A stretch of DNA of 62,996 bases, counting the filler, from Asterionella formosa (Eukaryota): assembly GCA_002256025.1 (NCBI GenBank). It is 14 parts of 14 records of this genome, joined end to end, with 100 filler letters (N's around TTAATTAATTAA, not from the genome) between each part and the next. Parts side by side here need not be neighbours in the genome. Positions count along the whole stretch, not along the records: positions 51,237 to 52,619 come from NKIB01002710.1; 13 more parts are not named here. One strand, given 5' to 3'. The notes beneath the pieces are model-generated. The model was not told the origin of the DNA. It was given only the letters and a program-made list of their open reading frames with translations, and ran no database searches. Position 1 is the first letter of the stretch. Each line of letters starts with the position of its first letter. The position numbers and the translations under genes were made by a program. This document shows positions 1-62,996 of the stretch, one piece after another.

Positions 1-129
1 ACTCGGTTCTGATTTTGTATATGATAATGTAAATAGCACTGTTGGTTTTATGGTATCATATCTAGACAGTGTAAAATATTATATGTAGTGGCTGATGATT
101 CATTTCATTGTAGTTTGCAACACCTGAAT

Positions 130-510
130 TTAAAATCATCGAACTTTAAGGAAGATGACGACAACAGTTATCTAGTAGAACCATGTCTTCAAAAAACCAT
201 AAAGAGCTTCATGGAAACAAGCGACATGTGGCAAAATGCCGGTATGGAACAAAAAAGCAAGTACCAAATGAGATAACAAAGAAAAAGCGAATCGGCAATT
301 TTCCAAAGGAACCCAATCAGTGACAGGGAGTTAGTGGGGGTACTACCCCATTGTCGACGGGGACACCATCAGCTACTAGTACCAAGGCTCCCGTAATTGA
401 TACTGAAAGCTATGATGACGTTTCTTTTTCAGTTGTTGATACAAGAAAAATGGCTCCTGTCGATGATACCATTAATAGGAACTCCTGGATGCAGATGGAC
501 GACATGGTAC
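130..510 (+). repeat. Dispersed degenerate repeat; inverted copy at ~44030-44410
   Basis: Translation STGTPSATSTKAPVIDT...DTRKMAPVDDTINRNSWMQMDDM recurs almost identically in the minus-strand ORF 43804..44325; this copy is broken by stops. Confidence 0.75.
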
Positions 511-1910
511 CATATCATAAATTTTCTAATTGCACGGACCAACAAGTACATGACAAACTGAGGGAAAAACATTTTGCACTTGCCAAAGGATACTATCAAT
601 TGGTCAATGAACTCAATCACTACAAAGGTCGTAATTTGGTTCAAAACTCGTCCATACAAGGTTATCAAGAATCTTCAATTTCAGCAGCCTTCTCAGAACG
701 TCGTTCCCGCTTAGCTAAAATTGAACCAATTCATAAATTGTCTTTGCACAGGTATTTGTTGTAGTCACGTGATCATTTTCTTATTCTATCGCCAAGCACT
801 TCGTGGTGAGTTGCTCCTGGTATGCTTACACCTGGTACCTGGTACTTTAATGCACCAGTTACAGGTTAAGTACCACATCATCATGCTCATTGAACATAAT
901 ATATATACCGGTTATTTATAATATAGAAATAATAAATATTATCTATCACGCCGTTCTGCCGATTTCGACATCAAGGATGGCATATGAATGGATTCTGGGT
1001 TCCGTCTTGTGGTACACTTGTGTGTAGAATTTATCGTATGTAGCCTATTTATATTTGACCTACATAAATGTCGAAGTGTCCGATAAAACTGAAATGCAAC
1101 TCATCATGTTGTTCACATTCTTTTGCTTTTCACAACAAATGATTGATCTCCCACACCGCTTCAAACGGAAACTCCATTAAAACCACTGACATGAGTTGAA
1201 ACCACTTGAAACGGCATGGGAAGACACAAAATGCATTCATATTGAGCTATTTGGTGCGTTTTAGCATTGGAGGATTATCTCCATGACTGTTGGATGCATT
1301 TTGACAAGATGTTGGATTGTATCAACTCCAAATTCAGGCTTGAGGATGTCCTGAAGCTCAAAAAAGCTTCAATGATGCGGATCATCAACAAGAACTTTGG
1401 TGACATGTCATCATCATCAGGCAACACAGTCCAGATTTCTAGTGACATGACATCACTCCAACTTTTCTGACATGAACACAAGACTGGGAATGGTCAGCGA
1501 CACCAGTACTTCCATGCAACCATAAAATCAATTGCTCCAATCTTCCCTACCGCCACTGGTGAAGCCGCATGGGAATTAACCATTGCCTCAAGTTTCCTGC
1601 TTTCCATGACCCACTGACACGAGGCCAATAGTTCACTTTTGGAATTTTACCCAACAAAGAAGCAAAAATCAATTCCATTAGAGACAATGGACATGACTAC
1701 TGCAGAGGAGGATCAAGCTCGAAACAGTGAAGATCGATATAGATGGTGGGAATCTGGAGATGCCAGGAAATTGTTTTGCACCTCGAAAAAAGTATGGATT
1801 GCATGTTGATGTCTCAGAAGTTGTTTTGAATAGGATTGATATCATCCTTGACAAAGTCAATGGCCAAGCAGCATCTTGGAGATTGTTAGTAGATGGTGGA
1901 GACCCTCACA

Positions 1911-2140
1911 GAACATGCAAAAGGTGCCTATAGGAGCTTGCCACTGGCGCAAAAAAGGGAAAAGGACATTCCACGAAAGCAAGTGTCAGACACTCATTAT
2001 CGCAACAAGCTCTTACAGTGCCAAGGATTCGGAAAATTGCAAGGCGGGCACATCAATATTTGTTAGCTTACCATACTCTGGACAGTGGTCAACTTGTTTT
2101 GTATGTACAAAAGATTCGCATGATCTTAGCTAAATAATTA
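1911..2140 (+). pseudogene. C-terminal remnant of a Tc1/IS630-like transposase
   Basis: Two frames read HAKGAYRSLPLAQKREKD / VRHSLSQQALTVPRIRKIARRAHQYLLAYH, resembling the tail of Tc1-like DDE transposases. Downstream TTTTGTATGTACAAAAGA..TAGCTAAAT is shared with the MITE at ~14660-14706. Confidence 0.4.
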
Positions 2141-2604
2141 TTTACTAGCGTTTACAAGGTCTATCTCGGCTACCCTGAACATGAACCCAGCCATACTTTT
2201 TGTCCTTATATCTATCTACCGGTGTTACTGGTAGTTGAAGGTTGGTAAAATTAGAGGTGCTCATGTTAGTCTCGTACAACACTGCAGACCGCGCCAGCAT
2301 TTTTTGCATTCATTTTCCAGGAGTCTGGTACATTGTATTAGGAAATGAGCACAATTTTCTGCGCCCATATTTTATAAAATAAAATAAAACTGTACACCGG
2401 TACTCTAGTATGATCAAGATACTCATTGTGCACCACGCACCACATAATTGTAAAATCATGCTGAAAGCATGGAAAACCGCATTGACAATGATGTCTTTTG
2501 CATGGTAAGTTTGATGCAACTGATGCATACTCTGAGCTGCTTCTTCTTACATCCCTTCCTTCTTGTTAAAATAATCCTATCATGAAAGAAATTTCATGAT
2601 TCTT

Positions 2605-3310
2605 TTATGAATGAGTTCGTTTTTAAAGTTTTGATGTTGGTGCTTTTCGTTTTGGCAAGTTGTTTGTAATCTTGTTTATTGTCTTGCCTTTTGGTCATTG
2701 TTGCCAACACTAACACGAGTGAACTACCTTGTTCTACAGAATTGAAAATAATGCATGGAAGCTCAGATAAATGAGGTAAGGACGGCCAACCAATATTGTT
2801 TTGCGTGTCAATCGTTGTATTATCAATTAAGCCCCTCTAACATATTGCTTTTATATCTCCCCTATTTGTGGCAATCGTTGCTTGTCAGCCATCCTTGAAT
2901 CAGCCAAGTACAATCAGCCAGATGCTAGTAAGACTGTTGCAGCCGCTAATGCTGTAAATTTCGTGATTAAATTTTGAATGGAGGTTGTTTTGAAAGTTTC
3001 TATGCTGACTCTTTCTTGTTTGTATGTTGTCTGTATTTCATTTATTGTCTTGCCTTTTGATTATTCTTACCAACACTAACACAAGTGATCTACCTTGTTC
3101 TACAGAACTGAAAGTTATGCGTGGAAGCTCAGCAGATATAGCAAAGCGAGGTAAGAACAAGATAGTTTTGCGTGTTCATCATTGTTGTTATCGATTAAGC
3201 CACTCTAACATATTGCTTGTATATCTCCCCTGCCTATTTGCAGGAATCTTTGCTTGTCAGCCAACTACAATTAGTCAGATGCTAGTGTTACAGCAGCTAA
3301 TGCTATCTTC
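2605..3310. repeat. Diverged tandem duplication, ~366-bp unit x2
   Basis: TTATTGTCTTGCCTTTTG...CTACCTTGTTCTACAGAA...GCTAATGCT recurs, with anchor GTCTTGCC at 2681 and 3047. Confidence 0.8.
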
Positions 3311-3879
3311 TTTGGATAGAAAGTTGTGGGATAATGATGGGAAAATTGCCCACGCAAGCAAGCGAGCAAAGCAGTGATATCAGCGTGCTGTTCAGCAATT
3401 TATGCAACCACTGGTATTAGTAGTGTCACTAGCTAGTCATGTAAAGTAAATATAGTTCTGTTAGATACCACAACAAAAATATTAATATTGCAATAGTATT
3501 TCCATTTTGCTTTGCTCATTCATAGAAATTAGTTGCAAACAAAAATCGTGGTCATTGATCCAGAAATTATGAGATCAGACATACAAAAATATTGTTAGTT
3601 GGCCCCAAAAATTATGTGGGTTTCTAGAATAATTATGGAAGTTGTCGAAACTATTTTAGTTGACTCTTAACATCTATATTATGTGATGCATCACATTTAA
3701 TATGCGATGTCGTCATACCCTTAAATTATGTACGTAGCCAAATTCATCATATTGAGAAACCCAAATAATTAATTTGGGTGATCATATTTGACTAGCCTTT
3801 TTTCTTGCAGCTGTCCCAATAATCGGCGTTGTAAATGTTTCCAGTGTAGTTTCAAGATGCATCCACAGTCAATATATCG

Positions 3880-4035
3880 TCAGTGTATAGGATCTGGTCA
3901 GAAACTGCAGAAAGGAACTTCGGTTTTTAAAACTATGCTAAAAGGACTCGAAAATTCAAGGGAAATCTGTTTATTTGGCAAATTAAAAATACCGAAGTTC
4001 CTTTCTGCAGTTTCTCGCCAGAAGTTAGATACTGA
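3880..4035. repeat. ~155-bp fold-back repeat; second copy at 58282-58441
   Basis: Perfect 25-bp inverted arms AGAAACTGCAGAAAGGAACTTCGGT (3900-3924) / ACCGAAGTTCCTTTCTGCAGTTTCT (3991-4015), plus outer TCAGT...ACTGA pairing. Confidence 0.85.
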
Positions 4036-4310
4036 TGCTATTTGAAAGTTACCTATGTATCTAAATCGCCGTCAGACCCAGCCAACGTTTAGCTATTGTG
4101 GTCCAAAAATTCGACAAAATCGGCCTTTTCTATGGTCGCCAGAATACCAGAATCAGAATTATTAAGTATCATTATCGGAATGGTAGTCAAGTGCCGGAAT
4201 TTTTGTCCTAAAATCTCCTTTCCAACAAATTCCATTTTAAGTGCCCGCTTACACATATATTATATGATTGGTGAACGTGAATTACATTCCTCTTTTTGAT
4301 TGGCCTGGTG

Positions 4311-6826
4311 CATCTAAGCCGTGTATTAGCTACGTGAAGTGACCATCACGTAAATAAGCCTAGTTGATTTCGAATGGATCACATGAATGAGTTGAATACA
4401 TCAAAATGCTTACTTGAATATCTATATATTATCTGAATACATCAAGTTAATCATTTGATCAGAGTATCATGCATGCATTCCTGATCATCACAATATTACG
4501 TGATCACCCCCTCCACGTAATTATTTGAAATATTTCACATAATTATTTGAAATAATTCAATTAATTCTGTAATTTAGTTCACATTGCCTTATAATTTTGT
4601 TCACGTAATTCTATAATATAGTTCACGTAATGTATTAAATATGTTAACACACTTTAAAAGTACTATCAAATAACAATGTTGATTCCTAATTCAACTACCG
4701 GTATTTCACATTACTACATGGAAAACAAATCTCGATATACAATCAAACAAAGAAGCTATTCAATCAGAATGGAATCTTCAGTCTTGAGAAGGCATGCATT
4801 ATGGGACATTTGTAAGGACATTACTAGACGAGGAGAAGCCATTCATTCAGAAGGGGGAAATTATTCACTCTTGAACAGGGATCATTGTACGAAGTTGCAA
4901 CATGAATGCATCACACACTGGCTTCCTTCTTGTCCTTGGAATGACTTCTTCATTGATCTGCAAAGATTTACATAACAACAGTGTGTCAGTAATTCATATG
5001 ATAGAACTAGCAACAGCAGAAAGCAACACACAGATATGGTAGTATTCAACTGTTTGTAAGGGTAGTCGAATTGAAACAACAAAATGGCATCAGCCAGGCA
5101 GCACCACAACTCACTGATGTGTTCACGAGAATGCTCCTGTTGTGAAAGGGATGGCTACAATGTAAAATAAATGTAGATAACAATAACAGAACATTTTTTT
5201 GCTGATACAATTATGAAAACTGAAGATTAAGCTCACTTTGAAGGCTTCCATTGCGGGTCTCCATATTGTGTCATTTCATCTGCTATCACTCATACTTTCC
5301 AAAGAACACTGCTTTTCTGAAAAGGCCTGTTCAAATGTCAAATGAATGTTGAAACAAAAGCATGACATATCATGAGTTATCCCTCACTTGGTGATATAAT
5401 AACAAAAATAGCAAGCAAATAAATCTTACCATAAAAGCATCAATTGCTTACGATCTCAATGTTGCATCATTCCATCTTCTGTTGTTGCAACAAACAATGC
5501 ATATGTGAGTTCTTGGCTGATGAAGGATTTGTTAATGGTGAGGCGCTGAAAAGCTAGAAGGGGATGCTGCTTTTAAGGGTCGTCCCCATTTTGAAAACAT
5601 ATATTGTGCACAGTGGTGGTTAAATGTTGTCTTTATGAATTCAGAGGGTCAAAAATCCTGGCGCAGCCATGACTTCATCTTTGTACCAACAGAACCTACA
5701 ATCTACATGAAAAAACCTGTCGCAGTCTTACTTTGTCAGGACAAATTCTGATGCTAGTACAAGTGTGACCTTAAACAAATATCGGTACTATGACAAGAAG
5801 GAGAGGACACAGCCAGTGGTTACTCTTAATATATTTACAGTACGAACGCCATATTCTATTGTAATAAGGGGAAAATGGGAAGCAATGCTGGTAGTGCAAA
5901 CCTACAGTTCCACAGTATACACGTAGAAATGAGTACAGTTTCTCAGTACGAACGAAATAATTCCTATTGTAACAAGAAGGGTAAGACGGAAATACTGGTA
6001 GGGCAAACCTACAGTCTCACACTTGTAACCATGACCTGGTACCTGGTACCTACCAGCCAGGAGTACCTGGTGGTACCATACAGTATAGCTATTTGTTAGT
6101 ATGTCTGAGTGCAATGTCAAAAGACCCAAGGTACAAGGTACCAGGTAACAGGTACTCCCCTGGTACTAGCCCTGGTAGTATGTATCATAGTAGCCCGGAG
6201 GAGGCCTTGTATACTGGTACAGTACCTGGTCCCAGGTACCAGGTACCATACCTACTATTCATTAGCTGAGGTCAACACACTCAGCATCACGATGCCATTC
6301 CAGACATATTCACAATACACCAGGTATGTTATCCGTATATTTTGTATCTTCAGAATTCATACGAAATAAAGTTTACGTAAAAGAATAAGAGAATTCATAT
6401 TGGATGCTGACAATATTGACGATGGTAAGGATGATTGTTGATATGCTTCATGCACCCAGTTGCCGACAACCACATCGCTTCGATTTTCTCCATCAATTCA
6501 TGCCCAATAGCACTCCGAAGATTTGCAGTCGATAACACACACTAATTCGAATAGATATTTAGTTTAGCATTTCTAATTCAATATTAAATGTTTCGTTCCG
6601 TACCTGTTTTGCTCTCATTAGGGTTGGTTGTTGCTTGCATCCTCACAAATCATGTCGTGATATTTCTCGAGATCCATTTCGTTCCGTTTTTCTCAATCAA
6701 TTCAGGGCAGATTGCAATCAAACAATTACGTAGTAGTCATTAATTCATGTGAAGTACCACATAATTAACACTCCTACGTAGAGCAAATTTCGAAAAGTAC
6801 CGGTAGCGTATTTCGCGGCTTAGATG
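4311..6826. mobile_element. Non-autonomous TIR DNA transposon (CATCTAAGCCG termini; possibly CMC/EnSpm-like)
   Basis: CATCTAAGCCG at 4311 and CGGCTTAGATG ending at 6826. Another left end at 53908 and a related right end at 56748. Subterminal CACATAATT-type repeats. Flanks TGGTG / TGGTT. It interrupts a repeat that is uninterrupted at ~18030. Confidence 0.65.
4760..5830. repeat. Decayed repeat; diverged direct copy at ~38010-39020
   Basis: Shared blocks GAAGCCATTCATTCAGAA, CACACTGGCTTCCTTCTTGTCCTT, GCCTGTTCAAATGTCAAAT and TATGACAAGAAGGAGAGG occur in the same order. Confidence 0.75.
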
Positions 6827-7391
6827 TGGTTTGCGAGGTCTTGCAAGCCCATGCCGGCCACATTGGATAAACAAGTAACATTTTCTTGGGTGTACCGGTA
6901 CTGACAGTCCGGTACTATATTCATGACGGGTACGAGTAGATGATCACCATTGGACATATGCGTACCGCTCCTTGAGTGCGCTTTCAAATTTTTGCCAAGC
7001 CGCCGGGTTGTATGCATGACACATAGTCGTCGATCGGAGTATAGATCGAAGACCAGTTCCGGTACCAGGTACATGCGCATGAAGCGATCTTGAATCAAAA
7101 TATTTAATCATACGCTGATTTGGACATGTTGATTGGATTCATTGTTAGTTAGCACATAAAATCGTTAATCGGAGTACCGTAAAACCTGGTGTCTCATATC
7201 CCCCCAGATACCTGTACCCCCCTTTGTACATCTGGCGCAACAATCCCAAATATTTCCTCTGTACAGAAGAAATAACACAACAGAAACGTATTCTATTTAT
7301 TGGTATGTATTTTTGTATATTACCGGTACCCTACTGTTTCCGGTAAAGTATCATCACCTGTAAAATATCGTCACATATACCGGGAGGCAAC

Positions 7392-7784
7392 ATGATAATT
7401 GCGGACGACATTCGTGATGGCGAAATCCTTGGCCTCAGAGGTACCACCCATGGAAGAAGCTGTGAGCAGCATGCCTGCTGTGGAGCAATTGTGAGGCCGA
7501 ATGATTGTGTTCGGTTCAAGGCAGCAGTGGTCCCGATTGATGGAGTTGATCAGGTAGGTATCAAGGCTGTTCTGATCCTTGATGGGACGGAACTGTGCAC
7601 GGTTGGTTTCCTTGGCAAGAATATTGCAGCTTTGAAGAAAACAAGTGACAAGTTTGTCAACAAGTTTGCTCAAGTTATTGAACTCTATGACTCTAGTGAA
7701 AATGCTGCCAAAAGGGCAAAAAGCCACAATAACCTTGGAGTCTGTTCATTCCGGCTTCTTGGGGACATCCAGATTCAGGAATAG
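7392..7784 (+). CDS. 130-aa transposon-borne protein, HIRAN-like beta-rich fold with GRSCxxHxCCG motif (tentative)
   Basis: Clean ATG-to-stop ORF inside the TIRs, convergent with the transposase. EILGLRG...GIKAVLILDG..TVGFLGKNIA resembles the HIRAN pattern. Confidence 0.7.
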   Translation: MIIADDIRDGEILGLRGTTHGRSCEQHACCGAIVRPNDCVRFKAAVVPIDGVDQVGIKAVLILDGTELCTVGFLGKNIAALKKTSDKFVNKFAQVIELYDSSENAAKRAKSHNNLGVCSFRLLGDIQIQE

Positions 7785-8030
7785 ATGTTATGAAAACTGG
7801 ACAAGCCTTTGAATACTTCAACCAATCTACACTAGAATATTAATAATAGTATTAGAAATTAGCATTTTCAGCATTAGAATCACTCCGTTTTGGGTTTTTT
7901 GTAGTCATCAGCTTAATTTATTTGCCTATTACTAGGGTTTTCCATCCTGAATCTAATTGACGATAATGATTGTTACACTAAAACTAAATATTAAAATAGA
8001 TAATCAAATAATCCAATCCTAATTGACTAG

Positions 8031-9251
8031 TTAACAACAGCAAAGCCCATCAAATCCAATGCTCTTCCAGGTATTGGTGATTGTTTGAATTGAGACTCTA
8101 GCCCATGCCATCTCTACCCATTGTGCAATGTGGTGCCTTTGCACCTTGGGATTATCCATATTGGCAACCATGTAGTCTTCCCAATATCCTCTCATGTAGT
8201 CCTCGAAGGGCTGATTAACTCCTACATCCAACACTTGAAGTCTAGATGTGTAGCCTGGGAGGACGAAATCAACCTCAGTGCCGCAATTTTTAATTGCATC
8301 AACACAACCTCCTACCTTGTGGATAGTAAAATCATCCATAAGAAGGTGAGTAGGCTCACCGCCTTTTCCCAACGCAAATGGTTGCCAAACTTTTTCGATC
8401 CATTGTAAAAATATGTCTGTATCAACCCAAGCTTTGGGTTGACAAGCGTATTCAATACTGACCGGAAAAAGTTGTTGATTGTTGTCTAGTAATCCCAATT
8501 GCCTGGCAATACGTCCATCCCTTGTTCCTGTAAATACAATGAATGGTGGCAACTTCTCACCACTCATTGTCACCCCTAACAACACAGTGCAACGGTTCGA
8601 ATTTCCTGTTGTTCGAAGCCCAATGGTCCTTTTGCCTCGGGTTGCCAAAGTCTTTGATCCAAACATGTCAAAATTGATGTTTGTCTCATCAATATTGAAA
8701 ATGTTTCCAGCAGGAAATTCGAACGCAGCAATTTGATTGTTGACGTAGGAAACAAAATCTTGAATTGTCCCCTGATCCAGCCTTGTATTTTGGGCGACAC
8801 GAGTCACACGCCTAATGACAATGTCCTTACGGGCAAGCCAGCGCTTGATCCGTTTTTCAAGTGCCTTCAGCGACACATTTTCGTTCCCAGGTTGCCTCTT
8901 AAGCTCAACACTGAGCATCCTGGTGGTGGAGGCCCTATCTTGAAGCCGCAACTGGTCGAAAAGAGTCTTCAATCCTTCGAAATCAGCAGCACTTTTTGGA
9001 GAGCGGCCCGGGTGAGCGATTTTTTTCATCAACACCTGCCTCTGAATCACACCTTCTTCCTGCAGAGGAATCTCCGCCACCTCCGCCGGAACCACAACCA
9101 TTGCACCATCCAGCATGGACTTCCAGCGCTGGATCTGCTTTGGCTGAACCAAATATGCTCTGGCGGTTGCCTTGATATTGTTGGGCTTGCTGTATGCTTC
9201 TGCAACAATATTTTTCTTTTGCCTGATGCAGAGATATTTTTTCGTCGTCAT
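8031..9251 (-). CDS. pogo-family DDE_1 transposase, 406 aa from first ATG
   Basis: N-terminal HTH (ATARAYLVQPKQIQRWK) and a CENP-B-like HTH. Catalytic IFNIDET, LLMDDF and LQVLD, with 35 residues between D2 and D3. No stops. Confidence 0.93.
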   Translation of the reverse strand: MTTKKYLCIRQKKNIVAEAYSKPNNIKATARAYLVQPKQIQRWKSMLDGAMVVVPAEVAEIPLQEEGVIQRQVLMKKIAHPGRSPKSAADFEGLKTLFDQLRLQDRASTTRMLSVELKRQPGNENVSLKALEKRIKRWLARKDIVIRRVTRVAQNTRLDQGTIQDFVSYVNNQIAAFEFPAGNIFNIDETNINFDMFGSKTLATRGKRTIGLRTTGNSNRCTVLLGVTMSGEKLPPFIVFTGTRDGRIARQLGLLDNNQQLFPVSIEYACQPKAWVDTDIFLQWIEKVWQPFALGKGGEPTHLLMDDFTIHKVGGCVDAIKNCGTEVDFVLPGYTSRLQVLDVGVNQPFEDYMRGYWEDYMVANMDNPKVQRHHIAQWVEMAWARVSIQTITNTWKSIGFDGLCCC

Positions 9252-11649
9252 GCTGATGATTCCATAGAAAATGATTTGGTTGGCTAACCTCAATTTCTAT
9301 CACAATTAGGTTTGTAGAACCTACACAATTTATTACATCGTAGAATCAGGTACAAATTGTACACACTCTAGAAATTTCTGTTGAAGTCATGACGAAATTC
9401 GGGCGCGCCAGTGCTCCAAAAACAGAAATTCAATTGATCCTAGAAGCTGATTGAATCTAAAACAATATATCTTTTAATATTGCTATTTATGTTTTAGACT
9501 ATGGAGAAAACGGTGGTGAAGTTGGTTTTTTCATAAAGTTTGACAATCAAAAAAGTTCCAATGTCTTGTACTCCCCTCTAAGTAAAATCAGTCGTGGCTG
9601 TGTACATTGAGGGGTACGAGACACCAGGTTTTACGGTATAGAGTGTCTATGCATATGTGTTGATCGCATCTTAGGGTATAAATACATTCAGCAATGTAGA
9701 ATGTTTATATATATATTTAGCGATTTCTACAAGGAATCTATGTACGTAATCGCAAATTTCCACTGATTTAAATATTTCAAATGGAATCATGTCATTCAAA
9801 AATAGCTAATTAAGTTCTTAATTCCCGGGAATTTTGGCAACCCTAAGCATTATTTTAATTTTTGCCTAGTGTTTCAAATACAGCAACCTTCATGTAATCT
9901 CCTGTGCTACATAGTACACAAGATTTTAAAAAAATCATCACAGTTTTGCTAAATTACATAGGATTTTATAATTGCCTATTTTTTCAATCATGACGAATGC
10001 AATTTGATTGCTCAGAGCAGCCAATTTGCAAACTTCCTCAATCTCATGACTTGCTGGTAAGATTTTGTGACTGTGATTTTTGATAGTGGATGAAGGCACC
10101 CAGAAAGTGCTTACCAGCAAGTTGTTGATTTGAGCAAGATCTCAGTCCGCTGCACCAAAAACGATACCCTCAATTTCTCGGAGCAGCCAAGTCGGGAGGA
10201 GAGATAGAGGATTAGAAGTATGCACATTTTCAGTCTGGACATCAAAACATGTTGCTAGTCGCAGCATCCAAATTCTATTTGTACATGTCAAGTGGTCCAT
10301 GTCTTACTTGTGGGCAGTAGGTAATCGAATGGCGCAACGATAGCTAGTTTGTGAATTGCCTCAACAATACCCCTTGCAGCTGCTGCTTGCCTTCTCGTAA
10401 ACAAGTGTAATCAGCTGGAATGGCACTCATAGCTAGGGTGACCTTCTTGCAGCACCAGGGCCGCCACTTGTATTGTCAACCCAGCACTGCGAGACCACCT
10501 TGGGCGTGTCTTGCCTTCAGCAATCATAGATGCATAATATACAGGGATAGTAGATGTACCCCCCAGTTTCACATTTACCGGTAGTATGGCTGGATGCATC
10601 ATGAAACTACATTGGGTAGCCATCATAACTAATGGTAAAAATTAATTCTGGCTACCAGTACAACATAATTTGAGCTTGAGTAAAATTTTCTATGTAAATA
10701 ACATACATATGTATAAATTTTATGTACACATGTAACCGTGATCTTGTTGTTGTTGTCGTTGCATTCATTCATGACAAACATGAAAGCGAAGTCCATTGCA
10801 CAGTGATGGGTGTGAAATCGTTGTACTAGTATCTTCATTGCAATTACTATATGATCTTATTTGAGACATTCCTGTACAGTTTCAATTCCAGCTTGCCCAC
10901 TATCAAGCTCAAGAGTGTGAAACCATTGGTCATGTAGGCGTGGATCTCTGTGCCCAACACAAATACTAGTTTGTATAGAAAGCAAATTGTGTCATCCCGT
11001 GCTGGTGCTTCCAGTTTTTTAATAGTAGTACTACTCATGGAGGAAAGAACGCTATTTGAAGCGGCAAGGGAGGATGTTCTATTGTTGAGGAAAGCAACAG
11101 AATAATGACAACATGGTGGATGTGATTATAACATATCAGTCCAGGCGCAAAATATTACATACCATAGGTTTTGGGTTTATGCTAATACTAGGCCTATAGG
11201 GGCTACCCGGTGGCCCCCAAAATTGCATCCAGCCACTGTGTGTACCGGTATGCACATAGCTACCTAAGGAGTAGCGGTACCAGAGGAGTACCTGGTACTG
11301 GTACCCCTTGATAGAGGACTGACTGCCTGGCAACCTACCACTGCGGAGCTGGCCCTTTGCTCCGCGACTGTATGACCATGCATGATGACGATGACTGTGG
11401 AAACGTTGTGATGCATGGCTGACGACGAAACGACGAGGATGAATGACTTTCTGAGGAATCTCAAAAGAGCTCGATCCATTATTCATTCCACATAAATGCT
11501 ACTTCAGTTGTTGCATAGAAAAGCACAAAAGTTCTACTTCCTCTACTTTGAAGCCACGTCAGGCAATTGCTTTGATGTGATGACATCACCAATTCTGAAA
11601 GTACGTACCGGCATATAGTTTAATAGGTTGATACTGGTAGTTGATAGGA

Positions 11650-11870
11650 CAGCACCAGGTACCCTGGTACGGTACCTGGTACCAGGTACCTACCGGTATG
11701 CATGATACAACACAAGACTTGATGATCGGAGTATGGTACCTGGTACCGGTACGCCCGCGGTTCACCAGTAGGAATCAACCGGAGTCCATGGTCCATGGTA
11801 CCAGGGACCTGGTACCAGGTACCATACCAGTATCTTTGCTGTACATACATAGAAGTACCAGGTACTGGGC
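11650..11870. repeat. GGTACC(T/A)-rich palindromic micro-repeat cluster
   Basis: Perfect 20-bp palindrome GGTACCTGGTACCAGGTACC at 11671-11690. Similar clusters at ~820-845, 6030-6250, 11270-11310, 58855-58900 and 59160-59490. Confidence 0.8.
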
Positions 11871-12191
11871 CCCATCAGTATAGAAATTATTCAATTATTC
11901 AACATAGCACAAGGCAGTAGTACCATATGTACTTTTTCAGCTTATATGTAGCATACGGTAGAGCGAAACAATGAGGGCGGTTTCAAACTACTTGTACGTC
12001 AGCGAAGATCTTCGTCGCCACACTGAAACACTGTACCGGTATAGGTTTCCGTGGAGCAAACATCAATTTGCAGGCAAGAAACGGCGACAATATCATCTCA
12101 CTTTATGAATCGATTGTATTTGCTACCAGGCACTTCAATCACCCAACATCTTTCTGTTCATAAGTACACTGGTGCTAACTAAAGCGACAAG

Positions 12192-13692
12192 ATGGTATTC
12201 AATCCCCACAAGCTCGGCATGCACAAAGTGCTGAAGCACATTCCTCTCAATGCAATTTTCGACGCTCCTTACAAGCGCATGTTAAAGAAGGCTGTGAACA
12301 TTGCCGATCTTCGCAGAATTGCAAAAGCTCGTTCCCATAAGGTCAGTGTCAGCAATAAAGAAAAAAATGTCCAAGTTAGAGATTGGATTTGCGTTCATTG
12401 GCATGCTTTGGAGATTGAAAGTGGATGAAGAGACTAATAATTCGTTATGCCCTCGCAAGGCCAGAGTTCGGCCCAACACCACGTATTAGTCTCGTTCAAG
12501 TTGAACTTGAACTAACAAATGCATTTTTATTTTTCCTCATACTTAGATGGTTTTTGACTACCTTGATGCTGGTGGCGATGACGAAATTAGTCTTCGTCGT
12601 GGTAAGGACGCTTACACCGAGCTTGAAATGCACTACAAAATTTTGGCTGGAATCAAGCCTCCTCTAGATTTGTCTACTAAGATCTTTGGATGCGATGTAA
12701 CCCTTCCTTTCTTCGGCTGCCCTACAGCTGGAAACAGAATGTTCCACTGGGAAGGTGAGACTGCCGCCGCTAAGGCTGCGACCCACCACGGCACCCTATA
12801 TGGCCTGTCCTCGTTGGCTACCACGGGCATCACAGAGATTGCACAGATCCACAAGGGACCCAAAGTCTTTCAGCTTTACGTCTGGAAAGACCGTGAGCTC
12901 GTCAAAGAGGTCCTTGCCAAGGCTAAGGACGGTGGGTTCGATGCCCTTGCCCTCACCGTCGATTTCACGTGGTACGGAAACCGAGAGCGCGACATTCGTA
13001 ACGATTTCTCCATTCCTCCTAAGTACAGTGTCAATCAGGTTGTCGAAGCGATCATGAAGCCTGCCTGGACATATGATTTTCTCTCACATGACCCATACAC
13101 ATATGCCTGCATTAACACTGATGTTCCTGCCGACTCTCTGGCTGCTTTTGTTAACAGTCAATTGTCGCCTGAGTTTTCGTGGAGTGATGCTGAATGGCTC
13201 CTTGGAGAATGGAACGGTCCAGCCGCCCCCAAGGGTGTTGTTCGTCCCGAGGATGCCGTGAAGGCAATCGAAATCGGCTTCTCCAGCATCTGGGTTTCCA
13301 ACCACGGTGCCCGCCAGCTAGACACCTCTCCTGCAACCATTGATGTTCTTCCGTCTATCCGTGCAGCAGTTGGACCTGATGTTGAGATCATTATGGATGG
13401 TGGTGTACAACGTGGTACTGATATTGCAAAAGCCATTGCTCTGGGTGCCGATGCAGTCGGGGTGGGAAAACCATACCTCTGGGGACTGGCAGCCGGAGGA
13501 ACTGAAGGTGTGATTAAGGCGTACGATATTCTCAAGGTGGAGCTTGACAGAGCAATGGGTCTGCTCGGAACTCCAACTGTGAAAGCTCTCAAGGAAGAAG
13601 GACCCTCCCTTATCAAGCGCAGACCAGGTAGCTCACGTGACTACCCTGACATGTATGCATATGAGAGGGGGTATGGTGGCGGAGTTGTGTAA
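12192..13692 (+). CDS. FMN-dependent alpha-hydroxy acid oxidase/dehydrogenase (glycolate oxidase / L-lactate dehydrogenase family), 431 aa, 2 exons
   Basis: Exons 12192-12341 and 12547-13692; GT-AG intron 12342-12546 with ACTAAC branch site. Motifs FDYLDAG, FQLY, LTVD, SNHGARQLD and DGGVQRGTDIAKAIALGA. Confidence 0.93.
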
Positions 13693-13910
13693 ATGCCCAT
13701 AATTCTTTTCCACTCACATCCTTTCTTGTGTATAAAATCAACGAGAGAGAAGCGAATAAGAACTTCTCGCAACCCCTGCTGTAAATCGCTATACTTCTAA
13801 TTTTATATAACGTGAGCCCTTCAATATTTGCTTATCTGTTAGACTACTTATTAACGTAGTACTTGGAAAGTGGAGGTCTGCCTCATTTCGACTCCTGTTC
13901 TTCATCAAGA

Positions 13911-14132
13911 CTACATGTCTCCACGCTGGTGGTTTAGATAGTCCATACCGCCGTCATTGCAAATGCTACGGATACGATTTGAGATGTTTTCAACTGCGAT
14001 AATCCGATCAGTCAGAAACAAACCCGCACCAGGCGACACCTGCATGTAGACATTTCCATTGGTGTTACCACTTGAGAGCTCGGCTTGTGCAACTCTATAT
14101 TCCTCAAGAAGCTTCTCGTTCTTGGGCTGCAT
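13911..14132 (-). CDS. 73-aa beta-prefoldin-like microprotein, ASDURF-like (tentative)
   Basis: Helix-hairpin-helix layout with core ELSSGNTNGNVYMQVSPGAGLFLTDR, matching the ELS....N..VY.Q......FL.DR pattern of ASDURF as recalled from memory. Confidence 0.6.
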   Translation of the reverse strand: MQPKNEKLLEEYRVAQAELSSGNTNGNVYMQVSPGAGLFLTDRIIAVENISNRIRSICNDGGMDYLNHQRGDM

Positions 14133-14207
14133 TGCGCAAAGGCTTTGGAATGAACGACAATCACTCCAAGATTAGTTGACTGGAAAAAAGAAAACTTAAG
14201 AAACATA

Positions 14208-14850
14208 CCGTATACTTCATTGTCCTGGACCCCCCAATGTACACTGCCGTGACTGAATTTGACTGATTTTACTTAGGGGGCCCAGGACAATTAAGAGATT
14301 TCCCTTATAATGGACCTAAGTAAATTTCTTTAGTTCTACAGGACAGCGCACATTTTTCTAAGATGTATTAATATGACAATTATTTCCGTCTTGTGAAAAA
14401 TGAGAGAGTTCTTCACCTCGCAAGAAAAACGCGACTTCATGTTGTTATCGGCGATCTCAATTTTCGTTGTCATTATTAGTGTTATTACTTTACTTCTTTT
14501 ACGATTCTATTTTCCATGTCATTCTTAATACAGGTAGCAAGTAGCAAAGCGTCGTTCTCTATTTTCGTGGAGATAATTCGTATTTTCGTCATGGTCAAGG
14601 TTGCGACAACATCATGAAGGATTCTCCAGCTGCTCACAGCCACTTCCTGTCGTCTCTTGTGTTTTGTATGTACAAAAGAATCGCAAAATGGTAGCTAAAT
14701 TATTACATACTAGTGCCTACGAGGAGAAAAAGAATTATGGCACGTTACTTTGTCTATGACAAGAAAATTATTGGGTGTTTGGTTCCACCTCGAGAAAAAT
14801 GTACAGGGGGGTCCAGCAACCATAGCCGTCCAGGACAATGAAGTATACGG
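14208..14850. mobile_element. MITE / non-autonomous Tc1-pogo element, 643 bp
   Basis: Perfect 23-bp TIRs CCGTATACTTCATTGTCCTGGAC (14208-14230; 14828-14850). TA TSDs at 14206-14207 and 14851-14852. Internal partial TIR copies; no convincing protein. Confidence 0.93.
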
Positions 14851-14912
14851 TATACAATACCGGTACTCGTTCATACTGGTAACAGTACCTGGTACCACGG
14901 CACCCCCGAAAA

Positions 14913-16100
14913 CTGATGTGACCCACTGGGTTCTCCTATTCGTTTGATTAGTTCGACTAAATCTATTCAATGCCTTCCAAGAATCAAACTTCGATTCCAG
15001 TTCTTGTTAACCAAGGAGGCATCAGCAGGTTGTGGATCTGTTGATATTCTCATTGAAGGTCGAGGTACTGAGGTACGAACCCATTTATGTGGACATAATT
15101 TGCTGGTAATGGGTCACAGCAGTACATAAACTTTTATCTATAATGATTGCATATAATTTTGTTTACCATGACAATCACAGATTTTACCCCATTTGGTTTT
15201 TGCAAAACTATTTTTAAGAATTTTCGCATCCAGATTTAACATGAGTATGTATATTACAATCACATACAAATGATTGCGCCCATCAAAACCACTGCACCAT
15301 AATCCTCATCCCTCAGCCAGCTTGTTTATCCTGCCCTCCCAGAAGCACAACATCAGGAGGTCAAATTGGATGTGGAGAATCCTTGCTTTTCTTCACAGCA
15401 AGAAGTCTCTAAGTATGTTGCCACAAATTCTGTCTGGTTGTGGGAAGTGGTGCATTGCTGTTGCGCTTGTACAGTGTCATCATTGTTTTCAGTGCAGCTA
15501 CTAGAATAGCTTCCAGTTTCTCTGATGGTCTGTACCTTCTGTGAGAATTCAAAACCGTTGATTTGATTTATTTTCCTTGTTTTGTTCCTGGATTTCTTGC
15601 TGTAATTTGATTTCCAGCATGTGCTCAGAAAGCGGTGGTTCTAGACAAGTATTGCCAAGAACAAACTGAAGTCCTGCTGTTATTTGTTTGTGTGTGTTGA
15701 TTGCTGCTTGTGCTGTTTGCTTTCTATTCCTTGAATGTTCTGCTGCATCATTACCATTTTACATATCTTTTCTGTTGATATATTCAATGAATGGATTTGT
15801 AAAGGTTCCTGAAAGTCCTTCTTGCAGGTTGAGCTGGTCAGGTGTAATAGAGGTTCTTTTGCTGTTTGGGATTCTATTCCTAAATGGAAAAACACCAAGT
15901 TTTATCAGCTGTAATTCAGGATTCATCAAACAGTTTAAGTTCAGTATTAGTTCCCAGCCTCGCTATGCTACTGCTTTTTTGATAGTGAGTAATCCCAAGC
16001 AAGTGCAACAAGTCCGACTATGTCTGTCTTCTCAATTGCAAATGGAAGATGATACAAAGCCTTCTTGGTGAGTGAGTCTTTCTTCGGTTGTGAGAGGTGC
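14913..16100 (-). pseudogene. Decayed 3' part of a pogo-like transposon; inverted paralogue of 61615-62810
   Basis: Reverse complement aligns with ORF 61658..62461 and its 3' flank, including the CTGCTGTGACCCA inverted pair (14913/15122 vs 62607/62809). Multiple stops and frameshifts. Confidence 0.8.
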
Positions 16101-16948
16101 ATCTTGAAACATCCATTCTGTTCTGTCAAATCCTCAACTTGCCATTATGATGCTCTATAGGGGACCCCAATACACACATGCCATGGATGGAAAGTACTGT
16201 TGACGTATTCAAGAAAGAATTCAGTTTTTGCACAAAAGTGTCAGAAAATGCACAAACTGTCAGTCAGGGGAATTCATGATATTTCACACAATACGAATTT
16301 TCTAAGTCGCGGAAAGAATACACACCTGTTCAAGATTCCATGGATTTATGAATCATGACAATTAGCATGTACATGATAGTCAGTACAAAGTTATGCCTTG
16401 AAGAAGTTTCTTGCATTTTGAGATGTTGAGCTCTCTCCGAAATTACTGTCGCTCATGTTTTCTCATCTATTTGTAAAGTAGATAGAAATGATTATTTATG
16501 AAAATTTATTAAGCTAGTCACTGCGGACTCGACGATATCTCGTTTTTGTCTCATCTATGCTAGGCTAGATACATGTACGAAACAGCAATAGTTCATTGTC
16601 AATTCTCGTATAGATATTCAGTGCAATAATTTCGTCATGGTCAAAAGACAGATGAGTTGCTGTCTTATCGTCCCCCTACGACAGCAGTACAAATCAAAAT
16701 TACTTAGTTAACTATGTGAAAATATATGATATGCCGTTATATATTAGAATAATTCGAACTGGTACCAGTAGTCCTACGTATGGATATGAAACCATGCATA
16801 GGTTGAGATGCACAACCTTTCCACCGGTACAGGTACATTTTAATTATTAATTGTGTATTAAAAAAATGAATCGCAACAGAGATACAGTTCACAAATATAT
16901 CTCAGTGTAACTGCAAAAAAGTTAGCCTTTTTTCGTTTCTTCGCAAAC

Positions 16949-17790
16949 ATGAGCATCAGACTCTCAAAACAGCAAAAATATTAGTCATATGCGCTTCAAT
17001 TATACAACCTGACTGAAAATCATCAATACTGAAAAGACAAAGACAAATCAACTGCAAGAACTTGACTGTTGGGCTGTCATTGACAGTCTTGATTTAGAAC
17101 AGGAAATAGAAGCAGAACAACAGAGTTTTCTGTTTCTTGCAACAGTTGCTTTATCATTTTTGGAGTCATACTATGCACAAAACTCGAAGCCAGTGCAATC
17201 AGCAAAATGGGATCATCAACGACTTGACTGGAATGATCATGTAACAAAGCTTCTTCATGAGAATATGTTTCATCTTGAATATCGCATGTCCCTTCAAGCT
17301 TTCAATCACCTCATGCAGGACCTACTTCGACCTTCCATCACAGTTAATACTGTCAAATCCAATGCAAGTTCCGGCTTATACACACGCATCCATGGCTTCA
17401 AAAATTTCAACAAAACTGACAGTCTCTTCATACTCTTTACCATCACATTTCTGTGACAGCACACTTCATTGCTTGCTTCTTCAGCTCAAGCCTCTCTCGC
17501 AGTACATACTTCTTACAATATACATTAGTTCCTTTTTTCGTTTTACAACAAAGCTTGTTCTTGTTTGTGCAAATTCTGCACTGGAACTTTGAGAGGCTGG
17601 TGTCATTTGTGTACAGCGTTCATTTGCTTTTGAAAATTCTTTAAGCGATTCAACCATTTGTTTGGACGTGTTTTTAAACTCATTGCTGCCATTTTTTCTC
17701 TCTTCTTTCGTTGAAACAGGGAGCTTGGCAACTTCATCCTCCGCAGAAACATGAACTAGACTGTCCATAGCAATACCATCACTTAAACTT
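16949..17790. pseudogene. Internally deleted PIF/Harbinger-like element remnant
   Basis: Plus strand WDHQRLDWNDHVTKLLHENMFHLEYRMSLQAFNHLMQDLLRPSI resembles a Harbinger transposase N-terminus. It abuts a convergent, charged coiled-coil-like fragment (17481-17768, minus). Confidence 0.45.
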
Positions 17791-17849
17791 GGTACTGCGT
17801 AGGCATGGAAATGTGGTACCTGTTGAAGCTATAAGTGATAGTACAAAAA

Positions 17850-18440
17850 ATATCAACGGTCTCCAAAATTTCGGAATCAGAATCACTAATCGCCGAGACG
17901 TCATCATCGAAATGCTAGTCTTGTGCTCAAATATTTCGTCGCAAAATCTCCTGTACAAAAAATTCCATTGTACGTGCTCGTTTCAAAATAAATATTTTGA
18001 TTGGTCATCATTAATTACTTACCAATATTTGATTGGCCCGGTTTGCAAGCAGGTTTTGCAAACCCACACCGGCCACACTGGATACACATTTAAAAATTTC
18101 TTGTGTGATTGCCAGTACTCCGGTACCATGTCCACTGCGGGTAGTACCGGTAGATGATTTATATTTGACACATGCATACCACTCCTAGTAGAGTGCACTT
18201 CAAATATTTGCCGAGCCGCTGGGTCGTATGACACAGCATAAACCATCGATTGGTGTATAGAGTGCATACTGGTATATGCATAGACATGTACAATTTATTT
18301 CTTTATATTTAGAGAATTCGAAAAGGAATCTATGCATTTACGCGCAAATTTCCAATGATTTGAATATTTTATATGGAATCATGTCATTTAAAAATAGCTC
18401 ATAAAAGTTCTTAGCTAGTTCCAGGGAATTTCGGCAATTA
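17850..18440. repeat. Uninterrupted copy of the repeat that is split at ~4100-4310 / 6827-7176 / 9637-9845
   Basis: Colinear blocks AAAATCTCCT..AAATTCCATT, TTGATTGGCC, CCGGCCACA.TGGATA, AAGGAATCTATG and ATGGAATCATGTCATT.AAAAATAGCT. Confidence 0.75.
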
Positions 18441-19634
18441 TCTTATTTATTGGCAATCGTATCTAACCAAAGTATGATCTGTAATCTTTAAGTAGTAAGA
18501 TATATTCATGTTAAAATTAAGTTCAAGAAAAACTAAAAAGTGTTATCTGTGACCTTATTTATTGGCAATCATTTCTAACCAGGAGGTATGATCTGTAATT
18601 CATAAAGATTGATTCGAGCGACTCATCTACGGGTAAATATTTTATGTTTTGTACCATATGAAAAATGTTGTATGACTCCCGCTAATTTAGAGGCAGGCTT
18701 AATTAGTTAATTACTAGTAGGTACAAGAATTGATGCGGAAAAATTCAAAAACAGTACATCAGGTCGTGGAAAACAATGATATCTTCATGCATTGTATATA
18801 TTTGAATTATGTATAAGCTTAATTGATGTTAGTATACAAATTATGTGTATATATTTATACGTGAACAAAATTTTATAAATGTATACATAGACTGTATATG
18901 AATTTGAAATCATGTTTAGAGGTTCCTTGTTATGCATACCGGTAACACATGATCCTGAAATGAAAGATCATCTCTGCACTGTGATAAGCAAGGAAAACTG
19001 AAAGAACGACGCTTCAACGCACATAATGATGATAAACCTTGCGGCTTAGTAGATGGATTGAAAATGGAAAAGTGAGCTGAATTTAGCTATGGCATGGTAT
19101 CAAGAGTACATGCCAAGGTGATCAATTGATGGCTGGGTCCACAAAGACTAAATGATTGCCTCCTTCCCTAGCAATTCAAAAGCACATTTTGCATTCAGCG
19201 GGATACCACCAATGTCGACCAAAAAATTGAAAATGCTCTTGTTGGATCAATGAACCACTGTTTGAACATCACTGACACATGTTTGATTTTCTTTCTTTCA
19301 TGATAATTTCAATCAAACATCATTTTTGTTTTTTATTAATGACATTGGTGGAATGTTTTATTGGTGTGTACTTATGTGATCATCGACTGAAACATAATTT
19401 TACTGAATCATGGGAAAAGCTCATCGATTTCTGGTAAGTGGAGCATGATAAAATGGGACTGCAGTGTTGAGGTATAAACAAAACATGGCTAACTAGAGAG
19501 TAATTCCTTCTCATTGTTATTATGATTAGGAAATCAAATTGGATAAAAACAGGAACGGAAAAGAGTGTGCGAATTCAGAATCGGATCAAAAGGAAATGGG
19601 ATTTGTAGCAAGTAGTCGGAAGAGTTTCAGAATC

Positions 19635-19880
19635 AGAGGGGGAAGGGAGGCAGGAGGCATACATAAAGAGCTTTGAAGGTGGGAGACAGGGGGGGAGGCA
19701 ACACATCGTCAAGAGCATTGAAGGGAAGCAGGGGAGGGGAGGGGGGGGGGAGGCATGCATCCTCAAGAGCATTGAAAGGATGCGGGAGGTATGTATCAAG
19801 AGCATTGAAGGGAGGCAGGGGAGGCATGCATCATGACAAGCATTGAAAGGAGGCGGGAGGCATGCACAAGAGCATTGAGA
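19635..19880. repeat. G-rich minisatellite, ~6 units of 33-55 bp
   Basis: Recurrent CAAGAGCATTGAA(G/A)GG...GGGAGGCATGCA with variable G-runs. Confidence 0.8.
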
Positions 19881-19899
19881 CAATAGAAAAGGGGATCAT

Positions 19900-21000
19900 T
19901 GGCTGTTTAACTGCACAAAATGTAGAAATATAATAATGATTTCGTGATATATTGTATCTGCTGTGAGAACTTCATTTATGGGCTTCAGATTTGTCCTGGT
20001 TGTATGAATTTCGGGATGCGACAAAACATTGCAGTTCAAGAAGGAACCCCATCCTCGCTCTGATACTGCTTTCTTGTTGGTCCTCGTTACTAGCCCAAAA
20101 ACATCGACCTTATTGATAACAAGCAAGCTCTTTTCTGTGTTCCCCTTCTTTTAATGTAAGTAATCCTCTTTTGTCTTTGCCATTGTCAGGTTCATCTTAA
20201 ATGATCCATTTCGCTCACTGCTGTCTCCAACTTGCCAGTAACTGGTTCCATGGGGTACTCCAATACAGACTGACTACTTGTGTGCTGGGTTATTGATATA
20301 TTCCAAAAATGGTAGTTCAAAGCGAGATCCATGTCCATCCAGAATTTTAATGGCGGGGCCATGTTCATGGGGGAAGATTCAGTGTCATCAATGTGATTTA
20401 GCATTCCAAGCAAGAGTTCTGCTGTAATTGAGCCACTTTCACTAGCACAACAATATTTGGGAATTTTTTCTGATCAACTACACAGACTGAACCTTGTGGT
20501 GTGTATCTAGAACGGGGGTGAATTGGGCATCTTTGGTTGAAGCACGGTTAGTGGTCGCCCTCCTAAAATGCATGGGAGTTTCTAACCGCCTCCAACATTG
20601 CCATCTTTTGCCTGTGAAGTATTAGAACCATATTCTGTATCCAATCCAAAACCCTCCTGTTCATTCTCAACAACAGTCCCTTTTTTTGAGTACCACTGCT
20701 TGTTTGGGTTTTTTCTTGCAACTCCACTCGCCAACTCTTTGTGTGCACCATTCGTCATACATAGAAGAAAATGAGCGAAAGATTATTGCACCAGTCTGCT
20801 TTCGTGAACCCGCGCCAATATCTTTCACAATCAAATTTTTAAGTGCATTACTAAAGCTAGCTAGTAGAAATTGCACTAGTGCCAGGGTTGACACTCCTTC
20901 ATCATCATACTGGTTTCTTATAAACCTTGGATGTCTTCCCTTCCCTTATGTCCATACTGGTGCAAGACGGACACTCCCCACGACGTTTGGCATAGTCCTG
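19900..21000 (-). pseudogene. Degenerate pogo-like transposase
   Basis: TNKKAVSERGWG..LNCNVLSHPEI matches TNKKAVAERGWGPLNYNCLLNPEI of ORF 61658..62461. Fragmented upstream. Confidence 0.6.
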
Positions 21001-21049
21001 GATTGCTCATGATTCCAAGCATTAAAAGCAAAATCCACAGTTTCCAACC

Positions 21050-21530
21050 ACAAGCACTTCTGCTGTAAAGAATGTCATTTAATTCTTACCTCCATTGGAA
21101 ACAGGAAAAATGATTTATCGCTTTCCCAAACCCTTTGATGATCAAATCTGCATCTAACCCTGATTTGTGAATCCACCTCCTCCATCAGTTCACTTAATTT
21201 TTCTTGCTCTGTATTTCAATAAAGATCCTCATTGATGGCCACATCCCATAAACTTGAAATAACCCTCGCGCTCCACTTTTCCGCCAATTCTCCATCCCAA
21301 TCCCTTTTTCTTTGCTGTGCGCAACCGTTGCATCTCCCCACAATTTACTTACTTTCCCTTTGAACGCTTGGTCCCAGCACGCAATGTACATTTGATTCAG
21401 GTAGGCCTCAAATGTCAAATTCCCTACTACAACGTCCGCTGCATGGGGAATCGGTCCTTCCCATCGAGAACTCCATCTGCAAACAAAAAGTATCATGCAT
21501 GTAGGATCAAGGGCATTGTACGCTAAGTGG
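21050..21530 (-). pseudogene. Non-LTR retrotransposon C-terminal remnant (Ambal-like)
   Basis: EAYLNQMYIACWDQAFKGKVSKLW resembles the Q..IGW...F.G..S..W motif downstream of the zinc knuckle in diatom LINEs. Confidence 0.5.
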
Positions 21531-21919
21531 CACAGGATTTTCGTATAAATGATAATTTTTGGATCAAAACTATGATCAAGGTATCCTATAACTAGGATGA
21601 TTTATTAATATTTTACCGACCTTGAAGTATAATGATAATCAGAACATTATCATCACACAATGTATATCAAATGATCAACAACATTACTCATCATCATCAT
21701 AAACCTTCTCATATTATTTTCAATTTTCGTGATTGCCCCATGTAAATTATTACTACAACGCATCCTAAAATCAGCTCAACTCTATGCTATCATGTGAATT
21801 GTTTCATCGTAAATCTATCGTAAACATGATCATAATTCTAATCACAAGCATTTTTTTAAAAGGATTGGAATGGATCGTAATTTAATTAACAAATTTAACA
21901 ATGATAGTTCTGTTTCGTC

Positions 21920-22551
21920 AGCTACTACCCAAGGAAGCAATGTTTCTCTCCTCTCCACTCGTTACAATGTATATTGTTCCTGTCTCGCCCTTTTCTTCCT
22001 CTTTTCTGAATCTTGTGCCAAGCAATGCCTTACTAATGTTGCATAGGAACAATTTGTTAGCTAGACATGTTACACTGACACAACATCACGCCATTCCATC
22101 GTATACTCTTGCTTGCTTCACTTACCACAGCCAAATCAAAGCAAGTGATGTATAAGTCTGTTATATCAAATTGTCAGAAGTAAGTTCTTGAATAAGTAAG
22201 TTTCTGGTTTCCAATGTTGTCGAATAAAACTTACCGATTCATTTTTGTTTGCTTAACTTTGAGAGAAGGTAAACGTGGCGTGTCCGTCAGTTATGTTCCA
22301 TCAGAAGTGAATAGGTCCAATGACAAGAGCATCTACCAATTATTTTTGTTTTTCATTGGCCCTCCCCAACAAGCGAAACGAGCTGTTGAATCAACTGAGA
22401 AAAAAGGAAATGTGTTAATTATACTATTTGTTGTTGTCCTGCCTCCCAATGATTGTCATCCAAGTACCACATTGATGGCTTCATTACCTTAAACATACTC
22501 CATCCTTCGAAGGCGCAATGTGTTGAAGCCACAATGTTTTTCGTTATTGCG
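21920..22551. repeat. Dispersed repeat; copy at ~54770-55300
   Basis: Near-identical blocks, e.g. CCCCAACAAGCGAAACGAGCTGTTGAATCAACTGAGA and CCATCCTTCGAAGGCGCAATGTGT. Confidence 0.85.
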
Positions 22552-22651
22552 NNNNNNNNNNNNNNNNNNNNNNNNNNNNNNNNNNNNNNNNNNNNTTAAT
22601 TAATTAANNNNNNNNNNNNNNNNNNNNNNNNNNNNNNNNNNNNNNNNNNNN
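22552..22651. other. Artificial contig linker (N44-TTAATTAATTAA-N44)
   Basis: Identical 100-bp linkers also start at 45200, 46685, 48169, 49653, 51137, 52620, 54103, 55586, 57069, 58551, 60033 and 61515. The 12-mer gives stops in all six frames. Confidence 0.99.
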
Positions 22652-24221
22652 GATTTAACAATTGGATGCAAATCAAATCATATTACATTTTTCGAGTTGA
22701 ACTGGCTGCTGTTTGTAGACCAAAACCGAATTTCTTTTTCGATTTATGAGTTAATTAAATTCGTCATGATGATCGCATCATCCAAAAAAGCAAAACAATT
22801 TTTTGCACTTTCAATTATTCGATATAAATCGAATTGTTTCATTGAGTTGAACTCACAGCAGACCCAAACCATGTCTTGCTTTCAATACGAATCATAAGAC
22901 TTCATGATATGACCATTATTATCCTTTACAACAGACTGAAGGTATGCACTAGTATTCGAACTAGTTGACACAAGCCTGACCGAACTGTTTGCTTCCGATT
23001 AAACGCTCAGTGGATCCAAATCGAATTTCTCCTCCCATGTACTATTCTTCCTCGGCTATGATGATACAAACCCCAAATCAAATTTCGCTTGGCTTCCATA
23101 TGAACTTGTTGGATTAATTGTAATGATAGATTTTATCCAACAACTCAAAACATAATGCTCCGCCCTCCTTGCTTGTTCATACAAGTCGATGAAAATCTTA
23201 ATATTTTTCGATTTGAACAGTCAGCAGACTCAAACTGACTTTTGCATTCCATTTGAATCATTAGTCTTCTTCATAGCGACCAAATGACCTGCTAGCAAAT
23301 CAAACCAGTATGTTTGTACTTTTTGGACTATTCGGTGCCAAAAAAACTTAGCAGGTCCCAACTGAATTTTGATTTCGATCTGAATTGCATTTCATTGTCA
23401 CGATGTGGGATCATATCCAAGCAACACCTCGAAATACTAGCATGATGTTGGTACCTGTCAAGAATATAGTATCAATGGCTATTATAAGTCACGAGAATTG
23501 TGGACTCGATTATAGTCCGATAAATCACATGGAGCATTCCCATGTCAAGAATCTTGCTAATGAGATTGATGTTTCAGATCAATCAGAAGAAGTTTTGCAT
23601 CAACGAAAAGGGAACACGAAGAACAGGTTCTCAAAGTGTGATGAATGGGATTGAAACTAGTTTTATTAGAGTAAGCTTATTAATTTAAGAAACAGTGAGA
23701 ATTTGACAGAGAAAGGTCAAACGCGAAAACTAGACAAGAAGGCTAGCAACAATAGGTGTAAGTACTAGTACTGCAAGAGGTAAGGTCTAAGTGAGGAGAT
23801 CTACCCAGACGCGGGAAGGAGTACGAAGCTTCTAACAGGTACCCTGGTACCAGTACAAAGCGAGTGAACCGTACAAATTCATGCACGATTTCATCCATAT
23901 TCATTTTAAATACCCGGTATATATTCATTTTGTAAGGCACTGCCCAATTGGCAAACGAACGGATTCTGGATTCCGTCCTGTAATGCCTGTGGAGAATTCA
24001 TTGGGACCAGGTATCATGTGACCCTTTGATACGACCCTCTCTGTTAAAACTGAAATGCAACTCATCATGTAAAATATGTACTTCGTACTGATACTAAGTA
24101 TTACAGCCATCATGAGAAACTGCCATGACCCAACCCCATCAAGATCTGATGTTTCTTCCTGATCAAGTTCATGACTGTACGTATAGGTACCAGAACACCA
24201 AACACATTGACACCCACCACC

Positions 24222-26163
24222 ATGATGGTGCTACGATTCTTCCTTGCTGCCACAGTGCTCTTTGGAACTAGCCAGGGATTTAGTCCAACTCCATTCCTCG
24301 CAAAGAAATCTTCGCTGTTGGCGACGCTGGCTTCTCCGTCAGTAGAAGCGGGTAATACTGCAATCGTAAATGATCTCCTCCAGTCAATTGCAGAATCTCA
24401 GGCATCTTCCTTGGAGTGGACCGAAATGTTCGGCTTGGCTGCCAGAGAACAAGCCTTTTATGCCTTGTTTGAAGGGATTCGCAAGAGTATCACCTTGGGC
24501 TTGCGGGGGAAGCCCTTTGTACTCTCACAAGCGGACGTTGTCATGGCGCTAAGTCTTTCGGAACCTTCACCTTTCGGTGGATACTTCACCTTTGACGACC
24601 TAGCCAAAGCCATCGAGGAAGACTTTCTTGATGCAGGAAGAGGATCTACTGATAATCGCAAGGGATGGAAGGTAAGAACTAGGTCGAATACTTTGTCCAC
24701 ACGTACCAGTGCATCTTCTGATTTTTGTGATTCTAGATGACAACGGTCTCGGCACCCCGAGGCCAGTCGTTTGAAGATGCCCGTATGACTCTTGAAGATG
24801 TTGAGGCTGCTCTCGAAAAGGGAACTGTGATTTTCAACTCAGCTGGTGCTCACATTCCAAAACTTGCGAGTCTCAGTCTTGCTGCTGTTGACGCAACTAT
24901 TTTGCCAAATGCTCTCAATATGTACGTTACAGCTCCCGGTAAAAGGACATCAGCGCCTCCTCATACCGACAAGCAAGATGTTGTAGTGGTTCAAACATCT
25001 GGATCGAAGCACTGGAAAATATACAGCCCCCCTGAACCCTCCTTGAAACCAACTGCTGATATGGTAAGCAAACATTGAACTGAAGCGCAATTGCCGATAC
25101 TACTACGCTTACACTTGTCTTCTAGTTTTCTCGTGGCAAGGGCGATGATAACTTGCCATTCTTTGCCTTGGAGACTGATTTAGGCTGCGAGCTCCTGCTG
25201 GAGACAACGCTACGAGAAGGCGACGTATTGTTCATACCTGCAGCATTCCCTCACACGACGGACACTGCTGACGAAGGGTCAACTACGACATCGATTCATC
25301 TTACCTTTGGTCTAGACTCCAGAGTTTGGGATTTGGACTACTTGTCGTTGAGGCAATTTGCCTTGAGAAGAGCCTGTGTTACAAAAGATGTTTTGGGTCA
25401 GCCTGAGTTATCAGACAACAGATACGTTGGAGCGGTCAACCAGTTACCGAAAGAAGTGCGAAATGACATTTTGCAGGCTCTACCACTTGGATTTTTGGAC
25501 GAGAGATGTGATGCAAGTGTTTTGGATCACGTTGCAAGTGAAGCGCAACGGATTAGTAATGCAGTTGACAGCAGCACATCTATTGACATTTCCCTATGGA
25601 AGGAAGCGACCGATCGTCTTCAGCAACACGGACGTGCAATATTGGATACTCATAGGGACATGTACTTGTCAGCCATCGAAGAAGGACGTAATCGAGACGC
25701 CGAAGCTGAAATGACCGCACACGTGGAAAGTGAAGGCAGGCGAAAAATCTTGTCACCAGAACAAGTGCAGCGCCTCTCTATTTTTAGAGTCAAGCGCCAT
25801 TTTGACCAGATAGAGGAGTACATCACGTCTCTGAGAGAGTGGACTGTTGCAGGCAAGTCGACAGTATCCATCGGGGGAGCTGACACTGTGCCAGAAAATT
25901 GGGCCTTCACTCTTCCTATCAAGATTGGCGATCAAGTAGAAGCGGACCTTGGAGGCGCATTTTTCCCCGCTATCGTAACAAACGCAATCGGAAACTCGTT
26001 TGATGTTCAATTTTTTGATGGGGACAAGGAGTTTGGGTTGTCACGTGATCTCATAAAGCTTTTGGTACCCCCTAAAGCCGATGAGGAAGTCGATACCTCC
26101 ACAATGACACCAAAACAGTTGAAGCGCTGGAAGAAAGAGCAAGAAAAAAAAGGTAACAAGTAG
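24222..26163 (+). CDS. Plastid-targeted JmjC/cupin_4 (ROX/NO66-like) 2OG-Fe oxygenase with C-terminal Tudor-like domain, 604 aa, 3 exons
   Basis: Exons 24222-24671, 24737-25063 and 25126-26163 (GT-AG introns of 65 and 62 bp). Signal peptide ends SQG-FSP. Fe ligands in APPHTDKQDV and FPHTT; QTSGSKHWKIY; Tudor-like IGDQVEADLGGAFFPAIV...FDVQFFDGD. Confidence 0.88.
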
Positions 26164-27344
26164 TTTCATAGATAAGAAGCCTGCCTCAAACAATGACATA
26201 ATACCCAAATTTGTTTAGTCTTCCAGGGTTGTTTGCTACTTGGTAGCTAACACTTGGTTGAAAATTGTTCATAATTCTAGGATGCATTAACATGAAGAAC
26301 TGAAATATAAGCTATAGGAGTAAAAGCTGTGAGATCCAATTTTTCCAGAATGAGAGATATGGTACCTGGTATTTGTCATCAATGGCAAGGGAATCAAGAT
26401 TCCCTGGTCCCGCCTCATCAGTCATCATTAACTGCATCAATTTGGTCAGACATGCATAGCATGGAAATTTTTAGTATTCTTACTACATTGAATATATTAT
26501 ACTTGTAGGTGTGACATAAGGCAAAAGTAAACAAGGGATTATGTGCAGACAATCACGCTCCAAAATAAACACTTACAATAAGCCGTGCATCACATTTAAG
26601 TCCTGCAAAGAAGCGGTTGTGATGGGTGAAGGATTGGCCAAGAGGCAGGAAGGGTTTGGACCATGGAAGGCTTCCTAGCCGCCCAGGCCAATTTTTCATA
26701 ATCACCCAGGAGGAGGTCAGAACAGTGCGAACTACCAGTATTGTATTTGAGTCCTCCAAGTCATTCCTCATCCGGATTACTTCGAACACAAATACCGGCT
26801 AGAGGGGAATAAACGTCAGCGTGGAAAGAAGGGGAGAATTTCTCCCCAAAAATGTAGGAGAATTGCCTATGTAGCTACGGTATGCATTCTCCCCATTTTT
26901 CCACACTTCTTGGTGCCCCGGGGATGACGGGCCGTCATGATTTTGTTTGTTTTGCCTCTGCTGTGAGGTGTCAACGAAAAGAAGTCCAAAGAAATTGATG
27001 AAGCACAAACAATTATTCCCAGTACTTGAATACCTAGTAAGTAGAACGAATCCTGACATCAACGTGGGAAGAGGACTCACTAAATTCTTTGGATGAAATG
27101 ATTCTTTGTTACTTACCGGTATTACCATACCCTTTTTTCCAGTGGTATTACTAGGACCTTCACAGGAAAATCCATTTGGTTTGGATCCTTGTTTCTCATT
27201 ATTTTATTCGTTGAATTTGATGAACTGGCTACGATCCTGAACAAAGTTTTGTAATCATGAATGCAAACTCCTACTTTCTCGCTCGCCGAAACTCAAATCG
27301 CATCGAACCCGACTTTCTCCGTAAGTATAACAACATTTCAATCG

Positions 27345-27744
27345 ATGGCAATTATTGTTCGACAATTTCTCACATTTCGTACCATTTTTGCATTTTTCAT
27401 TGCTGTCTTTCCTTGTTCAGAGGAATCAATGTTCGAAGGTAAGTCATAAAGTCGATCTGATTGGTCATTGGTGCTTTCTCGCTCACAGAATAAAACCTTG
27501 TCGTTTTGCAGACGACGAGAACAACTGCTCTTATGATTTCTGCAAGTCATTGGTTTCGAAGATGAAAGACAAGATCACCATTCCTTCTGAATGTCAACAA
27601 TACCCGGATGTTATGATTGATTTGAAGAGGAGAAACTCAAAGGAGAAATCTCCGTCCGCGTATGTGGGATGCCATGCTGGATTGGTCAGAGAAGCTCAGC
27701 TTACCCGACGCTTAACTTCTGGTCGATCTGGACTACCAAAGTGA
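27345..27744 (+). CDS. Possible small spliced gene or pseudogene of unknown function (~108 aa)
   Basis: Hydrophobic N-terminus; a GTAAGT donor at 27439 and TTTTGCAG acceptor at 27511 join two ORFs in frame. No recognisable domain. Confidence 0.3.
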
Positions 27745-28056
27745 GGATCCCTCTTGGCCAGAAGACCTGATTCTTATTGTTGACATTCGTTTCGTACACA
27801 CGATCCACTGAACGCCTTTCACAAGAAGTTACGTGGAACTCGATATGTCTATTCAGTTACGTTCGAACAAGATCGCTTTGACATGAACAAACAATTTCCT
27901 TTCTATTCACAAGAACATGCACAAGGGATTGGCACACAGATGCCTCCTGTTATCTTTCTGCATGATATGTTTAGTTACTTTTGATGGTGTTATGCGATCA
28001 ATAATGAAGGAAGTAGGCATTCGATAATTACATAATACACGCGTTGCAAGTTAACT

Positions 28057-29070
28057 TCAGCTACGTGGAATAGATTTTGGTAGTTGCGGCCGTAACGCAC
28101 AGTAGAGAGCACTGCCAAGAACAGGCAAGAAGAGAGATCCTGCACCAATCAATGCTGCATTGGATGCATTCTGTGGATTTCTTAGTTTATAATCTTGGGG
28201 AATCAGAGCTGCTGCCGTGATGGACAACAGAGTTAGATCTACTACCGACACACAAGCAAATTTGCTTGAAGAAATCAACTCTTGAAAACCACCTAGTAAG
28301 CTAGTGAAGTCTTCCAAAGCAGGTATGACAGCGTAAGTGACTGCAAAATAAATGAAAGCGACAACTTGAAACCAGTTAAACGCTTTGTTTTCGAGAACGT
28401 TTTGAGTGACCCAGTTCAGTTCATCAAAAACAACTGAATCTTTGGATTTCCCTTTGATAAAAAGATATGGACCTTTCGAAGTTAAAGTAGCAAGAGGTGA
28501 GATTTCGATGTAGAGGCAAGGTCTCGTTCCAAGCAGACAGTGCGTTATCGCCTTACCTAGTACAAAATATCCAAGAAATGTCGAGCCAATCAAGAATGGC
28601 GCAGGTGGGGCTCCTTTGTCTGATGCTTGAGGAAAGATAACACATGCTAAGCAAGCTGGTATGATAACGAAGAGATTGAAGAGGAAGTAATAGAGTGCAT
28701 TAATATCGGGATGGAGCGGATTCTCAATAATTTTGAGAATCATTTCGTTGTCCGACGCTGATTCAAAGGAGCCTGGGGCAATGAATGCAGTGAAAACTAA
28801 AAGCGCGATCCACATTAGGCCGAAAATAGCATTGGAAATTGGAAGCGAGGCGGAGGAGCCCTCCTCGTCCGGCGATGCTGCCATTCTAGCAGTCACTGAG
28901 TGAGAATTTACCGTCGATTTACTGCTAGTTGCGTCATGTTCGCTGTGAGTCCTGAAAATTGCTCGTTTCTGGTGCTGCAAGGCGATTCGACGATGGTTGG
29001 GGACAGCAAGGCGAAAGGCGTCGGTAAGCGACAGAACGAGGCAGACCAGCCAAAGATTGTTTACTTTCAT
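28057..29070 (-). CDS. Plastid-targeted multi-pass membrane protein (DUF2834-like), ~309 aa, 2 exons
   Basis: Signal peptide ends TDA-F. Removing an in-frame 84-bp GT-AG intron (28473-28556) gives FLGYFVLGPYL. Several TM segments; C-terminal LPVLGSALYCALRPQL. Confidence 0.8.
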   Translation of the reverse strand: MKVNNLWLVCLVLSLTDAFRLAVPNHRRIALQHQKRAIFRTHSEHDATSSKSTVNSHSVTARMAASPDEEGSSASLPISNAIFGLMWIALLVFTAFIAPGSFESASDNEMILKIIENPLHPDINALYYFLFNLFVIIPACLACVIFPQASDKGAPPAPFLIGSTFLGYFVLGKAITHCLLGTRPCLYIEISPLATLTSKGPYLFIKGKSKDSVVFDELNWVTQNVLENKAFNWFQVVAFIYFAVTYAVIPALEDFTSLLGGFQELISSSKFACVSVVDLTLLSITAAALIPQDYKLRNPQNASNAALIGAGSLFLPVLGSALYCALRPQLPKSIPRS

Positions 29071-29269
29071 CTCCAGCTGAGGATACTTTTGAGTCCAGTG
29101 TGCAGTTTCCCTTTGAATTTAGTACGGGTACCTTTATAACTTTCACCATTCACGACGCTTACTGCAATTTTTTTCTTCTTCCTTATTGTTGAGGCTAGGC
29201 ACGCCCGAGGTGGTCTATTGCCTGCGAGTACACACATGTATACGAGAAGGCAAGTAGCCGCCGAGAAGG

Positions 29270-29700
29270 GTTGCTATGTCAAGAATATTTTTTAGCTCAA
29301 GTCACAAGGATTGTGGACTCGATTGTAATCCAACGAGTCGAATATTGCATTGCCATGTCAATCAGCTACCGGTATCTAACAAGATCAAGATTGAAGATTG
29401 CTATGGAAATGTTAAGTGGAAATTCGAGGAGAGTCTTAGAACGACTTGTGGGAAGCAAAGATTCATGGAAAGGAAACATTTAGTTTAGCTTATAATTTAA
29501 TTTGAGTTTAGATTATCAATTGAGCGAGGAAACAGTGTGTTAATTGACAGGAAGGTCAATCAGTTTATCTAGCAGGAAGGATAGAAGCAGAGCAGAGAGA
29601 AATTAAGTGGTACTAGGTAGTACTACAAGCACGTAAGAGTCTACGTGAAGAGAGACCCAGCCTGTGGGGAAGGAGTACAGACCTTTTCAACATGTTGAGG
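29270..29700 (+). repeat. LINE-derived 3' fragment; related copies at ~23455-23840 and ~48925-49010
   Basis: Shared TCAAGAATAT...TGTGGACTC.ATT.TA.TCC block, encoding a degenerate CxxC...HxxxC knuckle, and a shared 3' flank. Confidence 0.55.
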
Positions 29701-30440
29701 CAATCCCCACCCAAGCTATTGTCTTGCCATTTGGGTACTTAAAAAGTAATTTTTAGGCTCTAAGTAATTTTTAATTTGGGCAATATGGGGCGCATCGAAA
29801 TTTTTGGCATTAAAATTGCCAATATCAGCATGACAGCCAGAATAACAGTAAAATACATAAAAATGGTACAACAAGTGTAAAACACACAAGAATGATTGTA
29901 ACATGCAATATTAATAAAAATTGAACATGATGTTTGGAGCAACCAAAGTATGAAATGCGATGTAATAAGAAGCTTCAAATGAGAAATAGAGAAAAAAATT
30001 GGGTTAGAAATGAAGTAAAAAATAGGAGTTTCAATGGAGATGTATGAAATGTGACATTGTAGAACTAACAAAGGCAATTCCCGCTCCAGCTGTCGTCTTG
30101 CCGTTCGAGTACTTCTAAGTAATTTTAAGGCTCTAAGTAGTTTCTTAAGTAATTTTTATTAAGGGGAAATATGGGGCATATCGATTTTTTCGGCATTAAA
30201 ATTGCCGATTTTAGCATGACAACCAGAATAACGGTAAAATACATAAAATGGGTACAACAAGCGTAAAACACACAAGGATGATTGTAACATGTAACATCAA
30301 TGAAAATTGAACATGATATTTGGAGCAACCAAAGTATGAAATTCGATGTAATAAGAAGCGTCAAATGAGAAATAGAGAAAATTGTTAGGGGTTAGAAATG
30401 AAGTAAAAAATAGGAGTTTCAATGAAAACGTATGCATTGT
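29699..30440. repeat. Tandem duplication (~374-bp unit x2) of a putative DNA-transposon end; related copy at ~43084-43400
   Basis: Each unit starts GGCAAT(C/T)CC; anchor GTCTTGCC at 29721 and 30095; both end GGAGTTTCAATG. Confidence 0.8.
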
Positions 30441-32379
30441 AGCACTTACACAGGCAACAATGACTTTCCATCACACCATCGAAGAGCCAAACAAAACAGA
30501 TAAAAAGAAAAAATCCAAACCCAATTGAAATCTGCATCGTGATGTCACGTAGATGATTTGGTCGCTGCAACCATGAACATCGCTGTAGTAGCCTGACCCA
30601 AGTTGCTTGCAGTCCTTCCTCCCACAAAACAACCCTGATCATTCCATTCTGAGCGAGCGTGATCGCCAAGCTGCTCTAGAACTATCGACACCCTCTTGCT
30701 GAGTAATTATGTAGCTTGTGATACGAACTCGTAGTAGAAATGTAGCAAAGCGCGTTAGTATAAGAAAGCATTGCTTGTGGCAATATTGACATCATGGTAA
30801 ACGACTATACAAATCAACAAATAAGATCAACAACAGCACATTACCACATCTTCAAAGAGTAGTCATTGATACATACATATGCCCTTGTGTAGAAAGTTAC
30901 AATCGAATCAAAACGACAGTGCGAAACGACAAACAATGACGGAAGCGATCAAAACAGACCATGGAAGCAATCAAATCGGAAATTCGATAAATAGGATCTA
31001 CAATCCACATTCAGTGTTCAACTGTTTTACTCACCAGTCCGCTCTAACAAGCGTAACACGCATCAGACGATGGTCTCATAAGAAAGTCAAAATTTCCTGT
31101 TGCAAGCCCGAATTGAGCAACAGCAGGCAGGATGGAGTGAGAATTAGCTAGCTATAATTGTAAGGACGAAATCGGGCATGGTACGTAAAGTCAATCAATA
31201 TGTGAACCATATAATTTCACATACTGGTCTCGTACAAATAATACTGAGTCTACAGCGATAATATTATAACGTGTTCAAAGTAAGCGTTGAAGTTTAGCTT
31301 GAACCATGCATGGTTGTTTCGAGTACCACATACGTATGTAGGCTAGAGGACTACCAGTAGAATATCCATTAAGCATCATCACATGCATAGCCGGAGCAAA
31401 AACTTGTCACCAACATCAGATGTATTGATATCATCATTCGTCCGACGAAATATGGATAATGCAACTACATGAATCCCTCGAGAAGACAAGCAATCCAACA
31501 ACCAACCGCATCCGTTAGACAACAAATCGATACTGCCATCGTCACTGCACTGATTTCGCTTCAAACCAGTCATGATGGACGATGATCAGCATGGTGAAAG
31601 GTGAATTGCCGGAATCCACTTTTCAGCAGACGAACAAACACGAGGTGAATTTTAGATACAAATTATTGATATCTGTAGAGCATATAAAATGATTTCCTTA
31701 AGTAGAACCCTTGCCAATTACCACAATCCCAGGGCTGGAAAACCGAGGGGCAATTGCTACAAATTGTAATGCCAATATGTTCGCATATGAAAAATACAAA
31801 ATATGTTTTGATGATAGGAAATATCGGACCCATTGCAAAAATTTTGTGTGAAGATAGCAAATATACGAAATATATTAAATATATTTTGTATGCTGGGCAA
31901 CAGTAGGCTAAAATTGACATTTATGCTTTATTTGTGGGCAGAACTGGCACTGCGAGAAGTTCACCTTACGAGTGCCATCCCAGGCAAGGAGTACACATGT
32001 ATACTCAAAGGCATGTAGCCACCAAGAAGGTTATTGCGTGTGCAAGTCAAACCCAACAATTGCTTCTAAAAAATTGCGGGAATTGAACCTCACAACTGTC
32101 AACATCCTCAGATCAAAGGCAACATGCTTAACCACTAAGCCATTGTGCTGCCTTTTTAGGCGGTCGGAGTTTCCCCTAATGCTGCAGCTAAGACAATCAC
32201 CTTTCGCGAAAGGTGGTTGGGAACTTACTTATGCTAACAAACTAGGGAAGTACAGGTCTTGTCGCTCAGCAGGTAGCACAACGAAAAACTTTTCTTGAAA
32301 GAGGGGAGTATGATTGGGCTATAAAGAATACTAATTTTTTATAGTGCGTTGTTGCCTATTACAGGGATGTCAACTGTGC

Positions 32380-33250
32380 AACTGGAGGAGATTCAAAAAT
32401 CTCTATCATACAAAACACACATGGATGTGAAGGCGGGTGCATTGGTGTCACCAATTTTTGCAAACATACAAGACAGAGGAAGATGGCGGCCCAATCCAAA
32501 TTTCGTATCATTTCTACGCCAAGGGCGCAAGTCTGCTGATAAATGGGAAAAGATTCCATAGTCAAGAGATGGGGAAAATCAGGACACTCACAAAACACAA
32601 TAGCTACAAAACATATTTCGAGAAAAAAGATTGCGTTAACACCTAAAATGAGGGAGGATCTGGATTGGGAAAGGTTTGAGGGAGCATACAAATCACAAAC
32701 ACATGGAACAAAAACATTTCTCACCAAAATTTTCATGGATGGCTTCCATGTGGCAACCGCCGCAAACTGTTATCTGATGGAAAAGATGAAGGTCCCACTT
32801 GTGGCCTCAAAGAAGATAATGAACATATTCTAGTCTGTCGAAATCCATGCTCAGTTTACAATCAAGGAATCTGGCTCACATCACTAACGTCGAAACTCTA
32901 CCATATACAAGCAGGAAGAGATACCACCAACATTTAGATTGCGAGTATTAAAGCACCTATATCAAGGATTAGGGTAGAGCAGGTGCATGGAAGTATTGCA
33001 ACTTTGGGAAGTCATTAAAGAAGCATGTAAAACCCGGAATGACGAGCTACACAAGGACTGGAACTCAAGAAAAAGAAAAATCGGCACAAAATGAGAGGAT
33101 TCGAGCCCTATACCGGAAAAAGTGAAATCAGTCATCAAGACATATTTTCAATACAGACTTAGAGATACTATTGAACTCAAGACTGCACAAAACGAGGAGG
33201 TTCCTCGACCAGGCCAATTTCCTAGCAGCGGCTTCAAGTAAATTTGCGGC
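32380..33250 (+). pseudogene. Non-LTR retrotransposon 3' ORF remnant (Ambal-like, zf-RVT region)
   Basis: DLDWERFEGAYKSQTHGTKTFLTKIF, then after a frameshift HGWLP and a PTCGLKEDNEHILVC knuckle. Confidence 0.6.
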
Positions 33251-33806
33251 TATGGGACAAACAAAACTAAGTAAATTTTTCATGGCCTAGGAAAATAGGA
33301 AGAAAAAACGATATTGGCAATTCCCTAAGCGTACAGAGGGTTCTATTAAAACAAATGAAATTTAAGATCCAGGTCCTTGACCTGCACACAGGAAATGCGG
33401 CTCTCTCGGATGGGGACAAGACCAAAGACAGTACAACTTTTTTTACCCAACTCCTCCACAAGGGAGTGATCACCATACAAACTTCCACCGCCCTGTTATT
33501 TGTGCCATGGAGCACAATGCATATGATCCTGTAGTGAGGCTATTACTAATGCGCTGTAAAAAATATTTATTACATTGTTTATACCTGTACCAGTAGCCAC
33601 ATACCTGACACACATTGACAATTGTTCATGTTGACACCCTTATACAATTACAGATAGTTGGAGTCCTCGGATATGTAGGAGTTACATTGAAGAGACTATT
33701 TGCAATGACAAGCTTTTAGTGGTTATTACAGAGCAAAGGTTGAATCTGTCAGGTAGGAACTTATTAACTGTAACATCCGCTCCTGGGAAACAGATGAGTA
33801 GTCAAT

Positions 33807-35420
33807 CTAAAGTGACTTTCGTTTTGGATCAATGATAATCTCATGATTTGATGCAACCAGTGGGCGCCGTCTCTGGCTTCCAAGAGATGAAAAAGTAGTT
33901 TGGAAGCCGCTTGGTGGAGACAGAAGTGTGGTCACTTCTTTTCCTTTCACTTCCTCCTTACCAGACAATGGGGATGAAGAAGGTGATGAAGCTGGCGAGG
34001 ACGATGAAGTTGATGAGGAAGAGGAAGTTGATGAGGAAGAGGAAGTTGAAGTTGACGAGGAAGAGGAGGATGAAGTTGACGAGGAAGAGGAGGATGAGGT
34101 GGAGGAGTCATCACTTCCATGAATATCCTCATCACCCTCATTTCTTTCCATTTCCTTCATCTCATGCTCATCATTTGCGATAGCCAAAACTTCTTGCGTT
34201 TCTCGTGGTTCATGGTTTGCTAGAGCATTGGCTTGCATCCCTTCTTCATTGGGAAAAACTATTGATGTCTTGAGTACCTTTCTCTCATCATCTGAGTAGG
34301 ACGAACTGCCTGATGATGAGCTATGGGACGATTTTGAATCAGTACGTGCATCAAATCCGTTGCCAGCAGTGTTAGCCATCGCTAGTTGACTAACCTGGTC
34401 ACCTGCTGCCTCATTTTCTTGGGCTGACATCACTACTTTCAGTTCTGAATTTGATAGCACTTTGTTGGTTGGTGTAAAATCAACTTGTTCCTTTCGACCA
34501 GTAGGCTTGACATGCATGTTGTCGTATGAGCTGGAAGAGCTCGAATTGGAGGAGGAGCTACTGCTCGAATTGGAGGAGCTACTACTAGTGCAGGAGCTTG
34601 ACGAGGCATCGCTGCTTTGAATCGCCATTTCATCCAAGGGTAAAACACCTGTTGGTGCTTCAATTTTCTTCCTTTTCGGCTGCAAGGGCATCGCCGTCGA
34701 GTCTATGCCTCTCTTCTTCGTTTGTGGAATATGGACGTCACGCATTGCGATAGGGCCAATTGTTTCACTCACTGCAATGAGCTCGCTTTGCGACTCGCGC
34801 TCACGAGCTGGTACAGGACTTTTTTGTCGATTGACGACAACAGGTTCAGCTCGTGTCCCATCTGGTCGCGTCCACAAAAAACTCTCACGATATCGTGAGA
34901 CAACAAAAGTGTACCATTCATGTGGCCGGGGAAGAGCCGTCAATTTGATCGTCTCTTCAACTGGGTCCATCGCGGGTTGCCAAACACGACCGACTCTACA
35001 AATGATTTCAAGTTTTGTCACTAGACTATCATTCCCTAAAAAAGCAAAGATCTGATTAGTGGAATCGAAAATTGTGCATTCGTCACAGTCTACATGTCTC
35101 ATGGCCAGCGAAATGATTTCATTTCCTTTCCCAAAGGAGCATTTGATACTCATTTGTCGACCGCACAGAATCTGTGTAGTAGAAGTACCGCCTGTCAGGG
35201 AGTACAGCCAGTCCATAGGAGCGTCATGGATAATTCGTTGAATGGTGTCTTGAACTGTATCTGTATGATTCACGCTAAGCAGTAATCCATTGAAAGGCGT
35301 ATCTAGCCATGATGGCGTGACCTGGATTAATTTACCCGGAATTTGAGGAGGCGAAAGTGGCGGGATCACAGGTATTAGCGCCTGATGGCACTGGGAGCAA
35401 TGCAGTTGATAAGGATCCAT
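33807..35420 (-). CDS. 537-aa hypothetical protein with poly-Ser tracts and basic NLS-like motifs
   Basis: Long uninterrupted ATG-initiated ORF; globular-looking N-terminal ~200 aa; PKRKK and PKRKSL basic motifs. Confidence 0.75.
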   Translation of the reverse strand: MDPYQLHCSQCHQALIPVIPPLSPPQIPGKLIQVTPSWLDTPFNGLLLSVNHTDTVQDTIQRIIHDAPMDWLYSLTGGTSTTQILCGRQMSIKCSFGKGNEIISLAMRHVDCDECTIFDSTNQIFAFLGNDSLVTKLEIICRVGRVWQPAMDPVEETIKLTALPRPHEWYTFVVSRYRESFLWTRPDGTRAEPVVVNRQKSPVPARERESQSELIAVSETIGPIAMRDVHIPQTKKRGIDSTAMPLQPKRKKIEAPTGVLPLDEMAIQSSDASSSSCTSSSSSNSSSSSSSNSSSSSSYDNMHVKPTGRKEQVDFTPTNKVLSNSELKVVMSAQENEAAGDQVSQLAMANTAGNGFDARTDSKSSHSSSSGSSSYSDDERKVLKTSIVFPNEEGMQANALANHEPRETQEVLAIANDEHEMKEMERNEGDEDIHGSDDSSTSSSSSSSTSSSSSSSTSTSSSSSTSSSSSTSSSSPASSPSSSPLSGKEEVKGKEVTTLLSPPSGFQTTFSSLGSQRRRPLVASNHEIIIDPKRKSL

Positions 35421-36989
35421 GATTTTGCTCTCACAACCAGATGATTGATGCTATGGCACCGATAAATACAAGAGCGGTCAGGGTGAAAGAACAGACACCG
35501 CAGTTGTCAACACACACAAACAAAACGGTATTGTAGACGAGGCTGAGAGGTTCTCCACTAAAATATGAACAAATATATATATAACAATGAGCTACAAGAG
35601 TTGAAACACAGAAGAATTCTTGATTCCTGATTCCCAGTTAGGTCTCCACTTTGCGTGAAGACAACATTTCCCTACTAGTCGTTGTGTTTGATGGAACAAC
35701 GCACAATTCAATACCAAGCTTTATAACCTTCAGACATTTCTTAAAGAACAATGTTGAAGGGCGAATTCTATCAAGTTTTCCCTATGTTTACCAAACAAAC
35801 TTGGTAAACCCTAAACTACGAATGATTGGAGAGACAAATCAGTTCTGTCTAAAGCATTGAAGAACAATCGAATCATCCTATTAAAGGATTGAGGAACAAT
35901 CCAATCATCATATTGCAGATACCTGAAAAAGTATCTCAGTAGAGGAACATCTATGTCCTAGAATCTATCTAGGCTAGATGGATATATATGTTACAAGGAA
36001 GAGGATGTAATCTACTTTGCTACAGCTGTAGGAACTACGAAGAACCTCGCCTCCAAGGAACAAAGAACAAATTCATTTCAGAAACATGTAGGAGTTGCCA
36101 TGTTTCAATCGAAACTACATTTCAAAATTACATTTAGTTTAAGCTCACTCTTTTAGAAAACACACAAGTGAAACTACTAAGATTGTCAACAGAATATTAA
36201 AATCGTAAATTGTACTCCGTACTCATACTACTCACCGAGTTGATTTCTAACTACAAGGAGTAGTCTGTACTCTGCACGACCTGGTATACACGTATCACTC
36301 GACTATGATAATTGTCGTATTGAAGGAATCTACCGGAACCGATCAACGTGAAGGCGAACTTGAAGATTATCTTATAATTGCCAATGACGAGGATGGCTGG
36401 CAGCAGCAAATGTTGTCAAAATAGTTGTATATAAAATAAATGAGCTGATGTGCTCATGATTTTATAATTTTGTGGTTTATTGTGATAAAGCCTCCCTTTT
36501 AGACTTATCTTGTGAACATTGTTGTCTTGATATAATTAAATAAAACCAGAATTTGTGGTTTCAATAATGGGCATCCTTGGAGGTGGATGTATTCAACAAT
36601 TTGTCCAGATTGTTAAAGGTGATGTTGTCTTTCCTTGGTTGGGTGAGCTTTCTTTAGGGGTCAGCAGTGATCAAAACAGGTGACTGCTTTGTCCAGATAT
36701 GCTTTCTTCAGAGTCAGTGGTTTATATAAAACAATGGTGTGTTGATTCTTTTCAATTGACAGGGAATGCAATTTTGCACAGTGTGCAGGAACAGAATTGT
36801 TTGTTGCTCACCATCTCCCAGGCTATGGTAGTCTAGGTCCATGTTGGTATGCTGTTTTATGAGCAATAGAGGGGATAAAAAAATTGCAGGGGGTGTTACA
36901 TAATTTTAGTGGATATATATATGTTGAGGAGTAGCAACTATTGTTACCAGACCACAGGAGCAGAACTACAATGATTGTACTCTCATGAA

Positions 36990-37400
36990 GAATTCCATGG
37001 AACAGGAAGTTCAGTTCAGGAAACTTTATTTGGGGGCTCGTAAATGGAATAGCAATTCCTGCAGATGGATTCCAACATGAAAGATTAACTCATAAGACTG
37101 AAACAATTGGAATCAACAATCAAACAAATCAACCAATGAGGAAGAGTGGATTGAGGTGAAGAACAATTCAAACAAAGTGATAAGATTCATGAAGCCAGAT
37201 CAATTTGGTAAGACCGAGTAATTTGACAAGATTAACAGAAATAGTAATCTGAAGTATTCACAAAACTGAAAAAGGCAAATCTAAAAATCAGATTAGAGCA
37301 TTGTCCAACTAATAGCTAGCTAGTGGAGAAGTAGAAATGGACACTGTATGTCTAGGTACTACTATCAAGGAGATCTGGAACATCTCAACATGTTTCTAAA
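36990..37400. repeat. ~400-bp direct repeat; copy at ~39500-39910
   Basis: Shared GAATTCC.TGGAACAGGAAGTTCAGT and CTCATAAGACTGAAACAATTGGAATCAAC blocks. Confidence 0.85.
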
Positions 37401-40220
37401 ATATAGGGCCAAGTTATTGTTCACTAAGCAAATGGCATTAACATATATGATAGTGTTTAGGTTATATGAATGATCAATTCAATTTATAATTCTTATGATT
37501 ATATAATCATACAATACTATATGTGTGATAATACAATCATACTTACAATACCATTGTTTTCCGTAATTTGTCAAGCTGTTCATTTCCAGAACCGACAGAT
37601 ATTTCCTTGCTCAGGAGCCATTCTTGAGAAATCCCAAGTTTGAAACTCTTGACGGTTTGCGACCACTAGCCGAAATAGAAAAGACTGAAAAATATACATT
37701 TTCAGATAATTCGGAAAAACAGGGTTCAATGCTTAGGGTTTATTAATTTTAAGCAAGCAAATCGGCTCCTTAATTCACATGTACATAGCTGCCTTTGTCA
37801 TTACGGTAGGAAAGTGAGTAACTGGCATTGGTTTCTTGGTATGCCAACTATGTTCACGTAATATTGGTTTGCTAAATGTAGCATTCCATATCGGTCTACT
37901 ACACTCCTGTCAGCACTAACATGATGTATGGTTTATGAAGGCGCTACCACACATTACTATGGGGCATTACCAGTAGTTTCGACAGCATACTTCACATTTG
38001 TCGGCTTCCACCACTATATACATTGTCAATGGGACACCTGGATGAACAATACCGCAATAGAAGCCATTCATTCAGAATGGAACAATCTTCACTCATAAAA
38101 AGGCACCATTGTGCTACATTGCAACAGGAATGCACCACACTGGCTTCCTTCTTGTCCTTAACATGCTTTCGTCATTGACCTGCAAAGACTTAAATAGCTA
38201 CAGAGTATTGGTAATCCATTTGATATAACTAACTGCAACAGAAAGCAAAACACACGCACATACGCCATTCAACTGTTTCACAGAGCACTTTATTTGGCAT
38301 CAACGCAACAGTATCAGCCAGGCAGCACCAAATTACTCATGCATTCAAAATAACGCTCTCGTTCTGAAATATCCTGCTAAAATATCACATAAATGTAGAG
38401 AACAACAGCAGATCAGTGTGAGGTATCGCTCCCTTTGCTGATTAGATGACAAAAATTTCAGATTAATCTTACCTTAAAAGCCACCATTTGCGGATCTCCA
38501 TGTTGCATCATTTCACCTTCTGCCACTCCTCCTTTCAAAAGAACGTTCTTCCGTTTCTGAAAGAGCCTGTTCAAATGTCAAATAAATGTAGAGAAAAGCA
38601 GTAAATGAGTTATCGCTTGCTTGGGTATATATGATAACAAAATACCAAGCAAATTAATCTTGCTTTAAAAGCATCCATTGTGGATCTCAGTGTCGTTGCA
38701 ACAAAGAATGTGAAATTTGATGATGGAGTTTTTATAGTGAGGCAACTGAAAAGCTGGAAGGGGAAAGCTTGGTAGTAATGGTTGTCCCTGTGTTGGAAAC
38801 ATATTGTTCATTGTAGTGCTGAATGTTGTTGTTACTAACTCAGATTGTAAAAACGCCTGGTGCAGTCATGACTTCCTCATTGTACCACAACAACATACAA
38901 TCTATACCGAAAAACTGGCAACGTCTTGCTTATAGTTTCGTCCGGATAATTTCGAGGCTACATGAGTGTGACTTTGCATAGATATGACAAGAAGGAGAGG
39001 GCACAGCCAATGGTCAGTTCTATTCTTAGCCCATACACTGGATGACCTACTTGACTTCTACTAGAATAATAAGTATACACCTGGAATTTGTATTGAAAAA
39101 ATTAACTGATTGAATTGAACAGTTTATTCTCCATTATTGCAAAATTTTGATTTTTCTTTTCTTTGCAACTTTGAGCAAGTAACCCCTAAAACATTTTAGA
39201 GGAAGGGTGTTCACTCTGGTGCATCATGAAGAAATTATGCATGTCTTCCTCAGTTTTTTTGTGATTCTTACATGCTGGGCAATACAATTTACAAGATATC
39301 GAGAAGACACTTGTAACATGTTGGTTTATTGGTGAGGGATGACAAATGAATGATTTATCCATAAAATTTGAAAAAGTTTTAGGATTTTGCATTGACATTG
39401 AACTTAAACCAATAGAGGAGGCTTGGTGCATCGACATCATATATATTTGTACTGTCCATAAAATGAAATGACAGCACAGTCTGCATGGCCAACAGTGATG
39501 CGGAATTCCGTGGAACAGGAAGTTCAGTCCAGGAAAACTATATTCGGGATTCATAAATGGAAAAGCAATTCCTACAGATGGAGTCTAACCTGCAAGATTA
39601 GCTCATAAGACTGAAACAATTGGAATCAACTATCTTACAAAATCAACCAATGAGAAGGAGTGGATTGAGGAGAAGGAGTGGATTGAGGTTAAGAACAATT
39701 GCAAGAAAGTAATAAGATTCATGATGCAAGATCAATTTTGTAAGACCAAGTTATTTGGCAATATTGACAGAAATAGTAATCTAGTAATCACAAAATTGAA
39801 AGCGGTAAATCAAGAAGGCAGATTAGAGTGTTGTCGAACTACTTAAGTTATTGGAGAACAAGTAATGGATGCTGTACATGTACTATCGAGGAGGTCTGGA
39901 GAATTTCAACATAGATACCTGTACATGAATAACGTACCAGAATTTAACTGGATGTTCGACAGTCCACAATAACTATATATGGATGAGATATTTTCGTGTA
40001 GCTTCCAGTAAAAGACTATGTGTTCCAGTCTGTTGATTTCTATCTGGCTTTCCGTAGCCATTACGTACCATTGGGTAACTGAGAGTCGATTTAAGTTGGA
40101 AAAAACAAAACGTCGACTACTAGTTTCATGACGTACACATGACATACATTTGACCCCTCCTTCTCGATTCCGAATCAAATAACTTTTGATATACACACAT
40201 GTCTAGTAAACTTTATAGCA

Positions 40221-42931
<2,711 letters not shown>

Positions 42932-45299
42932 CGTCGAGTTGAAACTTACAGCTGTGTCAGCTACGGCGGGTTTGTAACAAGCAGACAAACCAAGCCACGG
43001 AATCAGTTTGACTTCTGTAAACCTGCTTCAACTTGGAGGATTCCGCTCCATGACTGACGCCTTGCTTGTCGCCTTCGTCTACCGGCAATCCCCACCCTAG
43101 CTATCGTTTTGCTTTTCGATGAGAACTGTGGGTGTCTAAGTAATTTTGGTACCTTTAAGTAATTTTTTTTTAAGGGGCAATATAAGGGCACAGTGGATTT
43201 TTCGGCAGTCCAATTTTAGGTTTGAGCAGGGACCATCGAGTAACGTAATTAATAGAATTTTCATGGGAAAAAGTTTAGACACCACATGTCAAAAATGCAT
43301 GGACCACCGAATATACCAGTACCGGGTATATGCATGAAAAATAGTCACACAAGCATCGAAAATTCGACACAATGTTGTAAAGCAACCAAAGTATGCAACG
43401 GAAATTGAAAGGTAAGACGTGAAAATGACAAGCAGGTATGACCTTGCATGGGTACTAGCTACCACCACACATCAGCAAAACCACTGGAGCAAAACTCAAC
43501 CAAAGTGCAAAGTAATCTTTGGTCTGGGAAACCACAGTAATACGAACCCAACTATGATAGGAGGTGACCAAGGCAGCATGACAGGAACCAGATAACACAC
43601 TCCACATTGGACAGAGCAACTTAATATCAACGCAATTGGAATATGATGGAAAAACTTAAGACATGATATTATTTCCACTAATACCCTGTCAAAATCCTTG
43701 ATCTTGTGAGAGTAATCACAGTGGATAATTCAATGTAGAGAATGGTAGCATGGGATGTGACTCATTGGTCATGATGAAATAGGCACAAAGAAATAGTCAG
43801 GAATCAACTGTTGGCTGATTTAAATGATCCCTGAGGCAGCAACATGTTCAGATAGTAGGGCGATGTGGGAAAGGTTATGACAGTTACTTTCTGTGCAGCA
43901 GGGGAAGGGGGGGCATAAGATTTCGAAGAGAATTGATCTGTGCCAGCCATGCAGCTGTGTGGCCAACAACCATCAATCAAATCAACTTCCCATTCTTGAA
44001 AAATTCTTGAAAAGAACAAACTCTCCTTCATGATGGGTTCCATGTCATCCATCTGCATCCAGGAGTTATTAATGGTATCATCAACAGGAGCCATTTTTCT
44101 TGTATCAATAACTGAAGTAGAAACACACACGTCATCATCGCTGTCAGTATCAATTACGGGATCCTTTGTACTAGTAGCTGATGGTGTTCCCATCGACAAT
44201 GGGGTATTACCCCCAACGTCTCCCAATCGCCGATTGGGTTGCTTTGGATAATCGCCTATTCGCTTTTTCTTTGTTAACTCATTTTGGTACTTGCTTCTTT
44301 GTTCCATACCGGCAGTATTTGCCACATGTCGCTAGTTTCCATGAACCTCTTTATGGTTTCTTGAAGACATTGTACTACTTGATAACTGTTGTCGTTGTCT
44401 TCCTTAAAGTACCAACAAGACACGTTTAGATTACATCAAATCAACGTTTGGTGGCATGTGCATTAAAAAGTTGAGAGAATGTCAGAATGTAGCTATTGAA
44501 TAATCAATTTAAAGGAATCTTAGGTAAGTTCTTGCAGGGAGATGCACCGAAAGCATGATGTTTTGAGTCGGGGATTATATTCTTATCAAATATGTTTGCT
44601 AACATAATTCATGACACACCAGCTGGTTTAACAGAATATAGCTAACTTCCAGACTATGGATATTGATGAGGAAGCCATGGATACCAAGTCTGGCGTGATG
44701 TTCTTGCTCCGGTGTATTTTATAGGCAGGCAGGACAAGTCGTGGAGAACCATTTTTAACAGGAGACGAATCTGGTGTGGCCAAATTTCAACTCAGTCTTC
44801 GGGCACAGTGTGAATTGCAAACACGTTTTGTTGGTTCGCTGATCAATGCCAGTACAGAAGCATTTTGCTTCTTGGTGCTGAAAGGAAAATTCCGATTACA
44901 ACAAAAATATTTGGGTTTCAATCCAGATACCCATGAAATTTCAGAGAACGATAGCTATTCGTCATTCTACTGATTTTGTCGACATTGGTGGGAAACCACT
45001 TATTAAAAAAAGTGTGAGCAATGGAAGAAAGTTCAGTTTCAAATGGTCTTACTGATCAATGGACTGATGATCTACTCGTTCATTATAAGGAAATCTACAC
45101 TGGACTTTCACAAAAGAATCGATCTGAATATGGAAGGAATCCTAGTGGAATTGCTACTCCCACCGCAAATATCATCTACCCACACTCATACTTCTCATTN
45201 NNNNNNNNNNNNNNNNNNNNNNNNNNNNNNNNNNNNNNNNNNNTTAATTAATTAANNNNNNNNNNNNNNNNNNNNNNNNNNNNNNNNNNNNNNNNNNNN

Positions 45300-46684
45300 G
45301 GAGTAGTTGCCCCCCGCCTCCTTTTTGGGGCTGAGCTGTATGGTATGAACCGTCACCTTACGGACAAAATGCAGGTTCTTCTGAACCGATGCCTTAGGGC
45401 TAGCATTGGAGCCAGGAGGGCAGGGGATGTGCCATCAGTAGGCCTGTGGAAGGAGGCACGGATGTTGCCAATGTGTGCCTTGGCGGGTGCCCGCCGGGCC
45501 AGAGCTTATGCCAAGGCCTCGGGTCTCAAAACCTGGCTTCAGGAATTGGTCCTAAGACCATTCCGAAGTCAGAAATGGACATGGTGCTCGGGGGTTCCGC
45601 GCTGGCTGAAACGCTATGCGCTCCCCCATGCACCGGTGTCTATTGTGGAGAGGTACTTGGGTGCTGGATGGCAGCGCCTGGAACCAAAGGTACTGGCTGA
45701 GGTAGTGAAAGCATGCATTTTGGAGAGAGAGTGTGGGATCCGACGGAACTTGACTCGTCCGTCGGGGGCCCGCACAGTGTGGTATGAGGGAGCCGGATTT
45801 GACAAGCATCCACTCACACGGTCACGTGTGGGGGGCAGTCCCAAAGACCAAGCAGGACTGGCTTTGATAGTTCGGTGTCGGATTGGGGCATTTGTAACTG
45901 TCCCCACCTTGGTGGGGTGGAAGCGAATGCCTCATAGGTATTTGAGGAAGTGTCCATTTTGTGGTATGGATGAACCAGAAACGCTGGAACACTTAGTGTT
46001 CACGTGTGGTCGGTGGCGTGTTCTACGTACCGAGCCACACATGGCAGAATTGATCGCGAAAGTTCGGACGTTAGGGCCGAATTTCGCCCTCGGTTTTGAC
46101 CAACAACGGTTGGCATGGCTCCTCGGAGGGAGTTGTGACAACCGCTGGGTACATGGATGGATGATGGGTGAACCAACCGGAGTCACAGCACAGCAAAACT
46201 GTGACTCTTCGGTTGACAGCTCATCATCCAATGGGGACGGTAGCCAGATGGAACGGAACCCGGCAGGGGCCACCACCCTTGCCAGGTTCCTGATGAGCGT
46301 TGTTAGCCTTCGTGCTAACATAATCAGGTCCCATTGGGGGTCTTACGCAAGTGAGGCATTTGACGGGGTCCCACACACCTCCACGGGCCAACGCCCCGAC
46401 GGGTAGGGCAGACCGCGTACTGGTCAAGACTGGGGCTGCACACAGGTTTTTAGTGAGTGAAAGTCTCACACTACCTCGCCCAGGTGAGAGGGGCGGGGTG
46501 CCTCACCGGACACTGGGACATGATTGGATGACGGGGTGCCTCAAAAACATTCCTGAACACATGAACTGGTGGGAGGAGTTCGAATCCTCCCATGATGCCC
46601 CCCAAGCACCCCACATCGATGGGGCAGGCGGGCAAAGCGGCCGGATAAGTTTTCTCCTGGCGCCTTGGAACAGCCAAAAAAAAA
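45300..46684 (+). mobile_element. 3' part of a non-LTR retrotransposon with poly(A) tail
   Basis: Open frame from the contig edge (GVVAPRLLFGAELYG, RT thumb) to stop at 46406. Zinc knuckle CPFCGMDEPETLEHLVFTC, ~270-nt 3' UTR, A-run at 46676-46684. Confidence 0.85.
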
Positions 46685-49600
46685 NNNNNNNNNNNNNNNN
46701 NNNNNNNNNNNNNNNNNNNNNNNNNNNNTTAATTAATTAANNNNNNNNNNNNNNNNNNNNNNNNNNNNNNNNNNNNNNNNNNNNGGATGCAAAGAAGAAA
46801 TAGCCTAATACATACATGACAATACTATGCATCCATAGTATTAATAAGTAGTCTAGTGATTATAGGAATAACATATGTAACCATCAATCATATGCTTCCA
46901 AATATGTTTGTAGAATCATCTGAGGGCGAGAGTTACATTCAAACATAAACAGGAGCAAGGCCAATTTCCATTGATTTCTGGCTGGGAGAAGGAAAAAAAT
47001 CCCTCCTGCCCTGTGTGCAAGAAATAGTAGGATGCTCCCTACAAGCAGCTTGTGCTGCCTTCCTAGGCAGTCGGAATTTCCCCTAACTCTGCAGCTAAGA
47101 CAATAACCTTTCGCAAAAGGCGGTTGGGGACTCACCTACACTAACACAACTAGGAAGCACAGGTCTTGTCAGCAGGTAGCACAATGAATATACTTGCAGC
47201 CTATTTATACTAGAGAAAGGGGAGTACCAATGGGCTGTAGAACTTAATCTCCTTTTTAGTCTTTATTAAAATCGCCTTTATCCTTGGCTACACATTTCAA
47301 TGTAATGTAATATCATGCTCACAATTTATTTTTCTATGAGAGGTGATTCTAGCTGTGGTTGGTTCTTGTTGGCTGACAGTGGCGAGATCTTCCAGTGCCA
47401 GTTACTACTGCCATCATGGTGCTTGCGTGGTTTTTGGTTGTTGTTTGTAGTTGGCGCTTTGTGAAAGAAGTCTTTTCCTTGATTTCGTAGATGCCATTGC
47501 TATTGTGGTGCTTGTTTTGTTATGATGATGTCATGTGATGCTTTGGGTGGCATTTCCATTTTGGCACTTGCTCATTGTCAGACAAAGTGGGCGCTTTCAA
47601 CCTGTTGATTGGCGTTTTTTGTAAATTTACAATAGCTGCATTTAATCATAATAGACAAACTCCTTTGATTTCTTTCTGTAAAATACTCACACTTGTGGTG
47701 GCATGACATCATTTCATACTTCGAGGTCAACAGCATGACTGTGGAAAAGTGGAGCATCATGGTGATGATACTTAGTATATATCATATTTGTAAATTCTCA
47801 TACATAATGTCTCTATGTCAAAACATAGTTCCAGATCTATGAGTCCAAAACAAGAATATATAATTGCTACTTTGCGATTTTCAACTTCTTCATCATCTCT
47901 CAGCCAATCTTGGTCACATTTTGGATATGTTTGATGCTGACCTGTTACCATTGAAGATCCATGTTACAGTGTGATTTATTTTAGTGATACAAAATTATTT
48001 GGAGAATGGAGCATTTTCAGTTCTACCAGTACCAGGGTACCACCTAAAAACTGAGAGTCAATGTTTGGAAGATTTTGAACTTAGAGTCAACGTTGAAGCG
48101 GGTAAATTCACGTTTTGGGCTAAATATGCTAGATACGAACATAATAATTCAAGCTATGTTGCTTGTAGNNNNNNNNNNNNNNNNNNNNNNNNNNNNNNNN
48201 NNNNNNNNNNNNTTAATTAATTAANNNNNNNNNNNNNNNNNNNNNNNNNNNNNNNNNNNNNNNNNNNNGAGACAAAGTTCATTCAAGACAGTATTGACCT
48301 CGAGAGCCCCTTCGGTCGCTCCTATTACATGACAAGATACAATGGGAGTATAAGAATGATGAGCGATGCAACGACTGCAGCGAAAAAATGCGAGGAGTCT
48401 TTGATGGAACCAACAAGATAAAATTGAAGTGATTCCACCAGTATAAGAAAGATGCGGCTTCTGGCTGCGAAAAAAATGCAAACGATAAAATATTTTCTAA
48501 ATATCCATTGCCTATAAAAACCTTCATGTATGATGTTAAAATTCAATCAATGGCTTTGAGCCACTTTGGCCGTTTTTGTCACTTTTAAAATGGATAGATC
48601 TCAGTTAAAATATGTTCAAGTAAAGAAATGATCTAATTCTCATGAAGCTTCTTAATGAACTAACCAATATCGTGCCAAAGGGCGAAAGAGGGGATCGATT
48701 TTAGCATACTTCTAGAATTAGTCGAAAAAAATAGAATATTGTGGCTCAAAGCCATTTTTAACTGGTACCTGGTTTCTGGTACTGCTATGTTACAATAAAC
48801 TGTGCATACCACACATTCTGTAGAATAACTGCATATACTCCGAAAAAACTTGTGGTATCATTATTGTATCTCTGTTTCGAATTGTCCAAAGCTTTGGTTT
48901 TTTTTAAACATTCATAGCCCCTTTTTTGTCAAGAATATTAGTTTGATTCACAGGGAGTGTGGACTCAATTGTAATCCAACGAGTCAAATCTTGCATTGCC
49001 ACATCAATCAGCCATCATACCAGGTATCATGGAAAGAAGAGGTGCCTATCATCATGGTCAGATGGAGGTACCATTCAACTTGAGCACTACATAGTAGGTA
49101 CACCTGTAGACTCATAGTTACCTTTTGAGTGTAGTAATTCAGTATGCTCTTCACTTTCCCACCACATGTGCAGAACTGTACATGATCCTCAAAGCATTAT
49201 TATTTGCATGTGGAATGGTTTTGGCTAGTGAAAACAGGAGTAGAATCTTTGGCACAAAAGACACATAGTTAACTACTTTCATTTAGGTCAAGATTGTCAA
49301 AGGCAGGGTAATTTTTGAGACATGTATCATTCCCAGCAATTCCACTCACAGATTTAAACGGTTTCTTTACGTGCGTTTAATCCAGTCGTATGCATGAGAG
49401 CAAGATACTGCTAAGTCATTTATTCGAATGACATACGGAACTCAATCTTGACCATCTCTTTTTGAGGTTACTTCGTTTTCTTTGTAGGTTTTCAAGATGT
49501 GAAGACATATTCCCACGTGATGGAGTTCCGCAGTGTGTAGCAATGACCGAATGATCGAAGGGCTGACGTAGCGGTAATATGGCTGAATCAAAGATTTAGA

Positions 49601-49752
49601 TACCTTTATCCCAGATTAAATTGTTTATTTAAGCAAACTACCGGTACCACAANNNNNNNNNNNNNNNNNNNNNNNNNNNNNNNNNNNNNNNNNNNNTTAA
49701 TTAATTAANNNNNNNNNNNNNNNNNNNNNNNNNNNNNNNNNNNNNNNNNNNN

Positions 49753-51136
49753 AGCTGGTGTTGTGAGTAACATTTATTGTTGCTAAGATGCATAGCAAAT
49801 CGACCGAAACCTCCATATCCAAACGAAATACACCGTGCCTCCATGCCAAGGTATAAGTCTGCGAAGACAGGATAAAAGTCAGTAGCATTACCAATGTGAC
49901 CATCAATATGAAGATTTTTCAGATGAATATCTGGTCGAGCCACTACTGTCACCTGTGAGAGAATTTCATCTGTTTGCTTGTCCACTTCATCCTTGCTTAT
50001 TTCCTCATGCTGGCTACCACCATGACTATGTTGTTGTAGGTAATCTGCCAAGTAATTTGCATCGGACATAAAATAAATTGGTTCCTCGTCATTTCTAGTC
50101 AACTTTCTTGCACATTGAATCGAATGGAGCCCAATGTCAACAGCGAATTTCTTTCCGTCTCCATCAAAAACAATGCCACTATCACCTTTATCAAAGCCAT
50201 GTTTATTGAACTTCGCTGGATCATCAGTGGACTTGAGATGAAGGCCTTTACTCTTTGCCTCGAACACCAATTTAGGATAATGCAATCGTACATGGATTGC
50301 AGTGTACCTTCCTTTGGTCAAATTCATGGCCTTTCTGCTTGCCTGAAGATAGCGTTCAAGGCCAGGAGATGGCTTAAACATTTCATGCCAGATCCACCCA
50401 AATGTGGGTGTTGTATGTATCATGTCAGCTTCCCCTAACACTCTCAGATTTCTCTCCAATAAATACTCCCCATTATGAGCCACTGCATAATATGTAAGAA
50501 CTGGAATGCTATGATTCATGCCGCGGTGAATGGCATTGGGAACCATCTCATTCCAAAAGTCATCTTTCCAAGGTTGTGCCTGTAAATCAAAAATGTTTGG
50601 TGCCTTCGATAATAAGAGTCGAATATTTTTTCGGCGAATATCGAGGCTCCAATTCATACGATTGGGAACAAGAAAAGTCTCAAGGGACATGGGGGCCTCC
50701 CATACATAGAGGAGAAGCCGTCTTGTTTGGTTGGCCATGTATAAATCAAATGGAAGTGACCCAAGGCGATCATGGAGTCCTCCATATCTGGTTGTCCTCC
50801 TATTTTCCAAGGTCTTTTTGCTGATTCGGCAATATACAACAAGCAGGGGTGGAAAGACTGCCGCACTGTTACCGTTGAACGCAGGATGCGTCGCTCGTAG
50901 TTCCTTGTGCCATTTCAAATAGTCAGTGATCCATTTTGGTGCTTCCCACCCTTTCAAACTCTGACTCCAAGGATAATCCATGTCGTCTTCGATCACCACG
51001 ACTTTCTTGTTACCTACAACTTCCACCCCTTCTGTGTAATTCGCTCGCATCTCGTTGATAGAGTGTCTTGATATAATCGCATAGTTAAAAAGCAGCATTG
51101 TGATAATGGTGATTCCGAAATACAATTTGACCACCG
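49753..51136 (-). CDS. Partial type II membrane fucosyltransferase-like (GT-B) protein
   Basis: Open across the whole contig. N-terminal TM segment; GGLHDRL, YTAIHVR, IYFMSD, ADLYL and GGFGRFA resemble GDP-fucose transferase motifs. Confidence 0.7.
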
Positions 51137-51236
51137 NNNNNNNNNNNNNNNNNNNNNNNNNNNNNNNNNNNNNNNNNNNNTTAATTAATTAANNNNNNNN
51201 NNNNNNNNNNNNNNNNNNNNNNNNNNNNNNNNNNNN

Positions 51237-51303
51237 AACCCTAACCCTAACCCTAACCCTAACCCTAACCCTAACCCTAACCCTAACCCTAACCCTAACC
51301 CTA
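51237..51303 (+). repeat. Telomeric repeat (CCCTAA)n, ~11 units, at contig start
   Basis: Perfect TTAGGG-complement array running off the contig end. Confidence 0.95.
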
Positions 51304-52260
51304 TATGCCACCCTCTACTTTGCAATTCACGAGATACAAACCATCCCAATGTTTCCACAAATATCCTTCTACAGAAGGTATATTGATGATTGCTTCATAA
51401 TCTGGGTCCCTACATCAACTTCCAATATCGAGGATAACAAAACACACAACTCGTTTCTCAACTCGATGAATACCTTTGGCATACTTAAATGGAATGCAGA
51501 ACCACGACAGTTATCTACAACTTTCCTGGATCTCACAATCTCTATCAATAAACACACCCGCTCTATTGATACCACACTTTTTGAAAAATCCTTGAATCCC
51601 TATCTCTATATACCACAACATAGTGCACACCCTCCTGGTGTCCTTCGCGGTCTTATTGCTGGAATGATTCACCGGATCTACCATCTAACAACAATTGACA
51701 CACATTTCAAAACTGCAATCCACTCTTTTTACAAACGCCTACAACTCCGAGGTTATTCGGATAAAACCCTTCTACCCATTTTTAACACATACATCAAACA
51801 GCTATATGTTAACAAATCGAACAAAACCAACACGGCCACTCAGAGAACAGACACACATACAGAACAATGCGTGTTCCTCCACATGCCATTTCATCCGAAT
51901 AATCCCCCCTCATCTCACATTCAACAAATTTTCAGAGACACTATACTCTCCCCGGGTAAAGAACCAATTCTTACCACCCTACGGAACTTCTCCGGAAAAC
52001 AATGTACCATCCAACGGTTGATAATCGCTTATAATCGCCCTAAAAACATTGGGAATTATACATCACCACGGAAATTGAGATCGGACACCACTTCAGTAAG
52101 TACTCACTTACTTACGATACAACTTGATACTACACGGGATACATCAACCTCTACGAGGTCCATGCTACCTTCCCCTCCTACTATCAATACTGCCTCCACT
52201 CCTGGTGTAATTTCACAGCCAACCACGCCTGCCCAACCCCCCGCACACACCATGACTTAA
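51304..52260 (+). CDS. 5'-truncated Penelope-like reverse transcriptase without GIY-YIG endonuclease
   Basis: YATLYFAIHE (just after motif B'), YRRYIDDCF, FLDLTI, LFEKSLNPYLYIPQHSAHP and IAYNRPKNIG, then an S/T/P-rich tail and stop; no GIY-YIG motif. Confidence 0.9.
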   Translation, partial: YATLYFAIHEIQTIPMFPQISFYRRYIDDCFIIWVPTSTSNIEDNKTHNSFLNSMNTFGILKWNAEPRQLSTTFLDLTISINKHTRSIDTTLFEKSLNPYLYIPQHSAHPPGVLRGLIAGMIHRIYHLTTIDTHFKTAIHSFYKRLQLRGYSDKTLLPIFNTYIKQLYVNKSNKTNTATQRTDTHTEQCVFLHMPFHPNNPPSSHIQQIFRDTILSPGKEPILTTLRNFSGKQCTIQRLIIAYNRPKNIGNYTSPRKLRSDTTSVSTHLLTIQLDTTRDTSTSTRSMLPSPPTINTASTPGVISQPTTPAQPPAHTMT

Positions 52261-52269
52261 ATAAAACAA

Positions 52270-52353
52270 GACTACAGATTCAAGCCAACTGATGAAGCCC
52301 CTTCAGGCGAAAAGTAACATTAGTCTCATTACTTTTTGGCAACTTAAGTAGTC
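52270..52353 (+). ncRNA. Type I hammerhead ribozyme
   Basis: GACTAC..GCCAA-CUGAUGA-A-GCC(CCUUCA)GGC-GAA-AAGUAA(loop)UUACUU-U-UUGGC..GUAGUC. All three stems pair; predicted cleavage after 52335. Confidence 0.85.
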
Positions 52354-52398
52354 ACCCCATCGTCGCTTGGATAATAGTCATTGTAGCCCTCACACATA

Positions 52399-52428
52399 CC
52401 CTAATCCTAACCCTAACCCTAACCCTAA
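52399..52428 (+). repeat. Internal telomeric tract (CCCTAA x5, one variant) at the 3' end of the PLE
   Basis: CCCTAA TCCTAA CCCTAA CCCTAA CCCTAA. Confidence 0.9.
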
Positions 52429-53907
52429 TGTGTACCTTTCACCCTGATATTATAGCCTGCGAGATTTCGCCTCATGTTTGTTTGATGCTTCCTTCTTCGC
52501 TTCTCCACACAATCTTGTCCTTGCCTTACTGTTGTGATTATTCTGCGCACTAAACACAATATACAACAAGCAGCAGTATGAAAGAAGACAGCAAGGAAGT
52601 CAAGAAAGGCAGCCAATATNNNNNNNNNNNNNNNNNNNNNNNNNNNNNNNNNNNNNNNNNNNNTTAATTAATTAANNNNNNNNNNNNNNNNNNNNNNNNN
52701 NNNNNNNNNNNNNNNNNNNCTCCAGATTCAAATTCCAAAAAACAAGATTGTGATCATGAAAACTCTGAAGGCCCTGGAGGATATTCTTGACAATGTCAAC
52801 TATCTCCGAGCGACTCCTTGTTTGGTAGCTTATCCCCGAGATTCCCACCACAGCATAGCTCTTGCACCATTTATGAATATGATCAAAATGCTGAGACATT
52901 TGCAATACACGGGCAATTACTTGCTTTATTTGATTGATTGCCTGCCTAAGTTGAAGCGAAAGGCTCTTGGAAATTAATGGATCAAACTTGCAGAGACAAA
53001 ACACTTTCAGAACATAGTTAGCAAGTAAACCCTCGCTGTGTGAACGAGCTCGACTTCATCACCCGACAATGACGATGCCCTTTCGATTTCTCGCTCACCT
53101 TCATGTGACATTGTTCAGTGCAACAATGGACTTGACAAGCTCGAAGCAAGACGTGAAGTTTTTCCCGCTGAGTAGTCCAAAGTAGTCCCAAGGAATGGTG
53201 GTTGCTTCGCCATGACTCCAACGAGGACTGCGTTGTCTCCCCCCAACCGCTCGACAAGTTCGTACGTTGCGCACACGGTGGGTGAGGAGTTGTACTCATC
53301 TATGCGAGAATTGGCGGAGACAGCTGCTTAGATTGTTGAGACATCTTCGATCTATCAAAACTCACGTGCAGTTTACGGTAGATCTTTAAGAAGTATTCAA
53401 GTGCCACTCTTTCCGTTTCAAGTGGAAGATTGGCAGCTTCGAAGATGTGAACAGGAGCTGAAATCAGGATCATCTTAAGGAGCATTGTGGTGAGATTGTA
53501 AGTTGTAATATATGCCTCCCCTTCAGGGTGATTGCTACGTAAATCATCAATGAAGGCATCCTCTAGACTTGACCGCGAGCTGTAAGGAGTACATACAGAA
53601 AGCCAACAGCATAAATATCCCCACTCTCACAAAAGTAGGAACTCTCCTTCGACACTTCCTCTACCACCTGGTTCAAGCCTTGTTATTTCAAACAATTCAA
53701 GAATTCAGGCTATGTCATCGACGTCTGTTTACCACTGAACTCGGTAATAAAAGCCAGAATCTGTTTAGCTGTCAAAAGAATTTGCATCCGAACACATTTT
53801 CCTAATGGACCACAGAAAACTCTGATTAAAAACTGGTATAGATGATTGCGGGCTCTTGATGCCCTTATGTCTTCATCCTTCACTCAGCTGAAAAAGGATT
53901 CACCTTC

Positions 53908-54102
53908 CATCTAAGCCGCGTATTACGTGAAGTGACCATCACATAAATAAGCCTAGTTGATTTTGAATGCATCACATGAATTAGTTGAATACATCAAAAT
54001 ACGTAGTTGAATATATCTATATATTATCTGAATACATCACGTTAAATATTTGATCAAAGTATCATGCATGCATTCCTGATCATCACTATATTATGTGATC
54101 AC
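53908..54102. mobile_element. Left end of a CATCTAAGCCG-TIR element (same family as 4311-6826); sequence recurs at 54203-54420
   Basis: CATCTAAGCCGCG start and high similarity to 4311-4510. Confidence 0.75.
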
Positions 54103-55685
54103 NNNNNNNNNNNNNNNNNNNNNNNNNNNNNNNNNNNNNNNNNNNNTTAATTAATTAANNNNNNNNNNNNNNNNNNNNNNNNNNNNNNNNNNNNNNNNNN
54201 NNTCTATATATTATCTGAATACATCACGTTAAATATTTGATCAAAGTATCATGCATGCATTCCTGATCATCACTATATTATGTGATCACCTTCACATAAT
54301 TATTTGAAATACTTCACATAATTATTTGAAAATACTTCAATTAATAATCTCACGTAATTCTGTAATTTCGTTCACATAATTCTAGAATAAAGTTCACTTA
54401 ATATGTAACATTTGTTTACGTAATTTTCTGGAGTTCATTCAACTAAATTAAAGAGTTTCATTAATGAAATAAAGCCTGCTCATTTGGAACGGCATGCGAA
54501 TGCTCCTGCACTGAAAGGTTTTGCTGCAATGTCAATTGAATGTAGAGGAAGATCAGTGTGAGTTATCAGTAGCGTTGCTCATATAGCCGTCAAAATAGCG
54601 CAGTAATCTTACCAGAACAACTTCCATTCCGGACCTCATTGTCCCTGCCTGTTGTCAACAACAATGCGTGAGCTGACAAGCCATACTAGCATTTTTCGCC
54701 GACTATTCCGTTGTTTGATTGGTTTTATGGTTGTTTGATTGGTTTTATGGTCCTATGCAGTTACAGAAACAATGAGAAGGAATGATTTGTTAGCTAGTAG
54801 TCATGTTACATTGAAACAACGACACGCAATTCCATCGTATCCTCTTGCTTCACCTACCACAAATCAATGCAACTGAGGATGCAAAAGTCTGTAATAGTAA
54901 CTTGTCAGTAAGCCAAATTCTTGAATAAGTAAGTTTCGGGTATCCAATGTTGTCGAATAAAACTTACCGGTTCATTTTTGTCATCTTGACTTTGAGAGAA
55001 GGTCAACGTTTTGTCAGCTTTATTCCAACAGAAGTGAATAGGTACAACGAGTGACAAGAGCACTAACGCAATTTGGTTTTGTTTTACATTGGTGCTCCCC
55101 AACAAGCGAAACGAGCTGTTGAATCAACTGAGAGAAAAGGAAATCTGGCTGCGTTTAGTTAACAATTTGTTGTTGTGCTGCCTGCCTGCCTCTCAACGAT
55201 TGTCATCCAAGTACCACGCACATTGATGGCTTCATAACCTTAACAATTCTCCATCCTTCGAAGGCGCAATGTGTCGAAGTCACAATGTTTTTTCGTTATG
55301 TATTGCAAAAATTTTCTTTTCTTGTCATGTGCTTTACTACGACGTATCTTTTCATGAAGCAGCAGGCATTGTTTGTTAATGTGACAGAACGATTTGAAAA
55401 ATATATTAGCCATGAATATAGTAATAAAATTTGTAAATATATATATATATATAGCGTTATACATTTTATAAAATTCAAAGGCGCTCTCGATATGGAACAT
55501 CTGATATGGTTGAGATGATCATACTCGCATATACATAATTCGAAAATACTCAATGCACTATATGTCCATTGTTTTCCACGACTACNNNNNNNNNNNNNNN
55601 NNNNNNNNNNNNNNNNNNNNNNNNNNNNNTTAATTAATTAANNNNNNNNNNNNNNNNNNNNNNNNNNNNNNNNNNNNNNNNNNNN

Positions 55686-56200
55686 CCTTTCCTTCTATTT
55701 CTATATTGTACTTGCTCGACTTATTGCTGTAGACTATTTGTAGCTGCTCCGAAACGGAGAAGGCCATTGCGGCACATCTCAATTTTGACTCACTACGGCG
55801 ACATGCAAGGTTAAAATATGCAACAGCTGTTTCTGAACGAAATAACGGATTCAATTCCTTATTGTCAGCTACTCAGCATCCTTTCCTTCTTTTTCTATAT
55901 TGTACTTGCTAGAGTTATCGCTGTAGACTATTTGTAGCTGCTCCGAAACGGAGAAGGCCATTGCGGCACATCTCAATTTTGACTCACTACGGCGACATCC
56001 AAGGTTGAAATATGCAACAGCTGTTTCTTAACGAAATAACGGATTCAATTCCTTATTGTGAGCTACTCAGCATCCTTTCCTTCTTTTTCTATATTGTACT
56101 TGCTCGACTTATTGCTGCAGACTATTTGTAGCTGCTCCGAAACGGAGAAGGCCATTGCGGCGCATCTCAATTTTGACTCACTAGCTACGGCGACATGCAA
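55686..56200. repeat. Tandem repeat, 194-bp unit, ~2.6 copies, running off the contig edge
   Basis: Unit starts at 55686, 55880 and 56074; near-identical copies. Confidence 0.92.
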
Positions 56201-56609
56201 TGCTAAACGATGCTCAACGAGGACCAACAGTGCTTTATTTCCAATCTGGCAGGCTATTGTAATCTCTACAATCAACAATGACTTAATTATGTGTCTACAA
56301 CATCAACTACTACTACTACGTGTGCTGAATTCTACAGTGTGAATCTTCCTCTTGCATGTGTTTTTCTTTGCCAGTTCAGATCAAAGTGATATGTCGGAGC
56401 GGAAAAAATAATAAGTGTATCGGAATTGGCGACTCTTTCGTTCATTATATGGTGAAAGCAGCATAATATTGCGGCAGAGCAGCATAATTTCGCTTTTAAA
56501 CTGTTGCGATGGCTAGTTGGTCAACATATATTGTCACGAACACACATAATTATTGGTGTGATCACATAATTATTCGATAAGTGAAATAAATTTTTGTTTA
56601 ACCCGAATA

Positions 56610-56748
56610 AATTAGGGAAAAAGTAGCATAATATTTCAAAAAAGTAACATAATATTTTAGAAAAGTAACATAATATTTTAAAAAAGTAGCATAAATACGT
56701 CACTTTACACATAAATTCGAAAAAGTGCCGTAAACGGCGTCTTAGATG
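56610..56748. mobile_element. Right end of a related TIR element with ~21-bp subterminal repeats
   Basis: AAAAGTA(G/A)CATAATATTT x3-4, followed by CGGCGTCTTAGATG. Confidence 0.55.
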
Positions 56749-57168
56749 TGGGAGAGCAATGCGATCCCCATCGCCGACCGACACCAATCTTGCCCCTCTC
56801 CCTGCCACATTTATTGGTGAAACCACGCCCTCATGGCCTACAGCGCCACCGCACCATCATGGGGGTGCCGCCCATCCATATCCCGCCGCTATCTCTGCTG
56901 CACACGGGCGCCCTTCCGCTTCATCGGTCCCCACTGGGTACTCCCTTCCCTCGGCCCACGACTTCCCGGTTTACTTCTCTTCGTCGCCAGAATTCATCGC
57001 ATCCTCCTCCCATCGTTCTGCGCCTCCTCTGCGCCATTCAGCACCACATACCATGAGTCCCTATCCTTNNNNNNNNNNNNNNNNNNNNNNNNNNNNNNNN
57101 NNNNNNNNNNNNTTAATTAATTAANNNNNNNNNNNNNNNNNNNNNNNNNNNNNNNNNNNNNNNNNNNN

Positions 57169-57950
57169 CAAATTCAATTTCCTTGGACAAAACAAATGAT
57201 ATGCATCTGCAACAGCCTCAATCACTAAGTCAACATTGTCCCTTGCTTCCTCAACTGAATCCCGCTGACAAGCCTGTAAAGCACAGAAAAAAGATGAATC
57301 ATTGACATTCAAATAAGGAGAGTTTGGTGGTTGTGGTGTGGTTACTAGAGTAATTTTCCATCCTGCCCATGCTAGAGCCACCTTCAATGAATCTTTGCAC
57401 ATTCCTGCCCAAAATAATTCATCATATTATCATGTTGAAGTAATACAGTTCTGGATCCAGGAGTGAATGTTCACCAACTTAGTCACTAGAACACCCCTCT
57501 CTCTGTTGGCCGACCTTCTTGATGCGGGAATAATGACCGGAAGTCCGAGCTTCTTCCCTAGTAATGTGCAGTAAGTTTGTTGCTGATGGTACTAAGGAAT
57601 CAACTTGACAGCTGCTATAATAGTATCATGATCAGGAGAATATTTCATACCTCCACCACTCTCATATTTCCAGGACAGTGCCGAGTAACTTTCATTGTCT
57701 CTGTTTGTGAACGATTCCAGCACATGCTGCCAGATACAAAAATTTATGCTTTTACTGATGTCGAATTTTTTAGCCAACTGGAGGTGAACACCCAGATTTA
57801 CCACAAGCCAGTCATCTATTTCATTGACTCCAATCTTGTCCCTTTTGAGGCTTTGAAGCGAGCAATCAACAATGTATTGTAGCTGTTCTGGTGTCAAAGA
57901 ATCCTTCTTCTTATGCATATTGACTGATGAAGGTTCAATGAAAAAAAAGG
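57169..57950 (-). pseudogene. mariner-like (plant/oomycete DD39D-type) transposase remnant
   Basis: QPPNSPYLNVNDSSFFCALQACQ matches the QPPNSPDLNVLDLGFF motif; frame is disrupted. Confidence 0.7.
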
Positions 57951-58281
57951 GAGGGGGGGGGGTCAAGAGCAAAAATTCCAATCAGGGCGTAATTCTACAA
58001 AAAAAACGCAAAGAAACCGAGTCAGGTTCACCTACCGGCAATTGTAGACTATTTAGCACATATATATATTATGTTCAGTTAAGGTTGCTGCATTTGAACC
58101 CCTAGCTCGAGGTAGGGTTAATAAAATAATATTGAGTCAGACTAATCAAACACATACTTTTCACATACAAGAAATTAAATATGTATAACGCTCAACGGAG
58201 CTTTCACCAATACACACCCTTTCCATATGCTTAAATACAGTCTTCGGACAAAGTAGGGGTGTAGGTTCACTCTATATATCG

Positions 58282-58441
58282 TCAGTATATAGGATCTGGT
58301 CAGAAACTGCAGAAAGGAACTTCGGATGTTTTTAACTAGGCTAAAAAGACTCGAAATTTCGGGGGAAATCTGTTTATTTGGCATAGTAAAAAACCCGAAG
58401 TTCCTTTCTGCAGTTTCTCGCCACCAGAAGTTATATACTGA
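58282..58441. repeat. Second copy of the fold-back repeat at 3880-4035
   Basis: TCAGTATATA...AGAAACTGCAGAAAGGAACTTCGG...CCGAAGTTCCTTTCTGCAGTTTCT...TATATACTGA. Confidence 0.85.
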
Positions 58442-59847
58442 TGCTATTTGAAAGTTCTTTTTTCTTTATCTCACCATGGTCTTTATCTTCGTTGTTGCAG
58501 CTTCTTGCAGATTCGAGTTTAGCAACCTGTTTTTGGCAGGTCAAACATGTNNNNNNNNNNNNNNNNNNNNNNNNNNNNNNNNNNNNNNNNNNNNTTAATT
58601 AATTAANNNNNNNNNNNNNNNNNNNNNNNNNNNNNNNNNNNNNNNNNNNNTTGGGCAGTAGGCATGCGAGGAGAAGCAAAAGCAAAAGGAACTGTCTCTT
58701 TTCGCAACATGCCGATTGTCCGTTCATTCAATGCCATGTGGAATCATAAACCATTCAAGCAATTGATGATGGCTGATGGGAGGGCGGATGAAAATATTAA
58801 TTTTCTTACTATCGGTAACTAAGTGCGTTTGTTTATCATGAGGGGTGACAGGTGGCAGGTACCTGGTACCAGGCACCACTCGGGGTCAGGTGTACCTGCA
58901 AGTTGCGGTAACTTTTCTGAAACTAAAACTTTAGCTATCTTTATCCTATATTAAATTGTTTATTTAATCCAAATGCCCGCAACTTGCCGGCAGTGGGAGT
59001 AGTTTGCAAAGCATGTTCATCCTCATGGCTATGTAAACGTATTTTACTAAAAGCAAATCAAGATGTTGCGAAAATGAATTCCGGGATGCTTTGAGTTTCG
59101 ACGTCAGCATTGACGTGTCACAAAAATAAGTCTTTGGTTTTCGCCACGTCGTACAGTACAAGGTACCTAGTACGCTACATATGATTTATGTATGGTACCC
59201 TGGTACCTGGTATGACAACCGTAGTGCGTATGTACGATCTGTTCAAAGAAGGGTATTTTCTCCTTGCTGCTTGTTGTAGACTCTCCTCTGAAGCTGCAAC
59301 CTCGTACCTGGTACCTGGTACCTGTACCAGTTTCCCAATACCGTATAGCAGCGCCTATTAGTGCCTAATATTATACCTACCGGTATGTAGTGCTGGTATG
59401 CTACTCCGGCTAGAATACTGGTAGAAGCAACGGGTATCTTGTAGCTAGACTTCCAGTACCTGGTAGTATGTGCCAGGTACATGGTACCCCAGAGCTGTCT
59501 CCGATTGAACTTGCCACCTCGATACCGGTGCGTTTTCCTTTACCGGTAGTTAACCACCCCATCATGCGCGCATGCTCATAAAACCAGCATCGTCATCAAA
59601 AATGTCTACAGAACAAAATTGTACCCGGTATCTGCTGGTATGCATGCCGGTAGTGGTATGGCCAACGAGAAAGCAACAATAACCGTCTATACTTTTATAC
59701 TTGCGAGAATCATCACCTTAGTCAGATCAAGAACCCATTAGCTGCTCAAGTATTCTGTATTCATAGTTTAGCCACATCCTTTAACTCAGCCTCTTGCGAG
59801 TGAAGCGAAAGTGACGGAGCCATATTTAGACATTCTTTGGCACAAAC

Positions 59848-60032
59848 ATGGCCACTTCTACTTGCCAGAGATGCATAGTCGTTGCCAATGTACTTTTCCT
59901 CGCATTAATTCATCCATCGGTAGCCTATTTGACCAATAACGCATTGAGAAAATGTCGTTTCTCCTTCCCTGTAACTTCCCAAGTCCCACGCGTGCAAGAA
60001 TCTCCTCTCCTCTCCGCCGTGTCACCGTCAAA
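59848..60032 (+). CDS. 5' end of a gene with signal peptide (possible plastid presequence); truncated by contig end
   Basis: MATSTCQRCIVVANVLFLALIHPSVA-YLT followed by an S/P/R-rich transit-like segment. Confidence 0.5.
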
Positions 60033-60132
60033 NNNNNNNNNNNNNNNNNNNNNNNNNNNNNNNNNNNNNNNNNNNNTTAATTAATTAANNNNNNNNNNNN
60101 NNNNNNNNNNNNNNNNNNNNNNNNNNNNNNNN

Positions 60133-61514
60133 ATACTGCAAGCACTCCTGACGAAATTGGTGGTAGGCTGCATCAGCCTGATAGAGCAAGCTTGAAACAT
60201 TTGCTGTGTTAGTGACACCCTTGAAACTGCCTTGAGAGCTGAGCCTTTGAGTGGTGATTGCTCGGCGTGAAGCAAGAATTCCTGCTAGGTCAAATTGTTT
60301 CGACCTTATCCCATGGTGGGACAGGATGAGTTCCAGCTTGATCACATTCTGGTTACTTTTGTCGAAATTGACAACAGAAGGTCGTTCAGGATTGACACAA
60401 TGGAGGAGGTCATTCTTTGAGGCAGTTGCCTTTGACTCACTACTATCATCATCTGTTAGACTAATCACATCATTGTCCTTGGAAGAAATTCGTGATTTCT
60501 TGGAAATAGAACTAGAAGGGGGCCAGGTAGCCTTCGATCGTTTCTTGATTATTGGCACAGCAACTTGTTGGGACTCCGGTTTGGAGACCAATTTGCTGGA
60601 GGTGGCAGCTGATTTGGAATCCGGTTTGGATACTTTTTTCCTGTTTATGGCAGCTGGTTTAGAGTCTGGTTTCGATACTTTTTTGCTGGGAATCGCGGCT
60701 GGTTTGCAGTCCGATTCAGATTCTTCGTAAGGATTAGTTACAGGCATTGATGCAACATCTCGGCTCCTGGCTGTTGACTTCGCAGCGTTGTAAGCATCTG
60801 CCTTGGATGTGATGGCTTTGGTAGCATCATGCTTGGGAGTAGCCTTGGCAGAAGGCTTGAGTGCAACAGCTTTTGCAGCAACAGCTCTTGGAGGAGCCTT
60901 CATCGTCGTCTTTGCAGCTTTCTTTGGAACACTCTTCTGCAACACTCGGGATTGGGCCTGTGTTGATCCTGCTGTAACTACTATAGAAGCAGCCTTCTGC
61001 AAAGTGCCTCTCTTCGCACGCTTTCCGAGCGCATAAGAAGGCGCTTCCAAGCGGGCATACTCTGACCTGATAGCTGCCTTCGCATTCATCACCTCTGTCA
61101 GGCGATGAATGCAAAAAAAGAAATGTGTGAATGAATAAATGAATATGAATACAGCATATATAGTAAACGAACATACCTTTTGGTTGCTTGTAGATTAAAC
61201 CCCCAATGGGAAGAAACATCGAGTACACATAGGCTTGCTCTTCCAATTGATGATCAAGAAGATCATAATGAGTGGCTGAAAGAAGACTCCCAGTTATATT
61301 TGTTCGCAAACGCACGATAGGAAAGGTCTCGAAATTTGCTGATTCTGGCATATCAGGTCCATAATTGTATGAATCAACATCGCCATCGTTCTTGTTCCTC
61401 TCATCATGAAGAAGGTTTTCAAGAGGATGATTGATCCTGTCCATCCAAGGAATAGGATTGCAGTGTACAAATCCCAAGGATTTATACCACTCAACCGCAT
61501 TGCCCAGCACCTGC
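60133..61514 (-). CDS. Partial spliced gene: possible GNAT C-terminus followed by K/A/S-rich low-complexity region
   Basis: NAVEWYKSLGF resembles GNAT motif B. An 82-bp GT-AG intron (61095-61176) joins ORFs 60827..61510 and 60085..61092 in frame. Confidence 0.55.
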
Positions 61515-61614
61515 NNNNNNNNNNNNNNNNNNNNNNNNNNNNNNNNNNNNNNNNNNNNTTAATTAATTAANNNNNNNNNNNNNNNNNNNNNNNNNNNNNN
61601 NNNNNNNNNNNNNN

Positions 61615-62461
61615 GCACCTCACACAAGCAAAGAGAGACTTACTCACCAAGAAGGCTTTGTACCATCTTCCATTTGCAATTGAGAAGACAGATGTAGTTG
61701 GAATTGTTGCACATGCTTGGGAAAAAAGTTTTGCGAGATTACGCACAAACAAAAAAGCGGTAGCAGAGCGAGGCTGGGGACCTTTGAACTATAATTGTTT
61801 GTTGAATCCTGAAATACAGCTGACAAAATTTGGTGTTGTCCCATTGAATAGAATCTCACACAGCAACAGAACCTCTATTACACCTGACCAGCTCAACCTG
61901 CGAGAAGGACTTTCAGGAACTCTTACAAATCAAATCGTTGAATACATAAACAGAGAAGATGTGCGAAATGGTAATGATGCAGCAGAACATGCCAGGAAAA
62001 GAAAACAAACAGCACAAGCAGCAATCGACACACACAAACGAATGACCGCAGGACTGCACTTTGCTGTTGGAAACACTTGTCTAGGACCACCGCTTTTTGA
62101 GCATATGCTGGAAATCAAACGCCGGCATGAAATCCAGGAACAAAACAAGGAGCAGAAATTGAATCAACGGTTTTTTGAATTGTCACAGAAGGTACAGGCC
62201 ATCAGAGAGACTGGAAAGGAAGCTGGAAGCTACAACGTAGCTGAACTGAAAACAATGGTGACATGGTACAAGCGCAATGGCGATGCGCCGCTTCCAATAA
62301 CCAGACAGAACTTGTTGGCAAGATACTTGGAGACTTGTTGCCGTGGAGAAAAGCATTCTCCATATCCAATTCGGCCTCTTGATGTTGTGCTTGTGGGAGG
62401 GCAGGAGCTTAGTAGGGATGAGGGCGATATTGCAGTGGTGTTGATAGGCACAAGCATTTAA
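61615..62461 (+). CDS. C-terminal part of a pogo-like transposase (open from contig edge)
   Basis: DVVGIVAHAWEKSFARLRTNKKAVAERGWGPLN resembles the post-DDE helix of pogo transposases. Decayed paralogues at ~15240-16090 and ~19900-20120. Confidence 0.65.
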
Positions 62462-62996
62462 TGTGGCTCAATGCATTTGTGTGTGATCGTAATATAAATA
62501 TTGGATGCGAAAATTCTTAAAAATAATTTTGCGAAAACCAAACAGGGTAATCCGTGATCATAATGGTATATAAAATTATATACAATTATAGATAAAATTT
62601 TAAGTACTGCTGTGACCCATTACCAGCAAATTTTGTCCACATAAAATGGTTCGTATCTCAGTACCTCGACCTTCAATGAGAATACCGACTGATCCGCAAC
62701 CTGCTGACTCCTTTGGTTAACAAGACCTGGAAGTTTGATTCTCGCAAGGCATGGAATAGGTTTAGTCGAACTAATCAAACGAATAGGAGAACTCAGTGGG
62801 TCACAGCAGTTCTTTACTGGTACCATATCGGTAGATGAATACGAGATACCGTAAGGGCCGTTCTTATCATTTTTTTTCGTGTATCACGGAATTTGAATTT
62901 TTTTGAAAATGTATCAGCAACGGTAACTCGATTTGAACTGAATTTCATTCATTCCAAAAGTGTCACTGTATCACTAATTTGTGATCACAGTGTATC

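Follow-up and report, generated by a model that had tools for sequence, protein, structure and literature searches.

The closest described counterparts of the locus analysed here are the hammerhead ribozymes of Penelope-like elements (PLEs). In telomere-associated, endonuclease (EN)-deficient PLEs of fungi and protists, the hammerheads were described as being of type I, with a large helix III and active as monomers, and one fungal PLE hammerhead cleaved at 1 mM Mg2+ (Cervera and De la Pena, 2014; PMC4209133). As these ribozymes are presented there, no tertiary interactions are recognisable in them. The PLEs Athena and Coprina attach to G-rich overhangs via reverse-complement telomeric repeats located beside a 3' hammerhead (Craig et al., 2021; Arkhipova and Yushenova, 2019; PMC8557442, PMC6431247). 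According to the same sources, the 5' ends of their copies are cut by telomeric repeats, the copies form head-to-tail arrays, and the cleavage is termed auxiliary. The arrangement of a hammerhead with reverse-complement telomeric repeats behind it is already published, in these accounts, as the 3' structure of telomere-attaching PLEs.

In PAc, an EN+ PLE, hammerhead mutants left insertion in vitro unchanged, and cleavage required protein; the account of this element reports no RNA-seq reads ending at the cleavage site (PMC11167929). Cleavage triplets are described to obey the NUH rule, with GUU among the active sites (PMC3138052), and GUC is given as the commonest natural triplet (PMC1636495). 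The (+) hammerhead of CChMVd is reported to tolerate an extra base, A10, with a moderately lower rate of cleavage (PMC1636495).

The element and its chromosomal setting

The stretch of DNA analysed here, referred to as the window, comprises 62,996 nucleotides from Asterionella formosa. Its contigs are separated by 13 linkers, found from 22552 to 61614, in each of which two runs of 44 N flank a 12-base word that contains stop codons in every frame. The pieces from 45300 onward measure 1382-1385 bp and are arranged by descending size, and those side by side here do not adjoin in the genome. The features of the contig that bears the hammerhead are collected in Table 1, together with the motifs found in relatives of the element.

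Table 1. Features of the element and its hammerhead motif in the window, and traits of the related motifs on other contigs. Positions refer to the window unless another contig is named.
Feature	Position	Strand	Details
Host contig, NKIB01002710.1	51237-52619		1383 bp; bears the hammerhead and the element
Terminal telomeric repeats, (CCCTAA)n	51237..51303	+	cap the 5'-truncated element; extend to the contig start
5'-truncated reverse-transcriptase (RT) ORF	51304..52260	+	from motif B/YIDD to a Ser/Thr/Pro-rich C-terminus; no endonuclease domain
Stop codon of the RT ORF, TAA	52258-52260	+	
Distal stem I, 5' strand	52270..52275	+	pairs with 52348-52353; GACUAC/GUAGUC; 6 bp; pair probabilities 0.97-1.0
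Internal loop of stem I	52276..52283 and 52341-52347	+	8 nt and 7 nt
Proximal stem I, 5' strand	52284..52288	+	pairs with 52336-52340; GCCAA/UUGGC; 5 bp
Core C3-A9, CUGAUGA	52289..52295	+	
Extra unpaired A between A9 and G10.1	52296	+	
Stem II	52297..52308	+	52297-52299 with 52306-52308; 3 bp; G10.1-C11.1 first; 6-nt loop
Core G12 A13 A14 (GAA)	52309..52311	+	
Stem III	52312..52334	+	52312-52317 with 52329-52334; 6 bp; A15.1-U16.1 first; 11-nt loop
U17	52335	+	predicted cut between 52335 and 52336; triplet UUU, 52333-52335
Element 3' tail	52336..52398	+	63 nt; begins with the 3' strands of stem I
Short reverse-complement telomeric tract, CCCTAA-type	52399..52428	+	30 nt; element 3' end
Traits of the window motif			extra base A after A9; triplet UUU; possible distal stem I
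L004 motif			no extra base; triplet UUC; 54-nt loop III
L015 motif			extra A after A9; triplet GUU
L013 motif			extra A after A9; triplet GUU
L016 motif			extra U after A9; triplet GUU
L003 motif	3133-3190 (L003)		extra A after A9; triplet GUU; base inserted in CUGA-N-GA; covariance model only, 21.8 bits

Along the contig, the telomeric repeats pass directly into an ORF that opens in the middle of the polymerase domain, and this truncated RT ORF is followed by the hammerhead, the 63-nt tail, the CCCTAA tract and unrelated inner sequence. The extended hammerhead starts 10 nt after the stop codon. The predicted cleavage site is located 63 nt upstream of the CCCTAA tract, in agreement with the initial annotation of this DNA, which had placed it upstream of the tract; a cut at this site would part the ORF-bearing RNA from the tract. 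The locus combines a telomeric position, a 5' truncation capped by telomeric repeats and reverse-complement repeats beside a hammerhead at the 3' end. The window copy, which lacks its 5' part, was inserted at the end of a chromosome. A blastn search of the window with the contig returned only telomeric-repeat matches and no second copy of the element. Head-to-tail arrays with short telomeric spacers were seen on contigs of relatives and in the public run X4 (see below).

Elsewhere in the window, a long open frame on the minus strand (40224-42827) encodes the catalytic domain of a glutamyl/glutaminyl-tRNA synthetase and a C-terminal tRNA-binding domain, as recognised by Pfam. Another open frame, of 368 aa, is located on the plus strand of its own small contig (45300-46403) and contains a Cys/His-rich stretch near its C-terminal third; a Pfam match was not obtained for this frame. 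Conceivably, this frame is a piece of another retroelement.

At E<=1e-3, the 319-aa translation of the RT ORF matched 3836 cluster representatives, of which 198 reached E<=1e-30, and 209 longer relatives were present among 2615 candidates. Among the 120 of these relatives that were listed, most were 560-800 aa long, and most of those were encoded on contigs of ~3-4 kb. The window ORF carries YIDD, and the consensus of the relatives' alignment shows YIDD, the DKG-like motif DKNLGP and GL.F near the N-terminus; motif names of this type are those used for PLEs in PMC8557442. Profile searches were largely silent. The local Pfam contained no match to RT or GIY-YIG in the window ORF, four homologues and the relatives' ORFs, and the precomputed families PF28514 and PF26215 were not matched in the local scan either. 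The absence of a Pfam match to the GIY-YIG endonuclease in both the window ORF and the 795-aa ORF of L004 is as expected of an element without endonuclease. Sequence and profile searches of the PDB gave nothing relevant and no RT match. The predicted structure (mean pLDDT 77.7) showed weak fold matches, none at E<=0.001, the best of which were reverse transcriptases of group II introns and retrons (best E 0.014). The nearest clusters in a protein atlas, which serve as a lead and not as a test, are RT-named, contain DUF8422 and HTH_animal and derive mostly from Rotifera and Basidiomycota, which we take to be the host phyla of Athena and Coprina.

Relatives of the element were collected on seven distinct contigs (L001, L003, L004, L005, L013, L015 and L016; 23,778 bases). 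A scan of prokaryote assemblies with the protein alignment revealed four loci with 35-40% protein identity on MAG contigs, which presumably are eukaryotic and were binned by mistake, and further pieces were obtained by searching those three assemblies. A metagenome scan with one protein as the query yielded one distant locus, L001, with 22% identity, and no relatives were found among viral contigs. In the full-length relatives L004, L015 and L016, a first ORF of 390-496 aa, for which no Pfam match above the cut-off was found, overlaps the RT ORF in another frame. This overlap fits the ORF1-plus-frameshift layout described for EN-less PLEs (PMC8557442). Judged by layout and motifs, and not by phylogeny, the element is probably an endonuclease-less PLE of the Athena/Coprina kind, with the hammerhead at its 3' end, as had been supposed at the outset.

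The stretch or part of it is contained in 20 of the 24 runs listed, which are labelled lake, river, freshwater or algae, and five of which are recorded as RNA. Four runs were examined, all as assembled contigs, which by their nature cannot show RNA ends. The RNA-library contigs of X1 and X8, from two lake-water samples of one study, both cover the motif; they differ from the window at 4 and 2 positions, respectively, all outside 52270-52353. They are unbroken over 52335/52336, but DNA may be present in RNA libraries and transcription is not proven thereby. In the DNA run X4, 575 contigs matched, and their summed depth peaks at 52318-52353, at several times the depth over the ORF. One X4 contig runs from 52383 via a few bases and telomeric repeats into a copy starting at 51331, which constitutes a head-to-tail array with a telomeric spacer.

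Several loose ends were observed in these runs. At 52311, 52321 and 52322, other upstream sequences are joined to the same 3' end in X4; they may represent copies with very severe 5' truncation or members of other families, perhaps non-autonomous ones, with the same tail. In X7, a loose end before 52321 carries a variant of the upstream half of the motif, in which the 3' strand of stem II, GAAA and the start of stem III are kept and loops II and III differ. This variant looks like the hammerhead of a sister family. A different junction, of an RT-coding fragment to telomeric repeats, was found behind 51689 in X1, X8 and X7, where a 92-nt relative of 51598-51689 (12 differences) runs into telomere-type repeats.

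The hammerhead motif and its relatives

The stems and core described in the initial annotation were all found in the sequence at the positions given, with one correction: the extra unpaired A at 52296 had been overlooked. The conserved CUGANGA ... GAAA core is present (52289-52295 and 52309-52312), with this one extra A after A9. Helix I is open, helices II and III are capped, the pairs G10.1-C11.1 and A15.1-U16.1 are present, and the triplet UUU (52333-52335) conforms to NUH. The motif is complete and has a stable helix III, which bears out its description as a full type-I hammerhead. Thus, 52284-52340, or 52270-52353 in its extended form, is a genuine type-I hammerhead motif, the cleavage of which is predicted from its sequence.

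How often such a motif arises by chance was assessed with a type-I descriptor (CTGANGA, 0-1 inserted base, stem II of at least 3 bp, GAA, A15.1-U16.1, stem III of at least 3 bp, H17 and stem I of at least 4 bp). On both strands of the window, the hammerhead site was the only match. In 300 dinucleotide shuffles of the window, 0.027 matches per window were obtained, with any match in 8 of the 300, and no shuffle contained a match with stems of at least 5/3/6 bp. The folding energy is unremarkable. Over 52270-52353, the hammerhead fold (-14.8 kcal/mol) lies 2.1 kcal/mol above the MFE fold (-16.9 kcal/mol), which is a different one, and the pair probability of stem II is 0.28; the folding z-score of the motif region, -1.42, was reached in 17 of 200 shuffles, so the region is not unusually stable. 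The distal 6-bp stem alone appeared in 192 of 5000 flank shuffles, and the distal stem I with its internal loop, present in the window, is without a clear counterpart in the relatives' motifs. Contacts between loops I and II, as proposed in the initial annotation, are conceivable.

Rfam did not recognise the motif: hammerhead families gave no match at the gathering score in the whole window and none at E<=10 in 52200-52420 (221 bases). They also gave no match on the relatives' contigs L001, L002-L005 and L013. As L002-L005 and L013 contain three of the relatives' motifs (L003, L004 and L013), all of which were passed over, the Rfam miss reflects the reach of the models and carries little weight.

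In the relatives, a descriptor with stems of 4/2/4, whose thresholds were chosen after the matches were known, identified four motifs, all on the sense strand and all between the RT stop and ORF1 of the following unit. Shuffled sets contained 0.017 motifs per set, and none of 300 sets had two or more. Covariance models were built in addition. Model R1, made from L015 alone, ranked 52284-52340 first among the window matches (16.4 bits) and did not find the L004 motif, with its 54-nt loop III and no inserted base. Model R2 was made from L013, L015 and L016 aligned by R1, with the window sequence excluded. With R2, a fifth relative motif was added, in L003, and 52284-52340 scored 27.3 bits (rough E 2e-6), which was the top score in 77 kb, both strands included, the next window match reaching 13.1 bits. 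The search with hammerhead models that the initial annotation had suggested was therefore negative for those of Rfam and positive for the covariance model built from relatives only. In L001, neither the descriptor nor the covariance model found a hammerhead, and L005 extends only 104 nt beyond the stop codon, which makes it uninformative in this respect.

MAFFT alignments of the hammerheads were structurally wrong and were discarded, and a model-guided alignment was used instead. In this five-sequence alignment, 97.7% of the cells are paired and seven of the nine model pairs change on both sides, figures which lean towards the structure since the alignment was fitted to it. This level of covariation was reached by none of 500 shuffles, and controls with slid partners were 24-46% paired. 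The pairs G10.1-C11.1 and A15.1-U16.1 are invariant in all five aligned sequences. The catalytic core nucleotides are all kept in four of the five relatives' motifs. U17 is found in four of the five and so is the extra nucleotide after A9. The motif is thus conserved in the relatives, and its stems covary there. Judged by these shared traits, the hammerhead is a member of a subfamily characterised by U17 and an extra nucleotide after A9.

Further peculiarities were noticed on the relatives' contigs. L004 contains tandem units (~290-400 versus 3730-3833) that are 97.5% identical over 441 nt, and in the upstream unit U replaces A9, a substitution that would be expected to kill catalysis. In L003 (2860-2919) and L013 (442-503), long near-perfect hairpins are located just past the RT stop, which caused spurious microRNA matches in Rfam. 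Such a post-stop hairpin has no counterpart in the window copy, since its stop codon is only 10 nt before the hammerhead.

Cleavage and the alternatives

Probably, the motif is a real hammerhead of the subfamily with U17 and the extra base, located in the 3' untranslated end of a telomere-attaching EN-less PLE. The ribozyme would cut read-through or tandem transcripts after U52335 and before U52336, with a 2',3'-cyclic phosphate and a 5'-OH as the resulting ends, and would so trim the unit RNAs, whilst RNAs retaining the tail together with the CCCUAA tract would pair with the G-rich telomeric overhang and be copied by the RT of the element. It is extremely improbable that the motif is a chance look-alike without biological meaning. 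The silence of Rfam and the unremarkable folding energy would suit such a reading, but it is contradicted by the shuffle controls in both the window and the relatives, by the covariance model that finds the site with the window left out, by the covariation across relatives and by a location that is just as the literature predicts. The UUU triplet deserves separate consideration. It could be a copy-specific lesion, the copy being dead and truncated and its cleavage site decayed, and the initial annotation had raised the possibility of a mutation that let this copy insert. The copy is indeed 5'-truncated and cannot be autonomous, and GUC is the commonest natural triplet. However, U17 occurs in four of the five motifs of relatives whose RT is 35-40% identical, which makes UUU a trait of the clade and not a lesion of the window copy, and UUU satisfies the NUH rule. 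The X1 and X8 contigs, furthermore, are identical to the window over 52270-52353, all their differences being outside it. The idea of an enabling mutation is not supported by these observations, and a copy-specific lesion is very improbable.

A possible, though rather unlikely, alternative is that the fold acts mainly as a structural 3'-terminal module, which presents the tail and the CCCUAA tract to the overhang or is recognised by the RT, with self-cleavage being negligible or protein-aided in vivo. This would agree with the PAc hammerhead, which needs protein to cleave and is dispensable for insertion in vitro, with the RNA-library contigs that are unbroken across the site, with the sub-optimal combination of U17 and an extra A, and with the consideration that cleavage would detach the ORF-bearing RNA from the tract. 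Yet a pure structure would not demand the catalytic core, which is kept in four of the five relatives' motifs, and monomers of a fungal PLE hammerhead with this architecture cleaved at 1 mM Mg2+. More doubtful still is a route in which the ends of the cleaved unit RNA are ligated to form a circle, so that the tail and the CCCUAA tract come to lie just downstream of the re-joined hammerhead, and the overhang primes reverse transcription, multiple rounds of which produce head-to-tail arrays with telomeric spacers. L004 and L015 do contain full-length tandem units with one or two CCCTAA-like spacer units 72-79 nt past the cleavage site, the X4 junction has the same order, and circular RNAs and rolling-circle routes are described as having been proposed for PLE-linked hammerhead retrozymes. 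On the other hand, no circular junction was seen on the assembled contigs, which by their nature would not reveal one, the tandem units of L004 differ by 2.5%, unlike the products of a single rolling event, and the truncation points vary (~51304 in the window, 51331 in X4), which fits successive separate telomere additions. It is equally improbable that the U17 and extra base kept by the clade result in slow or reversible cleavage and a re-joined circle, on which overhang-primed reverse transcription would build arrays; if true, PLE hammerheads, retrozyme circles and telomere extension would be joined in one mechanism. Should the hammerhead trim unit RNAs, as we prefer, U17 and the extra A may make cleavage partial instead of complete.

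Comparison with known systems

The locus adds a clean case of the 3' structure that joins a hammerhead to telomeric repeats in EN-less PLEs. The organism is a eukaryote that is represented by sequences in freshwater samples, and the element is present in RNA libraries. The variant core, with U17 and an extra base after A9, is common to divergent relatives and escapes the Rfam models, and a descriptor or model for this core would uncover more such elements. Since cleavage would remove the tract that pairs with the telomere, the case also keeps alive the question of what use the ribozyme is to telomere-attaching retroelements, a question that can conveniently be addressed with a motif as short, stable and monomeric as this one.

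Like the hammerheads of fungal and protist EN-less PLEs described in PMC4209133, the window motif is of type I, has a long stable helix III and is located at the telomere in a 3'/repeat position. As in those hammerheads, as they are characterised there, no canonical loop-loop motif was recognised in it; unlike the hammerheads presented in that account, its stem I has a possible distal extension. With the hammerheads of metazoan EN+ PLEs and PAc (Poseidon), it shares the type-I fold, the PLE context and doubt about the need of cleavage for mobility (PMC4209133, PMC11167929). Those metazoan hammerheads, however, are described as having little or no helix III and acting as dimers or with protein, whereas helix III of the window motif has 6 bp. 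Like the CChMVd (+) hammerhead (PMC1636495), the window motif has an additional A inserted between A9 and G10.1 whilst its core is otherwise canonical. The CChMVd ribozyme, however, is described as viroid-borne and of type III, and its triplet is GUC, in contrast to the type-I motif with UUU in the window; the context is unrelated.

At the level of the whole element, the 5' truncation capped by telomeric repeats and the head-to-tail arrays are like those of Athena/Terminon of bdelloid rotifers (PMC6431247, PMC8557442). The differences from these elements, as they are portrayed there, are in detail: their repeats are ACACCC/TCACCC and are located 'immediately downstream', whereas those of the window are CCCTAA and are located 63 nt past the cleavage site, and Athena/Terminon are giant, whereas the window element is small, the relatives' units measuring ~3.4 kb. 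Thus, the window copy matches the published layout except for the type of repeat, the 63-nt tail and the small size.
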